Shown piece after piece: positions 1-64,000 of a DNA stretch of 64,000 nt (position 1 is the first letter of the stretch; each line of letters opens with the position of its first letter). The notes beneath the pieces were generated by a model. The model was not told the origin of the DNA. It searched no databases and was given only the letters and a program-made list of their open reading frames with translations. Origin of the DNA: a virus; the IMG/VR virus record IMGVR_UViG_3300029319_008653, positions 29,040 through 93,039 of that record; one strand, given 5' to 3'. The position numbers were made by a program, and so were the translations under genes.

Positions 1-2
1 TA

Positions 3-482
3 AAGAAAAGATTAGAAGAGTCTACATTATGGGGTAAGTTTGGAGATAGAGAAGCTTTTACTTTTACGTTTATCAAAAATAATATTCCGGAAGACTTTAA
101 AGCATTTGTAACACAAAAACATAATGTATATCAATTTGTAGCTTTAAAGGTTAAAGAAGGAGGAGCTATCGAAGACCATATAGATGATGATTTTGCTGAA
201 AGCTTTAAAAAATATCAACCAGGTGCTATTGTAGGTTTACCTGAAACAACAGTATATTATGTCGATATTGATAATTCAATGAAAGGTGGTAATTTAATAG
301 TAGAGGGTGAAACTATTAAGCCTACAACCAATAAGGCTGTAATACTTTCACCTGGCTGTTCACATAAGGTATCTAATATGGAAGCTGGTTGCAACCCCCG
401 ACTAACAATTGTATGTGAAAAATATCGTATTTTAAGTAAGTTCTTACCGCATATAAAAACTCCAAATTATAAAAGCGGTTAA
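3..482 (+). CDS. 2OG-Fe(II) oxygenase, 5'-truncated by the window edge
   Basis: The frame of ORF 279..482 is open back to base 3. It has HxD (EDHIDDD), GG-x-L (MKGGNL), a distal His (SHKV) and RLTIV. Confidence 0.75.
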   Translation, partial: KKRLEESTLWGKFGDREAFTFTFIKNNIPEDFKAFVTQKHNVYQFVALKVKEGGAIEDHIDDDFAESFKKYQPGAIVGLPETTVYYVDIDNSMKGGNLIVEGETIKPTTNKAVILSPGCSHKVSNMEAGCNPRLTIVCEKYRILSKFLPHIKTPNYKSG

Positions 483-485
483 ATC

Positions 486-513
486 TTGAATATTTAAAAG
501 TATATACTATAAT
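486..513 (+). promoter_or_regulatory. sigma70-like promoter, near-leaderless
   Basis: TTGAAT-N16-TATAAT, with ATG 7 nt downstream at 521. Confidence 0.65.
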
Positions 514-520
514 TGTAAGA

Positions 521-1426
521 ATGAAGATAGCTATAGTTGGCGGATCAGGATTTATCGGAAGACATACAGCCCAAGAATTAAGAGAACATGGGCACGATGT
601 AACTATTTTTGATAAAGTAGAGGGCGTAGATGCATTAGATATGGATAAGCTGTATTATGCATTTAAACGATCTTTACCGTTTGATGCTGTTTATATGTTT
701 GCTGCAATATCGGATAGTAAGGAAAACCTTACTGATATTCAGTATGCAGTTCATACTAACATAATGTGTTTAACTAATACTCTTAAAGTATGTGAGTGTT
801 TTAATATACCAAGAATAATATTTTCATCTACCGTATGGGTTTATAGTGTTTCGCAATCTGAGTATAATACTGAAGAGAATATGCTTCCTATTACTGAATC
901 TGATCATATATATACAACGTGTAAGTTAGCTTGTGAAAGTATAGTAAAAAATTATTGTGCTGTTAGAGATATTGATTATACTATTTTACGATATGGTATT
1001 GCGTATGGTCCAGATTGTCATCCTGATATGATTCTATCAAAATTTATAACTAATGCATTAAATGGTAAAAAGTTAATTATAACTGGTAATGGAGATACTT
1101 TTAGAAATTTTTTATACGTAACCGACCATGCTAGAGGTAATCGATTGGCTTTAGATGATGCAGCCCGAAATCAAATTATTAATCTAGAAGGCCCTGAGAA
1201 GGTAACTTTAAAAGAAGTAGCAGCACGTGTTAAAGAATTACATAGTAAAGATACTACTATTATTTTTACTAGCGAGAGACATGGAGATTATAAGGGTAAG
1301 CATGTAAGTAATTCTAAAGCTAAGTCATTATTAGACTGGGAACCGAAAGTATCATTTAAAGAAGGTTCAAAACAATTATATGAGTATATCAAAAAAAATA
1401 TTAATAGTAGCGCCGCATGCAGATGA
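521..1426 (+). CDS. NAD-dependent NDP-sugar epimerase/dehydratase (extended SDR)
   Basis: GGSGFIG, SST, YTTCK (YxxxK), LRYGIAYGP. Confidence 0.9.
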   Translation: MKIAIVGGSGFIGRHTAQELREHGHDVTIFDKVEGVDALDMDKLYYAFKRSLPFDAVYMFAAISDSKENLTDIQYAVHTNIMCLTNTLKVCECFNIPRIIFSSTVWVYSVSQSEYNTEENMLPITESDHIYTTCKLACESIVKNYCAVRDIDYTILRYGIAYGPDCHPDMILSKFITNALNGKKLIITGNGDTFRNFLYVTDHARGNRLALDDAARNQIINLEGPEKVTLKEVAARVKELHSKDTTIIFTSERHGDYKGKHVSNSKAKSLLDWEPKVSFKEGSKQLYEYIKKNINSSAACR

Positions 1427-2009
1427 TGAAGTTCTTGGAGTAGGTGGTACTACATCTAAAATGCTTTCAGATGGTCATGACGTCCATTTAATTGTATGTT
1501 CAAAAAGATCTAATGATCTTAAAGAATATGAAGAAGCTATGGTACATTATACTAATTTTACTTGGTTAGAATTTAATGATGAAAGGTTAAATTTAGTAAA
1601 AAATCATCTATTAAAAGAAATAGAAAAAATTTATAATAAAGTACAGCCTGATATAGTTTTTATACCTAATAAAGATGATTTTAATTTAGATCATAAAGCT
1701 GTATATGAGGTATGTGAGATAGTATGTCGAAGATATCAAGAGTATCCTCCGGAGATGGTGTTAATGTATGAAGTACCATCATCGACCACTCAGTCTTTTG
1801 ATAACAACTTTAAATGTAATTATTATGTCTCTCTAACAGAAGAAGAAGTACAAAATAAAGCTAATATATTTTTAAAATATACAAATGAAATAAGAGAGTT
1901 TCCTAATCCTAGAAATAGTGAAGGTATTCATTTATATTCACGATTTAGAGGAATGGAATGTAGTGCACAATATGCTGAGGGCTTTAATTTAATATATAGT
2001 AAATTATAA
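1380..2009 (+). CDS. PIG-L/LmbE family de-N-acetylase
   Basis: APHADDE metal motif, DH, C-terminal AEGF. Confidence 0.88.
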   Translation: MSISKKILIVAPHADDEVLGVGGTTSKMLSDGHDVHLIVCSKRSNDLKEYEEAMVHYTNFTWLEFNDERLNLVKNHLLKEIEKIYNKVQPDIVFIPNKDDFNLDHKAVYEVCEIVCRRYQEYPPEMVLMYEVPSSTTQSFDNNFKCNYYVSLTEEEVQNKANIFLKYTNEIREFPNPRNSEGIHLYSRFRGMECSAQYAEGFNLIYSKL

Positions 2010-2647
2010 TGGACACGGTTTGGGATAATGTTGATAAATTTGAGCATCTTATTGCAGATTATGCTGGTAGTAATTATGCAATAGCAGTTGATAGCTGTAC
2101 TAATGCTCTCTTTTTATCGTTAAAATATTGTAAAGATGTCTTAAAGTACAATGATGAGTTTGTTGAAATACCTAAACGTACTTATATTTCCGTACCAATG
2201 CAGGCTATACATGCAGGTTATAAGATAAAATTTTTAGATAAGTCGTGGTCTGGTGCTTATAAATTAGATAGCTTACCTATAGTTGATTCAGCCCAAAGAT
2301 TTTGCAGTCAAATGTATGAAGAAGATACTTTTTATTGTCTGTCATTTAATTATAAAAAAATACTTTCAACTGGTAAAGGAGGTATGATTTTAACTAACGA
2401 TGAATATGCAGCAGAGTGGTTTAAAAGAATGAGGTATGATGGAAGGCCCTCAATATATTATAATGATATGTTAAAAATGCCCGTAAAAGAAGTAGGCTAT
2501 CATATGTATATGACACCTGAACAAGCAGTAACCGGTATACAAAATTTTTATTCTTTAGATAAAAGTAGAGATAGTGATAGTTCTTGTAGTAAAGATTATA
2601 AAGTTGATCTATCTGCCTTAGAATGTTTTAAACATGATATTATTTGA
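2009..2647 (+). CDS. DegT/DnrJ/EryC1/StrS PLP sugar aminotransferase (short form)
   Basis: AVDSCTNAL, DSAQ, SFNYKKILSTGKGGM with the PLP lysine. Confidence 0.85.
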   Translation: MDTVWDNVDKFEHLIADYAGSNYAIAVDSCTNALFLSLKYCKDVLKYNDEFVEIPKRTYISVPMQAIHAGYKIKFLDKSWSGAYKLDSLPIVDSAQRFCSQMYEEDTFYCLSFNYKKILSTGKGGMILTNDEYAAEWFKRMRYDGRPSIYYNDMLKMPVKEVGYHMYMTPEQAVTGIQNFYSLDKSRDSDSSCSKDYKVDLSALECFKHDII

Positions 2648-3599
2648 TACAATAAAATGTTTTACTAATTGTAAGACCTTATCAGCTGAGGCTAAAAATT
2701 ATGATAACTTTATAGATTTAGTAAGTTCAAAATATAAAAAAGAAACTCATAACTTTAAAACATACAGTAAGTTTACTATACGAAAAAATTCAATATTAGT
2801 AAATCAACGACAATATAATAAGCTTGCTGAAAGAGAAAATACCGGTAATTTAGAATGGCCAAATTTATTTGAATATAATGATCAATATAGTATAGTTACA
2901 GACGGTAAGTTTAAATTAAAAAATAAATTAATTTCATACCTATATAATATATCTGACTGTAAACCTCACAGTAAAGAATATACTAATCCGAATATAAGAT
3001 CTCTAGTTTTATATTTTAGAGATGGTAGTTTTGAAGAGTATAGAAATATGGGTAGAGAGTGTTACGGAGTAGATCACTATGAATTTCTAGCAATATATTA
3101 TTTTATAAAAAAATATATAGAAGATGGTAAAAGTAAGTTATTTAGCAATATTTTTATAGTTAGTCAAAATAATAAAATACCAAATTATTTTTATGATATA
3201 TTTCCAGATATTCAAATTAGAGAAGAATGGGCAGATAAGTTTATAATTAATACATCCATATTTGCAAATACAATTCATTTTTGTGGTAATCAATTACCAG
3301 AAAATTTTCTTTATAATATACCTATTGTATGTGAATCGTTTAGACAGCAGTATAAATTTATTAATAAAATAAAAAATAAAATATTTTTACCTTTCTTTTA
3401 TTATACTGGATGGGTAGAAGATGATATACATTATATTGATGATAAAGATTTTAATGAACATGCTATAACATATAAGGAAATATCAAAAAGTAAAACTCTT
3501 AAGAGTGAAAATACTACTGTAGAAAATATATATTTTTATCTTGGTAAAGCAATACAAGAATTAGAAAATAAACTTATAGCGGACGAAATATGCGAATAA
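2634..3599 (+). CDS. hypothetical protein in glycan island
   Basis: 321-aa ORF overlapping both neighbours. Confidence 0.6.
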   Translation: MILFDTIKCFTNCKTLSAEAKNYDNFIDLVSSKYKKETHNFKTYSKFTIRKNSILVNQRQYNKLAERENTGNLEWPNLFEYNDQYSIVTDGKFKLKNKLISYLYNISDCKPHSKEYTNPNIRSLVLYFRDGSFEEYRNMGRECYGVDHYEFLAIYYFIKKYIEDGKSKLFSNIFIVSQNNKIPNYFYDIFPDIQIREEWADKFIINTSIFANTIHFCGNQLPENFLYNIPIVCESFRQQYKFINKIKNKIFLPFFYYTGWVEDDIHYIDDKDFNEHAITYKEISKSKTLKSENTTVENIYFYLGKAIQELENKLIADEICE

Positions 3600-4423
3600 T
3601 AATTTTAGGTAATGGAAATGCAGGTAAGTTTTTATTTGATTATTTTTCAAATAGATTTGATAGTGTTATAAACTTAACCAGGAAAGATTTTGACGCTGTT
3701 AATATAGATACAAATAAATTTAAAAGTATAATTAAAGAAAATGATGTTGTAATAAACTGTGTTGGTATCTTAAAACCTAATATTAAAAAGGTAGGTGAAT
3801 TTACTACATATAAAATTAATGCTATTTTTCCGAATATAATTTATAATATATGTAAGTTTAACTCAGCGCATTTTATACATATTTGTTCTGATTGTGTTTA
3901 TAAAGGAGATGTAGGAAACTATTCTGAGGAAGTACCTCCTGATGCTACAGATATATATGCTCTTTCTAAAAGTATGGTTAATAGGGGTATAATTTTAAGA
4001 ACATCATTTATTGGCAGTAAAGGTGGTCTAATGAAGTGGGTTTTAGATAATAAAAATAAACAAATTGATGGTTATGAAAACTGTTTATGGAATGGTATTA
4101 CAACCTTAGAACTTGCTAAGCGTATAAAAGAAATAATAGAATATCAAAATTTTTGGACAGGTGTAAGGCATCTCCATAATCCTAAAACTATTAGTAAATA
4201 TGAGCTATGTTGTTTGATTAATAAAATTTATAATTTAAATATATCTATAAGAAACATTAAAGCTACTGAAATAGAAGGTACTAAAATTAATGGAGTATTA
4301 GATAGGTCTCTATCTACTAAATGTAATAATTGGATATCAAATAAAATACCTTGTATAGAGCAGCAAATAAAAGAGTTATATGAATTTGAAAGTAAACAGT
4401 CACAACGAATGGGATCAACTTGA
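3590..4423 (+). CDS. RmlD-like NDP-4-keto-sugar reductase (SDR)
   Basis: GNGNAG, VINCVG, SDCVY, YALSK, LRTSFIG. Confidence 0.85.
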   Translation: MRIIILGNGNAGKFLFDYFSNRFDSVINLTRKDFDAVNIDTNKFKSIIKENDVVINCVGILKPNIKKVGEFTTYKINAIFPNIIYNICKFNSAHFIHICSDCVYKGDVGNYSEEVPPDATDIYALSKSMVNRGIILRTSFIGSKGGLMKWVLDNKNKQIDGYENCLWNGITTLELAKRIKEIIEYQNFWTGVRHLHNPKTISKYELCCLINKIYNLNISIRNIKATEIEGTKINGVLDRSLSTKCNNWISNKIPCIEQQIKELYEFESKQSQRMGST

Positions 4424-5486
4424 AGAAGTTATAGTTGGCGACGGTTTTCCTACTACTCTACCTACATTAGATTATTCGTTTAAACTTTTCTTTCATGAAA
4501 ATATTAGAGATGATAATGGAGCGTATCAATATGGTGATGAATTTATTTCTAAAAGACATGTTGAAGAACATAAGGAGGATTTAGAAACATTTGTTAATAC
4601 TCTTAAGAATCTTAATATAATAGTTAAAAGACCTAAAGTACCAAAACGTTTAGAAACCGTTAAAACTCCATGGTTTGAAAGTAATAATCACCCAGCTCTA
4701 AACGTAAGAGATATGGCTATGGTAGTTGGTGATACTATTATTGAATCTCCTCCAACGTGTCGATATCGTTATTTTGAAAATGATTTTTTAAAACATTTAT
4801 TTTTAGAATATTTTAAGCAGGGAGGTAAATGGGTACAGGCACCTAAACCTTTAATGTTAGATAAAAGTTTTGATCTCTCTTGGATAGATGAAACAACGGG
4901 TGAGAGACAAGAATACGAAAAAATCCAAAAATCATCTCATTTTATGGAGTATGGTTTAGAAATTATGTTTGATACTGCAAACTGTATGAGACTTGGCAAG
5001 CATATTCTAATGAATGTAGGTAATAAAAATCAAGAGCTTGGTGCTAAGTGGTTACAGGATACTGTAGGAGATACATATAAAGTTATTACAACAACTATAG
5101 CTGATTCTCACATAGACTCTAGCTTTCTACCTCTAAGACCAGGGCTTGCTATTATTACTAAAGAGTATATAAGAGAAAAACTTCCTAAGGAATTACAAGA
5201 TTGGGATTTAATTTATATACCTATGCGTGAGAGAACTGAAGAAGAATTCTTAAAGCAAGGATTAAGGCTAGCGTCTCCTCGAATAGAATTAAATGTTTTA
5301 TCAATCTCTCCTGAATTAATTATATGTCATTCACAATATGAAAGTGAGTTAAATAAAGTTCTTAAAAAATATAATATAGAAGCTCTCGGTACTCCATTTA
5401 GACATTGTGAAATATTCGGAGGTGCACATCATTGTACTACGTTAGATATTAGAAGAAAAAGTAAACTGGAAAATTATTTTGAATAA
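4380..5486 (+). CDS. L-arginine-dependent amidinotransferase (glycine/inosamine-phosphate amidinotransferase family)
   Basis: VNSHNEWDQLEEVIVG, RD, FDTAN, HIDS, GGAHHCTTLDIRR (Asp-His-Cys triad). Confidence 0.9.
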   Translation: MNLKVNSHNEWDQLEEVIVGDGFPTTLPTLDYSFKLFFHENIRDDNGAYQYGDEFISKRHVEEHKEDLETFVNTLKNLNIIVKRPKVPKRLETVKTPWFESNNHPALNVRDMAMVVGDTIIESPPTCRYRYFENDFLKHLFLEYFKQGGKWVQAPKPLMLDKSFDLSWIDETTGERQEYEKIQKSSHFMEYGLEIMFDTANCMRLGKHILMNVGNKNQELGAKWLQDTVGDTYKVITTTIADSHIDSSFLPLRPGLAIITKEYIREKLPKELQDWDLIYIPMRERTEEEFLKQGLRLASPRIELNVLSISPELIICHSQYESELNKVLKKYNIEALGTPFRHCEIFGGAHHCTTLDIRRKSKLENYFE

Positions 5487-6186
5487 AAACGCTATAACAT
5501 TTACATCCGATAGTAACTATATGAATTATACTATTAATTTATTAAAATCTATTGAAAAGAACTGCAAAGGTATAGAAGTTTATTACAGAGGGGTTAATAT
5601 TACGTCTGAAGAAGAATATGAATTAAATAAATTTGATATTAATTGTTGCAGAGATAAAAGAAATTTATCTACAAAGAGAGATTTAATAAAAAGTAAAGAT
5701 AATCAGTTATTAGTTAATAATAAACCTATTATTAGTCAAATACTCTATAGCGAAGCTATAGCTTATACGTGTCATAGTAGATTCAAAAATATTAGTTATC
5801 TATTAAAAAAAGGATATGATACTATTTTAGCATTAGATGCAGATAGTTATATTAATAAAAATATAGATAATCTTTTTGAAAATTATAAACAATATGACTT
5901 ATGCTCTATACCTGAAGGTAAAGATTTTTTTCGTAACGAGGGCCTACTTTTAATTAATAATAGTAAAAATATAAAAAGATTTTTTAAAGAAGTTGAGCGA
6001 TATCTCTTTAAGCAAGGTCATTTTAAAGAATGGGATAGTGATGGTTATATTATGGAGAAGCTGCAAAAAATATATAAATTAAATCTTGGTGCGTTAGACC
6101 CCCTCTATAAAAGTAAGCCGGATAAAAATGCATATATATGGTCAGGTGATGGGATTATAAAGCATGAAACAAATATTATCAAATAA
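5479..6186 (+). CDS. GT-A glycosyltransferase-like protein
   Basis: LDADS DxD motif, WDSD, WSGDG; paralog of the next ORF. Confidence 0.65.
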   Translation: MNKNAITFTSDSNYMNYTINLLKSIEKNCKGIEVYYRGVNITSEEEYELNKFDINCCRDKRNLSTKRDLIKSKDNQLLVNNKPIISQILYSEAIAYTCHSRFKNISYLLKKGYDTILALDADSYINKNIDNLFENYKQYDLCSIPEGKDFFRNEGLLLINNSKNIKRFFKEVERYLFKQGHFKEWDSDGYIMEKLQKIYKLNLGALDPLYKSKPDKNAYIWSGDGIIKHETNIIK

Positions 6187-7012
6187 AGAATTTATTTTTA
6201 CCTGTACAGCAGATAAAAACTATATTGATTTTATATATAGTTTATCAAGCAGTATAAATGCTAACTGTCCCGATATACCCCTACATATACGTTTAGTAAA
6301 TATTCATGAAAATGATAAACAAATAATATCTGCCGTTATTAAAGAAAGAAATAAAAATTCAATAATTGAATTTGATGATAAAATATTATCTAATAATAGA
6401 AAGTATTTTAGAAGTAAGGATGAACTTCTCTATGGTAAATCTATTAATGACTCATTAAAGATTAAAAGAAGTAGTAAAACATTTAAGAATGTAAATAATA
6501 ATTATTTTTTAATGAGTGAGCAGCAGTGCTATACATCGAATACAAGATTTAGAAATATTATTAAACTTTTAGAAGATGGCTATAATTACGTAATATATCT
6601 TGATGCAGATACTATTGTACGAAAAAATATTTACGATTTGAAAGATATTCTTATATCATATGATCTTACATGCAATATAAATGATTGTAAGAGATATTCA
6701 AATAATAAGTGTTGGGAGTTAAGCTTTTTAGGAGTAAAAAAATCTAATCGCTCTATTCACTTTATAAATCAATGTAAAAAATTAGCTGAAAATGATATGC
6801 TTGATTGGGATTCAGATCAAAACTCCATTGAAGAAATCTATTCTAATAATTTTAAAGATCTTACAGTTAATAGTAATATAAAATATATAGAGGATATAGG
6901 TCAGCTACATAATAAAGAGCATTTAACAGACAGCTATATATGGGCAGGAAGTGGTTTTAATAAAATAAACAATGATAAGTTTATAAATGAGTTAGAAAAA
7001 TATTATGAATAA
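6164..7012 (+). CDS. GT-A glycosyltransferase-like protein
   Basis: YLDADTIV, WDSDQ, WAGSG. Confidence 0.7.
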   Translation: MKQILSNKEFIFTCTADKNYIDFIYSLSSSINANCPDIPLHIRLVNIHENDKQIISAVIKERNKNSIIEFDDKILSNNRKYFRSKDELLYGKSINDSLKIKRSSKTFKNVNNNYFLMSEQQCYTSNTRFRNIIKLLEDGYNYVIYLDADTIVRKNIYDLKDILISYDLTCNINDCKRYSNNKCWELSFLGVKKSNRSIHFINQCKKLAENDMLDWDSDQNSIEEIYSNNFKDLTVNSNIKYIEDIGQLHNKEHLTDSYIWAGSGFNKINNDKFINELEKYYE

Positions 7013-7706
7013 TATTAATATATGTTATACAATTAATAATAATAAAAAATATATAGACCTAACTTTAGAATCTATATCTTCTATTAAAAAATTCTTTCGT
7101 TCTAAAAAGTATAGGTTAAATTTTTTTATTATAAGTGAAGATAAATTAAATGTACCTGATTATATTACTAATATTATATCACCTTATAAAGATATACCTC
7201 TTATGCATCAAAGAATTTATATATCTGAATTATTAAATGTAGATAGAGTTATTTTTCTTGATAGTGATACATATATAACTACCTGTTTATCTAAATTATG
7301 GGAAATAGATATGCAAGATAAAATTATTGGTATGTCTCCTCACTATCATATTAATACAATCAATGAATGTATAGAGTTGTTTGACATTAGAAATGAAGTA
7401 AAGGAGTATTCATTTTTATTTAAAGAGCAATATTTTAATGCAGGTGTAGTATTACTAGATTGTAAGAAGTGGATTAAAAATGATCTAACTAATATTTGTA
7501 AAGATTTTTTAAATATTATAAAAGATACAAAGCATTATAAAAATGAAGAGTTTACTTATAATATAGCTTTAAGAAATCATATACATGTGTTAGATGAGTT
7601 ATGGAATTATTTTCCTCGTTCTGATTTTAAACGTCCTAAAATTTTACATTATTATGGAATATATAACAAGGATAAACCTAAGCATAACGAAGTATATAGT
7701 GGTTAA
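7005..7706 (+). CDS. glycosyltransferase family 8
   Basis: FLDSD, YFNAGVVLLD, WNY, ILHY. Confidence 0.85.
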   Translation: MNNINICYTINNNKKYIDLTLESISSIKKFFRSKKYRLNFFIISEDKLNVPDYITNIISPYKDIPLMHQRIYISELLNVDRVIFLDSDTYITTCLSKLWEIDMQDKIIGMSPHYHINTINECIELFDIRNEVKEYSFLFKEQYFNAGVVLLDCKKWIKNDLTNICKDFLNIIKDTKHYKNEEFTYNIALRNHIHVLDELWNYFPRSDFKRPKILHYYGIYNKDKPKHNEVYSG

Positions 7707-7719
7707 TTAAAACACGTTA

Positions 7720-7727
7720 TATAAATA
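7720..7727 (+). promoter_or_regulatory. T4-type late promoter
   Basis: TATAAATA, 5 nt before ATG 7733. Confidence 0.7.
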
Positions 7728-7732
7728 ATTTT

Positions 7733-7930
7733 ATGAATGAAGAAATAGAATATAGTATTAAAGATCTAAGTGAAAACTTTGAACATTTTAATGTGGATGT
7801 AAGTAGTTTTCTTGAAAAAGGAAATAAATCTGCTGCTACTAGAGCACGTAAATCTTTATTAGAAATATCTAAGCTTTGTAAAGATATAAGAAAGCAAATT
7901 CAAGACATAAAGAACAGTAGCGAAGCATAA
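7733..7930 (+). CDS. small histone H1-like (Hc1-type) DNA-binding protein
   Basis: KGNKSAATRARKSLLEI motif. Confidence 0.7.
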   Translation: MNEEIEYSIKDLSENFEHFNVDVSSFLEKGNKSAATRARKSLLEISKLCKDIRKQIQDIKNSSEA

Positions 7931-7938
7931 ATAATAAT

Positions 7939-8355
7939 GTGATTTCGTTTAAAATTTTTTATGAAAAAAATAAACCTCTAGGTTTAATAGAAACTATAAC
8001 TTTTGAGGAATTGGGGCCCATTGAAGCTAAAGTAGATAGCGGTAATGGTGCTTATAATGTGCTGCATGGTCTTAATATTATTGAAGATGATGGCCATGTA
8101 ACTTTCGATACTGTTAATAATAAAACTCTTAAGAAAAAATTAGTAGAACATATTGATATTAATATAGGTTCTGGAAATATAGAAAAAAGACCTGTAGTAA
8201 AATTTGATATCGAAATCGGAGATAAAAAATATCCAGGAACAAAGTTCTCTATTGGAGATAGAGAAGCTAACGAATATAAGATCTTAGTAGGTAAAGGTTT
8301 TATTGAAAAGCTTGGAGGTCTTATTGACGTTAACGCAGAAAATAATCTTGATTAA
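7939..8355 (+). CDS. RimK-associated ATP-dependent Zn protease / retropepsin-like protein
   Basis: AKVDSG, RPVV, DR, ILVG; GTG start after CATAAATA. Confidence 0.75.
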   Translation: MISFKIFYEKNKPLGLIETITFEELGPIEAKVDSGNGAYNVLHGLNIIEDDGHVTFDTVNNKTLKKKLVEHIDINIGSGNIEKRPVVKFDIEIGDKKYPGTKFSIGDREANEYKILVGKGFIEKLGGLIDVNAENNLD

Positions 8356-8882
8356 TACCAAGATGGTTTTTTTGTACCTGTCCAAGTAGCGAATGGTTTA
8401 TCTTTTCTAATATATTCCTTATACTTTTCTAATGTAGATAGTTTATCAAACTCAGGATTTTTTCTGCATTCACAGTTATCACTTATAGCAACTGCAAATG
8501 GTGTTCTACTTTGTTTAGTAATATTAGTATTATGTATATTATTACCGCACCATTCAATAAAAGATAAAGTATGATGAGGTTTACTATCGGGCCATCTAAA
8601 ATCTCTTTCTTTAAACATCCTTAATGTATGATCTACTAACCATTTAAAGTTATCTTTAGATTCTCTAGTCCATTTACTACATTGGTGATTAAAATAACCT
8701 CTACCACTCTTACGAGGTTTACCAAGTTTAGTACGCGGGCAATCTTTATGATTTAATACTTCTTGATCAAATGCATGAGCTAACATTATAGCTCCTTCTA
8801 TTTGCATTTTAGATCTTACATGCTGATCGCAAAGTTCAATTGCTGCTATATCAGGATCATCATTAGTACAAAATATATTCAT
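8352..8882 (-). CDS. pyrimidine-dimer DNA glycosylase/DenV-related protein
   Basis: MNIF..DDP..AA..LCDQHV..KM.IE..ML and NH.CSKW signature. Confidence 0.7.
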   Translation of the reverse strand: MNIFCTNDDPDIAAIELCDQHVRSKMQIEGAIMLAHAFDQEVLNHKDCPRTKLGKPRKSGRGYFNHQCSKWTRESKDNFKWLVDHTLRMFKERDFRWPDSKPHHTLSFIEWCGNNIHNTNITKQSRTPFAVAISDNCECRKNPEFDKLSTLEKYKEYIRKDKPFATWTGTKKPSWY

Positions 8883-8903
8883 ACAATGATTATATTCTAG
8901 TTC

Positions 8904-9953
8904 CTATCGTAAGCCAGTAGATTCAAATACATCTCTCGCTACACCAGCAGAAAAGCCTCCTTCTATACCTTTAACAATAACAGATATAGCATTATGACTA
9001 TGAAGACTTTCATTATGAGAAGCTACAATTTTAAAGTCTTTAATACGAGACTCACTATTAAGTTTTTCATATAGTAACCTTACAGCATCTTCTACAAACT
9101 TAAGAAATGCACCGTTCTTTTCAGCAAAAGCTTGCTCATCTTCTCTCTTAACCATAACTTGAGTTTCAGTCTGCAAAGCAGCTAAGCATAGTTCTTGAAT
9201 ATCTTCAATCCATAACATATCGTCAAACTTAACACTAACACGAGCTACACTTCTTTGACTATGAGGTACAGTAGCGCGATTACGATACTTTTCAGCATGC
9301 TCACTTAACTCAAAACTACAAGGACAAGCAGAAGAGTAAACAAAGTCAAAATGAATATATTTCTTAAACTCACCATCTTTAGTAAGATCACCTTCGAATA
9401 CAACATCATAATATTGATAGCCTTCTAAACCACTACGTAAACTTTTTTGCTTGATAGGATATGAAATCTTAAGCATTATACGAGAATCAAATACTTTAAG
9501 ATTTTCTTTATAAGTTTCTAATACATCTTTAATTTTATCAATACTAAATATCTCATCTTTATGATCATAAAAGCTTCTCATAATACGAGACATATTAATA
9601 CCTTTCTTATGAGCTTCTAATGATACACTACCAGTTACACTAGTTTCTAATTCAATAGTTTTACCATCTCTCTTTTTATAATTAAGAGGTAATCTAAAAT
9701 TATGTATACCAACTTGCTGAATAGGTACAGCTGCACCTTGAATTAAACTAGAAGGACCATTTTGAAGATCGGGTAGAGAAGATATATATTTTTTATCGGC
9801 ATTAACATTATCATCATAAACTCTTATAGGAGGAAAATAGCCTTTAGCAAACTCTTCTCCCATAATTTCCTTAGCAATAACATCTTTTTCACCAGTTAGT
9901 TCATCATCTTCACCTAACCACTCATAACCAGTATCTGAAACTTTTTTACTCAT
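8904..9953 (-). CDS. folE2: GTP cyclohydrolase IB
   Basis: PDLQ, QVGI, KGINMSR, SACPCS, HSQRS, VKREDE, ESLHSHNA. Confidence 0.93.
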   Translation of the reverse strand: MSKKVSDTGYEWLGEDDELTGEKDVIAKEIMGEEFAKGYFPPIRVYDDNVNADKKYISSLPDLQNGPSSLIQGAAVPIQQVGIHNFRLPLNYKKRDGKTIELETSVTGSVSLEAHKKGINMSRIMRSFYDHKDEIFSIDKIKDVLETYKENLKVFDSRIMLKISYPIKQKSLRSGLEGYQYYDVVFEGDLTKDGEFKKYIHFDFVYSSACPCSFELSEHAEKYRNRATVPHSQRSVARVSVKFDDMLWIEDIQELCLAALQTETQVMVKREDEQAFAEKNGAFLKFVEDAVRLLYEKLNSESRIKDFKIVASHNESLHSHNAISVIVKGIEGGFSAGVARDVFESTGLR

Positions 9954-10001
9954 ACCTCTATTATATAGTATTAGACTAAAAAATCAATAAATAAAATTGA
10001 T

Positions 10002-12239
10002 ATGAGTAGTTTTTTAAAAAAAATCAATGAGTATAAAGCACCTGTAATGGCTCCGAAATCAGAAGATGATAGTGCTGCCATGGCAGGTATGAAGACAGGA
10101 TTTGATAAACCAAAACAAGCTGTTGCTTCAGCAGGTAGAAAAGTTACCGGTGTAATGGGTAGAGTAGCCTCGGGGTTAGGAAAAGTTAAAAAAGCTGCTG
10201 ATATGATTAAAACTGTAGGTACAGGTGAATGGAGTATAGATAATTTATTAGACGGAATGATTAAAAAAGCTAGAGATCAGCAATCAGGAAAAATAACTTT
10301 ATTCGGTCAACCGGGTCACAACTTAGTAATGTTAGGTAAAGGTTATATTGAATCTATAAAATCTATGCAAGGTAAAGAGCCTGATGAAATAGTAGATGAT
10401 ACAGAAGCAGTTGATGTAGAAAAATCTGTAGAAAAAGGTGATGTTGAAACTAAAAAAGAAGGTGATGTAGAGACAAAAAAAGAAGGTGATGTAGAGACTA
10501 AAAAAGAAAGTTTTCTTGATAAAGTTGATAATCTTCTTTTTGAAGTAACAAAAGCTGAAGGTGATAAAATAAGAGCGAAAGCTGAAGAATTAGGTATACC
10601 TATAAAAACTAAATCAGGTAAACCTATAGGACCTGCAAGATTACAAGGTAGAATAGATAGAAAATTAGCAGAATTAAAGGCAGATGAAAAACAAAGAAAA
10701 TTAGATCTTACAGATGATGACAAAGCGGTGAATAAAGCAACTGATGCTAAAGAATCAGAAAAAGAAACTAAAGAAGAAACTAAAGAAGATACTAAAGAAA
10801 AAACCAAAGAAGATGCTAAAGAAGAAACCAAAGAAGATACTAAGAAAAGTACTGGTGATAAAACGTTTAAACCAATTGGTGATACGGTAAGCGCAAAAGC
10901 TAGATTAACACCGTTAGTTGCAGATGTACTAGGTGTTAAAGATGAAGAGTTGGTTAGATATACAAATTATATATCAAAAAATTTCGGTGCAGTATTAACA
11001 GCAATTCAAAAAGCTTATGGACCAGATTCTGAATATGCTAAAAAAGAAGACAGTAAGCCTTTAGATTTTACATTTGAATTGAAGGGATTTGGGAGAATTT
11101 CAGATAAGGAGCAAGAAGATTTAAAGAAAAAACAAGAAACTAAAGAGGTAAAAGAATCAACTATTTTAAAATTAATAGAAGAAAGCGTTGCAACTGATAT
11201 AGCTGATAAAGCTGGAAGAGACGGTGCAGAAAAATTAGTTAAAGGTATGGAAGCTATATACCCAGGTAAACAAATTACTTTTAAAACACCTGAACCGGAT
11301 CCTAAGCCTGAACCTGAACCAGAAGATGAACCTGAAGTTGAACAAGATATTCTAACTACTGCTACTAAATTTTCACTAGTTAACGGAAAGGATTATGGAG
11401 AAGAGAGACAATATACATTAAAGCCTCAAGAAGATAAAGTTGGTGAATATCTTACAGCAAAGGGTATAAAGTTTATTACATATGTACAAAAACCAAAACC
11501 AAGAGCACTTACCGGCGGTAAAGGTGGTCAAATAGGTTCAAATTTTGAATTATCTAAATCCTCTCAAGGTAGATTAATTGCCTATGATGATGAAAATCAA
11601 GTAATATCTCAGTTAAATGTTGATGCTCCATATGAGTGGAATTCAACTGAAAAGGCATATTCATTATCTCGAAATAATACAGTTAAAATAGGACCTGACC
11701 CTGCTAAAGGCGAAATGGGATTTGCTACTGATGCTGAAGAAATATATTTTTCTGACCCCAATAGAAAATATATAACGTTAGTTAAAGATCGAAAACAAGC
11801 GGATGAATCACTAAAAAATGCTAATTACCCCGGCAATAAAATATTACTTGGAGGAGACTTAAGAGCAGAGTTTGATCAAAAACTATTTAAAAAATATGCT
11901 ATAGTTAGAACTGATGAAGAAGGTAATTTTATAGTTAATGTAAGGCAGCCTTTACCTTTAGCTCCTGCTGATGTTTTAGAAATGCAAAAACGTAATAGAG
12001 CTTTAGCTGGTCCAAGTGCTGGTAAAACTGCTACTGGCGGTACAGGAAAAACTGAAACTACTACAACGACTACAACGACGACTACACCAGGAGTTAAAAA
12101 AGATGTTAAGCAAGGTCAAGGTGTTCTAATTGATCCAACTACGGGTAAACCAATAACAGGTGAGAGAGTACCTAAAGATCAGAATGAAGAAGAAAAAGTA
12201 GTAAGTAAATATTTGGAAAAAATAGAAGAATATTTATAA
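10002..12239 (+). CDS. large low-complexity protein, probably virion/internal head
   Basis: 745 aa with K/E/T/P repeats; late-type AATAAATA upstream; repeated [IL]-x-E sites. Confidence 0.55.
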   Translation: MSSFLKKINEYKAPVMAPKSEDDSAAMAGMKTGFDKPKQAVASAGRKVTGVMGRVASGLGKVKKAADMIKTVGTGEWSIDNLLDGMIKKARDQQSGKITLFGQPGHNLVMLGKGYIESIKSMQGKEPDEIVDDTEAVDVEKSVEKGDVETKKEGDVETKKEGDVETKKESFLDKVDNLLFEVTKAEGDKIRAKAEELGIPIKTKSGKPIGPARLQGRIDRKLAELKADEKQRKLDLTDDDKAVNKATDAKESEKETKEETKEDTKEKTKEDAKEETKEDTKKSTGDKTFKPIGDTVSAKARLTPLVADVLGVKDEELVRYTNYISKNFGAVLTAIQKAYGPDSEYAKKEDSKPLDFTFELKGFGRISDKEQEDLKKKQETKEVKESTILKLIEESVATDIADKAGRDGAEKLVKGMEAIYPGKQITFKTPEPDPKPEPEPEDEPEVEQDILTTATKFSLVNGKDYGEERQYTLKPQEDKVGEYLTAKGIKFITYVQKPKPRALTGGKGGQIGSNFELSKSSQGRLIAYDDENQVISQLNVDAPYEWNSTEKAYSLSRNNTVKIGPDPAKGEMGFATDAEEIYFSDPNRKYITLVKDRKQADESLKNANYPGNKILLGGDLRAEFDQKLFKKYAIVRTDEEGNFIVNVRQPLPLAPADVLEMQKRNRALAGPSAGKTATGGTGKTETTTTTTTTTTPGVKKDVKQGQGVLIDPTTGKPITGERVPKDQNEEEKVVSKYLEKIEEYL
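10432..10508 (+). repeat. 24-bp tandem coding repeat x3 (KKEGDVET)
   Basis: aaaaaagaaggtgatgtagagact-type units. Confidence 0.85.
10760..10843 (+). repeat. 12-bp degenerate coding repeat, about 7 copies (KEET/KEDT)
   Basis: aaagaagaaact / aaagaagatact units. Confidence 0.8.
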
Positions 12240-12326
12240 ACAAGCCTCCTCTTTCTTTCTTCTTATCTAAAGATATTTTAACAAACAGTTTTTAAAAGGC
12301 AACTAACTTTTTTTATTTTTTTATAG

Positions 12327-12354
12327 TTGAATATAGTTAAGTATATATTATAAT
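12327..12354 (+). promoter_or_regulatory. sigma70-like promoter
   Basis: TTGAAT-N16-TATAAT-N6-ATG. Confidence 0.65.
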
Positions 12355-12360
12355 ATTGGT

Positions 12361-13068
12361 ATGAGTTATTTTAAATCAACAAAAATTATTCCTATGGGGT
12401 CTACTGCGTTTCGTCAATGGAGAGCTGGTAGTCATTGTAAATTTATTCATGGTTATCGCTTACAGACTAAGCTTTGGTTTGGTTTAAATAAAGGCGCTAC
12501 GCTTGATGATAAAAATTGGGTCTTTGATTTCGGTGGTTGTAAAGAGATCAAAAAGCTTTTAGAAGATCAATTTGATCATACGTTTTGTGCAGCAGCTGAT
12601 GATCCTGAATTAGAAACTTTTCAACAACTAGATGCTTCCGGTCTAATTCAATTAAGAGTTATGGATGGTGTTGGTATTGAGAAGACTGCTGAATGGGTAT
12701 ATCAAGCTGTTAGTAAGTATGTTAAAGAATCTACTAATGGTAGAGTTAAGATTGATAAGGTAGAAGTTTGGGAACATGAAGGCAATAGTGCTATCTATGA
12801 TACTCGACTTAATACTTTAAATAATACAGATTCTAGTTATGTAGATCATAGAATCTTTAATAAAGATAAGGCACATGAAAAGGCTTTAGAAGAGGATAAG
12901 CGAAGAGAATGCTTATGCAAAGAAGAGTCAGTTGAAGAAAAACCACCAGTGGAAGTAAAGCAAAGCAATCCTACTCCACAAGGACCGGTACCTGCACCTT
13001 CAACATCACAAAATGTTACTAAAGGTGGAATGAGTAACCCATTTGCAGGTACATCATGGGGTGATTAA
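12361..13068 (+). CDS. queD: 6-carboxy-5,6,7,8-tetrahydropterin synthase with C-terminal extension
   Basis: HCKFIHGY, VFDFG, FDHT, E-x-TA, VWEHEGN. Confidence 0.88.
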   Translation: MSYFKSTKIIPMGSTAFRQWRAGSHCKFIHGYRLQTKLWFGLNKGATLDDKNWVFDFGGCKEIKKLLEDQFDHTFCAAADDPELETFQQLDASGLIQLRVMDGVGIEKTAEWVYQAVSKYVKESTNGRVKIDKVEVWEHEGNSAIYDTRLNTLNNTDSSYVDHRIFNKDKAHEKALEEDKRRECLCKEESVEEKPPVEVKQSNPTPQGPVPAPSTSQNVTKGGMSNPFAGTSWGD

Positions 13069-13277
13069 TGAACGGTATACCTAGAGAAAGAGACCCTAAT
13101 CTCGTAAAACTTGAAAACGATGTCTTTGGTAAAATGACACAAAAATTACGAGAGTCTCTTCCTCCGGAAGTTCAGGATCAACCTAAAAAATCAGATACTA
13201 CTCATGTAAGTTTTGAAGATGCCTTACGTGAACTATCATCACTCGATAGTCTCAAGCCTACTGACGATAAATCTTAG
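13068..13277 (+). CDS. hypothetical protein
   Basis: 69-aa ORF coupled to queD (TAATG). Confidence 0.55.
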   Translation: MNGIPRERDPNLVKLENDVFGKMTQKLRESLPPEVQDQPKKSDTTHVSFEDALRELSSLDSLKPTDDKS

Positions 13278-13997
13278 AATTTTACTCCTAACAATATCAG
13301 TTTTATCAAACTTATACACGTTAATACCCTCGTCGGAACATTCTAATGAGCTAAAAGCATTAAGTATTTTACCGTAACCGCTTTTACCGTTAATATCTGA
13401 TTGTAAAGTATCACCTACTATAATATATTTTGAGTTATGACCGAACCTAGTCATTATAGTAGTTAGTTCGCTTAATGTAAGATTTTGTGCCTCATCAATT
13501 ATAACACAAGAGTTCCTAAAAGTTAATCCTCTTGTAAAATTAACAGGAACACATTTTACATAACCTTTAGCAAATAGATTATTTGATACACCGGGTGGTA
13601 ATAATTCATCTAATTTATCAATTAACGGCATAGACCACGGGGCAAATTTTGCTTCCACTTCACCAGGTAAGGAACCTAACTGTCTAGAAGCGCTTTCTAC
13701 TATAGATCTAATGTAAACTATTTCTTCAATAGCTTGTGTTTTTAATAAGTTTAGTGCAGCTAGCACTGCGATATACGTTTTAGCTGTACCTGCGGGCCCG
13801 TCTACTACACACATATGTGTGTCATTATTAGCTTCTGCATCCTCAAGGAATTTAAGTTGTTGACCGGTGAGTTTATAATGATGATTAATCTTAAAATCCA
13901 GATCCCAATCACGTGAAGATCTGGTATTATGCATTTGCTTTACGGCTTGTCTTTTTACTATTTTTGTACCTTTTACGGCACTAGATTTCTTTGCCAT
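13239..13997 (-). CDS. phoH: PhoH-family ATPase
   Basis: GPAGTAKT, RGLTF, IIDEAQN, GDTLQSD, DIVRS. ATG 13997 follows TATAAATA at 14005-14012. Confidence 0.92.
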   Translation of the reverse strand: MAKKSSAVKGTKIVKRQAVKQMHNTRSSRDWDLDFKINHHYKLTGQQLKFLEDAEANNDTHMCVVDGPAGTAKTYIAVLAALNLLKTQAIEEIVYIRSIVESASRQLGSLPGEVEAKFAPWSMPLIDKLDELLPPGVSNNLFAKGYVKCVPVNFTRGLTFRNSCVIIDEAQNLTLSELTTIMTRFGHNSKYIIVGDTLQSDINGKSGYGKILNAFSSLECSDEGINVYKFDKTDIVRSKILRFIVSRLETIE

Positions 13998-14073
13998 ATA
14001 CACATATTTATACTATAATATAGGGGTATTTCGTAGTAAAAAAATGAGTCATAAATTAATAAATAAAGTAATC

Positions 14074-14101
14074 TTGATTACTAGAGGAACTATTATATAA
14101 T
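14074..14101 (+). promoter_or_regulatory. sigma70-like promoter with GGAACT box
   Basis: TTGATT-N16-TATAAT-N6-ATG; GGAACT at 14086-14091. Confidence 0.65.
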
Positions 14102-14107
14102 AAAATT

Positions 14108-14851
14108 ATGGGATTAGATACGTTAAGTTTAAGTGATGATAAAGTGTTTTATACTCTAGAAGGAGAAGGTCTGCATATTGGTCAACCTTCTGTTTTTATG
14201 AGATTAGCAATGTGTAATTTAACCTGTAAAGGTTTTGCATCTGAAGATTCTCCGCATGGTTGCGATTCATTCGTATCATGGTCAGTAAAGAATAAATTTA
14301 CTTATGAAGATTTAAATTGGTACTTCGAAGATAATGGATTCGATGAAGAATTAAAGAAAGGTGCTATATTAAAAATAACTGGCGGTGAACCTATGCTGCA
14401 ACAACGTAGACTATTAGAATGGTTACCTACTTTTGAAGAATGGTTTAAGTTTAAGCCTCGTATAGATTTTGAAAGTAATTCAAGTATTATGCCTAAAGAA
14501 GAATGGATTACTGATTGGAATGCTACTTTTACTCTATCTCCTAAGATGAGTAATAATGGAGATCCTGAAGCTCGTAGATATAAGCCCGAAGTATTAAAAT
14601 GGCATAATAGTCATAAAGAAAGTTGTTTTAAGTTTGTTATTAATGAACCTAGTGATCTAATAGAACTAACGCAAAAATATATTGACCCGGGTTATGTTGA
14701 TAGAGATAAAATTTGGTTAATGCCTTGTTGTGGTTCAAGAGAAGAACATACAGAAAAATCTGCTATGGTAGCTGATTTGTGTAAAAGATATCATTTTAAA
14801 TTTAGTCCTAGATTGCAGTTAGTTATTTGGGACATGGCACTAAAAGTATAA
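14108..14851 (+). CDS. queE: 7-carboxy-7-deazaguanine synthase (radical SAM)
   Basis: FYTLEGEG, CNLTC-x11-CDS, ITGGEP, SPK, PRLQ. Confidence 0.9.
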   Translation: MGLDTLSLSDDKVFYTLEGEGLHIGQPSVFMRLAMCNLTCKGFASEDSPHGCDSFVSWSVKNKFTYEDLNWYFEDNGFDEELKKGAILKITGGEPMLQQRRLLEWLPTFEEWFKFKPRIDFESNSSIMPKEEWITDWNATFTLSPKMSNNGDPEARRYKPEVLKWHNSHKESCFKFVINEPSDLIELTQKYIDPGYVDRDKIWLMPCCGSREEHTEKSAMVADLCKRYHFKFSPRLQLVIWDMALKV

Positions 14852-14852
14852 A

Positions 14853-15200
14853 ATGAGGTATCTAGCTAATCACCAGTTAATTGAATTATATGATTGCGAT
14901 CAAGATCTGCTAGAAAATGATACGTACGTAAAAAAAACATTTAAAGAAGCGGCTAAATTAGCTAATGCTACTGTTGTAAGCGAAAAGTTTCATAACTTTA
15001 GCCCTTATGGTTTAACGGGTGTTTTAGTAATTACTGAAAGCCATATTAGTATACATACATGGCCAGAGCATAAATATGTTGCAGTAGATGTATTTAGTTG
15101 CGACGATAAAGTAGATCATAAAAAGATATTAAATCATTTAAAAGTAAATTTATTTAGCACTAGAACAAAATCCAAATCAGTAAAAAGAGGAAAAGTATGA
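14853..15200 (+). CDS. speD: S-adenosylmethionine decarboxylase proenzyme
   Basis: FSPYGLTG, ESHISIHTWPE, DVFSC. Confidence 0.92.
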   Translation: MRYLANHQLIELYDCDQDLLENDTYVKKTFKEAAKLANATVVSEKFHNFSPYGLTGVLVITESHISIHTWPEHKYVAVDVFSCDDKVDHKKILNHLKVNLFSTRTKSKSVKRGKV

Positions 15201-15577
15201 CAGAAGAAGAATTTAATAAAGATGAATTATGGGGCATGTCTTTGTCACTAGATCTTTATGATTGTAATCCCGATACAATTAGGGATGCAGATAAAATTAA
15301 AGAGTATGTAAAAGAGCTTTGTGATAATGTTATTGATATGAAAAGATATGGAGAGTGTCAAGTAGTTCACTTTGGTGATGATCCGAAAGTTACAGGATTT
15401 TCTATGACTCAACTAATTGAAACTTCTTTAGTATCAGGCCATTTTGCTAATAATACTAATGCTGCATATCTTGATATTTTTTCATGCAAATGGTATGATG
15501 TACGTAAAGTAAAACAATTTAGCAAAAGATTTTTTGAAGCAGATGTATGTATAACAAACGTAAGCGAACGTCAATGA
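15197..15577 (+). CDS. second pyruvoyl decarboxylase of the SpeD fold (substrate uncertain)
   Basis: DLYDC, GFSMTQLIETSLVSGHF, DIFSCK. Confidence 0.8.
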   Translation: MTEEEFNKDELWGMSLSLDLYDCNPDTIRDADKIKEYVKELCDNVIDMKRYGECQVVHFGDDPKVTGFSMTQLIETSLVSGHFANNTNAAYLDIFSCKWYDVRKVKQFSKRFFEADVCITNVSERQ

Positions 15578-16389
15578 TAGATGATAGTTGGGATAAAAAG
15601 AATGGTAGTTCTATCCATATAGAAGGAAATTTAATAGAACTATTTAACTCTAAATATCAACGCATAGAAGTTTATAATACTAAACGTTTTGGTAAACTAT
15701 TAAAGCTTGATGGAGTAATTCAATTAACTGAATTTGATGAAGCTAACTATCATGAGATGATAGCGCATGTACCTTTAAACATTCATAATACCCCTGATAA
15801 TGTATTAGTTATAGGTGGTGGCGACGGAGGAGCTATACGTGAGATTCTTAAGCATAAACATGTTAAAACTATTGATCTCGTTGAAATAGATAACTTTGTA
15901 ATAGATATATCAAAAAAGCATTTTCCGTACGTATCACAAGGATTAGATGATAGTAAAGTTACTATTATAAATGAAGATGGTGCAGAATATATTAAGAAAT
16001 GTAAAGATTTATATGATGTAATTATTATAGATTCTACTGATCCATTTAGTGTAGGAGAATCTTTATTTAAAGAAGAGTTTTATAAAAATCTTAAAGTTGC
16101 ATTAAAACCTAAGGGTATTGTAGTATCGCAATCTGAAAGTATGTTCTACAATAAGGATCTTATTAAGGATATGTACCTATTTAAACGTAAACATTTTAAT
16201 GCTGTGAGATATTATTATACTTTAGTACCTACATATCCTTCCGGTACTATAGGGTTTCATTTTTGTTCTGATGGTAATTATTTACCTATAGATATAAATG
16301 ATGATTTTAATAGAATCCCAGATCTAAAATATTACAACGAAATGATACATAAGAGTAGTTTTTTAACACCTAACGGGGTAAATACTTAA
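15574..16389 (+). CDS. speE: spermidine synthase / aminopropyltransferase
   Basis: LDGVIQ, YHEMIAH, GGGDGG, VEID, DSTDP, PTYPSG; ATGA overlap start. Confidence 0.92.
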   Translation: MIDDSWDKKNGSSIHIEGNLIELFNSKYQRIEVYNTKRFGKLLKLDGVIQLTEFDEANYHEMIAHVPLNIHNTPDNVLVIGGGDGGAIREILKHKHVKTIDLVEIDNFVIDISKKHFPYVSQGLDDSKVTIINEDGAEYIKKCKDLYDVIIIDSTDPFSVGESLFKEEFYKNLKVALKPKGIVVSQSESMFYNKDLIKDMYLFKRKHFNAVRYYYTLVPTYPSGTIGFHFCSDGNYLPIDINDDFNRIPDLKYYNEMIHKSSFLTPNGVNT

Positions 16390-17046
16390 ATGTCACAATT
16401 AATTACTAATCTACCAAATAATAAAGTTTGGGTACGAAAAGAGTTTCTTAGAGACGGTAAAGACGGTCACGGTGAGTTTGTTGAAGGTCACTGGGTTACT
16501 GCTAAAAGTATAGTTGGCAGAGCGTTTTACTTTGAAACTTATCTGCCTGAATATGGCGCATTATATGATAAGCTTCCTATAAATGCATTTGTTTCATCAC
16601 CAGAAATGCCTGATAAGGATTACCCTTTACATGACTTACAATTTTGGAATTGTATGGATTATGGTGTAACTTGTGTATATAAACATTTTATAGGTAGTAT
16701 GGATTTTGAAGTTTTTACTCGTTCACATGATATTGTTAAAGGTACATATCTCTTTACTTTAGATAACTATCATGCATCTGCTGATGAAGTTGATTATAGC
16801 TGTTCTGAAGTACCAGCTGAGCACAAATCTTTTAACTGCTTAGAGCTAGAAAACGGTCAATACGCTTTATATCCCAATAATAGAATGAGAGTATATGATA
16901 ACTCTCTAACACCGAAAGACCCTAAGATGCCTGATTTCTTAGTTAGTACTGACTATTATCAAGTAGAGAGTGGCTATACCTATAGATTAGGTGATACTGA
17001 TGAGTATTTTTGGAAAACAAAGGACGATTCTAAGTCTAAAAAATAA
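16390..17046 (+). CDS. conserved phage hypothetical protein
   Basis: 218-aa ORF abutting speE; LQFWNC, YLFTLD, PNNR pattern seen in marine T4-like phages. Confidence 0.65.
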   Translation: MSQLITNLPNNKVWVRKEFLRDGKDGHGEFVEGHWVTAKSIVGRAFYFETYLPEYGALYDKLPINAFVSSPEMPDKDYPLHDLQFWNCMDYGVTCVYKHFIGSMDFEVFTRSHDIVKGTYLFTLDNYHASADEVDYSCSEVPAEHKSFNCLELENGQYALYPNNRMRVYDNSLTPKDPKMPDFLVSTDYYQVESGYTYRLGDTDEYFWKTKDDSKSKK

Positions 17047-17076
17047 AAAAAAGCCGTTATTAATAACGGCTTTTTT
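17047..17076. terminator. bidirectional intrinsic terminator
   Basis: Perfect 30-bp palindrome AAAAAAGCCGTTATTAATAACGGCTTTTTT between convergent genes. Confidence 0.88.
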
Positions 17077-17097
17077 AATGTTTGGTAGTCTTAAATT

Positions 17098-17787
17098 TTA
17101 TACATAACCTGGTCTGTGCAAGTTACCTCTTAATTCTTGAGGTACTGCATCATATCCCCAACCATACAGTCCAGTAAGTAGTCCTGTATTTGTTTGTTGG
17201 CTATAAGGAATATTTTCACCTGGCTCACCAAAATTACCAGCTGAGTGGAAGGTAAAGAATGTTGACCTTCTGGTTAAGTTATTATAAATTGCAAATGTAA
17301 CGCTAGCTGATTGAGCTTCTGTCATTGAATCATTTATTGAAAATCCTTCAGCGATATCAAAACCAACTATTAGACCTCCATTATCAGCAGGTACTGTACC
17401 TACTAGAGATGCAAACTCCGGACCTGGATATTCTTCAGGTGGAATATGTGCTGATACTGATTGTAAAGTAGTACCGCCGGCTGTACCAGTTTGAGTAATA
17501 ATAGGCACTGCTTCACCAAATCCATATCCTTTATATTCTGGAGTAAAGTTTTCTACCTTAGAACCATTATATTGATCTAATACGTTATTACCTGTAGCAG
17601 GAATTAAAAGCGTATAAATAGCAGTTTGTTGATTAGTAGTCGGATCAGTATAAAATGCAGATGCTGGAGCTGTAAAATTACCTTCCTGACCTGTATAAAT
17701 TGATGTATCGACAGCACCGCCATCAAGGAAGGTACTTGCTTGTCCTCCAGATATGGCCATTGATAAAAAGTATGGTGTTATTGGCAT
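17098..17787 (-). CDS. hypothetical, likely structural protein
   Basis: G/T/A/S-rich 229 aa; late-type AATAAATA 5 nt upstream. Confidence 0.6.
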   Translation of the reverse strand: MPITPYFLSMAISGGQASTFLDGGAVDTSIYTGQEGNFTAPASAFYTDPTTNQQTAIYTLLIPATGNNVLDQYNGSKVENFTPEYKGYGFGEAVPIITQTGTAGGTTLQSVSAHIPPEEYPGPEFASLVGTVPADNGGLIVGFDIAEGFSINDSMTEAQSASVTFAIYNNLTRRSTFFTFHSAGNFGEPGENIPYSQQTNTGLLTGLYGWGYDAVPQELRGNLHRPGYV

Positions 17788-17791
17788 AATA

Positions 17792-18037
17792 TTATTTATT
17801 CTCCTCTTTCTGTCTTTTTAAGAATTCCATTGTAATTAATCTGGTACTCCAGGTAGGGTGCTCTTCTGCAATCTGCGCTCTAATAGCTGCTTCCGATGAA
17901 TTAGAACTTGTAAATAAAGAAGTTAGTTGTTTAACTAATTTAGATTTAGTTAATCTTCTATCTAGTTCTACACCTTTTGTACGACCTAGAGCCTCCAGTT
18001 CTTCTTTCGATAGTTTTTTTAAATCCTCTGCTGTCAT
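17792..18037 (-). CDS. small helix-extension-helix (Rho-N/LEM-like) protein
   Basis: LKKLSKEELEALGRTKGVELDRRLTKSKLV; start 18037 follows AATAAATA at 18043-18050. Confidence 0.6.
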   Translation of the reverse strand: MTAEDLKKLSKEELEALGRTKGVELDRRLTKSKLVKQLTSLFTSSNSSEAAIRAQIAEEHPTWSTRLITMEFLKRQKEENK

Positions 18038-18086
18038 ATTATTATTTATTGTTGCAACGTATATTTTAATTGATAAGTAATAATCT

Positions 18087-18287
18087 ATGACAACATTAAT
18101 TACATTAGCAATATTCGTGGCAGGTTTTATCGTTGGTGCACTAGTTACTAGAAAAAATCTTAAAGAGGTTAATGCTGTAGTAGCTGAAGCAAAAGAATTT
18201 GCGGCAAAGGTCGATGCTAAGCTCGACGATTTGCAGGCTCCAAAAAAGCCAGCCACGCGTGGACGTAAACCAAAGTCTACGAAATAA
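18087..18287 (+). CDS. small single-TM membrane protein
   Basis: N-terminal hydrophobic helix, helical middle, basic tail. Confidence 0.65.
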   Translation: MTTLITLAIFVAGFIVGALVTRKNLKEVNAVVAEAKEFAAKVDAKLDDLQAPKKPATRGRKPKSTK

Positions 18288-18315
18288 TTAAAAACTTATC
18301 TAAGATAAATTATTA

Positions 18316-18338
18316 CCCCCGCTATGCGGGGTTTTTTA
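18316..18338. terminator. intrinsic terminator
   Basis: CCCCGC-tat-GCGGGG followed by a T-run, between convergent units. Confidence 0.8.
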
Positions 18339-18413
18339 TTGATCATAATGTCTGAGTACAGCTGTACCTATAACCATTAAAGATAATAGTATAAAAAAAG
18401 CATCTATAGTCAT
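18336..18413 (-). CDS. 25-aa membrane peptide (not in ORF track)
   Basis: MTIDAFFILLSLMVIGTAVLRHYDQ; its ATG overlaps the TGA of the 18410 frame (ATGA). Confidence 0.45.
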   Translation of the reverse strand: MTIDAFFILLSLMVIGTAVLRHYDQ

Positions 18414-18739
18414 TTTTTATTTCCCACCCGGGGTAAAGTAGAATCCGACGATAGCTCCCAAAGTGGCGATCGAGACAAGAGAAATGTGTCCCGTTGTGAT
18501 AGTCGTTGTGATATCACTCCCCGAGGGGAATTTAACAAGTCCCCAAAGGAAGGTGAAGGCTTCTTTTGATTCTGGAGGGGTGAATGTGACCAATTCGACT
18601 CCGGGGAAGAGGGTGCAGAGAATTGAAATGGCCGCGAAGTTTGACATCCCGATAAGAGCAATAAGCCTACGAGTATGACGGGTAAACATACCATGGTCTG
18701 CATTTGCATCACCAAAAACTGCTTTTTGAAAGTCAACAT
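18410..18739 (-). CDS. overprinted Ser/Pro-rich lipoprotein (Rz1/o-spanin-like candidate)
   Basis: +1 frame inside 18417..18896; hydrophobic stretch plus lipobox LLLLSG-C; codon bias switches at the Cys. Confidence 0.55.
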   Translation of the reverse strand: MLTFKKQFLVMQMQTMVCLPVILVGLLLLSGCQTSRPFQFSAPSSPESNWSHSPLQNQKKPSPSFGDLLNSPRGVISQRLSQRDTFLLSRSPLWELSSDSTLPRVGNKK

Positions 18740-18896
18740 CTGCTTTATGCATAGCCATGTCTCTAACAAGCTCTCTCTTGGCTGCTGTTTCTTTAGCTGC
18801 TGTAATTCCTTGGAAAATACCCCCCAGTATTTTAAGCATTGAGCCCATACCAGTTGCACCAAGCGTCGATAATAACATTGTAATAAGTCCTGACAT
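18417..18896 (-). CDS. multi-TM membrane protein, holin-like
   Basis: Three hydrophobic segments ending LGAIVGFYF, as in 3TM holins; late promoter upstream. Confidence 0.6.
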   Translation of the reverse strand: MSGLITMLLSTLGATGMGSMLKILGGIFQGITAAKETAAKRELVRDMAMHKADVDFQKAVFGDANADHGMFTRHTRRLIALIGMSNFAAISILCTLFPGVELVTFTPPESKEAFTFLWGLVKFPSGSDITTTITTGHISLVSIATLGAIVGFYFTPGGK

Positions 18897-18920
18897 AACA
18901 TTTTACTTCTAAATTTCTCT

Positions 18921-18936
18921 ATATAAATATTTATAT
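18921..18936. promoter_or_regulatory. palindromic bidirectional late promoter
   Basis: ATATAAATATTTATAT contains TATAAATA on both strands between divergent genes. Confidence 0.65.
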
Positions 18937-19384
18937 GACCTCTACTGGAATGGCTAATAATCAAAGACCTAAATCAGACTCTAATACATCAGCGAAGATT
19001 ATTGCTTTTTACAGAGGAAGGGTACTATTATTAAAAAATAAAGATAAAACGTATGAACTGCCTGGTGGTCATATAAAAATTGGTGAACCTACTATAGTTG
19101 GTGCTAAAAGAGAGTTCAAAGAAGAAACGGGACTCGATGTTACGAGGTTAAAATCATTAATAAATACGCCTACAAGAAAGATTTATACAGGATTTTTAGC
19201 TATTAATCGTGTTACTATTAGTAAGGAGCATATCGGCTTTATATTTGTACCATTAAATAAATTAAAGAAGTATAATTTAAATATAAAGGCTAAGAGCGAT
19301 CTTAGACTATTTTTAAATAAACGAGAAAAACTTAAAAATAATGATGAACTTTCAGACATTTTACCAGATTCTACAGGAAGCTGA
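18935..19384 (+). CDS. NUDIX hydrolase
   Basis: LPGGH..GE....GAKREFKEETGL Nudix box. Confidence 0.9.
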   Translation: MTSTGMANNQRPKSDSNTSAKIIAFYRGRVLLLKNKDKTYELPGGHIKIGEPTIVGAKREFKEETGLDVTRLKSLINTPTRKIYTGFLAINRVTISKEHIGFIFVPLNKLKKYNLNIKAKSDLRLFLNKREKLKNNDELSDILPDSTGS

Positions 19385-19703
19385 TCCAAAAAAAGGTACG
19401 GGAAAAAAACCTAAAGGGTCGGGTAGGAGATTATACACAGATGAAAATCCTAAAGATACTGTTAGTGTAAAGTTTAGTACAGTTTCAGATATAAGAGATA
19501 CTTTAAGTAAAACTTCTTTTAAGTCTAAATCTCATGCTAGGCAGTCACAAATTATAAATTTAATTCATCAAAGAGTAAGAGCGGCAAAAGGTAGAGTAAA
19601 AGACCCGGTTAAGAAAAAGAGACTTAATGCAGCGTATAAATATATTAGTGGTCGTAAAGAGGCTAGTAAGCGAAAAACCCAGAGAATGAAGAAAAAGAAA
19701 TGA
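19341..19703 (+). CDS. basic hypothetical protein, likely head-packaged
   Basis: MNFQTFYQILQE leader; K/R-rich. Confidence 0.65.
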   Translation: MMNFQTFYQILQEADPKKGTGKKPKGSGRRLYTDENPKDTVSVKFSTVSDIRDTLSKTSFKSKSHARQSQIINLIHQRVRAAKGRVKDPVKKKRLNAAYKYISGRKEASKRKTQRMKKKK

Positions 19704-19903
19704 TAACATTTAGTACATATTTTTTAGAGAACTTTAAGGATAAAAAAGTTAAAGGTAAGAGCAGACCCGGTAGAGTAAAAAGAGCAGGAGCAAGCTGTAA
19801 AGGGTCTGTAAGTGAGCTAAGACGTAAAGCTAAAAAATATGGAGGCGAAAAAGGCAAGATGTATCATTGGTGCGCTAATATGAAAGGCGGTAAAAAGAAA
19901 TGA
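19700..19903 (+). CDS. basic hypothetical protein, likely head-packaged
   Basis: MITFSTYFLE leader; ATGA coupling on both sides. Confidence 0.65.
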   Translation: MITFSTYFLENFKDKKVKGKSRPGRVKRAGASCKGSVSELRRKAKKYGGEKGKMYHWCANMKGGKKK

Positions 19904-20523
19904 AGTATGATCAAATAGCAGATTTAATTTTAGAAAAAGTTGGTGGATATAAACCTGTTAAGTTACCCTATGCATTGGATGCTTTAGAGCCTGTTATAGA
20001 TGAAAAAATAATGAATTTTCATTATAATAAGCATTATAAAGGTTATATTAAAAAACTTAATGATGCACTATCTAATACGGAAAAAGACTTAGTAGATGTA
20101 GTAAAATCAGCTGCAAATAAAAAAGATGCAATTCGTAATAATGCAGGTGGAGCGTATAATCACCAAATATTCTGGTTCATGATGAAGCCAGGCGGGAGTA
20201 AATTTGAAGGTGAAATAAAAGAGAAAATAGAGAAGCAATTCGGTAGTTTTGATAGCTTTAAAAAAGATTTTGTTGAGCAGGCTAAGGGAGTTTTTGGCTC
20301 TGGTTGGTTATGGTTAGTTCAGAAAGGAAATAAACTTAAATTTATTCCTACACATAATCAAGACAATCCATTAATGTTTGATAAGGATGTAAAAATACTT
20401 CTTGGTGTTGATGTTTGGGAGCATTCTTATTATATTCAATATGGTCCAGATAGAGAAAAATATCTTAAGAACTTTTTAAAGATAGTTGATTGGTCTTACT
20501 GTAATCAACAATTAACTCAATAA
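19900..20523 (+). CDS. sod: Fe/Mn superoxide dismutase
   Basis: LPYALDALEP, HYNKH, NNAGGAYNH, FGSGW, DVWEHSYY. Confidence 0.95.
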   Translation: MKYDQIADLILEKVGGYKPVKLPYALDALEPVIDEKIMNFHYNKHYKGYIKKLNDALSNTEKDLVDVVKSAANKKDAIRNNAGGAYNHQIFWFMMKPGGSKFEGEIKEKIEKQFGSFDSFKKDFVEQAKGVFGSGWLWLVQKGNKLKFIPTHNQDNPLMFDKDVKILLGVDVWEHSYYIQYGPDREKYLKNFLKIVDWSYCNQQLTQ

Positions 20524-21245
20524 TTAAATGAAGGTGTCGGATTTTTATAATCTGCAATTACTTCAATAATTTCATTCTTCATATAATTTACATGAATTGG
20601 TTTCCAATAAGGAGTTTCTTCACCATCATCACTGAATCGTTTTTGTTTGTAAAATATAACTAACCCGTCACATTTTTTATTAGTCATTTTTTCATATAGA
20701 TATGCGTATAAAGATAACTGCAATGCATATGTATTAAACTCACAAACAGTTAAATGAGATAATGGACCTATCATATACTCATTAAAACTACTATGAAAAT
20801 TAAAACGCTTATTAGTTTTAAAGTCTCCAAGCATAAAACTTTTCTCTTTTTCATAGACTAAGTCAGCAGTACCAGCTATATTGTCCTCAACGTTATACAT
20901 TCTTTCCTCAGCCTTAAACGTTTTATAACCACTAAAAATACTATTGGCTTCCTGCTCATATGATTTATATAGGTAATAATGCTCATCCTCTTTTTTACCT
21001 TCGACAAGAAAATCTTCCATAACTTTATGAATAGCAGTACCATAGTCACAAGCTTTATTTTTTTCTTTTTCCCATAGATCTAGTACAAAGTCGACATCTA
21101 AACCTTCTCTCTTTGCTACTCGAGTAGCATTTTCTTTTTTATCAAATTTAGGTTTATATTTTCCAAGAAGGGTAGTAACTGAAATTAATTCTCTACCGTT
21201 TTCAGTATTAACATATGTATGGGTACCTTCGTTAAAATAAATCAT
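20517..21245 (-). CDS. PD-(D/E)XK exonuclease
   Basis: SVTT, GTAIH, AGTADL, DFKT, QLSLY. Confidence 0.85.
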   Translation of the reverse strand: MIYFNEGTHTYVNTENGRELISVTTLLGKYKPKFDKKENATRVAKREGLDVDFVLDLWEKEKNKACDYGTAIHKVMEDFLVEGKKEDEHYYLYKSYEQEANSIFSGYKTFKAEERMYNVEDNIAGTADLVYEKEKSFMLGDFKTNKRFNFHSSFNEYMIGPLSHLTVCEFNTYALQLSLYAYLYEKMTNKKCDGLVIFYKQKRFSDDGEETPYWKPIHVNYMKNEIIEVIADYKNPTPSFNY

Positions 21246-21303
21246 ATATATATTATAACGTATAGAGTTGAAATATCAAATAGATATATTAAATTATATG
21301 TAT

Positions 21304-22167
21304 ATGAGAATTGCAATTAGTGGGTCAGGATGCCAAGGTAAAACTACTCTTATAAAGGATTTTTTAGCTCAATGGAAAAATTATAAACCTGAGAGTGAAA
21401 CTTATAGAGAGATTATTGAAAAAGAAGACCTTCCTCATAGTAAGTTAGCTACTAAAGACTCGCAATGGAAAATTCTTAATCATATGATTGACGAATTACT
21501 TACATGGAAAAAAGACTCTCACCGTGTAATGGATCGATGTCCGATCGATAATCTCGTTTATTCTTTATGGTGTTATGAAAAAGGTGTAGGTAATATTGAT
21601 AAAGAATTTATTGATAAATGTATACCTTTAGTTTGTGAAAGTATGAAAAATCTAGATATTATTTTCTTTATACCAATAACAAAAGCTGCACCAGTAGAGT
21701 TAGTTAATGATAATATGAGAGAAGTTGATCCTATCTATATAAAAGAAATAGATAATATTTTTAAGATGATAGGCGCTCAACATATTGAAAATAATGGAAG
21801 AAATCCATTCTTTCCTAAAGATGATGCACCCGGTTGGATTGAAGTATTTGGTGATAGACAAACACGTATAGCTATGATTAAACAATACCTTGATGATGAC
21901 GGTGATCTTATTGGAGGTACAGAAGAAAGTTTAAATGAGCTTATTAATCCGCATGACGGGCAACCTCTTGGTGGGTTAGACCCCGAGTCTCAAGAAGGTA
22001 GATTGGCTATGGAAAAACTTCTTAAACTACAGAAGCAAGCTCAAGTTGAAGAAAAGGAGTTAGCTGCTCAAAGACAAATGATTAAAGATACTCTAGGCGA
22101 GGATATCGATGATGAAAAACTTCGCGGGGTATATGATAGTAAAATTAATAAAGATAGATTTAATTAA
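21304..22167 (+). CDS. P-loop nucleotide kinase-like protein
   Basis: GSGCQGKTT, MDRCPID; start refined to MRIAISG. Confidence 0.75.
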   Translation: MRIAISGSGCQGKTTLIKDFLAQWKNYKPESETYREIIEKEDLPHSKLATKDSQWKILNHMIDELLTWKKDSHRVMDRCPIDNLVYSLWCYEKGVGNIDKEFIDKCIPLVCESMKNLDIIFFIPITKAAPVELVNDNMREVDPIYIKEIDNIFKMIGAQHIENNGRNPFFPKDDAPGWIEVFGDRQTRIAMIKQYLDDDGDLIGGTEESLNELINPHDGQPLGGLDPESQEGRLAMEKLLKLQKQAQVEEKELAAQRQMIKDTLGEDIDDEKLRGVYDSKINKDRFN

Positions 22168-22169
22168 TA

Positions 22170-22457
22170 TTATAATGCTTTAAGCATAATATGATAATCT
22201 ACACCATTAATAGTTATAGGTAAACCATTTGTTGCAGCACCGGCAGTTTGCGTTGGTACAGTTTCAGGAAACAATACACCAGATATAGTCGCTACATTAG
22301 TAATAGCACTTTTAAATGTTGTATTATCCGTACCAATAACAAAGTTTTTAAAATCTAACTTACTTGTCGCATTAGGAGATTGAACAATAATAAAATCTCC
22401 GTTAACTATTTGTGATACTACGGGTAATTGATCTATACTTACTTCTGAACTTGCCAT
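22170..22457 (-). CDS. small structural protein (fibre-like N-terminus)
   Basis: VSIDQLP..GDFIIV; TATAAATA at 22464-22471. Confidence 0.55.
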   Translation of the reverse strand: MASSEVSIDQLPVVSQIVNGDFIIVQSPNATSKLDFKNFVIGTDNTTFKSAITNVATISGVLFPETVPTQTAGAATNGLPITINGVDYHIMLKAL

Positions 22458-22485
22458 ATAAATTATTTATACTAAATTATATATA

Positions 22486-23271
22486 ATGTCAAAGATTGGT
22501 ATAGGAATAATAACATGTAATCGAACAGATTTTTTACAAACTTGTATCGATAGTATAAACAAAGATTGGTATGATGAGTTTGTTATAGTTAATGACGGTG
22601 AAATGCCCGTTAAAAATAATAGTTTTAACATTATAAATAACCCTAAAAATTTAGGTGTTTGTAAATCAAAAAATATAGCACTAAAATATTTGCTAGATAA
22701 TAGCTGCGATCATATCTTTCTAGTAGAAGATGATATGAAGTTTACCGGGAATATATTTAAAGAATATATAGAAGCGAGTAAAACTACAGGTATACAGCAT
22801 TTTATGTTTGGTTATCACGGACCTGCAAATAAAGGTGGTATAAGTGGAGGTAAACCTCAACCAAGAAAAATTATTGATTATGGTAAAATAAAAATAGCAC
22901 TAAACCAACACTGCGTGGGAGCAGTTTGCTACTATACTCGAAAATCTTTAGAGGATACTGGAATTTTTGACGAACAGTTTGATAAAAATAATTTTGAACA
23001 TGTAGAGCATTCATATAGATTAGCTAAGGACGGTTATAGTACACCTTATTGGTGGTGGGCAGATATAGCTAATAGTTTAGACTTTGTACAAGAGCAAGCC
23101 TGTAGTGAAGATAACTCAGCTATCAGAAGAGGAGATGATTGGCAACAGAGTATAATTGATAGTGCGTATATCTTTAAATCAAAACACGGGGTAATGCCTG
23201 CTTGGAATGACTGCGTACCAGATACTTCAGTTAAAGATGTTGTTGAAATATTAAGGAAGTTTAAGAAATGA
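22486..23271 (+). CDS. glycosyltransferase family 2
   Basis: IITCNR, VNDG, NLGV..SKN, EDD, FEHVE. Confidence 0.85.
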   Translation: MSKIGIGIITCNRTDFLQTCIDSINKDWYDEFVIVNDGEMPVKNNSFNIINNPKNLGVCKSKNIALKYLLDNSCDHIFLVEDDMKFTGNIFKEYIEASKTTGIQHFMFGYHGPANKGGISGGKPQPRKIIDYGKIKIALNQHCVGAVCYYTRKSLEDTGIFDEQFDKNNFEHVEHSYRLAKDGYSTPYWWWADIANSLDFVQEQACSEDNSAIRRGDDWQQSIIDSAYIFKSKHGVMPAWNDCVPDTSVKDVVEILRKFKK

Positions 23272-24002
23272 AAATATCTCTATTATGTCCCAGTCGAGAA
23301 AGACTTAATAAATTTTTAACTTTTACTAGTAGTATTTTTTGTACAGCTAACAATATTAAAAATATAGAGATAGTTTTAGGTGTAGATGAAGATGATCCTA
23401 AATTTAACGAATATAAAAGAATAGCTAAAAATCTTTCTTTTATCAAATTTACAACATTTAAGAAAGGCTTCTTCAAAAATGAAGGACTTTCCGGACTTTG
23501 GAATATTATGGCTCAAGTATGTAACGGCGATATAGTTGCAATGGTAGGTGATGATATGATCTTTCAAACTAATGACTGGGATAAAGAAATTATTGATACT
23601 TTTGAATCCAAAAAAGATCCAATATGGCTTATACACTGTAATGATGGCATGAGAGGACCTGGTAATAAATATGCGAATGTAGCTCCTATGGCTGTAAACT
23701 CATTTGTGCACCGTGCTTATATTAATGCAGTAGGTAGATATGTGCAGACAGAAGAACCAGCCATATTTCAAGATACATTCTTAGATAGACTTTTTGGTAG
23801 TTTAAATCGAAAAATTTATTTTCATAATATCATGATAAAACATCTACACTTTTCTGAGGGCGGTACGAAAGACAAAACTTCAGAAGCTTTAGAAGCTACC
23901 AGGGTAGGTATATGGGATAATGAAAACCTGTTTAAAGAAAAATTATTACCGGTAATGCAAAAAGAAATTAAAATTCTTAAAGACCTATATAAAATTAAAT
24001 GA
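23268..24002 (+). CDS. GT2-like glycosyltransferase
   Basis: PSRER, VDEDD, WN, GDDM. Confidence 0.8.
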   Translation: MKISLLCPSRERLNKFLTFTSSIFCTANNIKNIEIVLGVDEDDPKFNEYKRIAKNLSFIKFTTFKKGFFKNEGLSGLWNIMAQVCNGDIVAMVGDDMIFQTNDWDKEIIDTFESKKDPIWLIHCNDGMRGPGNKYANVAPMAVNSFVHRAYINAVGRYVQTEEPAIFQDTFLDRLFGSLNRKIYFHNIMIKHLHFSEGGTKDKTSEALEATRVGIWDNENLFKEKLLPVMQKEIKILKDLYKIK

Positions 24003-24652
24003 TAATATATACACATTATAGCAATTCGCACGAAGATTTATATAAAAATTATTTTAAAGATTCTTTACGTAAAATATATACTAAAGATGAAGTTAAAATA
24101 AGAGCTGCAAAGCATCGTCAAACAACTAAAGATGGTACCTTTATGGAGCAAGGTTGGTTAGATAGTATGGACTTTAAGCTACAAGTTATCTTAAAAGCTA
24201 TAGAAGAAAACTGGAACGACTATTTTATTTTTGCAGATACTGATATTGTTTTTTACAAGGAGTTTATAGATGACCTATTAATAGAAATAAAAGGATTTGA
24301 TATTGCTTGTCAAAATGATTGTGAATCTTTATGTGCTGGGTTTTTTATTGCCAGGGGAAACGAAAGAGTAAAAAATTTATTTCTTAAAATAAGAGAAAAT
24401 TATCGTAATATGGTAAACGACCAAGTTGCTTTAAATAGGTTTAAAAATATTATAAACTATAAACTATTAGATAAAGAAGAATATTATACTATTGGAAACT
24501 TTTTTGATAATGTTAACGGTACGCATATATGGGACGGGGTAACTAAAATAAAACCTCCTCGGGATATGAGAATACATCATGCTAATTATGTAGAAGGTGT
24601 AGGTCAAAAGAAAAAAATTATAGAAATGATTAGATCAGAATATAACAAATGA
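23999..24652 (+). CDS. nucleotide-diphospho-sugar transferase (GT77-like)
   Basis: FADTDIVF, CAGFF, DQVALN, HHAN. Confidence 0.8.
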   Translation: MIIYTHYSNSHEDLYKNYFKDSLRKIYTKDEVKIRAAKHRQTTKDGTFMEQGWLDSMDFKLQVILKAIEENWNDYFIFADTDIVFYKEFIDDLLIEIKGFDIACQNDCESLCAGFFIARGNERVKNLFLKIRENYRNMVNDQVALNRFKNIINYKLLDKEEYYTIGNFFDNVNGTHIWDGVTKIKPPRDMRIHHANYVEGVGQKKKIIEMIRSEYNK

Positions 24653-25488
24653 TAAGTTTTTTCGAAGATATATTTCAATATGAAAGTTTTCCTACAGAGT
24701 ATGAATGTTATAAAGTACTTTCTGATATAGATAACTATATAGCAGTACCATGGACTCAAATTTTAAATAGTCATTGGTTTAACTTTCCAGGTAATAAAGG
24801 TAGAGATTATTTTTTAAGAGAAATTAGTAAGTATAAAGTAAAAACGGAAAATAATTTTACTATATGTCAGCATGATAGTTTTAAACAACTAGAACTATAT
24901 TTTAAACATCTTAATATAACTAAAGTATTTTGTACGCTTCATAGTAAACAAGATAAAATAGATGGTGTAGATCTTATACCTATTTCATTTGCTTTTAATA
25001 AAGAATTTAGTAATGATAAAAAGAAAGATATTTTAGTATCATTTGTAGGCGCATCTACTACACACCCTCTTCGTGAAACTGTAAAAAAATCATTTACCGG
25101 TCCTAATTTTATATATAGAGATAGCTACCATATTGATAGTAGAGATCAAGATAAAGAAGAACTAGAACTGCAGTATAAGAATATTATGGAAAGATCAATT
25201 TTTACCTTATGTCCGAGAGGCTCATCACCTTCATCTGTAAGATTTTGGGAAAGTTTATCTGCAGGTACTATTCCAGTATTAATAAGCGACGACTGGGCCT
25301 TACCTGAATGGGATTGGGACAATACAATAGTAAAAATACCTGAGAAAGATATTGCTAATCTCACAACTATGAAATTAAATGTTTTATTAGAGCCGTTAAA
25401 TCATAAAAAAATGAAAGAAAAATGTCTCGAGGCATATAATAAATTTAAAAAACAAAACTTTAGAGAGTACGTTTTACAAAGCTTGTAA
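24649..25488 (+). CDS. exostosin/GT47-like glycosyltransferase
   Basis: SFVG, FTLCPRG..SVRFWESL.AGTIPVLISD. Confidence 0.8.
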   Translation: MISFFEDIFQYESFPTEYECYKVLSDIDNYIAVPWTQILNSHWFNFPGNKGRDYFLREISKYKVKTENNFTICQHDSFKQLELYFKHLNITKVFCTLHSKQDKIDGVDLIPISFAFNKEFSNDKKKDILVSFVGASTTHPLRETVKKSFTGPNFIYRDSYHIDSRDQDKEELELQYKNIMERSIFTLCPRGSSPSSVRFWESLSAGTIPVLISDDWALPEWDWDNTIVKIPEKDIANLTTMKLNVLLEPLNHKKMKEKCLEAYNKFKKQNFREYVLQSL

Positions 25489-25515
25489 TTAAATTTTATT
25501 GCAGTAAGTAATATT

Positions 25516-26340
25516 ATGAGTACGCATGTTGACGGTAATAACTTTATATCCCATTATCTTAAAAATAATAAACCATTTTGTGCTGGTAAAATTGGAGGCA
25601 CGGAATTAAAATTATTTTTTGCTAATCTTAATCGTTTAGATATACCTATTGATTTAAAATTAGAAGCTGAAAATGTATCTGGTCTAGTGCCTACTAATCA
25701 AGATACTCTTAAGTGGTTTAGTGATGTATTTGGAAAAGCAGTTAATGATAGTGACTTACTTGCAAAGTGGAGTCGTATCATACCTGCTTTAGAGGCAAAA
25801 ATGATAGATGAATCCGGAGCATATTCAACACCTCTACAGCATCTTGAGCCTTACTTTCATGATGATCCATGGAGTAATTATTTAGAAGATAAAAAAGTTT
25901 TAGTCTTTTCGCCTTTTGCTAAGAGTATAGAAAAAAATTATAAAAATCTTGATAAAATTTGGAACGGTAAAATTAAAGCTAACTTTAAATTGAAAGCTAT
26001 AACATACCCTACATCTATCACTATTACAGAAGATACTTCATATAATAACTATAAAGAAATTTACGATAAATATATAGAAATTATACAAACAGAAGATTTT
26101 GACGTTGGTATATTTGGTACAGGTTATACTGGGCTACTATTTGCAGCTGAAAGTAAAAGACAAGGTAAAGCAGGTATTCATATGGGAGGGTCGACTCAAT
26201 GCTTATTTGGTGTCTTAGGTAATAGATGGAAAGCAAATAAAGATTTTGATAATCTTATTAACGAATATTGGGTACCCCCGACACCTGATGAGACTCCCAA
26301 AGGTGTTAGTAAAGTAGAAGATGCTTGTTACTGGGGATAA
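25516..26340 (+). CDS. glycan-associated hypothetical protein (GT-D-like?)
   Basis: KIGGTE, VLVFSPF, HMGGSTQCLFG, ACYW. Confidence 0.6.
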   Translation: MSTHVDGNNFISHYLKNNKPFCAGKIGGTELKLFFANLNRLDIPIDLKLEAENVSGLVPTNQDTLKWFSDVFGKAVNDSDLLAKWSRIIPALEAKMIDESGAYSTPLQHLEPYFHDDPWSNYLEDKKVLVFSPFAKSIEKNYKNLDKIWNGKIKANFKLKAITYPTSITITEDTSYNNYKEIYDKYIEIIQTEDFDVGIFGTGYTGLLFAAESKRQGKAGIHMGGSTQCLFGVLGNRWKANKDFDNLINEYWVPPTPDETPKGVSKVEDACYWG

Positions 26341-27110
26341 TGAGAGTAATAGTAAAATATGACCCATATAACAGATTGGGTAACCGAATGTTTCAATATG
26401 CTTTCGGGTACTTATTATCTAAAAAATATAACTGTCCTTTACTATGCAATGACGATCTACCAAATTTTGGAATTAAATCTGAGAGATATACATATATAGA
26501 TCCAAATGTATTTGTTAGCAGAAGTGTAGGTAATCAATATTTTGATTTTACTAAACTTGATAACTTTGATGGTGATGTAGTGCTAGATGGTCATTTACAA
26601 AAGATAGATTATTATAAAGATCATAAGGAAGAATTAAGAAAAGTTTTTGGTATAAAGAATTTAGAGATGAAAAACTCTGAAAAACTTATCTTACATATAA
26701 GAGAAACTGATTATAAGGTTTTGGATATATTTTTAGGTTATGATTTTTATAAAAAGTTTATCGAAAGTACAGGCTATACAGATATAGCTATTGTAACTGA
26801 TAATCCTAAAGGAGAAACTATTCAGCGTTTATTAAGTGAAGGTTGTACTCTTAATACTGATGGTGTTGAATCACCGTTTTTACATCATGGGGATCGCAGA
26901 GCAATAGATGACTTTTTAACTTTACTATATAGCGAAAATATTGCAATATCTCAATCATCCTTTGCATGGTGGGGCGCATTTCTTGGATATCATAATAAAG
27001 TATTTTTTCCTTTTAGTACTACATCCAAGCAATGCTGGGCTTTGAAACCTGAAAGAGAAGATGTGGATTTGTATATTGATGAACCCAGTTCTATAAAGTT
27101 TGTATTATGA
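26340..27110 (+). CDS. alpha-1,2-fucosyltransferase-like (GT11)
   Basis: RLGNRMFQYA, HIRETDY, SSFAWWGAFL. Confidence 0.8.
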   Translation: MRVIVKYDPYNRLGNRMFQYAFGYLLSKKYNCPLLCNDDLPNFGIKSERYTYIDPNVFVSRSVGNQYFDFTKLDNFDGDVVLDGHLQKIDYYKDHKEELRKVFGIKNLEMKNSEKLILHIRETDYKVLDIFLGYDFYKKFIESTGYTDIAIVTDNPKGETIQRLLSEGCTLNTDGVESPFLHHGDRRAIDDFLTLLYSENIAISQSSFAWWGAFLGYHNKVFFPFSTTSKQCWALKPEREDVDLYIDEPSSIKFVL

Positions 27111-27925
27111 AATATTTTTTAGCTCATTTTGATACTAAGTTTCCAGATTATGTAAATTATTGCGTAAAGCAAATTCATAAGCATGATCCAAAAAATGATG
27201 TATATATCTGTGGAGATTATAAGCCAAGTTTTATAGAAGAGGATTATACTTTTATACATAGATCAGATTTAGACTTGCCAGATTTTTCTTATCTTAAAGA
27301 CGCTAGCGATCCATTATGGCATACTTCTTTATTAAGAGTATTTGCTATTAACAACTTTATGCGGAAATATAATTATGAAGGAATAATACATTTTGATAAC
27401 GATGTAATGATTTTTGGTAATTTTGAAAATATAAAAAATAATTTTAAAAAAGAAAATTATATAACACCACATAAATCTACCGAATATGCATTTGGATTTT
27501 CTTATATAAACAACAAGGAAAAATTTAATGAGCTATGCGCAAAGATTTTAGAATTAATATCTAAAGGAGAAAATAAAGTTAAAGATTTAACGGGAGATGA
27601 AGCTCATGAGATGAGATTATTAGGATACTGTGCAGATGGATTAATTGTTCCGCTTCCCGTCCATCCAAGTTTAGGCAGTATTGATAATTGTATTTTCGAC
27701 CCCTCATCTTGGGGTCAATATGTAGCCGGTACACCTGCAGGTCATAGTAGAGGTTTTATAGATGAAAAACAATTAGTAGGGAGTATCTTATCTAAGGAGG
27801 AGGAAAAGCCTACTCTATTATATAAAAAGTCTAGCGATACATATCATATAAAATTTAAAGACAGAATCTATCAAGTTTTTAATTTACATATACATAAGAA
27901 AAATTTAAAAGTTTTTAGTAAATGA
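27107..27925 (+). CDS. GT-A-like hypothetical protein
   Basis: HFDNDV, FDPSSWGQY, NLHIH. Confidence 0.6.
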   Translation: MKYFLAHFDTKFPDYVNYCVKQIHKHDPKNDVYICGDYKPSFIEEDYTFIHRSDLDLPDFSYLKDASDPLWHTSLLRVFAINNFMRKYNYEGIIHFDNDVMIFGNFENIKNNFKKENYITPHKSTEYAFGFSYINNKEKFNELCAKILELISKGENKVKDLTGDEAHEMRLLGYCADGLIVPLPVHPSLGSIDNCIFDPSSWGQYVAGTPAGHSRGFIDEKQLVGSILSKEEEKPTLLYKKSSDTYHIKFKDRIYQVFNLHIHKKNLKVFSK

Positions 27926-28683
27926 AGAAAATAGTTATATATCAAGAGTGGGGAGGATTAGGGGATAATCTAGCTCATACCACTATACCAAAGCTTTGCG
28001 AGAAATACGGTTATGAATGTTTTTTAAGCAAACAAAATAATTTTAGAAATAAAGATATTAAGGATTTACTTTTTAAAGACATACCAACAATTGATGAAGT
28101 TAATACAAGTTGGGTAGATAACTATACTGTAACGCAGAGTAAAGAATGGAATCATATTAGAAGTATACAGCTAGGGTATGGGTTTAAAGAAGCACCATAC
28201 TCATATCCATTTATTAATTATGAACCTAAATTTATTAAAGAATTAAAAGATATAACACTTATGGATTTATCTGGTTTATACTATTTTAAATATTTTAGCC
28301 ATATCTTTACTGAACAAAATTTAACTAGATTATATAATAAGATATTGTCATTGAATAATAATTTTGGTAAAGTAAAGACTGTACAGAAACCTAATATATC
28401 ATGTAATGAAGTTATAATATCTGAAGAAAAATATTCAATTAATAATTTATTCGATTATTGTGATGCAATATATTCATGTAAAAATTTTATTACGGTAGAT
28501 TCTGGTCAATCAAATTTAGCTAGCTGTATAAAAAATCAGTTTTTAGAAAATAAAAAGCTTAATATTTATACAATAGGTTTACAAAAAAATTTACCACCTA
28601 ATAATTATAATTCATATTTTTATCTTAATACAAACCATATAGCTTTAGATACAGGCCGAATGTATAAGGCTCTTGATTATTAA
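27922..28683 (+). CDS. GT9 (heptosyltransferase)-like GT-B protein
   Basis: GGLGDNL and FITVDSG..LAS. Confidence 0.55.
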   Translation: MKKIVIYQEWGGLGDNLAHTTIPKLCEKYGYECFLSKQNNFRNKDIKDLLFKDIPTIDEVNTSWVDNYTVTQSKEWNHIRSIQLGYGFKEAPYSYPFINYEPKFIKELKDITLMDLSGLYYFKYFSHIFTEQNLTRLYNKILSLNNNFGKVKTVQKPNISCNEVIISEEKYSINNLFDYCDAIYSCKNFITVDSGQSNLASCIKNQFLENKKLNIYTIGLQKNLPPNNYNSYFYLNTNHIALDTGRMYKALDY

Positions 28684-28705
28684 CTTATATAGTATAAAAT
28701 AAGTT

Positions 28706-29680
28706 ATGAGCAAATATTTAATTACTGGTATAACTGGGTTTGCAGGTCCCCATCTAGCTAACCTACTTCTTGAGGAGGGCCATGAAGTTCATGGCATAGT
28801 ACGAACACCCAATGGTAGAGAGCTTGATTTAGTAGATATAATTAGCGTAGAGAATTTAGAAAAAATAAAGTTTCATCACATCGATCTTAAACATTATTAT
28901 GGAGTAAAAAAATTATTTGATAATTATGAATTTGATGGGGTATTTCATTTAGCAGCTCAATCACACCCACCAACGAGTTTTAAAGATCCAGTTTTAACTT
29001 GGGAAGAAAATGTCAACGGTACAGTAAACTTAATAACAGCTCTCGAAGGCAGTAAGACAAGATTTATGTTCTGCTCTACTAGTGAAGTATACGGAGACAC
29101 TTGTAAAGATGTAGGATTATTAAAAGTAGATACACCATTAATACCTAGTAACCCCTATGGTACTTCTAAAGCTGCAATGGATATGTATGTAAGAGAGCGC
29201 AGTGCTAATGGTTATTTAGATGGTTTCGTAACTAGAGCATTTAGTCATACTGGTCCTCGTAGAGGTAAGATTTTTAGTATTAGCTCAGATGCATATCAGA
29301 TTGCTAATATGGTTTTAGGAAGACAAGAATTAGTTTTAAAAATAGGAAATCTACAAACTGAAAGAGTAGTTATAGATGTAAGAGACTGTGTAAACGCTTA
29401 TTATAAATTAATGTTAAATCCTGAAACTAAAGGAATGGCATTTAATGTTTGCGGAAGCGATGTTCATAAAATGCAGCACTACACAGATCTACTAATTGAA
29501 AAATCTGGTTTAAAAGGAGTAGAACAAAAAATTTATGAACCTTACTATCGACCTATTGATATACAGGTTCAGATAGGAGATTCAAGTGAACTAACTAATA
29601 TGACAGGATGGAAGCCTGAAATATCTCTAGAACAAACAATGGGAGATTTATTATCATATTGGGTAGATAAACTCAAATGA
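28706..29680 (+). CDS. GDP-mannose 4,6-dehydratase / GDP-sugar reductase family
   Basis: TGITGFAG, HLAAQSH, STSEVYG, PYGTSK, HTGPRRG, DVRD. Confidence 0.88.
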   Translation: MSKYLITGITGFAGPHLANLLLEEGHEVHGIVRTPNGRELDLVDIISVENLEKIKFHHIDLKHYYGVKKLFDNYEFDGVFHLAAQSHPPTSFKDPVLTWEENVNGTVNLITALEGSKTRFMFCSTSEVYGDTCKDVGLLKVDTPLIPSNPYGTSKAAMDMYVRERSANGYLDGFVTRAFSHTGPRRGKIFSISSDAYQIANMVLGRQELVLKIGNLQTERVVIDVRDCVNAYYKLMLNPETKGMAFNVCGSDVHKMQHYTDLLIEKSGLKGVEQKIYEPYYRPIDIQVQIGDSSELTNMTGWKPEISLEQTMGDLLSYWVDKLK

Positions 29681-30525
29681 TATGCGGTGAACAATTTCAG
29701 TTATTATCGGAAGTTAGCTTTCATGGAGAGTTAACTGATAATATAATTATAGAACAGAATAATTCTATACCTCAAAATCTTTTAAAGATAAGCGATACTG
29801 ATCCTTTAGAAATTAAAAAATATAATTGTATTTTTATATATACTCATTTTGCAGAAGAATTTTTTAATAAATTTTTTAATCATTTAAATGAGGGCGTTAC
29901 AATTATAACACATAATTCAGATGCTGGTATAGATAGTAAATTTTTACCTTATCTTAATTCAAGTAAAATAAAAAAATGGTACTGCCAAAATAGACTTATT
30001 GATCATCGTAAATTATTTTCCATACCTATAGGCATAGCTAACAGTCAATGGGGGCATGGAGATTTCGATACTATTGCTAAAATAAGAGATGAAAAAAATT
30101 ATAAAAATAATTTAGTTTTTAAAAATTTTAGTATCGGTACAAATGTAGTTGAAAGAAAAGAATGTGACCATTTTACTTCAATGAATAATATAAAAATGAG
30201 CCCTAATACTCCTAATATAGATTATTGGCGGAATATATCTAAAAGTGCATTTACTATTTCTCCTCCCGGAAATGGAGTTGATTGTCATAGAATATGGGAG
30301 TGTTTATATTTACGATCGATACCTATAGTAAAATATCATAAAGCTTTAAATCAATTTAATCATCTACCTATATACTTTGTTAAAAATTGGGATGAAGTAA
30401 CAATACCAAATTTAAGAGATAAATTATCAGATAACTTAAAAAAGATGCACGAAAAATTTATTAAAGATTTTAAGAATATAAAAGAATTAGATATTAATTA
30501 TTGGAAATCTTTATTGCTTTCATAA
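29677..30525 (+). CDS. exostosin-like glycosyltransferase
   Basis: THNSD, PIGIAN, SPPGNGVDCHRIWECLYL.SIPIV. Confidence 0.65.
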   Translation: MICGEQFQLLSEVSFHGELTDNIIIEQNNSIPQNLLKISDTDPLEIKKYNCIFIYTHFAEEFFNKFFNHLNEGVTIITHNSDAGIDSKFLPYLNSSKIKKWYCQNRLIDHRKLFSIPIGIANSQWGHGDFDTIAKIRDEKNYKNNLVFKNFSIGTNVVERKECDHFTSMNNIKMSPNTPNIDYWRNISKSAFTISPPGNGVDCHRIWECLYLRSIPIVKYHKALNQFNHLPIYFVKNWDEVTIPNLRDKLSDNLKKMHEKFIKDFKNIKELDINYWKSLLLS

Positions 30526-31273
30526 TATCTTTTTCAGATAAAGTATATACTCCTGGTTTAGTAACTGATATACCTGCGCAGATATTAGCAAATTTTATAC
30601 TATCCTCAATACTATTATCTAACATATAATAAAATAAGCTAGCTAAAAATACATCTCCGGCTCCACAAACATCAAATACATCTACTGCTTTAGATTTATA
30701 AATTTTATTATTAAATCTAGCTCCTTTAGCTCCTAATGTTGTTATAACTGTATTTGAACTGTCAATATTATAAGCACTTTCCTCTTCAAGATCATTAATT
30801 TTTATAATGCAATTTTTAAAGCAGGATAAATCTTTTTTCTTACTATCAACAAATATAGGTTTACCTTTAAATTTTTCACATAAAAAAGTGCAATCTTCGG
30901 GACGCAAAAATCCCTTATTATAATCACTTATAATTAAATGGGTATAATTATTAGATATATTTCTATTAAGAGTAGATTTTATTTTGGGGTCTTGATCTAT
31001 TCTTATTAAATGCTGTTTGCTTTTTACATCTAAAATTCTAGTTTTAATTATCTCTTCTTCATGAGTTAAAAGATCAACATTTACCTTATCTAAACCTAAA
31101 GTAAACATAAACAATGCTTTTAAATTTCCTAAAACGTTTAAACTCATTCCAGGATTCATATCTTCGGATAATTTCTTAATTACAGGTACTGGAGCCTCGG
31201 GACTTATTCTATCTACAGAGCCCTCTATATAAACATCAGTACAGCAATCTCCTACTAGTAAAATATTATTCAT
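30494..31273 (-). CDS. rfaE1: heptose-7-phosphate kinase (HldE kinase domain, PfkB)
   Basis: RISPEAPVPV, SDYNKG, DVCGAGD. Confidence 0.88.
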   Translation of the reverse strand: MNNILLVGDCCTDVYIEGSVDRISPEAPVPVIKKLSEDMNPGMSLNVLGNLKALFMFTLGLDKVNVDLLTHEEEIIKTRILDVKSKQHLIRIDQDPKIKSTLNRNISNNYTHLIISDYNKGFLRPEDCTFLCEKFKGKPIFVDSKKKDLSCFKNCIIKINDLEEESAYNIDSSNTVITTLGAKGARFNNKIYKSKAVDVFDVCGAGDVFLASLFYYMLDNSIEDSIKFANICAGISVTKPGVYTLSEKDIMKAIKISNN

Positions 31274-31652
31274 TATTTTTTAAAATATTTGTAGTTGAAT
31301 GACCATCAACAAAATTAAAAATTTTAACTTCTGCTATACCGTTGCCTACTACTTCATCGTGAGTATAGTCTCCACCTTTAACGATAATATCTGGTTTAAT
31401 TTTAAAAATTAAATTATATGGAGTATCCTCTTCAAATATAATAACCTCATCTACGCATCGTAGAGCTTCTAGCATTTCTTTTCTTAAGCTTTGAGTATTG
31501 AAAGGCCTGTCTTTTCCTTTTAATTTTTTAACACTAGTATCACTATTAAGACCTACAATTAAGTAGTCACCCTGCTTTTTAGCATACTCTAAACATCTTA
31601 CATGCCCTATATGTAAGATATCAAAACAACCATTTGTAAAAACCTTAATCAC
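31266..31652 (-). CDS. rfaE2: heptose-1-phosphate adenylyltransferase (HldE C-domain)
   Basis: FTNGCFDILHIGH, GLNSD.SV..LKG..RP, KGGDY, STT. Confidence 0.9.
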   Translation of the reverse strand: MIKVFTNGCFDILHIGHVRCLEYAKKQGDYLIVGLNSDTSVKKLKGKDRPFNTQSLRKEMLEALRCVDEVIIFEEDTPYNLIFKIKPDIIVKGGDYTHDEVVGNGIAEVKIFNFVDGHSTTNILKNNE

Positions 31653-32004
31653 CTTTTATAATTCTTATACTATCTGATTCAAAATGTTGAGTCGAAAATT
31701 CAAGCATTTCAGTATCTTCTAATGCTTTCATTTGGTGTCTTAATCCAGGCTTTACATAAAAATTATCACCCGGTTCAAGTATAACTTTTTGAGCTGTATC
31801 AATATTATTATACTCGCTAAAAGTAACTTCTAATTTACCCGTTCTAATATAAAAAACTTCATCCTTTATATTATGATAATGCCAAGAACATTTTTTACCT
31901 CGAGTAAAGAATAAAATCTTACCACAATATTCTTCTTTATTGACTATCCATTTTTCGTAGCCCCAGCCCTTAGGTACAAACTTAATGTCCGAAAAATTCT
32001 TCAT
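31645..32004 (-). CDS. cupin (mannose-6-phosphate isomerase-like)
   Basis: PKGWG.E, SWHYH..KDE.F, H, EFST. Confidence 0.8.
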   Translation of the reverse strand: MKNFSDIKFVPKGWGYEKWIVNKEEYCGKILFFTRGKKCSWHYHNIKDEVFYIRTGKLEVTFSEYNNIDTAQKVILEPGDNFYVKPGLRHQMKALEDTEMLEFSTQHFESDSIRIIKGD

Positions 32005-32305
32005 CTGTAAATCCTTTATCATCTATATACATATCAGCAGCTGGCTTACCCATAAAAAGCTCATGATATTTTACACCCCAACTGGCTAGCTGTTTTTCGG
32101 TTATTAATCTTAAGTCTAACTCTGCTTTTTTAGTATCATTATTATATCTACCCATACCTCTTGCCGTATGTAATATTATTTTATTGTCTTCTTCGTTAAA
32201 CAATCTATTTATATGATCTATTCTATATGTAATAGGCTGGGCTTCTTCATAGTTTCCATCCGTTAAAGTACAAATAGTACCGTCTATATCAAAACAATAA
32301 ATCAT
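31982..32305 (-). CDS. HAD phosphatase (capsule-biosynthesis type)
   Basis: FDIDGTI, TARG, GKP, YIDDK. Confidence 0.85.
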   Translation of the reverse strand: MIYCFDIDGTICTLTDGNYEEAQPITYRIDHINRLFNEEDNKIILHTARGMGRYNNDTKKAELDLRLITEKQLASWGVKYHELFMGKPAADMYIDDKGFTDEEFFGH

Positions 32306-32362
32306 ATATATATTTTAGTATATAAATTGGAAATTTCAAGGAACTATAGTATAATATAGAAA

Positions 32363-32764
32363 ATGAAACAAGTAAAAATAACAGAAACAGCTCCTAAGAC
32401 TATCTTTTGCGATATTGATGGTACTTTGATTAAACACCCTAATCACGATGGGAAGCAAAGGCTTTTTAAAATTCCAAAGCCTACACATGAAGCAGAGGCT
32501 TTACCTGGTACTCTAGATAAATTATGGGACTGGGAAAGTAAAGGATATAATATTATCCTAACAACAGGTCGTAAGGAATCAATGCGATCTGAAACTGAAA
32601 AACAATTAAAAGAAATAGGTCTATTTTGGGACCAACTTGTGATGGGATTAGGTAGCGGTCGTAGATATGTTATTAATGATCTTGAACCAGGTACAGAAGC
32701 TAACACCGCTAATGCAATTAATCTTGAAAGAGATGCTGGCATTGGTACTATAGAGGAGCTATAA
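32363..32764 (+). CDS. HAD-like phosphatase
   Basis: CDIDGTL, TTGR, IND. Confidence 0.8.
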   Translation: MKQVKITETAPKTIFCDIDGTLIKHPNHDGKQRLFKIPKPTHEAEALPGTLDKLWDWESKGYNIILTTGRKESMRSETEKQLKEIGLFWDQLVMGLGSGRRYVINDLEPGTEANTANAINLERDAGIGTIEEL

Positions 32765-32771
32765 TTATATT

Positions 32772-33362
32772 ATGATTATTGAAGATATTAAAGTTTATGA
32801 CGGTCCGTTAATTCATAAGCGTTTTGCTTATGACTTTTTTAGAAATAATACTTTACCTATTGGTAATATTATTTCATTTAGATGTCCTATGGACGTTAAC
32901 GTAAGCGGTATGATTGATCAAGAAGACGTACTTCAAGGTGATTATATCTATAGTGAAGATGCTATAAACTTTTGTTGGGAAATACCTAACTTAGATAAGT
33001 TTGGTGCAGTAGCATTTCAACGACTTTTAAATACTCAGATTGCTAATATCTTATCTTCTAAGTACATTAAGAAACCTATTGAAGTAGATGGCGACGACCT
33101 AATGGTTCATGATGAGTTTACCGGTAGTGATAATAAGTTACAAAAGGTAGGTAAATGTAGTGTAAGTATTACGTACTCTAAAGATAATGTAGCTATTGGT
33201 CATACAGGTATTAATATTAATGCTGGTCGTAAAGCTCCTTCATTTGCTTATAGTACTAAACTTAGTGACGATGAAGCTAGTAAATTTATGCAAGAAGTTA
33301 TAGATCTCTTCTATGGTATGGTAGATGATATGTTTATAGCTACTACAAAAATTAATCTGTGA
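32772..33362 (+). CDS. DUF366-like protein (BPL/LplA-like ligase fold)
   Basis: YDG..I..RFAY, GDDL, K.SVSI, GHTGINI. Confidence 0.6.
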   Translation: MIIEDIKVYDGPLIHKRFAYDFFRNNTLPIGNIISFRCPMDVNVSGMIDQEDVLQGDYIYSEDAINFCWEIPNLDKFGAVAFQRLLNTQIANILSSKYIKKPIEVDGDDLMVHDEFTGSDNKLQKVGKCSVSITYSKDNVAIGHTGININAGRKAPSFAYSTKLSDDEASKFMQEVIDLFYGMVDDMFIATTKINL

Positions 33363-33721
33363 ATATATTTCAATATATAAATAGTTTACTCTTTAGTAAG
33401 AAAAAAATTGATATGAACTGCGATGATGAGTCGCAGTTTAATCTGTATATGGTTAATAGGTGGGGTAGTATGTATTCTCCTGAAATAGCTAATTATATAA
33501 ACGAGACTAGTAATAAGTATTGGAGTTTGTTTAATGATAAAATATCTCAATATGAATACATATATAATATATTACCTCGGTTAAAATATAAGCGTCTCTC
33601 TTATATAAAGAAGATAAAAAAAGAGAAAAAGAAGAAGGAAGATGAGCCTATAATTCCAGAATTTTCTTCTAAGCGAGAATATAAAATGTATGTTGATTTG
33701 GAAACTACCGTTAATAAGTAG
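33359..33721 (+). CDS. gp62: clamp loader small subunit-like
   Basis: IF.YINSL..SK, FNLYMVNRW.SM, QYEY...LP. Confidence 0.65.
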   Translation: MNIFQYINSLLFSKKKIDMNCDDESQFNLYMVNRWGSMYSPEIANYINETSNKYWSLFNDKISQYEYIYNILPRLKYKRLSYIKKIKKEKKKKEDEPIIPEFSSKREYKMYVDLETTVNK

Positions 33722-33726
33722 TTTAT

Positions 33727-34176
33727 ATGACACAAGCATCAATTGACCATCTAGCACCAAAAAGAAGCCTTATTGATCTCGCAGGGCATGATAAGCGAGA
33801 GTTTGATATAGGAGATGATTACAAACTTTCATTTGTATATGATGATATTATTCTTGTTGAATTCGTAGATACAGGAGACGAAGGAGCAGGAGATGTAATT
33901 GAAAGAGGTGGTATTTTTGTACCTACCAATAGCTTAACTAAAGCTTGGAGAAAAGCAAAAGTAATCCTAGCAGGTCCTCAATGCGCGTATACCAAAGTAG
34001 GAGACATAGTAATGTTTCCTAATGACAAAGGAGCCAGCGTAGCAAATATGGAGATAGACGGCTATGGCAAAGTTAAAGACGGTATGTTCTTAAATGAACA
34101 AAGGTTATTCGGTATATGTGTTAAAAAAGGTGATAAAAAAATAACACGTAAGAAGAATAAAAATGCCTCAAGTTAG
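33727..34176 (+). CDS. GroES/gp31-like co-chaperonin
   Basis: DIILVE, GGIFVP, AKVILAGP, VGDIVMF. Confidence 0.75.
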   Translation: MTQASIDHLAPKRSLIDLAGHDKREFDIGDDYKLSFVYDDIILVEFVDTGDEGAGDVIERGGIFVPTNSLTKAWRKAKVILAGPQCAYTKVGDIVMFPNDKGASVANMEIDGYGKVKDGMFLNEQRLFGICVKKGDKKITRKKNKNASS

Positions 34177-34528
34177 TCTATCATCTTTAAGAGAAACATT
34201 ACTGTCTAACGTTTGCGAGATTAAATTTGCTAAACGAACAAGTCCAGAACTACGTACTATGCTCTGTACTTTAGATACTGCACTACTTAATAGTATTAAT
34301 GGACGTACTACTTTAAATTTTAAACCACCTACACAGGCACCAGATTATAATCCTGAATCTAAAAATCTTTTATTAGTTTGGGATATTATTATGCAAAATT
34401 GGAGAATGGTTAGCATGGATAATTGTAACTTAATTAAAACCATTCCACGAGATGAGTTTTGGGAATATTTTAACGAGTTTATCTATCCAATGACATTGGA
34501 AGAGAAAAACGCGTTTATGGGAAGATGA
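34163..34528 (+). CDS. WYL_2/DUF2693 SH3-like phage protein
   Basis: EIKF.K....RTMLCTL, VWDI..WR. Confidence 0.65.
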   Translation: MPQVSLSSLRETLLSNVCEIKFAKRTSPELRTMLCTLDTALLNSINGRTTLNFKPPTQAPDYNPESKNLLLVWDIIMQNWRMVSMDNCNLIKTIPRDEFWEYFNEFIYPMTLEEKNAFMGR

Positions 34529-34869
34529 ATATAGTAGAAAAAATAGAAACAAGTCTTCAGAATTATCTATTAAGAGATGTTATTTTCTTTATAGATGGAG
34601 GCAAAACTTTAAAAAAAGGAAAGCTAATTTTATTTAAATTTAAAGAGTTTCATTATGTTTTTACATTAAAAAATGAGAAAGAAGAGCTTAAGGTATATGA
34701 AATACCATATCCTTATAATACAGAATTTAAGGACGATCATACACGTTTTTCATATAGCTTAGAACATTTTACATTACCAGAAAGTGAATTATATTATCGT
34801 ACTAAGCTTCTGGATAAAAGTAACTGCGATAAATTATTTGATCAGACACTTGTTTTATCTGCTATATAG
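34525..34869 (+). CDS. hypothetical protein
   Basis: 114-aa ORF with ATGA coupling. Confidence 0.6.
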   Translation: MNIVEKIETSLQNYLLRDVIFFIDGGKTLKKGKLILFKFKEFHYVFTLKNEKEELKVYEIPYPYNTEFKDDHTRFSYSLEHFTLPESELYYRTKLLDKSNCDKLFDQTLVLSAI

Positions 34870-34883
34870 TATATAATCTATAT

Positions 34884-36521
34884 ATGTTAGGTCGCTTTCT
34901 ATCTAAATTTCCTGAGGGATATACTCCGAGCAAACAGCAAGTAAAGCTAATAAAGAGTATTGAAGAAGCATTTGATAGCGGTCATAAATTTGTTATATGT
35001 TCTGCTCCTACTGGGTCAGGTAAGAGTTTTATTTCTAAAACTTTAGCTAATGTATCTAATGAATCATCGGAAAGCTTTAAAGAGTTAGTTAGTTCTTATG
35101 CTGCTTTTAAAATAGATCAGACCGGTACCTTTTTAAATGAGCAGGAATGTATTGATGAATCGCCTTCAGGTACATTTGCTTTAACTATAACTAAGACATT
35201 ACAAGATCAATATAAAGATCTATTTGATGATACAATATTATTAAAAGGCAAAAGTAACTATCAAAGTACTATTGACCCTAATATGGATGTTGAATTAGAG
35301 TCTCTTGTAATGCCTAAGAAAGTTTTAGATGATCATAGAATGCGTCATAAATGTAACTATCATAATGATAGAAGAGATGCTTTAATTAAAAAATTTGCTG
35401 CATTAAATTATAAAATGTTTTTATCTTTACCTAACCATGTAAAGTATAAAGACTATATAGTTTGCGACGAGGCATCAGAATTAGAAGACGAAATTATAAA
35501 ACAGTTTTCTCTATCTATTGATGTAGTAAGATTAGGTAGAATAGGAGTAAAAGCTTATTCTCTAAAATCTACTAAACCTAAAACTGTTCTTAAATGGATA
35601 GGAGATTTATTATTAAATGTATCGGAAAGGATAAGCTATATACAGGAAAGAGCTAAGTTAGGTCTTTCTGAAAAAGATACTAATAGATTGCATTATTTAA
35701 AAAATATTCATCGTACTTTGTGTTTAATAGATGAGACTTGGCAAAAATGCGAATACGTTGTTCAAGTAGAGAATAAAGATAATATTAAAGTTACGCCTCT
35801 AAAAGTTGATAGCTTAACGAAATATATATTTGAGTATGCTGATAAAATTTTGTTAATGTCTGCTACTGTTATTGATCATGTTAATCTTGCTAAGACTTTA
35901 GGTATTGAAAGATATAAGTACGTTGAATCTGCTAGTACCTTTAATCCTGATAAAGCTCCTATTTATATATCGCAGACTAATAAATTAAACCATGCTAATC
36001 TACCTAAAGCATTACCTTCTATAATTGAACAGATTAGACAGATATGTGAAACTCATAAAGAGGAAAAAGGTATAATACATACGCATACAAATTATATTAC
36101 TAATTATATTCAAGGTAAAGTTAGAGATAGGAGTTTTGAGAGTTGCAGATTTTTATTTAGAGATGAACTCTCTCGTAATGAAGATATATTAAAACATCAC
36201 GAAGAAAGCGAAGAACCAACTATATTAGTAAGCCCGTCTCTTGGATTAGGTATAGATCTTAAAGATGATCTAGCTAGGTTTCAAATTATAGTAAAGGCAT
36301 CTTATTTGCCTTTAGGTGATAATAGAATTAAAAAAATGTTTGAAATAGATAAACAATGGTATACTAATAAAATGTTATCTAACTTTATACAGCAATGCGG
36401 TAGAGGTATTAGAAGTAAAGATGATCATTGTGTAACTTATGTTTTAGATGCTACCATATTTCATGCTATAATGCGTAATAAAAATAGACTACCAAAGTAC
36501 TTTATTGAAAGATTTGTATAA
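34884..36521 (+). CDS. DinG/XPD-like SF2 helicase
   Basis: APTGSGKS, DEA, MSAT, GIDL, QQCGRGIRSKDD. Confidence 0.88.
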   Translation: MLGRFLSKFPEGYTPSKQQVKLIKSIEEAFDSGHKFVICSAPTGSGKSFISKTLANVSNESSESFKELVSSYAAFKIDQTGTFLNEQECIDESPSGTFALTITKTLQDQYKDLFDDTILLKGKSNYQSTIDPNMDVELESLVMPKKVLDDHRMRHKCNYHNDRRDALIKKFAALNYKMFLSLPNHVKYKDYIVCDEASELEDEIIKQFSLSIDVVRLGRIGVKAYSLKSTKPKTVLKWIGDLLLNVSERISYIQERAKLGLSEKDTNRLHYLKNIHRTLCLIDETWQKCEYVVQVENKDNIKVTPLKVDSLTKYIFEYADKILLMSATVIDHVNLAKTLGIERYKYVESASTFNPDKAPIYISQTNKLNHANLPKALPSIIEQIRQICETHKEEKGIIHTHTNYITNYIQGKVRDRSFESCRFLFRDELSRNEDILKHHEESEEPTILVSPSLGLGIDLKDDLARFQIIVKASYLPLGDNRIKKMFEIDKQWYTNKMLSNFIQQCGRGIRSKDDHCVTYVLDATIFHAIMRNKNRLPKYFIERFV

Positions 36522-36529
36522 ATAATATT

Positions 36530-37135
36530 ATGCAAACGTTTGAGGAATTCTATAATCAAAAAATGCTCGAGGAGCAACTACAAAAAATACTTGAAGGGTA
36601 TATGCTCGAAGGGCAATTACTTGAAGAAAATATTTTTAAATCAACTCTGGCATCATTAAAGTCTATTCCCGATACTGCTTCATCTGCAGCCCAGGCAGTA
36701 GCAAATTTTCCAGGAGAGGTCGCAGCTTATATAGGCGCTATAGGAGATTATACTTTGAAACTCGGAATAGCTGGTGTAGGTGGCGCTGTTGCTGCTCAAG
36801 CTTTAGGAGCCTTACTTCAGCATGTTGCTGATAAAATGGATGCAGCAAGGGAAGATGAAGCCTACAAGAAAAGAAAACAAAGGGAAGTTATGGTTGAAAC
36901 TGAATTTGAAAAAGCTTTAGCAGTAGGTGAAAAATTATCTGAAGAACAACAAATGAAATTATTAGAAGATATTTCAAAAAAATGGGCTGAAAAATATAAA
37001 ATTCCAGAACCCAAACTTTTTGTAAAAGCTATGAGAAAAATTGGTGATGCTTTAAGTTCGAAATTAGGTACTATATTAGCAGCAGTATTAGCATTTATAG
37101 CAGCTAAAATGTTAATACCCTTTCCAACATTTTAA
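36530..37135 (+). CDS. hypothetical protein with hydrophobic helices, likely head-packaged
   Basis: TATAAATA at 36517-36524; MQTFEEFY leader; several LEE/LEG sites. Confidence 0.6.
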   Translation: MQTFEEFYNQKMLEEQLQKILEGYMLEGQLLEENIFKSTLASLKSIPDTASSAAQAVANFPGEVAAYIGAIGDYTLKLGIAGVGGAVAAQALGALLQHVADKMDAAREDEAYKKRKQREVMVETEFEKALAVGEKLSEEQQMKLLEDISKKWAEKYKIPEPKLFVKAMRKIGDALSSKLGTILAAVLAFIAAKMLIPFPTF

Positions 37136-37148
37136 GTTTAATAATATT

Positions 37149-37682
37149 ATGGAACACTTTGACAATTATTGTAACGAACAACTAAAAATGCTTGAAGAAG
37201 GTAAAATAGGTAGGGCGTTATCAGTAGGGAGACTCGCAGCAGGTTTAATGTTAGGTCAACCTGGTTCTGCAGATGCTGCAATCTATAATAATAATCCAGG
37301 TAATATAAGAACTTCACCAACTCAATGGAATGGTGAGGTAACTAAACCCGGAGAAGCATTTGAAAGATTTGAATCTATGCCTTATGGTATTAGAGCTTCA
37401 GCTAAAATTTTAAGAACATATGGTAAAAAGTATGGTATAGATACTATTAATAAAATTATTGATAGATATGCACCGCCTGAAGATAATAATCCTAATAATG
37501 CAAATTATGCAAGACATGTATCTAATGGTTCGGGATTTGGAGTAGATGAAAAAATAGATCTAAATGACCCACAAGTTCTTATGAAATTAATGAGACCGAT
37601 TTTTGAATTTGAAAATGGTAGAAAAGAAGCTGCTAAGATTTCTGACGCTGATATTGAAAAAGGCGTTAAGATGGCTTTTTAG
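37149..37682 (+). CDS. lysozyme-like virion protein (NNPGNI family)
   Basis: NNPGNIR, F.S...GIRA, YAPP.DN, FENG. Confidence 0.75.
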   Translation: MEHFDNYCNEQLKMLEEGKIGRALSVGRLAAGLMLGQPGSADAAIYNNNPGNIRTSPTQWNGEVTKPGEAFERFESMPYGIRASAKILRTYGKKYGIDTINKIIDRYAPPEDNNPNNANYARHVSNGSGFGVDEKIDLNDPQVLMKLMRPIFEFENGRKEAAKISDADIEKGVKMAF

Positions 37683-37902
37683 TTTTCTTCTTTTTCTTTT
37701 TAGGTAACTCCATATATAATCTTCGCTGCTTACCACCTGGTTGCCCTTTAAATCCAGAAATAGATGCTGTACTATGAGGTTCATTTAATTGAGGATTAAT
37801 CGTTCCATATTTACCCCGAGGTCTTACCTTAACCGGTCTTTTAGTATCAGTCGGTGCTCTAAAATCTTCTAATATTTTTTTAACTGTGGAGTTGAAATCC
37901 AT
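37666..37902 (-). CDS. basic hypothetical protein
   Basis: MDFNSTVKKILE leader; poly-K tail. Confidence 0.55.
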   Translation of the reverse strand: MDFNSTVKKILEDFRAPTDTKRPVKVRPRGKYGTINPQLNEPHSTASISGFKGQPGGKQRRLYMELPKKKKKKTKKPS

Positions 37903-37927
37903 ATAAATATTTAATATAATTGTATAT

Positions 37928-38296
37928 ATGCCTACAACTAAAAAAATTATATGCGTCGTAACTGGTAAACCTACGGTATATTCTGGTGATTTTCTACAAA
38001 AGAAAATTAATGAATATGGTAGTGAAGAAGAACTCTTGAAATATTATATATGTCGAGAAGTAAAAAGCTTTCTAAAAAAAGGATACGGTATAGATGATAT
38101 TCGAAAAGTTATGAATGTCGATGATGATATTCCTTTTCCGGAACAAGATATTATAAATAAGATTGAGGAGATGTATCGTAAACAGAGTATATTAAAACAA
38201 TTACCTACTTATAACGATGCATTAACTGGATTTACGTATAATAAATCTGATAACGACGTTGAAAATTTTATTAATGAATATATAATTAAGACATGA
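37928..38296 (+). CDS. hypothetical protein
   Basis: 122-aa ORF; CVVTG and YICRE motifs. Confidence 0.6.
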   Translation: MPTTKKIICVVTGKPTVYSGDFLQKKINEYGSEEELLKYYICREVKSFLKKGYGIDDIRKVMNVDDDIPFPEQDIINKIEEMYRKQSILKQLPTYNDALTGFTYNKSDNDVENFINEYIIKT

Positions 38297-38511
38297 ATTT
38301 AACACCATCAATAAGAGGAAATAACTTAGCTTTATACGATACTACTAATGGTAGTATCCATAAGACTATAGCATTACCGCCTGGTAGTTATAGTAATGTA
38401 ATTATGAGTGGAGATAGAGTATCTGTAACCATTACACCATCATATGGTTTAGGTAGTATTAGAACATTTAGCGTCAAGACAGGTGCTTTAATTAGCGATA
38501 TACGGGTTTAA
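38293..38511 (+). CDS. hypothetical protein
   Basis: 72-aa ORF with ATGA coupling. Confidence 0.55.
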   Translation: MNLTPSIRGNNLALYDTTNGSIHKTIALPPGSYSNVIMSGDRVSVTITPSYGLGSIRTFSVKTGALISDIRV

Positions 38512-38512
38512 A

Positions 38513-39031
38513 ATGGGTGATATCGATATTAATCTCGCATCAGTAGATTGTGATCTTTCTGAATATACAGAATTTAAAACTAAATTACCTACGCTCTTTT
38601 TTGGATTTGTAATTAAGAATGAGTATGACAATAGACGTTTTAATATATCTGAAAAATTTAATCCCAGTAGACAAGTATTTCTTTTTGAAAGACCTGACGA
38701 GACAGTTAGTTTATTACCACTATACGGTACATATTTTAAGTTAAATTCAATAGGGAGAAAGCTAGCTTCAGTATTGCTAGAGCAAGATCTTAACAGAGAT
38801 ATGGATCTAAAATCATATCAAAATATACTTTTCGAATATAATGTAACATGTAATGACTATTATTCTTACTTAAATAAACGAATTTATCCTATAGATTTTG
38901 ATTGTCTTGAAATGATTACGGACGATGAAAATTCTAAGGATCCTAAAATTCTACAACACCTTTTACAGCTTGATGAAGATAAGTTCGATTTTCATAAGTT
39001 TGGTGCATTTAAGCTATTAATTTTAGCATAA
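38513..39031 (+). CDS. hypothetical protein
   Basis: 172-aa ORF. Confidence 0.6.
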   Translation: MGDIDINLASVDCDLSEYTEFKTKLPTLFFGFVIKNEYDNRRFNISEKFNPSRQVFLFERPDETVSLLPLYGTYFKLNSIGRKLASVLLEQDLNRDMDLKSYQNILFEYNVTCNDYYSYLNKRIYPIDFDCLEMITDDENSKDPKILQHLLQLDEDKFDFHKFGAFKLLILA

Positions 39032-39050
39032 AAATTGTAAATAAATATCT

Positions 39051-41303
39051 ATGATAAATGTAGTTAAACGAAGCGGAGAATCGGAGCCTTGGGATGTAGA
39101 GAGAATACATCGTGTAGTGGGATGGGCTATTGAAGGAATAAAAGGAGTAACTGTATCTGATGTTGAGATAAATGCTAGCTTACAAAAGAGAGACGGTATG
39201 TCAACTAGAGAGATACATGAAGTCTTAATTGATTCTGCTGTTAATCTCATAAGTTTAAATACTCCCAATTATCAATATGTGGCCTCCCGACTTCTTTCTT
39301 ATCAGTTAAGAAAAGACGTCTGGGGAGGTAAAAATCCTCCTAAGTTAGTAGATTTTATTAATAAAAATGTACATGAGCATGATGTATATGATGAAGATAT
39401 CTTAATGCTTTATAATGATACAGAAATTAACAAGCTTGATGAATATATTGATCATAGTAGAGATAATTTGTTTACATATGCTGGCATGCGACAGCTTTGT
39501 GATAAGTATCTAATTCAAGATAGATCGACTGGTATTATCTATGAAACGCCTCAGTTTGCATATATGATTATTGCAATGGTTTGCTTTGGTAAATATAAAG
39601 GTGCGCAGAGAATGTCTTATGTTAAAAAAGCATATGATTATTTCTCTAAATTTAAAATTAATATTCCAACACCTTTAATGGCGGGGGTAAGAACAAAGAT
39701 TAGACAGTATGCGTCATGTTGTTTGATAGATATAGATGATACCCTACCTTCAATTTTTTCCTCGTCTACAGCAGCGGGGTATGCTACTGGTTCTCGATAT
39801 GGTATAGGTTTAAATATAGGTAGAATAAGACCTATCAATTCTCCTATTAGACGAGGAGAGGTGGTCCATACTGGCGTTATACCTTTTCTTAAACTAATGG
39901 AATCAACAGTTAAATCGTGCCATCAAAATGGTATACGAGGAGGATCTGCTACTGTTAATTTTCCTTTCTGGCATTATGAAGTAGAGGATATGGTAGTACT
40001 AAAAAATAATTCTGGTACTGACGATAATCGTGTTCGTAAGCTTGATTACTGCATTCAATTTAGTGAGTTATTTTATAAACGATTTTTAAAGAATGAGGAT
40101 ATTACTCTTTTCTCTCCATACGAAGCTAAAGAATTATATGATGCTTTTGGTCATGAAAATTTTGATGAACTATATGAGCAGTATGAAAGAAAAACATCAT
40201 TACGTTTTAAGAAAACTATCAAAGCTAGACAGCTTATGAGTCTTTTTGTAAAAGAAAGAGTCGAGACCGGTCGAATATATTATATGAATATTGATCATTG
40301 TAATCAAAGATCAGCTTGGGATACAGATGTTAAAATGACCAATCTATGTGTAGAAGTCTTACATCCCACTAACCCTTTGCAAGATACTAAAGATAAAGAT
40401 GCTGAAATAGGTATATGTATCCTATCAGCTATTAACGTCTTAGAAATTCAATCTGATGCTGAAATGGAGAAAGTATGCGATATTATTGTACGTATTTTGG
40501 ATCAGTTAATAGATTATCAAGATTACTTTTTACCAGCTGCAGAGAACTTTACTAAGAATAGACGGTCTTTAGGTATAGGTATAACTAATTTTGCTGCTTA
40601 TCTTGCTAAAAAAGGTGTGGGCTATGAGGATAGCGAAGCTCCTAATGTTGCTGACGAATTAATGGAAAAGGTTCAATATTATCTTCTTAGCTCTTCATGT
40701 ACTCTAGCAGAAGAAAAAGGACCATGTTCAAAATTTAATGAAACTAAATATAGTAAAGGATGGTTACCAACTGACGATTATAAGAAAGATATAGACGAAT
40801 TTGTTACTCGTAAAAATAGTATGGACTGGGAAGGTTTACGAAGCAGAATAAAAGAATCAGGACTACGACATAGTACAGTTTCTGCTATTATGCCCTGTGA
40901 GAGCTCTTCGGTAATACAGTGTTCTACAAATGGCATAGAACCTATTAGATCTTATATTACCTATAAGAAATCAAAAGCTCGTACGTTGCCCGTTATAGTA
41001 CCTAACTACTCATCCTATAAAAACAAATATACTCTTGCATATGATATGAAAGATAATACTGGTTTAATTAAGGTAGTAGGTGCATTGCAAAAATGGGTTG
41101 ATATGAGTATAAGCGCTAACATATATTATAACTACGCTCATTATGAGAATGGTGCTTTACCAGATGCAAAAGTAATTAAAGAACAGTTGTTAGCATATAA
41201 ATTAGGTTGGAGAACCGGTTACTATCTTAATACTGATGATGGTGATAAACAAAGTAGTGCAGAAGAAGAAAATGGTTGCGAGTCCGGAGCTTGTGCGTTA
41301 TAA
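39051..41303 (+). CDS. nrdA: class Ia ribonucleotide reductase alpha subunit with ATP cone
   Basis: VVKRSG, PTP, SCCL, TNLCVE, MPCESSS, NGIEP, C-terminal CESGAC. Confidence 0.97.
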   Translation: MINVVKRSGESEPWDVERIHRVVGWAIEGIKGVTVSDVEINASLQKRDGMSTREIHEVLIDSAVNLISLNTPNYQYVASRLLSYQLRKDVWGGKNPPKLVDFINKNVHEHDVYDEDILMLYNDTEINKLDEYIDHSRDNLFTYAGMRQLCDKYLIQDRSTGIIYETPQFAYMIIAMVCFGKYKGAQRMSYVKKAYDYFSKFKINIPTPLMAGVRTKIRQYASCCLIDIDDTLPSIFSSSTAAGYATGSRYGIGLNIGRIRPINSPIRRGEVVHTGVIPFLKLMESTVKSCHQNGIRGGSATVNFPFWHYEVEDMVVLKNNSGTDDNRVRKLDYCIQFSELFYKRFLKNEDITLFSPYEAKELYDAFGHENFDELYEQYERKTSLRFKKTIKARQLMSLFVKERVETGRIYYMNIDHCNQRSAWDTDVKMTNLCVEVLHPTNPLQDTKDKDAEIGICILSAINVLEIQSDAEMEKVCDIIVRILDQLIDYQDYFLPAAENFTKNRRSLGIGITNFAAYLAKKGVGYEDSEAPNVADELMEKVQYYLLSSSCTLAEEKGPCSKFNETKYSKGWLPTDDYKKDIDEFVTRKNSMDWEGLRSRIKESGLRHSTVSAIMPCESSSVIQCSTNGIEPIRSYITYKKSKARTLPVIVPNYSSYKNKYTLAYDMKDNTGLIKVVGALQKWVDMSISANIYYNYAHYENGALPDAKVIKEQLLAYKLGWRTGYYLNTDDGDKQSSAEEENGCESGACAL

Positions 41304-41311
41304 ATAAAGAT

Positions 41312-41545
41312 ATGGCTGATAAAGAAGATAAAGTCCCAGAAAATGTGAAAGGTTCTTTTTACGTAGACGAACAATGTATAGACTGTGATGCTTGCCGTGA
41401 TGTTGCTCCTGGATTTTTTACTAGAAGCCACGATAATGGTTATAGTTATGTATATAATCAGCCCTCTACTGAAGACGAGAAAGAATTATGTATGGCAGCG
41501 TTAGAGGACTGTCCCGTGGAGGCTATAGGTAACGATGGAGAATAA
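41312..41545 (+). CDS. 4Fe-4S/3Fe-4S ferredoxin
   Basis: CIDCDAC...CPVEAIG; start follows TATAAATA at 41299-41306. Confidence 0.9.
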   Translation: MADKEDKVPENVKGSFYVDEQCIDCDACRDVAPGFFTRSHDNGYSYVYNQPSTEDEKELCMAALEDCPVEAIGNDGE

Positions 41546-42611
41546 TTTTATGGAAACTGTTTTAAATACGAAAAATGTTGATACGACTAAGCAGCCAATG
41601 TTCTTAGGTGAAGATTTGGCTTTACAAAGATATGATAGGTTTAAATATCCTAAGTTTTTTGATCTATGGAGAAAGCAAGAAGAGTTTCATTGGCTCCCAG
41701 AAGAAGTATCCCTAACAAAGGATAGAAATGATTATGAGAACTTAACCGATACAGAGAGATTTATTTTTAATAGTAATCTTAGATGGCAAACTATGACCGA
41801 TAGTATGCTATCTAGAAGTATTCATAATATTAAAAATTATGTATCTAATCCTGAATTAGAGATATGTATGACTACTTGGGCTCGTTTTGAGACTATTCAT
41901 AGCTATTCTTATACATATACACTTCAAAATATAGCTAAAGATGCTACTCAGTTTTTTGATTCAATCTTAGAAGATAAGGAAATAGTTAAGAGAGCCAAAG
42001 AGATTAGCTCTGCATATAATACTCTACTTGGTGATGATAGTAATGATATTAAGCAAAAAATATTTAATGCCGTGCTATCAACTCAGATTACTGAAGGATT
42101 ATCCTTTTATACTTCATTTGCTTGTTCGTTTTTCTTCGGATATAAAGGTAAGATGGAAGGTAATTCTAAAATTATTGGCTTAATAGCTAGAGATGAAAAC
42201 TTACATGCTGCTATTACTCAGAATATTATGAAGTATTGGAGAGAGAATGAAGATGAAGGCTTTCAAGGAATACTAAAAGACAACGAACAAAAAATATATG
42301 ATATGTATGGACTAGCTGTAGAAAATGAGAAGAAATGGGGAGAATACCTTTTCTCACAAGGATCTTTACTTGGTATTAACTCTGAAATGTTAAGTGGTTA
42401 TATCGAGTGGCTCGCTAATAACAGGCTTAAATCTCTAGGTTATAATAAAATATTTGATCAATCTACTAATCCTATCGGCGGGTGGTTAAATAGCTTTACT
42501 GATAGTTCTAAGGTCCAAGTAGCGCCTCAAGAAACAGAAATTAGTTCATATAAAATAGGTGCTAGAGATACTGAAATTTCTTCTGAAGAATTTGATGATT
42601 TCGATCTTTAG
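41535..42611 (+). CDS. nrdB: ribonucleotide reductase beta subunit
   Basis: WLPEEV, ETIHSYSY, EGLSFYTSF, IARDENLH, VAPQE. Confidence 0.97.
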   Translation: MENNFMETVLNTKNVDTTKQPMFLGEDLALQRYDRFKYPKFFDLWRKQEEFHWLPEEVSLTKDRNDYENLTDTERFIFNSNLRWQTMTDSMLSRSIHNIKNYVSNPELEICMTTWARFETIHSYSYTYTLQNIAKDATQFFDSILEDKEIVKRAKEISSAYNTLLGDDSNDIKQKIFNAVLSTQITEGLSFYTSFACSFFFGYKGKMEGNSKIIGLIARDENLHAAITQNIMKYWRENEDEGFQGILKDNEQKIYDMYGLAVENEKKWGEYLFSQGSLLGINSEMLSGYIEWLANNRLKSLGYNKIFDQSTNPIGGWLNSFTDSSKVQVAPQETEISSYKIGARDTEISSEEFDDFDL

Positions 42612-42624
42612 TATAAATAATTCT

Positions 42625-42852
42625 ATGGCAAATTATATAGCATCAATCAAAAAGAAATTAGAAGGTCAAAGGGATATTGAACTATCTGATTTAGAAGTTT
42701 ATTTAACTAATAGAGTCGCTATAGGCGAACATCCTCATATCGGAGAGGAAATTGAAAAGAAGCTTGAAACTATTGATAGTTTACAATCAAAAATTGAAAC
42801 TATAGATAAGCTTTTCCCTCAAAGTGTTCCTGAAGAATCAACCGATAGTTGA
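42625..42852 (+). CDS. conserved phage hypothetical protein
   Basis: VAIGEHP motif; start follows TATAAATA at 42612-42619. Confidence 0.65.
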   Translation: MANYIASIKKKLEGQRDIELSDLEVYLTNRVAIGEHPHIGEEIEKKLETIDSLQSKIETIDKLFPQSVPEESTDS

Positions 42853-42884
42853 TTAAATAGAATACGAGGATATAATCTTTAACT

Positions 42885-43634
42885 ATGAATAAAAAATATA
42901 TTATCATTGGAGCAGTAATTGCTGTAGTTGCATATTTTGCAATGTGCGGTAAGTGCGAAGCTCAAGAAGTAAAGCAAGAAAAAACATGGAGCGTAGCAAC
43001 TGAAGTTGGTTACTACGAATCAAGAATCTCCGGAGGATTGGTTGGTGCAGAAGACGCTCCTTATATTAAAGCATCTACAAAGATTGGCGATTTTTACGGC
43101 TTGTCTTTAGTAGGTGGAGTTGAATATGTACAGGACAATGAAGCTGATCAACTTCATGGCTCTATTGGTACAAAACTTTCAACCCCTATTGGTAGTATTG
43201 ATACCCGATTAGTTGCTCACAAGAAAGAAGATGCAGATGCTACCTTTGAACTTGTTGGTACTTACGGCGTTAATTTACTAAAATTCGTTGATACTGAACT
43301 AAGCTTAAGTGTAGAAAATGGATCATATGAAATATCTCGTGATACTCTAGACCCCATTTATACCCCAGCTATATTAGTTTCTAAAACCTTTAACACTGGT
43401 ACGTTTGATATTATTTTCGGCGGTGAATACGGTGCATCTTATGGGTTTGATGAAGACTATGAATATGTACACGGTTTTGTAAGAGCTGAAACAATCGTTA
43501 ATGATGTTGCAAAGCTATTCATTCAAAGTAATTGGGTAAATAGTGATGTTGTTTTTGCAGATGGTATTACATATAGTGATGCAGAACTTGATTTTGATCA
43601 ATCAGTTACTGCTGGTTTAGCTTTTACTTTCTAA
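42885..43634 (+). CDS. outer-membrane beta-barrel (porin-like) protein
   Basis: Signal peptide ending CEA, alternating beta strands, C-terminal GLAFTF BAM signal. Confidence 0.75.
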   Translation: MNKKYIIIGAVIAVVAYFAMCGKCEAQEVKQEKTWSVATEVGYYESRISGGLVGAEDAPYIKASTKIGDFYGLSLVGGVEYVQDNEADQLHGSIGTKLSTPIGSIDTRLVAHKKEDADATFELVGTYGVNLLKFVDTELSLSVENGSYEISRDTLDPIYTPAILVSKTFNTGTFDIIFGGEYGASYGFDEDYEYVHGFVRAETIVNDVAKLFIQSNWVNSDVVFADGITYSDAELDFDQSVTAGLAFTF

Positions 43635-43652
43635 ATAATATCTAAACACAAT

Positions 43653-43691
43653 AAGCCCCCTACTGATAATCTCGGTAAGGGGCTTTTTTTT
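43653..43691. terminator. intrinsic terminator between convergent genes
   Basis: AAGCCCC...GGGGCTTTTTTTT. Confidence 0.8.
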
Positions 43692-43694
43692 GCA

Positions 43695-43868
43695 TTACTT
43701 GCTCCAAGCTGAACCACGGTACATACCGTGCTTAACTTCTTTAGCAGGTTTTGCTTTATTCGGATCGTAAGTGTTTCCTCTGTAAGAAGCGATGCCGGGT
43801 TTCTTTGCCACCGCTTTTTCAGAAACTTCCACTTTCGCTCCTCTATATTGCATATATGGAGTTGCCAT
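43695..43868 (-). CDS. 57-aa YRG-repeat (DUF4278-like) protein
   Basis: QYRG, SYRG, MYRG; AAGGA Shine-Dalgarno upstream. Confidence 0.75.
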   Translation of the reverse strand: MATPYMQYRGAKVEVSEKAVAKKPGIASYRGNTYDPNKAKPAKEVKHGMYRGSAWSK

Positions 43869-43890
43869 TGTGTTATTCCTTGTTTTACGG

Positions 43891-43972
43891 TGCGTTCCTT
43901 CCCCTACCCCATATTTCCAGCATAGAATTATGTACAGAAAATAGGGTACTTCCGCCCTTTCGGGTGAACGAG
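43891..43972 (-). ncRNA. glutamine riboswitch (glnA / glutamine-I class)
   Basis: CGUUCA-CCC GAAA GGG-C-GGAAGUA-CCCUA...UAGGG-GAAG-GAACG gives P1, P2, the E-loop and P3, in the 5' leader of the YRG peptide gene. Confidence 0.85.
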
Positions 43973-43998
43973 TTATACATATATTTATTATTATATAG

Positions 43999-44319
43999 AT
44001 GTTCCTGCAAGATTTATTAAATAATTTCGTTATGGAAATATTATCATACACAAGCATTCTGTTTGCATTAGGAGGTTTATTCTCTATGCTTCTCCTTTAC
44101 ACTAATCCTTATTATAAAAATAAAATAGATAACGCTGTAAATGGTTTAAATGTAGCATATGAGGTAGCTCTACAAAAAGCTGAACAGATCGAAATATCAA
44201 AACACAAATGGCTTGAGTCTGAAAAAGTCGGATATGACATCGGTATAGAAATGGCTAAAGAATCTTGGTATAAGTACCATGCTGATAACTGGCGCAGAAG
44301 TAAGAAAAAAGCTGCTTAA
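43999..44319 (+). CDS. membrane-anchored DUF4032-like protein
   Basis: N-terminal TM; EISKHKWLESEKVGYDIG...W...H...W. Confidence 0.65.
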   Translation: MFLQDLLNNFVMEILSYTSILFALGGLFSMLLLYTNPYYKNKIDNAVNGLNVAYEVALQKAEQIEISKHKWLESEKVGYDIGIEMAKESWYKYHADNWRRSKKKAA

Positions 44320-44336
44320 TTAATTAGAAAATAAAC

Positions 44337-44371
44337 AAGCCAGCGCCCCGAAAGGAGTGCTGGCTTTTTTT
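44337..44371 (+). terminator. intrinsic terminator
   Basis: AAGCCAGCGC-cccgaaagga-GTGCTGGCTTTTTTT. Confidence 0.8.
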
Positions 44372-44407
44372 AATATCTATCCGTACGCGAATTAGATAGA
44401 TAAGATT

Positions 44408-44638
44408 TTAATCTTTCTTAAGTAATCCAATTAAGATAAGAAGAGCTATAAGCCCTACTAACCCATTTTGACCCCCAATATTGGAGACAATACCTGTAAG
44501 ATTTCCGATAACATCTGCACCAAAAAGTGCGCCCGAACCGAATAATATTTCAGCTATAATGCTGATAGAAATTAAACCAAGACCTAAATCGATAATTGGT
44601 TTAATACCGTCTGTTATGAATGTAGTTATTTTGTTCAT
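44408..44638 (-). CDS. small two-TM membrane protein
   Basis: EILFG...DVIGNL...GLVGLIAL. Confidence 0.65.
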   Translation of the reverse strand: MNKITTFITDGIKPIIDLGLGLISISIIAEILFGSGALFGADVIGNLTGIVSNIGGQNGLVGLIALLILIGLLKKD

Positions 44639-44744
44639 GAATAGTATTTAATCTTTTCAAGGAAAGATTCCTTGAAAAAAAAATAGTAGTTAAATGTTGA
44701 TAAGTTTAGTTTATACTATATAATACGGGTATAAATAATTATCT

Positions 44745-45161
44745 ATGACTAGACTAACTACATATAGAGGAGATAACCCATTAAAAATCATTGAGGATAG
44801 CCTTAGCGGTTTCCTTAATTTAACGCCGGTCTTCCATAATTTGGAAGAAGTATATAAAACTGGAGATCAAGTAAGATTCGCGAACGGTAAAGATTCGTTG
44901 AATATTCAAATTGATATTCCAGGATGTAAAAAAGATGACCTTGATATAGATGTTGACTCTGATCAGCGTGAAGTTTATATTAAGGGTAAACGCACCGTTA
45001 GAACTAATGACGGAGAACAAACCCAGACCATGAATAGAAGTTTTTCTATTGGTAAAGAATACGATCTTAATAAAATTAAGTTTACGTATGAATATGGTGT
45101 ACTCGAGGTGTCAGTACCTAGACGTAAAAAGGAAGAATATATTAAAAAATATTCAGTCTAA
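44745..45161 (+). CDS. hsp20: small heat-shock protein (Hsp20)
   Basis: DIPGCKKDDL, RSF, YEYGVLEVSVP; TATAAATA at 44730-44737. Confidence 0.88.
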   Translation: MTRLTTYRGDNPLKIIEDSLSGFLNLTPVFHNLEEVYKTGDQVRFANGKDSLNIQIDIPGCKKDDLDIDVDSDQREVYIKGKRTVRTNDGEQTQTMNRSFSIGKEYDLNKIKFTYEYGVLEVSVPRRKKEEYIKKYSV

Positions 45162-45238
45162 TTACTAAATAAAACTGGCAGGTGAGTACGAACTTATAAA
45201 AAACTGGGGATGGTTGGTGGGAAACTTATATAGATCAA

Positions 45239-45490
45239 ATGGACATTTTTGGTTGGATTTACACTATTGCTTTTGGAGTATGCTATATACCGCAAATTGT
45301 AAAAACATGGAGAACTAAAAAGGTAGAAGACGTAAGTATTGGCTTATTTCAACTATCTATTATAGGCTATCTATCAGCAGCAGTATATGTTTTAACTAAT
45401 ATAGGACCAAATCTTATATTACTTTGTAATTATGCCTTTGGCGGGGCATGTAGCGTCTTTATGGTAGTATTATACTATAGGTATAAGTAA
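45239..45490 (+). CDS. SemiSWEET/PQ-loop transporter
   Basis: 83 aa, 3 TM, YIPQIVKTWRTK.VEDVS. Confidence 0.82.
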   Translation: MDIFGWIYTIAFGVCYIPQIVKTWRTKKVEDVSIGLFQLSIIGYLSAAVYVLTNIGPNLILLCNYAFGGACSVFMVVLYYRYK

Positions 45491-45886
45491 TTACTTACTT
45501 TCAGTAGGCCATAATCTAAGCTTCATATACTGAATATCTTTCTTTATTTCAGCTATATCAACTTCCATTTCTTTCATACTTTCTGTAAGAATAATATCTC
45601 CGCTCGGAGTAACAAAATTTGCTATTAGATTTTCTATCTTAGATATTAAAGGTAGTAATTCTTTTATATCGTTCTGATTAGATTGCGCCATAAAACGTAA
45701 AGCTTGGGTTTCTGTCTCCAAGCTTTCAATTTTTAATCTAATTATTTCTTGATCTTTCTGGTATACTTCTTGAGATACATATTGAGTATTTAGCCAGAGA
45801 GCAGCTAATGCACCTAATGCAGCAAGCAAGAACGTACTAAAGTTCAGATTATCGAAGAAAGATTGAATAGATTTAAACGAAGCCAT
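45491..45886 (-). CDS. single-TM coiled-coil protein
   Basis: N-terminal TM followed by heptad helices; late-type promoter. Confidence 0.6.
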   Translation of the reverse strand: MASFKSIQSFFDNLNFSTFLLAALGALAALWLNTQYVSQEVYQKDQEIIRLKIESLETETQALRFMAQSNQNDIKELLPLISKIENLIANFVTPSGDIILTESMKEMEVDIAEIKKDIQYMKLRLWPTESK

Positions 45887-45931
45887 TTAATAGATATTTA
45901 TTCTTTATAGTTCCTTATATTGAGTAAAAAG

Positions 45932-48220
45932 TTATTTTTTTGTATTTACACGGCAAGTCGCTACTACTCTGTCGGTTGTCATTTCACCAGTTGCACAGTT
46001 GCATGAAAATGCTGCTCTAGATGCATTTCTAACTTGTCTATTATTATCACATAATGATAGCGGTAAATTAGCAAATGCATGTGAATGATCATACATTACT
46101 AAACTATTTTCATCAGCTCCACATGCATAAACAGGAATATCAATAGTATGACCGGCTGAATCTGAACCAATAGCAGAACCTATTTGACATCCACAAACCG
46201 TGCCTGCGAGGTTAGCTTTACCAAATAATTGAGTCTTTTCAGTTACTTGATATTCTCTTGGAGCGGTAATATGTTGTACATGTAATTCACCTTCAATATG
46301 CACTCCACCGCCGATAATAACATTTTTATTGACTCCTAAACTACTATCAATTAATACTTGGTGTTGACGTTTATTTCTTAAAGCTAATATTTCGGCTGAT
46401 ATATTAATAGTATGTGCATCTAAATTAATTTCATTAGCAGAACCAATGTTAACTTGTTCTCCAGTAACATTAGTAATACTACCAGTTATATTAGTCGGTC
46501 CATATGATTTAAGATTTAGACCGCCAGCACCTACAACTACATTATATCTATTAGAAACATTTAGAGTGGATGAACCTCCCGGTAAATCTTGTACATGAAC
46601 ATATTCTAAAAGTGGTGATGCTTCTCTATTTAAATACGTTGCATTACCGCCTACTTTAACACCACTAGCTGTAGATTTACCTATTGGATCTAACCTATAG
46701 TTACCAAAGCTATTCATCATCATACCAATAGTTTCAACTTTATTTTTAGTAATCTGAATTATTTCACTACCACCTATTCCAAGATCTTGTTCAATCTTAG
46801 TAAGTTCAGGTAGTTTACTTTCTATTAAAGTTTGCAGAGTATCTTTTCTTGTATCTACTGTCCATGTACCTCCAGATGTAGACGGGCTTGCTGTAGTTTC
46901 AGCTCCGCCCGCTGCGGGAAAGCATCCGGTATTTATTGCATTGTCGGTTCCCGCTAAGGTGCTAGGTCCATCGCTACTATTATTTGCAATACAACTATAA
47001 GTTGCAGAGTTTAAATCCCCTGGATTATCATTTGTCATTCCATCTAGTGCTTTAAAAGTAAAAGTACCATCTGTAACGGGATTACAACGAAAAGTACCAT
47101 CTTGCTCCTGCAATACACTATTACGTTTTAAAATAGTTACATTATTTGCATTCTTAACGTTATTATTTCCAGTACGCTTTATTTCAAATAATTGTTTAAA
47201 TTCTTGTATGGGTGCTACTATCTTATTCCATTCTTTAAACTTAATATCGTTTAATGATCCAACCTTTTTATATTTGTCTCTTTTTACTGTCTCGTCTAAA
47301 TTTTTACCTGTAAATTCATTTTTAAACCCACGTGTAGTATTATATACATCGTTTAATATTAAAGAGTTTTTATTTGCTGTAGCTAGCTCTATAGTAGCTT
47401 CATTAGTCATTTCAGTAAATGATCCTGAATAATGAGATAGTTTTACTTTTTCATTTAAGTCTGTATTAATAAATTCTAAAGAACCGCCTTTTTGGTTTAC
47501 AACATATTTGTTTCTGTAATTAGAAACGTTATGATCGATTTCTTGTGTTTTTATATTTTCATATGTACCGGGATAATCTTCTTGAGCTTGCTTTCCATAG
47601 ATGCCTGACCAGTCTGATTGACCAAAACTAGCAGCAAAATATACAGGAAACTGAGGATCGCCCTCTCTAAAAAATACCCATACATGAGAGCCTACTGAAG
47701 GTATAGCAAAAGCTCCTCTAGCTGCGTTAGAGTAAGTATTAGGTCTATAATTATATGCTAAAGGATTAGGTCTATTAATATTATCAGCAGCAGTAACAAA
47801 GGCATCATTTAATAAACCTGCACTAGTACTTGTATACAAACTACTAGGTGCGCTACCTTCTGCAGATAGACTACTTGCCCCGTTACTAAATGTTGTAGTT
47901 AAAAAATTACTTTCAGATATAGACCCTGCATTAAAATGATTATTGAATCTACCTGTTGAGCTTTCTCCTACTAAAGGAGCAGCGCATTCTGCCCATGGTA
48001 ATCGAGTTTTTAAAGTACCTAAAATTTCACTTAGATCACCATTAACATTATTACCAAGAAGTTTAGTAATTTTTTTACTAGTGTTTCCATCTATCCATCC
48101 ACTATATACTGTAGGTGTTAAATGCGGTACAAATACTTTAACTTTTCCAGCAAATTCTGGATCGTTATTCTGAACAACTATTCCAACATAATTGCCATAA
48201 TATGTATTTTTATCTATCAT
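45932..48220 (-). CDS. baseplate hub/central spike, gp5-like
   Basis: Y.GIVVQNNDP..GKVKV, LPWA, P.VGSHVWVFF..GDPQFPVY OB-fold; beta-repeat region; C-terminal HSH. Confidence 0.8.
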   Translation of the reverse strand: MIDKNTYYGNYVGIVVQNNDPEFAGKVKVFVPHLTPTVYSGWIDGNTSKKITKLLGNNVNGDLSEILGTLKTRLPWAECAAPLVGESSTGRFNNHFNAGSISESNFLTTTFSNGASSLSAEGSAPSSLYTSTSAGLLNDAFVTAADNINRPNPLAYNYRPNTYSNAARGAFAIPSVGSHVWVFFREGDPQFPVYFAASFGQSDWSGIYGKQAQEDYPGTYENIKTQEIDHNVSNYRNKYVVNQKGGSLEFINTDLNEKVKLSHYSGSFTEMTNEATIELATANKNSLILNDVYNTTRGFKNEFTGKNLDETVKRDKYKKVGSLNDIKFKEWNKIVAPIQEFKQLFEIKRTGNNNVKNANNVTILKRNSVLQEQDGTFRCNPVTDGTFTFKALDGMTNDNPGDLNSATYSCIANNSSDGPSTLAGTDNAINTGCFPAAGGAETTASPSTSGGTWTVDTRKDTLQTLIESKLPELTKIEQDLGIGGSEIIQITKNKVETIGMMMNSFGNYRLDPIGKSTASGVKVGGNATYLNREASPLLEYVHVQDLPGGSSTLNVSNRYNVVVGAGGLNLKSYGPTNITGSITNVTGEQVNIGSANEINLDAHTINISAEILALRNKRQHQVLIDSSLGVNKNVIIGGGVHIEGELHVQHITAPREYQVTEKTQLFGKANLAGTVCGCQIGSAIGSDSAGHTIDIPVYACGADENSLVMYDHSHAFANLPLSLCDNNRQVRNASRAAFSCNCATGEMTTDRVVATCRVNTKK

Positions 48221-48258
48221 CTATTATATTTAAATTAAAAATATATTATTGCACTTAA

Positions 48259-49119
48259 CTAACTTGGTAACTCATCAAACGTTTTACCAGAAACTTCATC
48301 TATCCAGCCCACAACTTCAGTAGTGTCGGGATCTACTAATGCTGCAAAGTTAGCATTATCAGGATTAAACCCGCTCATATCAATTTCATCAAATAGTTGA
48401 GGCGTTTTACCAAACTTAGATTCAAATTCACTATCAGATAAAACTTCAGGTATTTTATTAAAATGAGCAAATTGATTCTCATCATTAAACGATTTAGTTA
48501 ATACGTCAAAATTATCTACTATATCTTCTTGAGTTTTAGCTTGCTGAGAAAAAGATTTACCTTTCTCTGCTTTTAATTGTTGTGCTGCTATAGCAGTCTT
48601 AGCAAAGCTTTGTGATAACTGTTCTTGAAGTTTTTTACCATCAACAAGATCAGTTTGTAACTGCATATCTCTTATTTGATTATTAGTTAGTTTACCCACA
48701 TTTTTTGATATATTGTTAGTTAACCCTCCTTGAATAGAAGCAACTTCTGCCATTTTTGTTTTTGCATCGTTCATACAATCAAGTTGTTCAGAAATAAAAT
48801 TTTCTAAATTTTGAAGTTCTTCACCTAGAGCATCTAAAGTATTTTCAAACTCATCAAGTACAGCGGATACTGCAGAGTCTATTTCTGAAAAAACTTTATT
48901 TTTTATATCTTCTAAACTGGGTAGCTCACCTGAAGCTATCTTTTTAAAATTCTCTACTGCATTAGCAGCTAAATTTCCTATGTCTTCAGCAGCAGAAGCT
49001 AGTGTATCTGCTATTTGTGTTACCTTACCTAACTGAGATGATACCTCATCCAGTGCTGATGCGGCCATATTACCTAATTTATTAGCTAATTTATCAATAT
49101 TAAATTTAATACACGCCAT
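48259..49119 (-). CDS. helical hypothetical protein, likely structural
   Basis: Start 49119 follows a TAAATA element; adjacent to the gp5-like gene. Confidence 0.6.
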   Translation of the reverse strand: MACIKFNIDKLANKLGNMAASALDEVSSQLGKVTQIADTLASAAEDIGNLAANAVENFKKIASGELPSLEDIKNKVFSEIDSAVSAVLDEFENTLDALGEELQNLENFISEQLDCMNDAKTKMAEVASIQGGLTNNISKNVGKLTNNQIRDMQLQTDLVDGKKLQEQLSQSFAKTAIAAQQLKAEKGKSFSQQAKTQEDIVDNFDVLTKSFNDENQFAHFNKIPEVLSDSEFESKFGKTPQLFDEIDMSGFNPDNANFAALVDPDTTEVVGWIDEVSGKTFDELPS

Positions 49120-49132
49120 ACAATTATTTACG

Positions 49133-49160
49133 TTGAAAACCAAGTTTTATATACTATAAT
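49133..49160 (+). promoter_or_regulatory. sigma70-like promoter
   Basis: TTGAAA-N16-TATAAT-N6-ATG. Confidence 0.65.
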
Positions 49161-49166
49161 AGTATT

Positions 49167-49955
49167 ATGTTAGTATCTCATGAAAGTCCTATTAGTATCT
49201 TAGAAGAATCTAAGGAGTATAATGATTATGATTATGCCTTGGTTCATTTATTTGAAACTCATCCTGAGTATTATGAATTCTTTAAAAACTCTCTGAGTCA
49301 AGATAGGGAGGTACTATTAGATAATAGTATATTTGAGTTAGGTGAAGCTTTTGATTCTGATAAGTTTGCTAAGTATGTAGAAGAATTAAAACCGTCTTAT
49401 TATATAGTACCTGACGTTTTGGAAGATGGTTATCAAACAATGTTAAATTATAATGACTTTGTTAAGAAATACCCTGATCTACCTGGACTACGTATTGGTG
49501 TTGTACAAGGAAAAACTTATGATGAATTGGTAGATTGTTATAGATATATGTCTGAGCAATCTGATTATGTAGCTATAAGTTTTGATTATAGTTATTATGT
49601 AGCTACTGGTAGAGGTAAGACTGAATTAGAAAGATGGTGTACCGGTCGTCAAAGATTTATTAAAGATCTTAAAAATGATGGCATCTGGGATTATAATAAA
49701 CCTCATCATCTACTCGGCTGTTCGTTAGCTAAAGAATTTAAAGCATATACTAATGATTATTCTATAAGATCTGTCGATACTTCTAATCCGGTAGTTGCAG
49801 GTATAAAGGAACTTCGATATACTGGTAATATGGGATTAAAAACTAAACCTTCTATTAAGTTAGCTGATCTTATTGATATTAAAGTTGATGATGATATGAT
49901 GGAATGTATCGAATATAATACGGGTTGTTTTAGGAATATAGTATATGGTAATTAG
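49167..49955 (+). CDS. TGT/DpdA-like TIM-barrel transglycosylase (putative)
   Basis: LLDNSIFE, VPDV, VVQG, HLLG and SVDTS parallel TGT motifs; co-operonic with queF. Confidence 0.55.
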   Translation: MLVSHESPISILEESKEYNDYDYALVHLFETHPEYYEFFKNSLSQDREVLLDNSIFELGEAFDSDKFAKYVEELKPSYYIVPDVLEDGYQTMLNYNDFVKKYPDLPGLRIGVVQGKTYDELVDCYRYMSEQSDYVAISFDYSYYVATGRGKTELERWCTGRQRFIKDLKNDGIWDYNKPHHLLGCSLAKEFKAYTNDYSIRSVDTSNPVVAGIKELRYTGNMGLKTKPSIKLADLIDIKVDDDMMECIEYNTGCFRNIVYGN

Positions 49956-50499
49956 TTTTACAGGAGCGCAGAGTACGGGTAAGTCTACTTTACTAGAAGA
50001 ATGTAAAAAAGATGGTAGATTTAATGGTTATACTTTTCAGCATGAAGTTACTAGATGGGTAAAGAAAAAGTATGATCTAACTATTAATGAAGATGGTGAC
50101 GAATTGACTCAATTAGCTATATTAGCTAAGCATTTAGATAACTATCTAATTTATAGAGGTAAAGATGTAGTTATGGATAGATGTATATTAGATGGTTTAG
50201 TTTATACAACGTACTTATATGCTGGTCCTAATCAAGTAGTAGGAGAAGAATTATATAACTATACTGAATATTTATTTAAAAAATTAATCGATAAAATAGA
50301 TATTATTTTTTATGCTGAGCCTGAAATACCTTTAGTGGATGATGGTGAAAGAAGCGTTAATACAGAATTTAGAGACGGTATAGTTAGGCTATTTGAGGAA
50401 GCTATAGAACATTTTAAGATACCTGTTGTAAGATTAACTGGTAGTAAAAAAGAACGTATGACAACAATATATAAAACTTTAGATAATTATGGCAAATAA
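49945..50499 (+). CDS. P-loop nucleotide kinase-like protein
   Basis: GAQSTGKST, MDRCILD, DDGER. Confidence 0.8.
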   Translation: MVISFTGAQSTGKSTLLEECKKDGRFNGYTFQHEVTRWVKKKYDLTINEDGDELTQLAILAKHLDNYLIYRGKDVVMDRCILDGLVYTTYLYAGPNQVVGEELYNYTEYLFKKLIDKIDIIFYAEPEIPLVDDGERSVNTEFRDGIVRLFEEAIEHFKIPVVRLTGSKKERMTTIYKTLDNYGK

Positions 50500-51418
50500 A
50501 ACGTTAGATAATAGTAGAATAAGTAAGCACCTTGGTCAGACTTCTCAATATAAGAGTCAGTATGATCCTGGTTTATTAGTAAAAGAACCTCGAAGTAATA
50601 ATCGTGAATATTTAAATATATTCGATGATGATCTACCTTTCGTAGGTTCAGATACATGGAATGCATATGAATGCTCATTTCTTTTAGATAATGGGTGTCC
50701 TGTAACTGGGGTAGTAAAGTGTGTATATCCTTGTAGTAGTAAGTATATAGTTGAAAGTAAGAGTATTAAATTATACTTTAACTCGTTTAATATGACAAGA
50801 GTAGCTGCTGAGAGAGATGTTGCTATTAGTTCGTTTGAGAAAACAACGAGTAAAGACTTAAGTGACTTACTTGAAACTAATGTAGTAGTAAGATTCCAAG
50901 ATGGGGCTCGAGTTAATAAAACTTATAATAGTCCTAATGGTGCTTGGGATATGGATCAATATATTAATGTTGATCATTTAGAAGATGAAAAAGACTTTGA
51001 ATATACTCAATATACTGAAGATCCGAGCTTGCTCGAAGCAGTAGCTCGTAAAAGAGATCTTAAGCAGTATTTTTATTCTGGGTTACTTAAAAGTAACTGT
51101 CGTGTAACTTCGCAACCTGATTGGGGTGATGTATTTATCTATATTAAATCTAAGAATGCTATTGATGCTCATAGTATTAAAAAGTATGTAGTTTCGTATA
51201 GAGATGAATGTCATTTTCATGAAGAAATTTGTGAGTGCTTTTATAAAAGATTAAAAGATGCTTTTGATCCTTCTGAGCTATTAGTTATGTGTTTATATGC
51301 TCGTCGTGGTGGTATAGATATTAATCCTGTAAGAGCATCGAGTCAAGATTTAATTGATGAATTCGTCGGTAGTCTAGTTGATCCTGACGTAGTTCATATT
51401 AAAACCTCTAAGCAATAA
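50489..51418 (+). CDS. queF: NADPH-dependent preQ0 reductase (bimodular)
   Basis: WNAYE, VESKSIKLYFNSF, KSNCRVTSQPDWG, FHEE, YARRGGIDINP. Confidence 0.93.
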   Translation: MANKTLDNSRISKHLGQTSQYKSQYDPGLLVKEPRSNNREYLNIFDDDLPFVGSDTWNAYECSFLLDNGCPVTGVVKCVYPCSSKYIVESKSIKLYFNSFNMTRVAAERDVAISSFEKTTSKDLSDLLETNVVVRFQDGARVNKTYNSPNGAWDMDQYINVDHLEDEKDFEYTQYTEDPSLLEAVARKRDLKQYFYSGLLKSNCRVTSQPDWGDVFIYIKSKNAIDAHSIKKYVVSYRDECHFHEEICECFYKRLKDAFDPSELLVMCLYARRGGIDINPVRASSQDLIDEFVGSLVDPDVVHIKTSKQ

Positions 51419-51437
51419 ATTTAAGAAAGGAACGGAT

Positions 51438-51581
51438 ATGAACAAGAATAAAGTATTCTTTTATGCTTCATTAGCTTCTGTTGTCCTATCTATTGGTATC
51501 TGGTCGGGTAATCCGATTAATGGTATCTTTGTTGGATTATGGGCACCTACGTTAATGTCTTTATCTAATAGATATAAGTAA
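51438..51581 (+). CDS. 47-aa two-TM membrane peptide (not in ORF track)
   Basis: MNKNKVFFYASLASVVLSIGIW...GIFVGLWAPTL; AAAGGA RBS. Confidence 0.65.
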   Translation: MNKNKVFFYASLASVVLSIGIWSGNPINGIFVGLWAPTLMSLSNRYK

Positions 51582-51608
51582 AAATTCCGAATATATATTC
51601 GGAGCCAT

Positions 51609-51645
51609 AAAAAAAGCCGTTACAGCATAAAGTTGTAACGGCTTT
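51609..51645. terminator. intrinsic terminator downstream of gp23
   Basis: AAAAAAAGCCGTTACAG...TTGTAACGGCTTT. Confidence 0.8.
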
Positions 51646-51664
51646 AAGTTTAATTCTGTAAGGC

Positions 51665-53185
51665 TTAGAAGTAAACACTCTGCGTAGCAGGAGTGAATGC
51701 TTGACCGAGTCCAGTACAAAGAATCGTGTGATAGTAGAGGTTAGCACCAAAGATATTATCAACAACGCCGTAACGAGTAAGCAAGCCTACTCTTGGAGCG
51801 AAGTCGTTAGGACCAATAGTACGTTGAACCATAACCGGGATGTAAGGACAGTAGATGATACCTGTGTCGTAGAATTCTGGTCCCTTGTAGCCCAATAGAG
51901 CATACTCAGGTCTTGCAGATTCTGCAGCATCGATGTTATTACCTTCTGTTCTTGTGTCTCTGTAAACGTTGAAACGTCCACCAAGATTTCCGATCTTAGC
52001 TACACCAACAGGCTGTGTATTAACATTACCTTGTACAGGTACCCACTGGAATTCAGGGAGCATTTCCAAGATAGCGCAAACACGAGGAGTTGCAACAATA
52101 AAGTTAGCAGCACCACGTCTGTTTCTTACAGCAATACGGTTAGCTTCGATAATTAATCTTTGGTAGAAATCACGGTTACGCTCTACAAGCCATCTGCCAT
52201 CAGCAGACTGAGGAGCCCAGATAGAGAAACCAGGACCTTGACCAGCAGTAAATGTAACTTGAATCATTCTTACAAGCATTTCACGGTCGATTTCAGCCTG
52301 AATTTCATACGACATAGCGTTTGTCAATTCAGTATCGATATCGATACCATTCATGTTTTTAAGGTCTTGTTCAAGTTCTACTGACCAACGAGCACCTAGG
52401 CGTCTTGTTCCAGCTTCAACTGCAGTCTTTTCGAAAGATACTTCAAAAGTAGGGATATTACCTGTTACTTCGAAGTTTCTAAGAATAGCAGCTACACCGT
52501 CATCTTGTCCAGCAGTAATGATCTTATCAGAGTTGCCTACGGCACCTCCGCTAATACCAGAAAGCTGAGCAGAAGATGTACCAGTATAGGCAGTATTTAG
52601 GTAGTTGTAACCTGCTTCTTTATCAGCAGCAGATGCAAGAATTCCACTTGCGCCACCTGGAGCATTACCAGCAGCTGTTAGAACACCTGCATTAGTAGTG
52701 CCGTCTTGCACGCCATCAGTACCATAACCTAGTGTTTCACCAGAATAACGGTAACGAAGGGCAAATGCTAGACCAACAGGTCCTGCCATTGGCTGTACAC
52801 CAACGATTTCGTTTGTAATTAACTCGGGAAAAGTTCTTCTAATCATAGGAATCAAGATTTTTGGAAGACGGAAGTCATTAGTAGCATACGAATCGCCACC
52901 AGGAGTACCTGGGAAACGGTTCGAAGATCCAATTGAATCAGCATCACCAAGCGCACCACCTCTACCAGCAACGTTACCGCTACCAGCATAGTCAGGTCCA
53001 GCTTCGTTCAAACACCATGACTCTTGGTTTTCCAAAAGCATAGCAGTATTTAAACGTGTGTGGCTATCTTCAATAGGAGCTACAGACTTAGAAGTGTAAT
53101 CCAAAACAGGTGCCCACTTTTCAAGTAGGGAAGCTGCTCTTGATTCGTCAATATATGCCTGTGTAGGACGGATTGATTGATTCAT
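51665..53185 (-). CDS. gp23: major capsid protein
   Basis: KWAPVL, LLENQ, VGVQPM.GP.GL.FA.R, ELEQDLK, EIDRE, YCPYIP, TRYG. Confidence 0.97.
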   Translation of the reverse strand: MNQSIRPTQAYIDESRAASLLEKWAPVLDYTSKSVAPIEDSHTRLNTAMLLENQESWCLNEAGPDYAGSGNVAGRGGALGDADSIGSSNRFPGTPGGDSYATNDFRLPKILIPMIRRTFPELITNEIVGVQPMAGPVGLAFALRYRYSGETLGYGTDGVQDGTTNAGVLTAAGNAPGGASGILASAADKEAGYNYLNTAYTGTSSAQLSGISGGAVGNSDKIITAGQDDGVAAILRNFEVTGNIPTFEVSFEKTAVEAGTRRLGARWSVELEQDLKNMNGIDIDTELTNAMSYEIQAEIDREMLVRMIQVTFTAGQGPGFSIWAPQSADGRWLVERNRDFYQRLIIEANRIAVRNRRGAANFIVATPRVCAILEMLPEFQWVPVQGNVNTQPVGVAKIGNLGGRFNVYRDTRTEGNNIDAAESARPEYALLGYKGPEFYDTGIIYCPYIPVMVQRTIGPNDFAPRVGLLTRYGVVDNIFGANLYYHTILCTGLGQAFTPATQSVYF

Positions 53186-53270
53186 AGTTTGTATTTTCCT
53201 TTTAGTTATTTCGACCCCAATGCATTATAATGCAAGGAAACTCAGGAAAAGACCTCAATACAATGTAAAA

Positions 53271-54122
53271 TTAGTATTTGCTAAGCTCTGACATATATGG
53301 GTTGTTAGGTTTTTCTTCAACCTTTTCTTCAACAACTCTGTCTACTTTAGTAGATTCTGTCAGTGCTTCTGTCTTTAAGCCCTCGAGCCTGCTCTCTTCT
53401 TTCTTCTCGAATAATTTAACTGTATAATCGAAGTTTTCAGCGATGTATTCAGGATCTTTTCCTGATAACATCTTACGGATATACTTCCCAGTTCTTTCAT
53501 CGAGATCAGCTGTTTTTTCACTAAGAAGTTTATCAGACTTTAATGCCCTTAATTCTTCTTCCAAAACAACCTTCTCTTGAAGGACAGACTCAAGCTTTTG
53601 ACTAGCTTCATTTATTTGCTTCTTACCATCAACAACAGCTTCTTTAATGCTGTCTTTCTCTAGAGCAGCATCAACTGCTAAGTGCGAACGAATACCTTCT
53701 AGCACTGCAATTGCTTTCTTATTTTTAACTGCTTCTTTTATTTCAGTAGATGGAATAGATTCTTCTAAGAATGCATCTAGATATTGAGAAATAGATTCAA
53801 CTAATTCTTGTTTAAATCCATCTGCATCTTCGCTTAAAATTGATTCATATTTACCGATAACTGCTTTTAACTTTCCTGTTCTATCAGCATCGATAGCTTC
53901 AACAATCTTCTTTAATTTTTTAGTATGATCAAGATCAAGAGCTTCTAGCAACTCTTCAAGCTTTGAAGTATATAGCTCATCTTGTTCAAGTAAAGCTTTA
54001 TCGACGTGTATCTTAGCTTTTTCTGCTACACGAGTTTCAAAAGCAGATTCAATGTCGCTCAAGACCGACTCATCAATTTGTCCGTCGGTTGCCTCTCTTA
54101 GTATATCGGAAATATTTTTCAT
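53271..54122 (-). CDS. gp22: prohead scaffold protein
   Basis: Acidic coiled coil directly upstream of gp23; YLD motif and NPYM tail. Confidence 0.85.
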   Translation of the reverse strand: MKNISDILREATDGQIDESVLSDIESAFETRVAEKAKIHVDKALLEQDELYTSKLEELLEALDLDHTKKLKKIVEAIDADRTGKLKAVIGKYESILSEDADGFKQELVESISQYLDAFLEESIPSTEIKEAVKNKKAIAVLEGIRSHLAVDAALEKDSIKEAVVDGKKQINEASQKLESVLQEKVVLEEELRALKSDKLLSEKTADLDERTGKYIRKMLSGKDPEYIAENFDYTVKLFEKKEESRLEGLKTEALTESTKVDRVVEEKVEEKPNNPYMSELSKY

Positions 54123-54124
54123 AA

Positions 54125-54280
54125 TTAAAAAAGTGTTGTATTATTATTTATCATTTGCTGCTTAATTTTCTTGTTAACAGCGTTAGTAATGTGCGAATGT
54201 GCACTTTTATAGTCTTTATCTAGTATTTTATTAATAAAGCTCTTAATATCAGACTTAACTTCTAGTGTTTTATTACTCAT
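54125..54280 (-). CDS. 51-aa prohead core protein (gp67-like; not in ORF track)
   Basis: MSNKTLEVKSDIKSFINKILDKDYKSAHSHITNAVNKKI...; TATAAATA at 54287-54294. Confidence 0.6.
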   Translation of the reverse strand: MSNKTLEVKSDIKSFINKILDKDYKSAHSHITNAVNKKIKQQMINNNTTLF

Positions 54281-54289
54281 TATATATAT

Positions 54290-54958
54290 TTATAGCCCTT
54301 TTATAAATTTCAACATATTAGTTTTTAAAAATTCATCTCTATTTTTTAAAGGTAAATTAGATATTGTTTTTTCAAAATTATCATATGCCTCTTCAAATTG
54401 TCCATATTTGTTAACTACATATTGTTTGCTTTCTAAAATACCATTAACAAATGCTTTGGGGAAAGACGGATCTGCTACACAATCAATAGCTACTAATTTA
54501 AAATCCTTAACTCTATTAACACCTTCGGTTCCAGATTCTGGAATAAGTTGACCTAATGCTCTAGAGCTCATACCAACTCTTACACCATCGTTAATTAGAG
54601 ATCTAACAATTAAACCAGTTGGAGTAGATAACACTTTACTCTTTCCATGAAACACATTACCATCTTGTGACATTTCAGTAACTAAGTGACATGCTCTTTC
54701 TAAATCTACATCTGCAGTAGTTGGATGGTTTAATTCACCCATAGCTCTTCCTGTATCAACCATAGTATTTTGATACCGCTCAACTTCTTTTTGCATTTCT
54801 TCTAATGGATAGATTCTCTTATTACGGTTAACACCCTCAGCCATCATATATGGTCCTTTGATATAGAAATTTTTAGAATCTTTACTATTACCTTCTTCGA
54901 CAATATACTCGAATTCCTCTTTAGGAGCTGGTGTCTCTACTATTAAATTTAAACCCAT
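54290..54958 (-). CDS. gp21: prohead protease
   Basis: NRNKRIY, GELNHP, GMSSRALG, D.VADPS. Confidence 0.95.
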   Translation of the reverse strand: MGLNLIVETPAPKEEFEYIVEEGNSKDSKNFYIKGPYMMAEGVNRNKRIYPLEEMQKEVERYQNTMVDTGRAMGELNHPTTADVDLERACHLVTEMSQDGNVFHGKSKVLSTPTGLIVRSLINDGVRVGMSSRALGQLIPESGTEGVNRVKDFKLVAIDCVADPSFPKAFVNGILESKQYVVNKYGQFEEAYDNFEKTISNLPLKNRDEFLKTNMLKFIKGL

Positions 54959-55006
54959 ATTATTATTTATCGATTAGGGAACATTTTTATACTGTTCTTA
55001 GGATCT

Positions 55007-55465
55007 TTAATTTATGTTAAGCTCCTTTTCAGTTAGAATTAAAAACTCGCAATCTTTTTTATTAGCCCATTTTTTAGCTGCTTCCCATTTAGCTTGGTTT
55101 ACTACCCAGGTTCGTTGCTCATATATAATAGTAGTTTTCTTCTTTCTATTATTAGCTATAGGCTTTTCAACAGATGAACTTGGTTTAATTTCAATTAAAA
55201 ATTTCTTTTTATTGTTATTACTATCTTTGAATACAATAAAGTTATCAACAAAATATCTATGAACTCTATGATCAAGGGGACTTATATATGGTATTACAAT
55301 ATTCTCACTACCCCAGAATAAAACGTTTTTATTTTTATCGGCCCATCTAAAAAACTTTAACTCCCAACTCGACCTATATATAGGGTCAGAGCTCCCAGTA
55401 AATTTGCTTCGATTTACAGGTTTATACACTCCTTGTCTATAACGTTTATTATTTCCAGTGCTCAT
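55007..55465 (-). CDS. gp4: head completion nuclease
   Basis: YRSSWE, WGSE...PY, HRYFVD, IEIKP, NQAKW, ILTE. Confidence 0.9.
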   Translation of the reverse strand: MSTGNNKRYRQGVYKPVNRSKFTGSSDPIYRSSWELKFFRWADKNKNVLFWGSENIVIPYISPLDHRVHRYFVDNFIVFKDSNNNKKKFLIEIKPSSSVEKPIANNRKKKTTIIYEQRTWVVNQAKWEAAKKWANKKDCEFLILTEKELNIN

Positions 55466-55481
55466 CTATATAAATATAGTT

Positions 55482-56003
55482 ATGACATTTGAAGAGAAAA
55501 TTATTAGTAATAGTACTATAAGACAGAGTAAATTATTGAGACCTGCTAAGATAGCATCAGAAAAACCTGATACAGGTGTAAAGATTCTTAAAAAAGGAGC
55601 TTATTATCTTATTAAAGACTCTGCAGATATAACGTTACAATATCTAGTACATCTATGTTATGGATCGTATGGTGATCCAATAAAATCACTTAAAGGAAAA
55701 TTTACCCAAGCAGAAATAATAGACTTTGTAGGTAGATCTAAAGAAGAGAAAAATACTAACCAACTACTAAACATTATTCTTACTGATATTGGTTCTACCC
55801 AAGTATCTAATATAGTAGATAATATAGAGGAAGAAGAAGAGGATGTTGATTTATCAATAGAAGATGTTGATGATGTATATGGTGATTATGATGTAGAAGT
55901 CACTACTAAAAAAACTAAATCATCTTCTAAGACTGAAACTGTAGATGTAACTGATGCAAGTGGAGTTATTAATAAACTAATAGAAGTATTTGAAGCTAAA
56001 TAG
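55482..56003 (+). CDS. hypothetical protein with acidic C-terminus
   Basis: Start follows TATAAATA at 55469-55476. Confidence 0.6.
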   Translation: MTFEEKIISNSTIRQSKLLRPAKIASEKPDTGVKILKKGAYYLIKDSADITLQYLVHLCYGSYGDPIKSLKGKFTQAEIIDFVGRSKEEKNTNQLLNIILTDIGSTQVSNIVDNIEEEEEDVDLSIEDVDDVYGDYDVEVTTKKTKSSSKTETVDVTDASGVINKLIEVFEAK

Positions 56004-56004
56004 T

Positions 56005-57336
56005 TTAACCTACAAAGAATAAAGGAGGCTCTGCATCTCCCATACCAGGAGCTCCTGTATATAACTTTTCTTCTAGAGCTGCTTTTTCTGCTAATCCCTG
56101 TGACATTAGATCATTATAATTTAACTGGCCTTGTCCAAATAAATTTACAGATCCATATTTACCTCTAATATTAGCTACGGTAATTTTAGTTAAAGCTAAA
56201 GCATATTGATAAACCCAATGTTCTTTAATTACATCTCTTATGGGTCGTTCAACTTGACAAGATACTACTCCGTAAAATCTCGCACCGTTACTACCTGATG
56301 AACGAGGTTGAGGATACATTCTTAATATTTGAGTTCTTTCATCAAAAGTATAACTTCTTTTAGTAGCAAGTAGCTTTTCTCTCATTTCGAGCCAATCTTT
56401 TAATATATACCAGCTAATTAAATCAAATCCATAGTTACCCATAGCATAACTAAAATATGTTTGCTGAGCTAATGTCTGTTCGATAGTAAATAGAGTATTA
56501 ATACCGGTAGTAGAGCCTTCCTCAAAATCTTGAACTGCTATTACTTTACGATAATCCATTACATCGTAGTCAAAGCTATTCATAAACCCTACCTCTTCAT
56601 ATTTCTTTTCACCTCTAATAGTAAATTCAGTCTTTTTGCTTTCAGTAAAATGAGATGATATAGCAGAAAATGCAGTAGTATTTGAGAATATATCATAAAA
56701 CTCCTGGGTTAATATCTGATTAACGAAAGTACCTTGCTTAAATGCTCCTGAAAGTGCCGATATATTAGCAGTAGTTGTATCAATCATACCTACACGGCCA
56801 TCTAAAGTACCACCTCCATCACCAACACCAAAGTAATAAGCCGGCATTGCACTTGTAGTTATATAGAGAGATTCTTTAGGTAGATTATCAGCTACAAACA
56901 AAGAACCACCTTCCTCTGCTGGATCTGTAGGCGATCTTAAATAAGTTGAAAAATCTTTAGATTCAACTGATTGACCTTGATACAATGCTTCATCTTTAGC
57001 TCTTACTGCAAGTTTTTCATCTCTTGTTACTGCACTAGATGGAGCTGAAGCAGTTGGATTTATTGACATTAAATGATCTAATCTAATTCCTTGATTTACA
57101 TTATATAAATTACTATCAAAGAGAAGATATTCCTGAGTATAACCTGCAAACTTTGTAAACATCTCTACTGCAAGCTGTATATTAGTATAGAGACTATCAC
57201 GATGTATTTCAATATTAATGAATGGATAGCCTAAAGTATGTAAGATTCTATCACTAACATCATTAAATGTATTAATCTTATTGTTCAGATTAGTACTCTG
57301 AAACGCTGATATTGGTTTTATTTCGCACTTTGACAT
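56005..57336 (-). CDS. gp13: neck protein
   Basis: LGYPFINIEI, WVYQYALAL.K...RGKY, PPLFFVG. Confidence 0.85.
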   Translation of the reverse strand: MSKCEIKPISAFQSTNLNNKINTFNDVSDRILHTLGYPFINIEIHRDSLYTNIQLAVEMFTKFAGYTQEYLLFDSNLYNVNQGIRLDHLMSINPTASAPSSAVTRDEKLAVRAKDEALYQGQSVESKDFSTYLRSPTDPAEEGGSLFVADNLPKESLYITTSAMPAYYFGVGDGGGTLDGRVGMIDTTTANISALSGAFKQGTFVNQILTQEFYDIFSNTTAFSAISSHFTESKKTEFTIRGEKKYEEVGFMNSFDYDVMDYRKVIAVQDFEEGSTTGINTLFTIEQTLAQQTYFSYAMGNYGFDLISWYILKDWLEMREKLLATKRSYTFDERTQILRMYPQPRSSGSNGARFYGVVSCQVERPIRDVIKEHWVYQYALALTKITVANIRGKYGSVNLFGQGQLNYNDLMSQGLAEKAALEEKLYTGAPGMGDAEPPLFFVG

Positions 57337-57372
57337 TAATATTATTTAAGTTTTAGCGCTTACTTTACTACA

Positions 57373-59142
57373 TTATGCTGGTGGTGGAGGTGCTTCAGGT
57401 ACGCTTGCGTCTGCATTAGCAACTTCTGGGGCTTCAGCATCAGTATCTCCTCCACCTGTATCTGCAGGTCCTCCTCCAAATGCTGGAGGTTCACCAGGTG
57501 CTGCTCCTACATCACCGCTAGCTACTGCCTCGCCAGGAGCTCCTTCAGCTTGAAATTGATCTTTCCAGTTTGGTCCAGCTGCTGCAATCTGTTGTAGCTC
57601 CCATTGAAATTCTGCATCCTTACGTAAAAATTCTCTATTAGCTTTGATCTCTGTTTCATTCCAGCCAAGATATCTCTTTTGAGAGTATGTAGCAGAAACA
57701 AATTCATTAGCTGCTAAGTTATTATAATTAGAAGCCTTTAATTCTAATTTCTGATTTTCTCTTAACTCATAGAAGTTAGTCGGTACATTAAATTCAATAT
57801 GAATATCTTGTTCTTTAATATCATATTTCTTTTTAAGTCCTTTTAATTCTAAATGAGTATAAAAACCATTCTTAAGACCACCTGCCATTTGCTGTTGTAA
57901 TCTAATAATAAATTTAGCAAACTTAAGCTCGTCTCTTAGCATCTCTAAACCATCAGATACATTACCGTCAGGATTAAGTCTATTTGTTGGTACTTTAAGA
58001 GATTTATAAAGCTTATTTACAAAATACATTAAGTCAGATAATTCACCTAAATTAGCACCACCAGCTATCTGTGTTACTGAAGTACCTTCTGAACCTGCTC
58101 TTTTAGCAAACCAGAAACTATCCAGCATAGATTGAGGATTAAATTTCTGAACTGCGCCCTCTTGATTTACATCAAAAGTTTTCTTTGACCAATATTGTTG
58201 TATAAGTTTTCTTAGATAAGCTTCAGCTTTAGGAGGCGACATATTACCTACATCAACGTTAAATATTAATCTCTCAGGAGCTCTTACTAATCTATAAATT
58301 ACAATTGCATCTTCAACTAAGGATAATTGACGATATGCTCTTCTAGCATTCTCTATAAATGGTAATCTAAAGGTTTTATCTTGATTCCATATACCAGAAT
58401 TGACATAAGTTATCTGATTCTGATCCATTGGAATAAGCTCCATCTTAGCTACCTTATCAGGCTTATTAGGGTCAAATATAGGCTTACGTAGTATATAACC
58501 TTTAATAAGCATATTTTGAATATTATCGTAGACTGAATCTACTAAATCAGTTGGTAAAGCTACTACACCTAAAATACCTTCTTTAGCATGCTTCTTATGT
58601 ATAATATGCTCCCAATATAATTCTCCTTCAACGAGTAGCTGTCTAAAGTACTCAAAACCTTTCTTTTCAAAGTTAAAGAAGTCTATATATTTTTCAAACT
58701 CTTTTTCAATTGTTAATTGATCTAACTCGCTTAGTTCTGTATTTCTAAATTCAAGATTAATTATATTACCCTTAGAATCAGGGTTAATAGTTTCATCGCA
58801 TATTTCATCTAAAGCATCTGATATCTCAGCAAAAGAAGCCATTACTCTATAATCACGTAAACGACCGCTTTTGTTCTCTTCAATATTAGCATATACTAAT
58901 TCAGCATACTGACCATCAGTACTAATTTGACCTGCAGCTATATTATTATATTCATTGTTATAAAATATAGATTGATTAGCAAGTGCTTCAGTTCTTCTTA
59001 CACCTGTATCTTGAAAGACGTCATATTTAGGATTTAATTCCTTCATCAAGTCCTGTGCATTAGGTGATTGATATGGTAGCTTATTAGCTATACTTTTAAA
59101 AATCCCTGACTGAAAAAATCCTCTTTGCTCTGAATCTGCCAT
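57373..59142 (-). CDS. gp20: portal protein
   Basis: EDAIVIYRLVRAPER.IF.VDVGNM, GGANLGE, LKVP, RDELKF. Confidence 0.95.
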   Translation of the reverse strand: MADSEQRGFFQSGIFKSIANKLPYQSPNAQDLMKELNPKYDVFQDTGVRRTEALANQSIFYNNEYNNIAAGQISTDGQYAELVYANIEENKSGRLRDYRVMASFAEISDALDEICDETINPDSKGNIINLEFRNTELSELDQLTIEKEFEKYIDFFNFEKKGFEYFRQLLVEGELYWEHIIHKKHAKEGILGVVALPTDLVDSVYDNIQNMLIKGYILRKPIFDPNKPDKVAKMELIPMDQNQITYVNSGIWNQDKTFRLPFIENARRAYRQLSLVEDAIVIYRLVRAPERLIFNVDVGNMSPPKAEAYLRKLIQQYWSKKTFDVNQEGAVQKFNPQSMLDSFWFAKRAGSEGTSVTQIAGGANLGELSDLMYFVNKLYKSLKVPTNRLNPDGNVSDGLEMLRDELKFAKFIIRLQQQMAGGLKNGFYTHLELKGLKKKYDIKEQDIHIEFNVPTNFYELRENQKLELKASNYNNLAANEFVSATYSQKRYLGWNETEIKANREFLRKDAEFQWELQQIAAAGPNWKDQFQAEGAPGEAVASGDVGAAPGEPPAFGGGPADTGGGDTDAEAPEVANADASVPEAPPPPA

Positions 59143-59185
59143 ATGTATATTTATTTAATACTAATTATCTAATAATAAAGATGTA

Positions 59186-60460
59186 TTAATATCCTTCCTT
59201 GGGTATAAACAATGATTTAACCGTACCGTTAATAACACCTAGAATAGATTTATTCATTGCTATTGGTAAAGGATCTACCTGTACATAAAATCCTATTGGG
59301 TATTCTAAGAATGTAGTTGGGTTACCTTTTGCATCAGCACCACTTGGAGCATCAGCAGAAAGATATGACTGAAATGATGAGTAATAGCCTGCGGTATTAT
59401 AAGGTACAAATGTTATTGATCCCTTACGATTTAAATATTCATTATCGATAGTAAAACTTAGAGTATTATCATCTACAATATTTAAATCTTGAACTATTTG
59501 ACCTGATATAGCAGGTCCTTGGCGGGTAAATGGTCCAACAGATGTTAAACCTCCGTTAGCAGTAAGAGTCGAGAGCCCCGTAAAGTCAGTACTACTTATC
59601 AAAACGTTATCAGTAAATCCTAAGCTAGTACCTTTCAATGTAATAGTAGCAAATTGATCTGATGTATCTACTAAAAGATCTTCCTGTAATAATACATTAT
59701 TATAAAATATGTCCGTTATATATGGTGAACCAGATACTTCAAATGAATCTGTAGCAGTAGAAGATAAAGCAGCTGCACCTGTCATAGATTCATAATCAGT
59801 AAGTATATCTTGAGCTATAAAATTGTTTTCAATAAAATATATATTGCCTGCAGGATCTTCAATATCTTTAAATAGCCATGCTTTAATAGTAAAAGAAGTA
59901 TCAGCTGTAACTCTAGCTTTTTGAGTTGAATTTAACTCAGTTGGATAATTCATAGATAGGTTACCATTCCATAATACTTCTGATCTAATTTCTTGATCAG
60001 CTGATAGACCAAATGCTTTAGGCATAAACCATGATATAATTACATACGGGTTACAAAATGGTACAAAGTTACTAACGATTTGATCTATATCGGTTTGATA
60101 TCTCGAAATTATAGAACAATTTAATTCAATATTAACTGGTATGGGAGGTTTAATATGAGTAGTTTGACTTGCTTTACCAGCTGGCGAATTATAATAAAAT
60201 CCATCTAACTTATTAAAAACACGATTTACATCTCTTGATATTGAAGTAATATTAACTGCAACTGCCGGTAGATCGATAGTTTTATTTTGATTTATTATAT
60301 CATGCATTACCCTTTGCTTAGGTGCATAAAGATATCGAACATGTATTTTATCTTGAATTTCTCTATTCTTGTTAAAACGTTTTATAACAATATCATCAAA
60401 CGCAGCAAGAAATTGTGCAATTACATCTTTAACTTCAAAATAATATGGATCGGCTTTCAC
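59186..60460 (-). CDS. gp15: tail terminator / sheath stabiliser with C-terminal extension
   Basis: F..AFDDI.I.R, YAPKQR, LP, P.P.NI, DQI. Confidence 0.8.
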   Translation of the reverse strand: MKADPYYFEVKDVIAQFLAAFDDIVIKRFNKNREIQDKIHVRYLYAPKQRVMHDIINQNKTIDLPAVAVNITSISRDVNRVFNKLDGFYYNSPAGKASQTTHIKPPIPVNIELNCSIISRYQTDIDQIVSNFVPFCNPYVIISWFMPKAFGLSADQEIRSEVLWNGNLSMNYPTELNSTQKARVTADTSFTIKAWLFKDIEDPAGNIYFIENNFIAQDILTDYESMTGAAALSSTATDSFEVSGSPYITDIFYNNVLLQEDLLVDTSDQFATITLKGTSLGFTDNVLISSTDFTGLSTLTANGGLTSVGPFTRQGPAISGQIVQDLNIVDDNTLSFTIDNEYLNRKGSITFVPYNTAGYYSSFQSYLSADAPSGADAKGNPTTFLEYPIGFYVQVDPLPIAMNKSILGVINGTVKSLFIPKEGY

Positions 60461-60468
60461 TTAATTAT

Positions 60469-60906
60469 TTAATCCCACGGAAAGACTAACCAGTCGTCAT
60501 TCTCGATAACATCTCCTGTAACCCCTCTTTTAAAATTTGTATCGTATCTTTGATACAACGAGCAGTATGTTACGCTTTTAATTTCATTATGATCAAAATG
60601 ATATCTAATATAATTATCTACAGAAGCAAAAGTTAATCCAGAATCATTAATATCATCTACTACTAACACATTTCCAGTTAATAAAGGATTATTATAATAT
60701 TGAATAGATTCTACATCGCGAGTTCTTACACCGAGCTGTTGTAAGTTAGGACAGTTTAATCTATAAGATAAAATAGTAGCAGGTACCATTCCCCCTCGAG
60801 CTAGTCCAAGAACTGTATCAAATCTAACAGACTCTAATCCATTAATAATATTAAGAATTTGATAATCAATATCTTTCCACTTAAGATATTTTTTAGTTTT
60901 TGGCAT
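60469..60906 (-). CDS. purine phosphoribosyltransferase (Gpt-like)
   Basis: LARGGMVPA, VLVVDDINDSGLT, WLVFPW. Confidence 0.9.
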   Translation of the reverse strand: MPKTKKYLKWKDIDYQILNIINGLESVRFDTVLGLARGGMVPATILSYRLNCPNLQQLGVRTRDVESIQYYNNPLLTGNVLVVDDINDSGLTFASVDNYIRYHFDHNEIKSVTYCSLYQRYDTNFKRGVTGDVIENDDWLVFPWD

Positions 60907-60923
60907 ACATTAATTATAATGTA

Positions 60924-61463
60924 TTATCTGCGTTTTGCAAGAGTAATTTTTCTCTTATATTGAGGCGTAAGCATTTGCTTCTTAACATCGTCTAATGCTT
61001 TAACTTTAGTAATGAACGCTGAGTACTTATCAGTTAACTTACCTATAACTGCATCCTCTTGCATAGCTTCATCATCTACTTCCATTACATCAGAGTACTG
61101 TTGTAGTTCTTGTTTAATAGCTTTTCTAAGATACTGTAAATCAGTTTTATATAATCCTACAATTACTATCTCTGGATTCTCAGGTGTTTCAATAGTTTGT
61201 TTAGATTTCATATCTATATAACCATGTAACTTTTTACCTTCATTATCAGATGATAAGTCTACTGAGGTAGCGATACGAGCATCAGATGCTTTACCTTTAT
61301 AACCTGCTAACCCGTCAAACTGTTTTAAATTTGAATTCCTTCTATCATACTTTGCAGGGTATTTTAAATTACCATTTGGATCGCGCTGCTGTTGCAAACC
61401 TATAGCATCTTGGTTAAGATACATCTCATTTATTTTTTTATCTTCTTCTCTATTAGCACCCAT
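60924..61463 (-). CDS. hypothetical late protein
   Basis: TATAAATA at 61469-61476. Confidence 0.6.
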   Translation of the reverse strand: MGANREEDKKINEMYLNQDAIGLQQQRDPNGNLKYPAKYDRRNSNLKQFDGLAGYKGKASDARIATSVDLSSDNEGKKLHGYIDMKSKQTIETPENPEIVIVGLYKTDLQYLRKAIKQELQQYSDVMEVDDEAMQEDAVIGKLTDKYSAFITKVKALDDVKKQMLTPQYKRKITLAKRR

Positions 61464-61486
61464 AACTTTATTTATAACCGCCTTAC

Positions 61487-61936
61487 TTATTTCTTTAGTT
61501 GATCGATATACTTTTCAACTAAGTCTTCCCATTCGATACATTCTAGTTCATACTTATTCTTTTTATAGTTATCGTTACCTTCTTCAATATCCTTCTCACT
61601 ATAATTCAATCGCTTACTAGATACATTTTGTAACTGAGACTGAACCCAATGTCTATATTCATGAACTAGTCCTTGAACGAAGTATATGCTTCTCTGCTTA
61701 GTAGACTTACAATCAGCAGCATTTAAAGCTACTTCAATCTCATCCTCTTCCCAAAAATACTGTGAACTAGCTCCAGATATTCCCTTAACCTTAATCTCAT
61801 AATAATAAGTCTTTCTCTTATTAACTATATTATTAGTAAGGAACATTAATAGATTTTCCAGCTTTCTGCGATCTATATTATATGTTCTAAGTTTTTGATT
61901 AACTTTCTTATCGCATCTCAGCTTAACAATTACCAT
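61487..61936 (-). CDS. putative zincin metallopeptidase
   Basis: HEYRH..Q, downstream YE.E. Confidence 0.65.
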   Translation of the reverse strand: MVIVKLRCDKKVNQKLRTYNIDRRKLENLLMFLTNNIVNKRKTYYYEIKVKGISGASSQYFWEEDEIEVALNAADCKSTKQRSIYFVQGLVHEYRHWVQSQLQNVSSKRLNYSEKDIEEGNDNYKKNKYELECIEWEDLVEKYIDQLKK

Positions 61937-62027
61937 ACTTATATTATATAGTAGTTCCCTCAGTTATCAATATTGCGTTTCCGGAATAGATATTAGAAGA
62001 TTAAGTTCCGGAGGAATAAGTACTTAG

Positions 62028-62468
62028 ATGTACACATACAAAGTTAAAGAAGTATTGAGAGTAGTCGACGGAGATACAGTTGATATATTAATCGATTTAG
62101 GATTTGGTCTTACAAAAAAGGAACGAGTTAGAGTTGCGGGAATAGATACTCCGGAGTCTAGAACTAGAAATCTTTATGAAAAATATCTCGGTAAAGAAGC
62201 AGCAGCATTCTTAGAAGAGGAACTAATGTTCGAAGACATTATAATAAAAACCGAAAAGGACGGCAAGTACGGACGTATGCTTGGATGGTTATATAAGAAC
62301 GGAGAAGATATTTCTATTCAGGAACGAATGATACATAAAGGGTACGGATGGTCGTACGACGGCGGTACCAAAGAAAAGTCTTTTGACGAACTAAAAGAGA
62401 AAAGAATAGCCGACGGATCTTGGACCTATGGTTCTGATCACGAGGACGTCGGTGGTGCTGAATCTTAA
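62028..62468 (+). CDS. thermonuclease (SNase-like)
   Basis: VVDGDT.D..IDLGF, R.AGIDTPE, KYGR. Confidence 0.9.
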   Translation: MYTYKVKEVLRVVDGDTVDILIDLGFGLTKKERVRVAGIDTPESRTRNLYEKYLGKEAAAFLEEELMFEDIIIKTEKDGKYGRMLGWLYKNGEDISIQERMIHKGYGWSYDGGTKEKSFDELKEKRIADGSWTYGSDHEDVGGAES

Positions 62469-62639
62469 TTACTGCTGAGCAAATTCAAACGAAGTATTTT
62501 TAACATCAGCTACTACTCGTTTAATTAATTCTAATTGCTCTACAGATATATCTTGACCGTGTGCAATAGCTTCACGCCCGATAGCGATAGGTAGCATGTC
62601 AAGCGCACCTAGTAAAAAGTTTAATTGTTTTGTATCCAT
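62469..62639 (-). CDS. 56-aa hypothetical protein (not in ORF track)
   Basis: MDTKQLNFLLGALDMLPIAIGRE...FAQQ fills the intergenic gap. Confidence 0.5.
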   Translation of the reverse strand: MDTKQLNFLLGALDMLPIAIGREAIAHGQDISVEQLELIKRVVADVKNTSFEFAQQ

Positions 62640-62673
62640 ACTATAATTTAATCTTTATTTTTAAATTAGCAAA

Positions 62674-63402
62674 TTACAATCCAAGATACTTTAAGAGTTC
62701 TAATTTCTTACTCTCTCGATTATCGCTAATATTATGAGAGGAGTGTTCCTTTCTCCATACATAAATACTTGTATCTCTTATTACATACATTTTATGTTCC
62801 GTATTAAATTCTTTATTTTTATCTAAAAATGATTCTACAAGCTGTACGTCCTGACCTTGCTTTGAATTAGGAAAATGAAAATCATAATTAATTCTCCCCA
62901 TATGTAAAGAGATAGCACCATGATGTACATCACTAATAAGAACGGAACGATCTGTCCAAATATTATCAACGCATTCAATAGTGCAGTCTTTAAAATTAAT
63001 ATTAGTATCTAATGCATCTTCATTATAGGATTGACCGTGAAGTATCTGAGCAGCATTTAATTGTTCAAATGCAGTTATGATTAATTTATTTCTATCCTTA
63101 TGAGTTAAATCGTCGCAATCTTGAAACGATATTATATCTGTATTACAATGATCATAAGCGATTGATCTATTTTTACCAGCTCGATAAGCGAAGGTAAATG
63201 TTTTTATAATAGGAACAATATCATTCTTATATAATAACTCTCTACATTTCTCTATTATATTATCATCATCTTCAGAAGAGTAATCACTTACTATAATAAT
63301 AACTTCTTTCGGCTTTACAGACTGCTTTAAAATATTCTCGATAGCAGAAGGCAAATAGCATACATGCCTTCCAGCTACAGGTATAGCATTAGTTAAAGTC
63401 AT
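62674..63402 (-). CDS. glycosyltransferase family 2
   Basis: IP..G, ILKQS..PKEVIII, GKNR, FQDCDD, GQD. Confidence 0.8.
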   Translation of the reverse strand: MTLTNAIPVAGRHVCYLPSAIENILKQSVKPKEVIIIVSDYSSEDDDNIIEKCRELLYKNDIVPIIKTFTFAYRAGKNRSIAYDHCNTDIISFQDCDDLTHKDRNKLIITAFEQLNAAQILHGQSYNEDALDTNINFKDCTIECVDNIWTDRSVLISDVHHGAISLHMGRINYDFHFPNSKQGQDVQLVESFLDKNKEFNTEHKMYVIRDTSIYVWRKEHSSHNISDNRESKKLELLKYLGL

Positions 63403-63417
63403 AAAAATATTTAACAT

Positions 63418-63800
63418 AGTTCCTGTATAAGGCCATTAAGATATTAGTATCGCGCCGCAGGCGCAAAAAAATTTTCCGCGCGCCATATGCCGCTCTTCGG
63501 CGGATAAACGTTAAAGTTCCTTAATATGTAATCGCGGAACAATCCCCAGAGAGGGAACAAATCGCAATAAACAATATGGGAACTATCTGATAGCTGATAT
63601 TCGGAACTATCTGAATATTTGTAAGAGGGAACTTATACGCCTTCGGCGTGCGCAGAAAAGGGAACTCCTATATAAGGGAACTATTTTTCGAGCTAAAAAA
63701 ATTTGGCATGGGGCCTCCGGTTCGGGAACTAAAGTTCTCTATACATAGAGAATATAAATGGCGTGCTCTCTCAGCGCGGGTTCTCTGCTGAGCGGGTTCC
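63418..63800. repeat. non-coding GC-richer region with about 11 GGAAC(T) repeats and hairpins
   Basis: No ORF; GGAACTATCTGA occurs twice; cUUCGg hairpins; AAAAAATTT tracts. Confidence 0.7.
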
Positions 63801-64000
63801 TTATATGAGAAGAAGGCCTTCTCTCGAAGACCTTTCTTGCTCTCTCTACTGCGCTTTCGGGCGCGCTATGGCTTTGCTTTGCCACTAGTTAACTAGCTAC
63901 CAGGTTTATACTCCCAGGGCCCAGATCGTATCAGGTTAGCATGCAACCTCCTCTTTATACTTAGCCTTTTTAACTTCGTCTATATACCAAGAGCGTTCTC

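Follow-up and report, generated by a model that had tools for sequence, protein, structure and literature searches.

The DNA at 18739..18410 on the minus strand of the window (here, the whole stretch of 64,000 nucleotides analysed) appears to be read in two frames. Frame 0 would supply the C-terminal two thirds of a three-helix inner-membrane protein, and frame +1 would yield a small secreted lipoprotein, whose translation would start internally on one shared mRNA that is probably late. Judging from the sequences of the locus and its relatives, it is highly probable that the +1 frame of the outer gene encodes a second protein and that this protein is a lipoprotein. The central idea of the original prediction, namely a selected lipoprotein gene overprinted in the +1 frame of a multi-transmembrane (TM) gene as Rz1 is in Rz, is therefore upheld. 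Lipoprotein genes embedded in this way are a textbook peculiarity of the lambda-type spanins; here, the nesting occurs in a multi-pass membrane-protein gene of an unrelated kind, and it persists in relatives whose outer proteins are only about 35% identical.

The window belongs to a 93-kb viral contig (31% GC, about 44% complete) that carries genes for T4-type portal, major head and tail-sheath-stabiliser proteins as well as nrdA/B, and whose NrdA is 56% identical to NrdA of Pelagibacter phage Mosig and of cyanomyophages. The source of the contig is a marine T4-like phage. The features of the locus are listed below; every coordinate given in the original prediction was found to be correct when checked again.

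18417..18896, minus strand: outer gene, an ORF of 159 aa from the ATG at 18896 to the TAA at 18419-18417
18964..18410, minus strand: full open extent of the +1 ORF, 184 codons counted from TTG
18410..18739, minus strand: putative nested lipoprotein precursor, from the in-frame ATG at 18739 to the TGA at 18412-18410, 109 aa from that ATG
TTG 18715, GTG 18712 and ATG 18709/18703/18694, minus strand: alternative starts of the nested ORF
18647..18739, minus strand: predicted signal peptide, with a Lys-Lys n-region, a Leu-rich h-region and L-S-G at lipobox positions -3 to -1
18644..18646, minus strand: lipobox Cys (+1), codon TGT, the predicted acylation site (lipobox LLLLSG-C)
18413..18646, minus strand: predicted mature chain of 78 aa, Ser/Pro/Gln-rich, with Gln as residue +2
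18458..18466, minus strand: Pro-Leu-Trp motif, mature residues 61-63, from the alignment of mature chains
18336..18413, minus strand: ORF for a 25-aa hydrophobic peptide, whose ATG at 18413-18411 overlaps the nested TGA (ATGA)
18315..18332, no strand assigned: GC-rich hairpin, terminator-like on both strands
18922..18935, no strand assigned: palindromic TATAAATATTTATA, which reads as a T4-type late-promoter motif on either strand and lies 31 nt 5' of the outer-gene ATG
18087-18287, plus strand: 66-aa TM gene, convergent to the outer gene

The hairpin at 18315..18332 closes both the unit formed by the three-TM and lipoprotein genes on the minus strand and the convergent 66-aa TM gene on the plus strand.

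As originally described, the +1 frame of 18417..18896 runs without a stop for 184 codons; it specifies a signal peptide, a lipobox and a 78-aa chain, and the TGA that ends it (18412-18410) overlaps the ATG of the 25-aa hydrophobic peptide (18413-18411). The K-K n-region, the Leu-rich core and the L-S-G-C of the window's copy are sequence features of bacterial lipoproteins. When all six frames of the 93-kb contig were scanned, no ORF other than the nested one combined an N-terminus of lipoprotein type with 30 aa or more of mature chain. Automatic gene prediction overlooks it almost entirely: of 5.8 billion proteins in the catalogue, a single one derives from the nested frame.

In all, 245 loci on viral, metagenome and MAG contigs were found to contain the outer gene in full length, and these reduce to 174 distinct copies. 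The nested ORF, for which a hydrophobic leader, [AGS]-Cys and 30 aa or more of mature chain were required in the +1 frame, is kept in 168 of these 174, so that the open +1 frame and the lipobox, whose conservation had been proposed as a check, are indeed shared by the homologues. The lipobox pattern [LVI][ASTVI][GAS]-C was recognized by a strict regular expression in 156 genes and by eye in 12 more. Against this count stand two further genes with Glu at lipobox position -1 (L236 and L246), four with no nested ORF, and some members of a clade with 154-aa outer proteins (see below) in which the -3 residue is poor. In all of the first 80 homologues, the +1 frame is open for 96-161 codons, compared with 32-89 for the +2 frame. 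Among 67 distinct close homologues (67-97% protein identity to the window's outer protein), there is not a single +1 stop in outer alignment columns 55-134, whereas 14 upstream columns carry stops in many lineages; the nested ORF of these genes ends either right after an S-P-L-W-E motif or near the outer stop.

The 168 predicted mature chains consist of 24% Ser, 12% Leu, 11% Gln and 10% Pro, and are 49-99 residues long, with a mode of 65. Residue +2 is S, V, L, A, Q or R, being Ser in most relatives, and is never Asp in the 168 chains. In an alignment of 29 diverse chains from the window's clade, the only invariant residues are Cys1, Pro61, Leu62 and Trp63; the PLW motif is absent from 15 of the 168 chains.

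A reading in which there is no second protein, and in which the open frame comes from an RNA element, from the codon preferences of membrane genes or from chance, appears very improbable. Two observations speak for it. Start codons are variable in the window's clade, where ATG, GTG or TTG is found 16-34 codons before the Cys and none in 3 of 67 genes. In addition, within-gene synonymous shuffling leaves the core stop-free in up to 33% of trials for single sequences, the median probability per sequence being 0.047. No clear Shine-Dalgarno sequence precedes the nested ORF in the window. A basic n-region of the leader is nevertheless maintained, deriving either from the outer F-Q-K codons or, past an intervening stop, from an inserted M-T-R-K-R. 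That the nested ORF is the sole lipoprotein-like ORF in six frames of 93 kb speaks against such a reading, as do the codon choices of the outer gene.

The proportion of synonymous differences (pS) in the outer frame of the 67 close homologues stands at 0.70-0.81 in codons 1-65, drops to 0.36-0.43 where the signal h-region and lipobox are encoded, and amounts to 0.56-0.66 from there to the end. Thus, the suppressed synonymous variation that had been put forward as a further check is present, and it coincides with the nested ORF. At the level of single codons, the entropy is 0-0.33 bit at the frozen sites versus 1.8-2.0 bit at the invariant N-terminal Gly, Ala and Thr codons of the outer gene, where all four synonymous codons are in use. 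The frozen outer codons are Thr77 (ACT in 66 of 67), Ala82 (GCT in 67 of 67) and Gly85 (GGG in 63 and GGC in 4, never GGA or GGT), and these choices are precisely those that read Leu, Leu and Gly/Ala in the +1 frame. The lipobox Cys codon is made of the TG of the outer Met84 codon plus the first base of the following codon and encodes Cys in 67/67; the outer residue after Met84 may be Ser, Cys or Leu, yet its codon begins with T or C in all 67 homologues. Further downstream, outer codons 146-148 are NCC in 60/67, ACT for Thr147 in 59/67, and TTG or CTG for Leu148 in 57/67, spelling Pro-Leu-Trp in +1; elsewhere, TTG and CTG account for 12% of the Leu codons. That the frozen sites spell exactly a Leu-rich core, [GA]-Cys and Pro-Leu-Trp in the +1 frame is difficult to reconcile with the absence of a second protein.

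The composition of the locus also bears the mark of two frames. Local GC is 0.47-0.49 at 18400-18700 versus about 0.26-0.35 in the flanks, and the fraction of outer-gene third positions occupied by C is 0.34 in the overlapped part versus 0.07 outside it in the window copy (averages over the 67 homologues are 0.35 and 0.13, with flanks of 36% GC). An outer NNC codon places NCN in the +1 frame, which encodes Ser, Pro, Thr or Ala and can never be a stop. Dual coding therefore accounts for both the C-rich third positions and the raised GC. This is what the original prediction had expected if both frames are selected, and it holds family-wide in the overlapped part. Recombination from a GC-richer donor, considered as another source of the C-rich tract, was rejected, since the C-rich third positions are common to the 67 homologues in AT-rich contexts.

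An independent replicate is provided by the clade of 154-aa outer proteins, which are approximately 35-40% identical to that of the window and contain the same nested ORF. In this clade, the nested start is an ATG fixed at nucleotide +139, with GGGAGG 9-12 nt 5' of it. In the outer frame of 42 genes, pS amounts to 0.71-0.89 ahead of codon 55, to 0.48-0.58 within codons 56-130 and to 0.67-0.69 thereafter, and +1 stops occur only at codons up to 40 and from 131 onwards, bracketing the nested ORF. Suppression that matches the ORF boundaries in two clades so far apart, together with the ATG and GGAGG of the 154-aa clade, argues further that a second protein is made. The PLW-type motif lies about ten codons further 5' in the outer gene in this clade and in the L217 group than in the window's clade, which argues that selection preserves the motif as such.

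Two of the outer genes that lack the nested ORF are accompanied by a lipoprotein gene of their own. In one (L081), the +1 frame is full of stops and a separate 88-codon lipoprotein gene starts on the outer stop (TAATG); its product has a textbook lipoprotein leader, and P-A-L-W close to the end of the chain. In the other (L155, a 221-kb contig), the +1 frame is closed and a 67-codon lipoprotein gene, whose product ends P-P-L-W-Q-S-W, lies about 130 nt upstream of the outer gene. These layouts show that the lipoprotein gene adjoins the three-TM gene when it is not nested in it, and that it carries a similar P-x-L-W motif. This replacement of the nested ORF where it is absent also tells against the reading with no second protein. 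On the other side of the balance, L166 and L170 lack the lipoprotein gene both inside the outer gene and beside it. Searches for further separated layouts with the L155 and L081 proteins returned those contigs only, and no remnant of the three-TM protein was detected in the other frames of the free-standing lipoprotein genes. Beyond the motif, nested and free-standing lipoproteins resemble each other weakly (the best E, obtained in a tiny database, is about 1e-4), and their likeness may come from common descent or from convergence. In the outer-protein tree, nested forms stand on both sides of the midpoint root, with the non-nested ones among them, the branches of L081 and L155 being weakly supported.

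The outer protein has relatives in plenty (394 in the protein collection), but none is named and none has a Pfam annotation. Its three hydrophobic helices occupy approximately residues 2-28, 78-96 and 135-154, and a beta-sheet loop residues 101-134. An AF2 model built on a 54-sequence alignment (pLDDT 83, pTM 0.61; pLDDT 55 in an earlier run) shows a helix at 2-50, hydrophobic to about residue 28, a short helix, a helix at 67-96, a four-stranded sheet at 101-134 and a helix at 135-154. There are 9 Lys or Arg residues in 29-77 versus 2 in 100-134, and the positive-inside rule thus predicts an N-out/C-in protein, with segment 29-77 and the C-terminus in the cytoplasm and the sheet in the periplasm. 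Foldseek searches of the PDB and BFVD and a wide VIA-align search gave only long-helix matches or matches with E > 0.09, so that the outer protein is left without a fold assignment. Nothing informative was obtained when the outer protein, the nested protein, the 25-aa peptide and many neighbours were scanned against Pfam and PHROG, and two profile searches of protein collections found no Pfam-annotated relatives of the outer protein. The family was not found outside uncultured material either: tblastn of three members against INPHARED phage records gave no match, and an HMM detected no member in Pelagibacter phage Mosig, P-SSM7 or Syn9, so that no cultured carrier was found.

The original prediction had called the outer gene holin-like. 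A corresponding explanation, in which the three-TM protein is a holin, the lipoprotein either pairs as o-spanin with a separate i-spanin or regulates the timing of the holin, and nesting serves co-expression only, appears to us improbable. Three TM helices with a predicted N-out/C-in orientation, as in class I holins, are in its favour, as is a weak atlas lead to PF11351 (GTA_holin_3TM; rank 21, 14% of cluster members), although this lead was not confirmed by the two profile searches or by Pfam scans of the distant members that these had yielded. In contrast, no holin family in Pfam or PHROG was matched by the window protein, by three close homologues or by ten distant members; the conservation of 67-97% across many phages, the cytoplasmic helical segment of about 50 residues and the conserved beta-sheet loop are atypical of holins; and the C-terminus is G-G-K(R), with no charged tail beyond it. 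Without a structural or family match, it is therefore the number of helices that suggests a holin, and the name is not sustained, no endolysin having been found near the gene in the loci examined. The explanation would also draw on small neighbouring proteins, and for this the genomic context has to be considered.

The commonest neighbours of the outer gene are small single-TM/coiled-coil proteins. Among them are the 66-aa protein at 18087-18287, the approximately 94-aa phrog_18771 family in 57 loci and two families that precede the outer gene in the 154-aa clade. About half of the loci have a TM/coiled-coil neighbour on the strand of the outer gene; it immediately precedes that gene in the 154-aa clade and immediately follows it in the L019 group, and is absent in the window and in L081. 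In the L019 group, it is a 73-aa protein overlapping the outer stop, with a weak match to an Rz-like spanin (phrog_739, 6e-5). Such neighbours, the Rz-like one included, could provide the separate i-spanin that the holin explanation calls for; however, they are missing in the window, in L081 and in half of the loci, and they differ between relatives with 97% identical outer genes, whereas the lipoprotein is tied to the three-TM gene even when it is not nested. The 25-aa peptide is similarly inconstant: a homologue (75% identity) was found in L002 only, other relatives have unrelated single-TM genes in its place, and in L001, whose outer gene is 97% identical, the downstream slot is taken by a different 115-aa TM gene. 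The compact three-product lysis/envelope cassette suggested originally thus finds little backing, because the peptide is conserved only in L002 and the slot changes even at 97% identity.

The wider surroundings of the outer gene are diverse. In two podovirus-like contigs (L082 and L087), it stands beside the large terminase gene and a two-TM holin-like gene; T7 keeps 18.5/18.7 beside its large terminase and holin. It lies between portal/scaffold-like and capsid genes in L169, and between tail-fibre-like genes and the tail sheath gene in L170; phages also keep accessory cargo genes in such structural-gene slots. No endolysin was found near the outer gene in the loci examined, nor any enzyme cluster among the 28 commonest neighbours. 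The endolysin families PF00959, PF13539 and PF01510 are absent from the 44%-complete contig, and the SleB-type PF07486 from five large related contigs. As to promoters, TATAAATA is present within 100 nt upstream in 34 of 122 homologues of the T4-like clade, in many cases with 5-8 nt between it and the ATG. By itself, the motif shows no enrichment in the AT-rich window (22 found versus 25 expected), so that only its recurrence upstream of homologues counts. The palindromic late-promoter motif of the window is shared with a divergent NUDIX gene.

These surroundings bear on the main rival, which accepts the nested lipoprotein as real but gives it a task other than lysis, i.e. envelope modification or superinfection exclusion, comparable to T5 Llp, phi80/N15 Cor and lambda Bor. 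The lipoprotein, alone or with the three-TM protein, would mask a receptor or block DNA entry. We judge this unlikely, though less so than the holin explanation. It would suit a small phage lipoprotein outside any known family, a module occurring in very different phage types and among structural genes (L170 and L169), the failure to find an endolysin nearby in the loci examined, and the retention of the three-TM gene without any lipoprotein in L166 and L170. However, T4-type late-promoter motifs upstream do not fit, the exclusion genes of T4 being early. Moreover, the probably unstructured, Ser/Pro-rich chain, the conserved docking-type motif at its C-terminal end and its strict linkage to an inner-membrane protein resemble the arm of a spanin rather than a folded receptor blocker, and one lineage (the L019 group) has the Rz-like neighbour. 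T5 Llp, phi80 Cor and lambda Bor are likewise small phage-encoded outer-membrane lipoproteins (as is predicted here) outside the classical lysis cassette; they are products of free-standing genes, folded, and expressed early or from a prophage. The present lipoprotein, unlike them, is nested and of low complexity, goes together with an inner-membrane protein and has late-promoter motifs upstream.

The explanation that we prefer, with confidence slightly better than even for the whole of it, is that the dual-frame DNA provides an outer-membrane lipoprotein and an inner-membrane partner that act in a spanin-like way at lysis. The precursor would be exported, acylated on its Cys and cut by signal peptidase II, and would then be sorted to the outer membrane, as suggested by the lack of Asp at +2. 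Its chain of 50-80 residues, rich in Ser, Pro and Gln and probably unstructured, would reach into the periplasm and offer the C-terminal Pro-Leu-Trp to a partner. The likeliest partner would be an inner-membrane protein, either the three-TM protein itself, whose beta-sheet loop is predicted to be periplasmic, or a flanking single-pass TM protein with a coiled coil. Together, the two would tie both membranes and act at lysis as a two-component spanin, the lipoprotein being the o-spanin-like arm. For the o-spanin-like role in lysis taken by itself, which is our best guess, the chances seem about even. A lysis role would suit the late-promoter motifs ahead of many T4-like members, the small single-TM/coiled-coil neighbours, the Rz-like match of the L019 group, the placement beside the large terminase and a holin-like gene in L082 and L087, and the published listing of marine T4-like cyanophages as spanin-less. 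It is weakened by the 15 chains that lack PLW, by an outer protein that is no type II i-spanin, by the failure to find an endolysin in the loci examined, by the position among structural genes in L169 and L170, and by L166 and L170, which carry no lipoprotein gene in or beside the outer gene.

In sequence, the nested protein has the traits of o-spanins: a mature chain of 49-99 aa, rich in Pro and with no Asp at +2. It had no Pfam match, and among the spanin families of PHROG it matched only phrog_8971 (E = 0.073), over signal-peptide residues 17-37. As for the outer protein, with its three helices and beta-sheet loop it is not a type II protein with an N-terminal TMD and a periplasmic coiled coil, as an i-spanin would be. 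Complex prediction for the outer protein and the mature lipoprotein (score 0.00, partner pLDDT below 50) speaks neither for nor against binding.

The nearest parallels are the embedded spanins lambda Rz/Rz1 and T7 gp18.5/gp18.7, in which the lipoprotein gene likewise lies wholly within the +1 frame of a membrane-protein gene. As in these systems, the mature chain is short, Pro-rich and probably unstructured, its C-terminal end is conserved, expression is probably late, and dual coding is of the NNC/NCN type. Rz and Rz1 of lambda contact each other through their C-termini (PMC6139136). Whereas Rz consists of a single N-terminal TMD and an extended periplasmic coiled coil, the outer protein is characterized by three helices, a periplasmic beta-sheet loop of about 35 residues and a predicted N-out/C-in orientation, and the nested mature chain, mostly of 65 aa, is longer than that of Rz1, which is about 40 aa. 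With T4 PseT.3/PseT.2, a two-component spanin of T4-like phages whose genes are separated, the system shares a T4-like myovirus background, unclustered lysis genes, the pairing of a lipoprotein with an inner-membrane protein and, in L081 and L155, the separated layout; unlike that pair, with which no homology was detected, the three-TM family mixes embedded and separated layouts. According to the survey of Kongari et al. (PMC6139136), no spanin family mixes embedded with separated or overlapped layouts. Finally, class I holins (lambda S105) and PF11351 are, like the outer protein, small and phage-borne, with three TM helices and N-out/C-in topology (in our case predicted). The differences are the missing profile match, the long cytoplasmic helical segment, the conserved beta-sheet loop, the lack of a charged C-terminal tail, the unusually high conservation and the fact that no adjacent endolysin was seen.

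A more specific form of the preferred spanin-like reading would be a new class of two-component spanin, with a three-pass, N-out/C-in inner subunit that bears a periplasmic beta-sheet and to which the lipoprotein docks via PLW; this is possible, though we hold it to be doubtful. If true, it would be a spanin class with both embedded and separated layouts, in which the reach across the periplasm comes from the unstructured lipoprotein, and it would supply the missing outer-membrane disruption in many uncultured marine T4-like, T7-like and P2-like phages. Marine T4-like cyanophages were listed as spanin-less in a survey whose spanin criteria left other inner-membrane topologies aside (PMC6139136), and the three-TM/lipoprotein family is therefore worth testing.

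The nested lipoprotein is predicted in well over 100 uncultured relatives, belonging to several ocean phage types and including phages thought to be spanin-less. It would represent a clean natural case of dual coding, in which individual synonymous sites are attributable to the lipobox and to a motif of three residues in the second protein. Because the family comprises nested as well as free-standing lipoproteins, the evolution of gene nesting is open to study within one family. For marine T4-like phages, the three-TM/lipoprotein family represents a concrete and testable spanin candidate.

Immediately before the 3-TM gene, which encodes the three-helix membrane protein, lies a T4-type late-promoter motif, and downstream of that gene lie two further features on opposite strands:

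18922-18935, both strands, palindromic TATAAATATTTATA, T4-type late-promoter motif
18087-18287, plus strand, gene for a 66-aa protein (match to phrog_3879, 1.8e-7)
17792-18256, minus strand, listed 154-codon ORF overlapping the 66-aa gene of the opposite strand

Because TATAAATATTTATA is located just before both start codons, 6 nt upstream of the NUDIX gene ATG (18935, plus strand) and 31 nt upstream of the 3-TM gene ATG (18896, minus strand), it may represent a divergent late promoter common to the two genes.

The 66-aa gene and the 3-TM gene are convergent and share a GC-rich hairpin terminator (18315-18332). The 66-aa protein begins with a TMD, continues with an amphipathic helix and has a tail rich in Lys and Arg; in shape it resembles T7 gp17.5 and similar small holins with one TMD. 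Among the first 80 loci, 25 have a homologue of it no more than about 2 kb from the 3-TM gene. As for the ORF on the opposite strand, only its C-terminal part of about 80 codons, from about 18034, looks genuine; this part encodes a helical domain of SAP/Rho-N-like type, which matches PHROGs weakly, and in 11 loci it is conserved beside the 66-aa gene.

In two of the homologous loci, L236 and L246, the lipoprotein ORF nested in the 3-TM gene is intact, and lipobox position -1 is Glu (L-L-S-E-C) because the outer Gly codon at this site is GGA; either these are decaying copies, or acylation is not always needed. A third homologous locus, L167, carries both the nested lipoprotein and a second lipoprotein gene:

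L167:5729-5998, free-standing gene for a lipoprotein, close to the 3-TM gene on its upstream side

Downstream, L167 contains a gene for a 121-aa TMD/coiled-coil protein that weakly matches Rz-like PHROGs as well as a PHROG annotated 'lipoprotein'.

Small single-TM genes cluster in a hot spot directly after the 3-TM gene (L001, L003, L015, L017, L019, L040 and other loci), and they vary even among near-identical phages. Some encode peptides of 25, 30, 40 and 42 aa. Others encode larger products: one of 115 aa, an Rz-like one of 73 aa that has a V-V-[AG]-C box, and a 94-aa member of phrog_18771, whose 106 copies are spread over 57 loci and often stand in tandem.

Upstream, loci whose outer protein has 154 residues (the 154-aa clade) show a further arrangement, exemplified by L087:

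L087:3066-4001, with the corresponding region in further 154-aa-clade loci, three small membrane-protein genes, directly upstream of the 3-TM gene

These genes follow the large terminase gene, and their stops and starts overlap. One product (about 50 aa) has a TM segment and a basic tail; the other two (about 77 aa, and about 106-111 aa, phrog_20984) are TMD/coiled-coil proteins. The three-gene set resembles a lysis cassette in which no enzyme can be recognised.

Follow-up and report, generated by a model that had tools for sequence, protein, structure and literature searches.

The window, by which we mean the whole 64,000-nucleotide stretch of viral DNA that was analysed, likely carries on its minus strand a functional-looking translational riboswitch cassette, in which a late-promoter box is followed by a type-1 glutamine aptamer with a 45-nt P3 arm and by a clamp platform that would work as an ON switch for a DUF4278 peptide; the carrier would be a phage other than a cyanophage, and the cassette would be homologous to one found in Kiritimatiellales. 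Riboswitches in phage genomes are few and the functions that they control have mostly been guessed, and in the present case we infer the ligand, the direction of switching, the timing, the host and the function of the peptide. Each element named in the earlier note was recovered at the place given there. The features of the cassette, from upstream to downstream, are as follows.

43982..43989, minus strand: T4-type late-promoter-like box AATAAATA, 11 nt upstream of P1
43889..43972, minus strand: type-1 glutamine riboswitch aptamer (RF01739; cmscan, full model)
43902..43946, minus strand: extended P3 arm of 45 nt (alignment A1, folding energies)
43887..43892, minus strand: 5' strand of the clamp, CACCGU, beginning at the linchpin C directly 3' of P1
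43875..43880, minus strand: Shine-Dalgarno (SD) region AGGAAU, paired with the anti-SD (MFE folds, RNAalifold)
43695..43868, minus strand: gene of a 57-aa DUF4278 peptide with three YRG motifs (Pfam PF14105)
43821..43826, minus strand: anti-SD GUUUCU, inside the ORF (MFE folds, RNAalifold)
43809..43814, minus strand: 3' strand of the clamp, GCGGUG (Ala-Val codons GCG GUG), invariant in 19/19 cassettes
43644..43683, minus strand: hairpin with a 9-bp GC-rich stem, an 11-nt loop and a U-rich tail, preceded by an A-run (RNAfold)

We searched the window against the whole of Rfam with cmscan, and RF01739 was the sole family matched, at 42.3 bits (gathering threshold 35; E 7.4e-6 for the 64-kb window). 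The covariance-model check against the Rfam glnA model that the earlier note had proposed therefore gave a match; it is 84 nt long, spans model positions 1-53 of 53 without truncation and is the only one across the 93-kb contig. The Downstream-peptide model (RF01704, glutamine-II), proposed in the same breath, had no match at gathering in the window in this all-Rfam scan and, the P3 hairpin being present, the glutamine-II class was ruled out. The leader had been read by eye as a glnA motif, and this reading held: P1 pairs CGUUC (43970-43966) with GAACG (43897-43893), P2 is CCC-GAAA-GGG (43964-43955) and the E-loop joins CGGAAGUA (43954-43947) to GAAGG (43901-43897), all on the minus strand. 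The linchpin C lies at 43892 (minus strand) and its G partner region is also in the sequence, as are all the conserved stretches of the family (CGUUCA, CGGAAGUA and GAAGGAACGCA), and RF01739 is departed from only in P3, which has an insert of 37 nt. Since the AUG of the DUF4278 ORF follows 20 nt after the end of the aptamer, the latter lies in the 5' leader. P2 has compensatory variants among relatives (CCC/GGG, CCCC/GGGG and UCUCU/AGAGA), while the invariance of P1 and of most of P2 in the alignment is uninformative either way, and the z-score of the whole-leader fold, 0.07, comes from plain MFE statistics that are blind to the aptamer and is no counter-evidence. By its family assignment the element is a genuine type-1 glutamine riboswitch, with glutamine as its presumed ligand, and a role in nitrogen sensing is suggested by the homology of the aptamer.

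To find relatives of the cassette, we scanned contigs from viruses and metagenomes for the exact core and for a pattern. Those with a long P3 form group A, to which the window belongs (L019/L133, L136, L239, L240, L243, L245 and L249-L251), group B (L097, L235, L236, L242, L246, L248 and L252) and group C (L233/L234 and L238), and a further set has an ordinary P3 of 13-15 nt (L123, L124, L128, L130 and L145, all with a YRG peptide). Four high-GC pattern matches that came without P1/P2 context (L237, L241, L244 and L247) were set aside as chance. The gene order of L019/L133 and L136 is that of the window (nrdB, an OMP-like gene, the cassette, a small ORF, hsp20 and on to the head gene), and L097 has the same genes flanking its cassette. 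This conservation in syntenic relatives, together with compensatory changes in P3, makes the feature more than a chance arrangement.

The P3 arm measures 45 nt, whereas the short aptamers of phages and bacteria that we compared have arms of about 10-15 nt. We aligned 14 sequences of long-P3 cassettes (alignment A1); at the base of P3 two pairs are changed on both sides (CG to AU and CG to UA), and the distal helix holds one two-sided change between AU and GC. In this alignment 97.4% of P3 cells fall in standard pairs, and sliding the 3' partners by 1-3 columns lowers this to 36-50%. In the short-P3 set, the P3 sequences are wholly different yet complementary. The unusually long P3 with two possible registers that had been proposed from the letters was thus recovered at 43946-43902, with both registers present in the window's subgroup according to folding energies, which are nearest-neighbour predictions that ignore the tertiary structure of the aptamer: the slipped register reaches -21.7 kcal/mol and the best aptamer-competent fold -19.8 kcal/mol in the window, and -25.5 and -19.4 kcal/mol respectively in L136. 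Across group A the slipped register additionally pairs the UA of GGAAGUA and beats the aptamer-competent fold by 2-6 kcal/mol in stability; in group B the MFE fold is the aptamer-competent one.

For the expression platform, we folded the region from P1 to about position +65 of the ORF in 19 distinct cassettes, obtaining z-scores of -1.9 to -6.5 against shuffled sequences. The MFE fold of all 19 contains the clamp CACCGU:GCGGUG, whose strands lie about 75 nt apart, as well as an SD:anti-SD helix within it, and both are retained in the RNAalifold consensus of alignment A2. The clamp thereby encloses the SD, the AUG and the SD:anti-SD helix, and the first YRG codons form a small hairpin within the platform fold. 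The 3' strand of the clamp is written in codons that the contig seldom uses: in the long ORFs, GCG accounts for 4.0% of the codons for Ala and GUG for 3.0% of those for Val. Variation in the clamp consists of a C-G to U-G change and of a last position that is U-G, C-G or, in two sequences, an unpaired A·G; because there are no double-compensatory changes and part of the clamp is coding, its support comes from conservation and rare codons, not from covariation. The same clamp occurs in the bacterial cassettes L316 and L317 (CACCGU with UGCGGUG).

Published work puts the switch at this very position: when glutamine binds, PMC6212724 describes the C after P1 as pairing over a long range with a core G while a short P1-attached helix melts. 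When we held CAC or the whole of CACCGU unpaired, the predicted energy of the window's platform went from -24.8 to -17.4 or -15.1 kcal/mol, a cost of 7.4 or 9.7 kcal/mol. In an equilibrium model of the isolated platform, the SD is unpaired with a probability of 0.01, which rises only to 0.06 once the clamp is released; since the SD:anti-SD helix persists after release, the ON logic needs a ribosome that exploits the lower total stability.

A different logic built on the same aptamer, in which glutamine stabilises a stack of P1 on the clamp and turns translation off, or in which the long P3 is the true platform through its registers or an anti-SD, seems unlikely to us. Read from the sequence, the clamp does continue directly from P1 and could stack on it, and there is material for a P3 platform in relatives: the P3 loop UUUUCCU of group B complements the SD AGGAAAA (-7 to -12 kcal/mol, z down to -4.5) and the P3 of group C has a GGAGG/CCUCC pair, to which the two registers of the window's subgroup can be added. 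In the window itself, however, the P3-SD duplex reaches -4.4 kcal/mol with a z of +0.7, no better than shuffles, and a P3 anti-SD as its platform keeps only the standing of a rival; the short-P3 cassettes also share the clamp while the P3 anti-SD is absent from them, and the sole type-1 switch put to the test to date acts as an ON switch (PMC6212724).

We therefore keep to a clamp-operated ON switch, which would work as follows. A T4-type late promoter would start the transcript a few bases before the aptamer. Without glutamine, the CACCGU:GCGGUG clamp would close a compound hairpin that keeps the SD base-paired with the anti-SD inside the ORF; on binding, glutamine would capture the first bases of the clamp, the platform would lose about 7-10 kcal/mol, and ribosomes could then load by invading the weakened structure. 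The 57-aa DUF4278 peptide would accordingly be made late in infection and only in a glutamine-rich cell, an ON response comparable to that of gifB in Synechocystis.

The box AATAAATA at 43989-43982 had been noted as a late-type promoter element, and it is kept upstream of P1 in relatives: in almost every phage cassette, either TATAAATA or AATAAATA precedes the P1 sequence CGTTC by 10-13 nt. Judged by what defines T4 late promoters (TATAAATA at -10, no -35 element and a start about 6 nt further on), the window has the variant AATAAATA at the right distance, and the predicted start leaves only about 5 nt ahead of the aptamer. The window holds 34 such late-box octamers in its AT-rich DNA, so that the box alone is weak evidence; where it lies agrees with late transcription of the T4 type beginning a few bases ahead of the aptamer. 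At the other end of the cassette, the hairpin that follows the peptide stop has a predicted energy of -22.2 kcal/mol (RNAfold) and faces the end of the convergent OMP-like gene, with which it probably shares a bidirectional terminator; it was overlooked by the consensus scanner because its loop exceeds 8 nt. In one seawater metatranscriptome, the sole contig on a 2.2-kb stretch covers 43704-43942 at 100% identity, starting within P3 and extending to where the ORF ends, which is a weak hint that the cassette is transcribed, DNA carry-over being possible. Two further metatranscriptome runs (X17 and X20) left the cassette uncovered, an absence that carries no weight.

The contig, an IMG/VR record of an uncultured marine phage, has a CheckV completeness of 44%, which implies a genome of roughly 210 kb. 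PHROG matches to the major head protein, the portal and the tail-sheath stabiliser mark the phage as T4-like, and at least 596 viral contigs have a related head protein. The best cultured matches are cyanomyoviruses, with identities of 33-35% for the head protein and about 30% for the portal; two complete relatives (G005 and G006, 217 and 230 kb), whose head proteins are 72-75% identical, lack the riboswitch. We searched for psbA (PF00124) and found none in the contig (G000, 44% complete), in a 74-kb relative (G001) or in the two complete genomes. CsgG, the curli hallmark of pelagimyophages, was not found in the contig, and there are no tRNAs in the window. Because the pelagimyophage HTVC008M has no RF01739 match, kinship with pelagimyophages does not by itself account for the phage. 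Marine picocyanobacteria have the type-2 aptamer only (PMC6212724). The divergent head and portal proteins, the psbA result and this restriction together make a cyanobacterial host unlikely, and the phage is probably not a cyanophage, in line with the apparently non-cyanobacterial origin proposed in the earlier note.

The peptide gene begins with an SD (AGGAA, 43880-43876) and an AUG (43868-43866) and ends at a stop at 43697-43695, bearing out the SD and the 57-aa protein with three YRG repeats that had been called at 43868-43695. Its only Pfam match is DUF4278 (PF14105, 29.4 bits for a cut-off of 25.3, residues 28-56), which the peptides of phage relatives and Kiritimatiellales also pass (27.9-38.5 bits in all cases). 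Related peptides form at least 154 clusters in metagenomes, and the YRG-peptide family aligns along its full length. A PDB sequence search returned no relative of the peptide, nor did tblastn against 50,697 records of cultured phages. AlphaFold gave a model of low confidence (pLDDT 58.9, pTM 0.18) with short beta-hairpins at the YRG motifs; as modelled, the peptide is probably disordered when alone, and these features would suit a peptide that folds on a partner.

[quoted passage not shown] Stand-alone DUF4278 proteins of Prochlorococcus have been named "IF17-like" (PMC6212724). By length and Pfam content the window's peptide is not IF17 (GifB), its 57 residues leaving no room for an IF7-like moiety. 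The suggestion in the earlier note that it may target glutamine synthetase drew solely on the presence of DUF4278 in IF17, and it loses its footing with the enzyme-binding moiety missing from the 57 residues. Our best guess is that the peptide mimics a glutamine-induced nitrogen regulator of the host's own, made late and only in nitrogen-replete cells, with glutamine synthetase, PII and AmtB among its conceivable targets.

We consider it improbable that the phage infects a cyanobacterium, or mimics the regulators of one, and makes an IF17-like inhibitor of the host glutamine synthetase. Cyanomyoviruses also carry hsp20 and speD-type genes, and a GC content of 31% would fit high-light Prochlorococcus. 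Riboswitch-DUF4278 pairs are moreover typical of cyanobacteria, and DUF4278 is a moiety of IF17 (PMC6212724, PMC6316151). The moiety at hand is nevertheless the dispensable one, marine picocyanobacteria have type-2 and not type-1 aptamers, psbA is missing from the genomes searched, and a profile of the phage peptides scores at most 31.8 bits in cyanobacteria against 60-63 bits in Kiritimatiellales. It is highly improbable that the cassette was acquired recently and travels along without contributing to infection, since, even though the two complete relatives are without it and similar cassettes in several unrelated T4-like lineages suggest mobility, the locus, the intact ORF, the box, the platform and the terminator are the same where peptides have diverged to about 60% identity, and the rare codons GCG GUG are maintained.

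We scanned genomes, one per GTDB species, with a fixed pattern that is blind to long-armed cassettes. This yielded 55 type-1 aptamers that share the CAC tail, almost all of them in MAGs/SAGs of marine heterotrophs, the cyanobacteria proper contributing two, plus one Candidatus Obscuribacterales MAG. The aptamer lies upstream of gltB and gltD in SUP05-like gammaproteobacteria, occurs in tandem upstream of glutamine synthetase and of a porin in SAR86, and precedes short basic peptides in SAR116, Levibacter, Rhodospirillaceae and OM43-like betaproteobacteria; Pelagibacteraceae and two Kiritimatiellales are also represented. When both Kiritimatiellales genomes were searched with RF01739, each had a second, longer aptamer, behind which come CACCGUAAA..., a MATLQYRG...YRG...YRG peptide and a terminator. 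Six of 89 genomes of the order carry the aptamer (G010, G011, G169, G170, G174 and G201), all of 0.9-1.3 Mb, and peptide and terminator follow it in 5/5 cassettes read; the aptamer was found in 1/151 genomes sampled from the phylum, the other 150 being without it. In G010 the cassette sits between ilvC/amtB and proA/proB and is therefore chromosomal.

We then built a profile of 13 phage peptides (A3). Over the full length of the profile it matches the Kiritimatiellales peptides at 60.5-63.5 bits, whereas no score above 31.8 bits was reached in an even draw of 401 cyanobacterial genomes and 24-28 bits were obtained on Prochlorococcus-sized genomes; in pairwise comparison, phage and Kiritimatiellales peptides are 39-50% identical. 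Independently, the ESM Atlas holds a look-alike DUF4278 cluster with Verrucomicrobiota members. The Kiritimatiellales cassette, the closest cellular one that we found, resembles that of the window in its aptamer core, its CACCGU clamp, its homologous three-YRG peptide (MATLQYRG..., 41-50% identity) and its terminator, but has a sigma-70-type promoter and an extended P2 where the window has a late box and an extended P3. The OMP-like and DUF4032-like neighbour genes of the window had no match in the 89 Kiritimatiellales genomes, and the similarity of the phage DNA to these genomes is weak. Small-genome marine Kiritimatiellales are the best candidate donor or host, as judged from a single locus and from the cassette only. 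We would tentatively go one step further and picture the module, rather than as something peculiar to cyanobacteria, as a nitrogen-status unit of streamlined marine Kiritimatiellales (PVC), which a phage lineage of about 210 kb that infects them has captured and re-wired to a late promoter and a long P3, so that a mimic of a host regulator would be made only in glutamine-rich cells; we hold this possible and no more. If true, a large clade of uncultured phages, with at least 596 contigs as counted by head protein, would gain its first indication of a host, and the role of stand-alone DUF4278 peptides could be studied in a tractable system.

The aptamer class itself has been published (Weinberg 2010, PMC2864571), its ON function and its link to DUF4278 are familiar from cyanobacteria (PMC6212724), and glutamine riboswitches have been reported in T4-like cyanophages (PMC9964418, PMC9602691) as well as in the OM43 phage Melnitz, the Pelagibacter phage Mosig and pelagimyophage MAVGs (Buchholz et al. 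2022, PMC9004378). Their presence in phages of non-cyanobacterial hosts is therefore not new in itself, and the rarity that had been claimed for the switch is unsupported in view of these phages and of the wide spread of the type-1 aptamer in marine heterotroph MAGs/SAGs. Nothing is overturned by the present cassette, the aptamer class, the DUF4278 link and the phage presence all being published.

The nearest characterised system is the gifB leader of Synechocystis sp. PCC 6803 (Klahn et al. 2018, PMC6212724), which belongs to the same Rfam family, has the same core and precedes a protein with DUF4278. There, the C after P1 and its neighbours have been proposed to pair with the RBS, and glutamine turns IF17 synthesis on (PMC6212724); the logic that we propose, an inhibitory helix that contains these bases and is melted by glutamine, is the same. 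The differences are that the gifB product is IF17 with its IF7-like part, whereas that of the window is DUF4278 alone in 57 aa, that the window has a 45-nt P3 and an inhibitory helix in the form of a long-range clamp that reaches codons some 75 nt further downstream, and that the gifB promoter is controlled by NtcA while the window, carried by a phage, has one of phage late type. PMM1846/Yfr6 of Prochlorococcus MED4 is likewise a stand-alone short DUF4278 peptide behind a glutamine aptamer and its expression is boosted by nitrogen excess (PMC6212724, PMC6316151), but the aptamer is of type 2 (RF01704) and that of the window of type 1.

In the literature searched, DUF4278 was reported only from cyanobacteria or from one cyanophage with a Synechococcus host. 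Within that literature, four things are new: a phage riboswitch-DUF4278 cassette with a late-promoter box, a structured and covarying P3 of 45 nt, a conserved clamp platform that reaches into the ORF, and homologues of the cassette in Kiritimatiellales. Riboswitch-DUF4278 pairs thereby reach a non-cyanobacterial bacterial lineage, and stand-alone DUF4278 peptides appear widespread in marine nitrogen physiology. For the type-1 class, the mechanism of which the literature still describes as unclear, a clamp that reaches over a long range into the ORF is a candidate expression platform, and the unit is compact (promoter box, 84-nt aptamer, 75-nt platform, 57-codon gene and terminator) and comes in many natural variants.

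Melnitz, Mosig and the MAVGs resemble the window in that they are marine T4-like phages which infect bacteria other than cyanobacteria and carry a type-1 aptamer, although the window phage is only distantly related to Melnitz, Mosig and pelagimyophages. The Melnitz aptamer scores 52.8 bits and has nearly the same core as that of the window, but its P3 is short, and as platform it has a local hairpin, CAC(C/U)U...(G/A)GUG, that covers the SD. The Melnitz-type switch has been read as controlling tmRNA (PMC9004378); behind the aptamer we find an ORF for a short basic peptide, which is not a DUF4278 YRG peptide. The gene controlled in marine phage glutamine switches thus appears to be that of a small peptide, probably in Melnitz too. 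A blastn search of cultured phage records with a short-P3 YRG cassette gave no match, and among the cassettes compared with these records the short-peptide one alone did, matching Melnitz with an E-value of 0.2.

We matched the published glutamine riboswitch of the OM43 phage Melnitz (a Methylophilales phage, MZ577097; L253) to RF01739 with a score of 52.8 bits, and located two features on its 3' side, within the stretch 2503-2672 of the record:

L253 2503-2672, + strand: SD GGGGAGAG, 3' of the RF01739 aptamer
L253 2503-2672, + strand: unannotated 32-aa ORF MTLYQQWCYLKAQKEYRRRQKILMYFRIRLKG, after this SD

The ORF annotated here in MZ577097 encodes 33 aa and lies on the strand opposite to MTLYQQWCYLKAQKEYRRRQKILMYFRIRLKG. 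Short basic peptides resembling that of Melnitz were found behind the aptamer in MAGs (SAR116, Levibacter and OM43-like) as well as in many IMG/VR contigs. The Melnitz riboswitch probably gates the 32-aa peptide, and not the tmRNA located upstream of the aptamer. In a complete viral genome of 149.5 kb with terminal repeats and a GC content of 29% (G002; L138/L149), whose nrdA is 46% identical to that of the window, a short RF01739 aptamer (53.9 bits) was followed by a 36-aa peptide, MAMNYFTLYQFKKMISNHQREILNKVLNYRIHKITN.

Among IMG/VR viral contigs (L001-L119, discarding L019 and L097), more than 80 distinct leaders combined a sigma-70-type promoter with a type-1-like aptamer (for example L010, 5349-5442, - strand). 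The peptide encoded 3' of this aptamer has 45 aa and contains two YRG motifs (MSKVVYRGVEYDT...). The aptamer's P3, formed by AGCCGACG/CGCCGACU, showed covariation at G-C/U-A positions together with co-deletions, and carried an insert of about 45 nt resembling a second P1-P2 unit. The variant in L010 gave no RF01739 match at the gathering threshold, so this form may be overlooked by standard annotation. In the relatives' cassettes with a long P3, the terminal loop UUUUCCU of group B (L235, L236, L246 and L097) was complementary to the SD AGGAAAA (-7 to -12 kcal/mol), and group C (L233 and L238) contained a GGAGG/CCUCC pair inside P3 that mimics SD and anti-SD. In both groups, the P3 extensions may provide an additional, second layer of control.

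Type-1 glutamine aptamers were also frequent in MAGs and SAGs of marine heterotrophs (L254-L308). In SUP05-like gammaproteobacteria they preceded gltB and gltD and came with a hairpin, CACCAAACU...AGUUUGGUG; in SAR86, tandem aptamers lay upstream of a glutamine synthetase gene and of a porin gene; and in Pelagibacteraceae the gene downstream encodes a protein of 70 aa. One was present in OM43-like betaproteobacterial MAGs too, whereas none of the cultured OM43 strains does according to the Melnitz paper (PMC9004378).

A chromosomal cassette was found in a Pontiellaceae MAG:

L318 (G010:C3:18000-37999), about 9790-10054, - strand: riboswitch-YRG peptide cassette

It closely follows amtB and ilvC on one flank, and on the opposite flank proA and proB lie immediately upstream of it, a neighbourhood of amino-acid and nitrogen genes.

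Two genes lie near the cassette of the window:

window 42885-43634, + strand: OMP-like protein of 249 aa, carrying a signal peptide and, at its C-terminus, a beta-barrel signature (...LAFTF)
window 44745-45161: hsp20 gene

The OMP-like gene is convergent with the riboswitch cassette, with which it appears to share one terminator hairpin. Its protein had no match in Pfam or in Kiritimatiellales. HTVC008M likewise encodes an "outer membrane porin", and in a SAR86 genome (L254) a porin gene lies under glutamine riboswitches. A metatranscriptome contig from run X17 spanned window positions 44622-44893 with one mismatch, covering the 5' end of hsp20 and the region upstream. Run X7 contained the phage stretch at 100% identity, spread over six short contigs (184-620 letters); this run is labelled with an organism name instead of "metagenome", and its longest contig is 187 kb.
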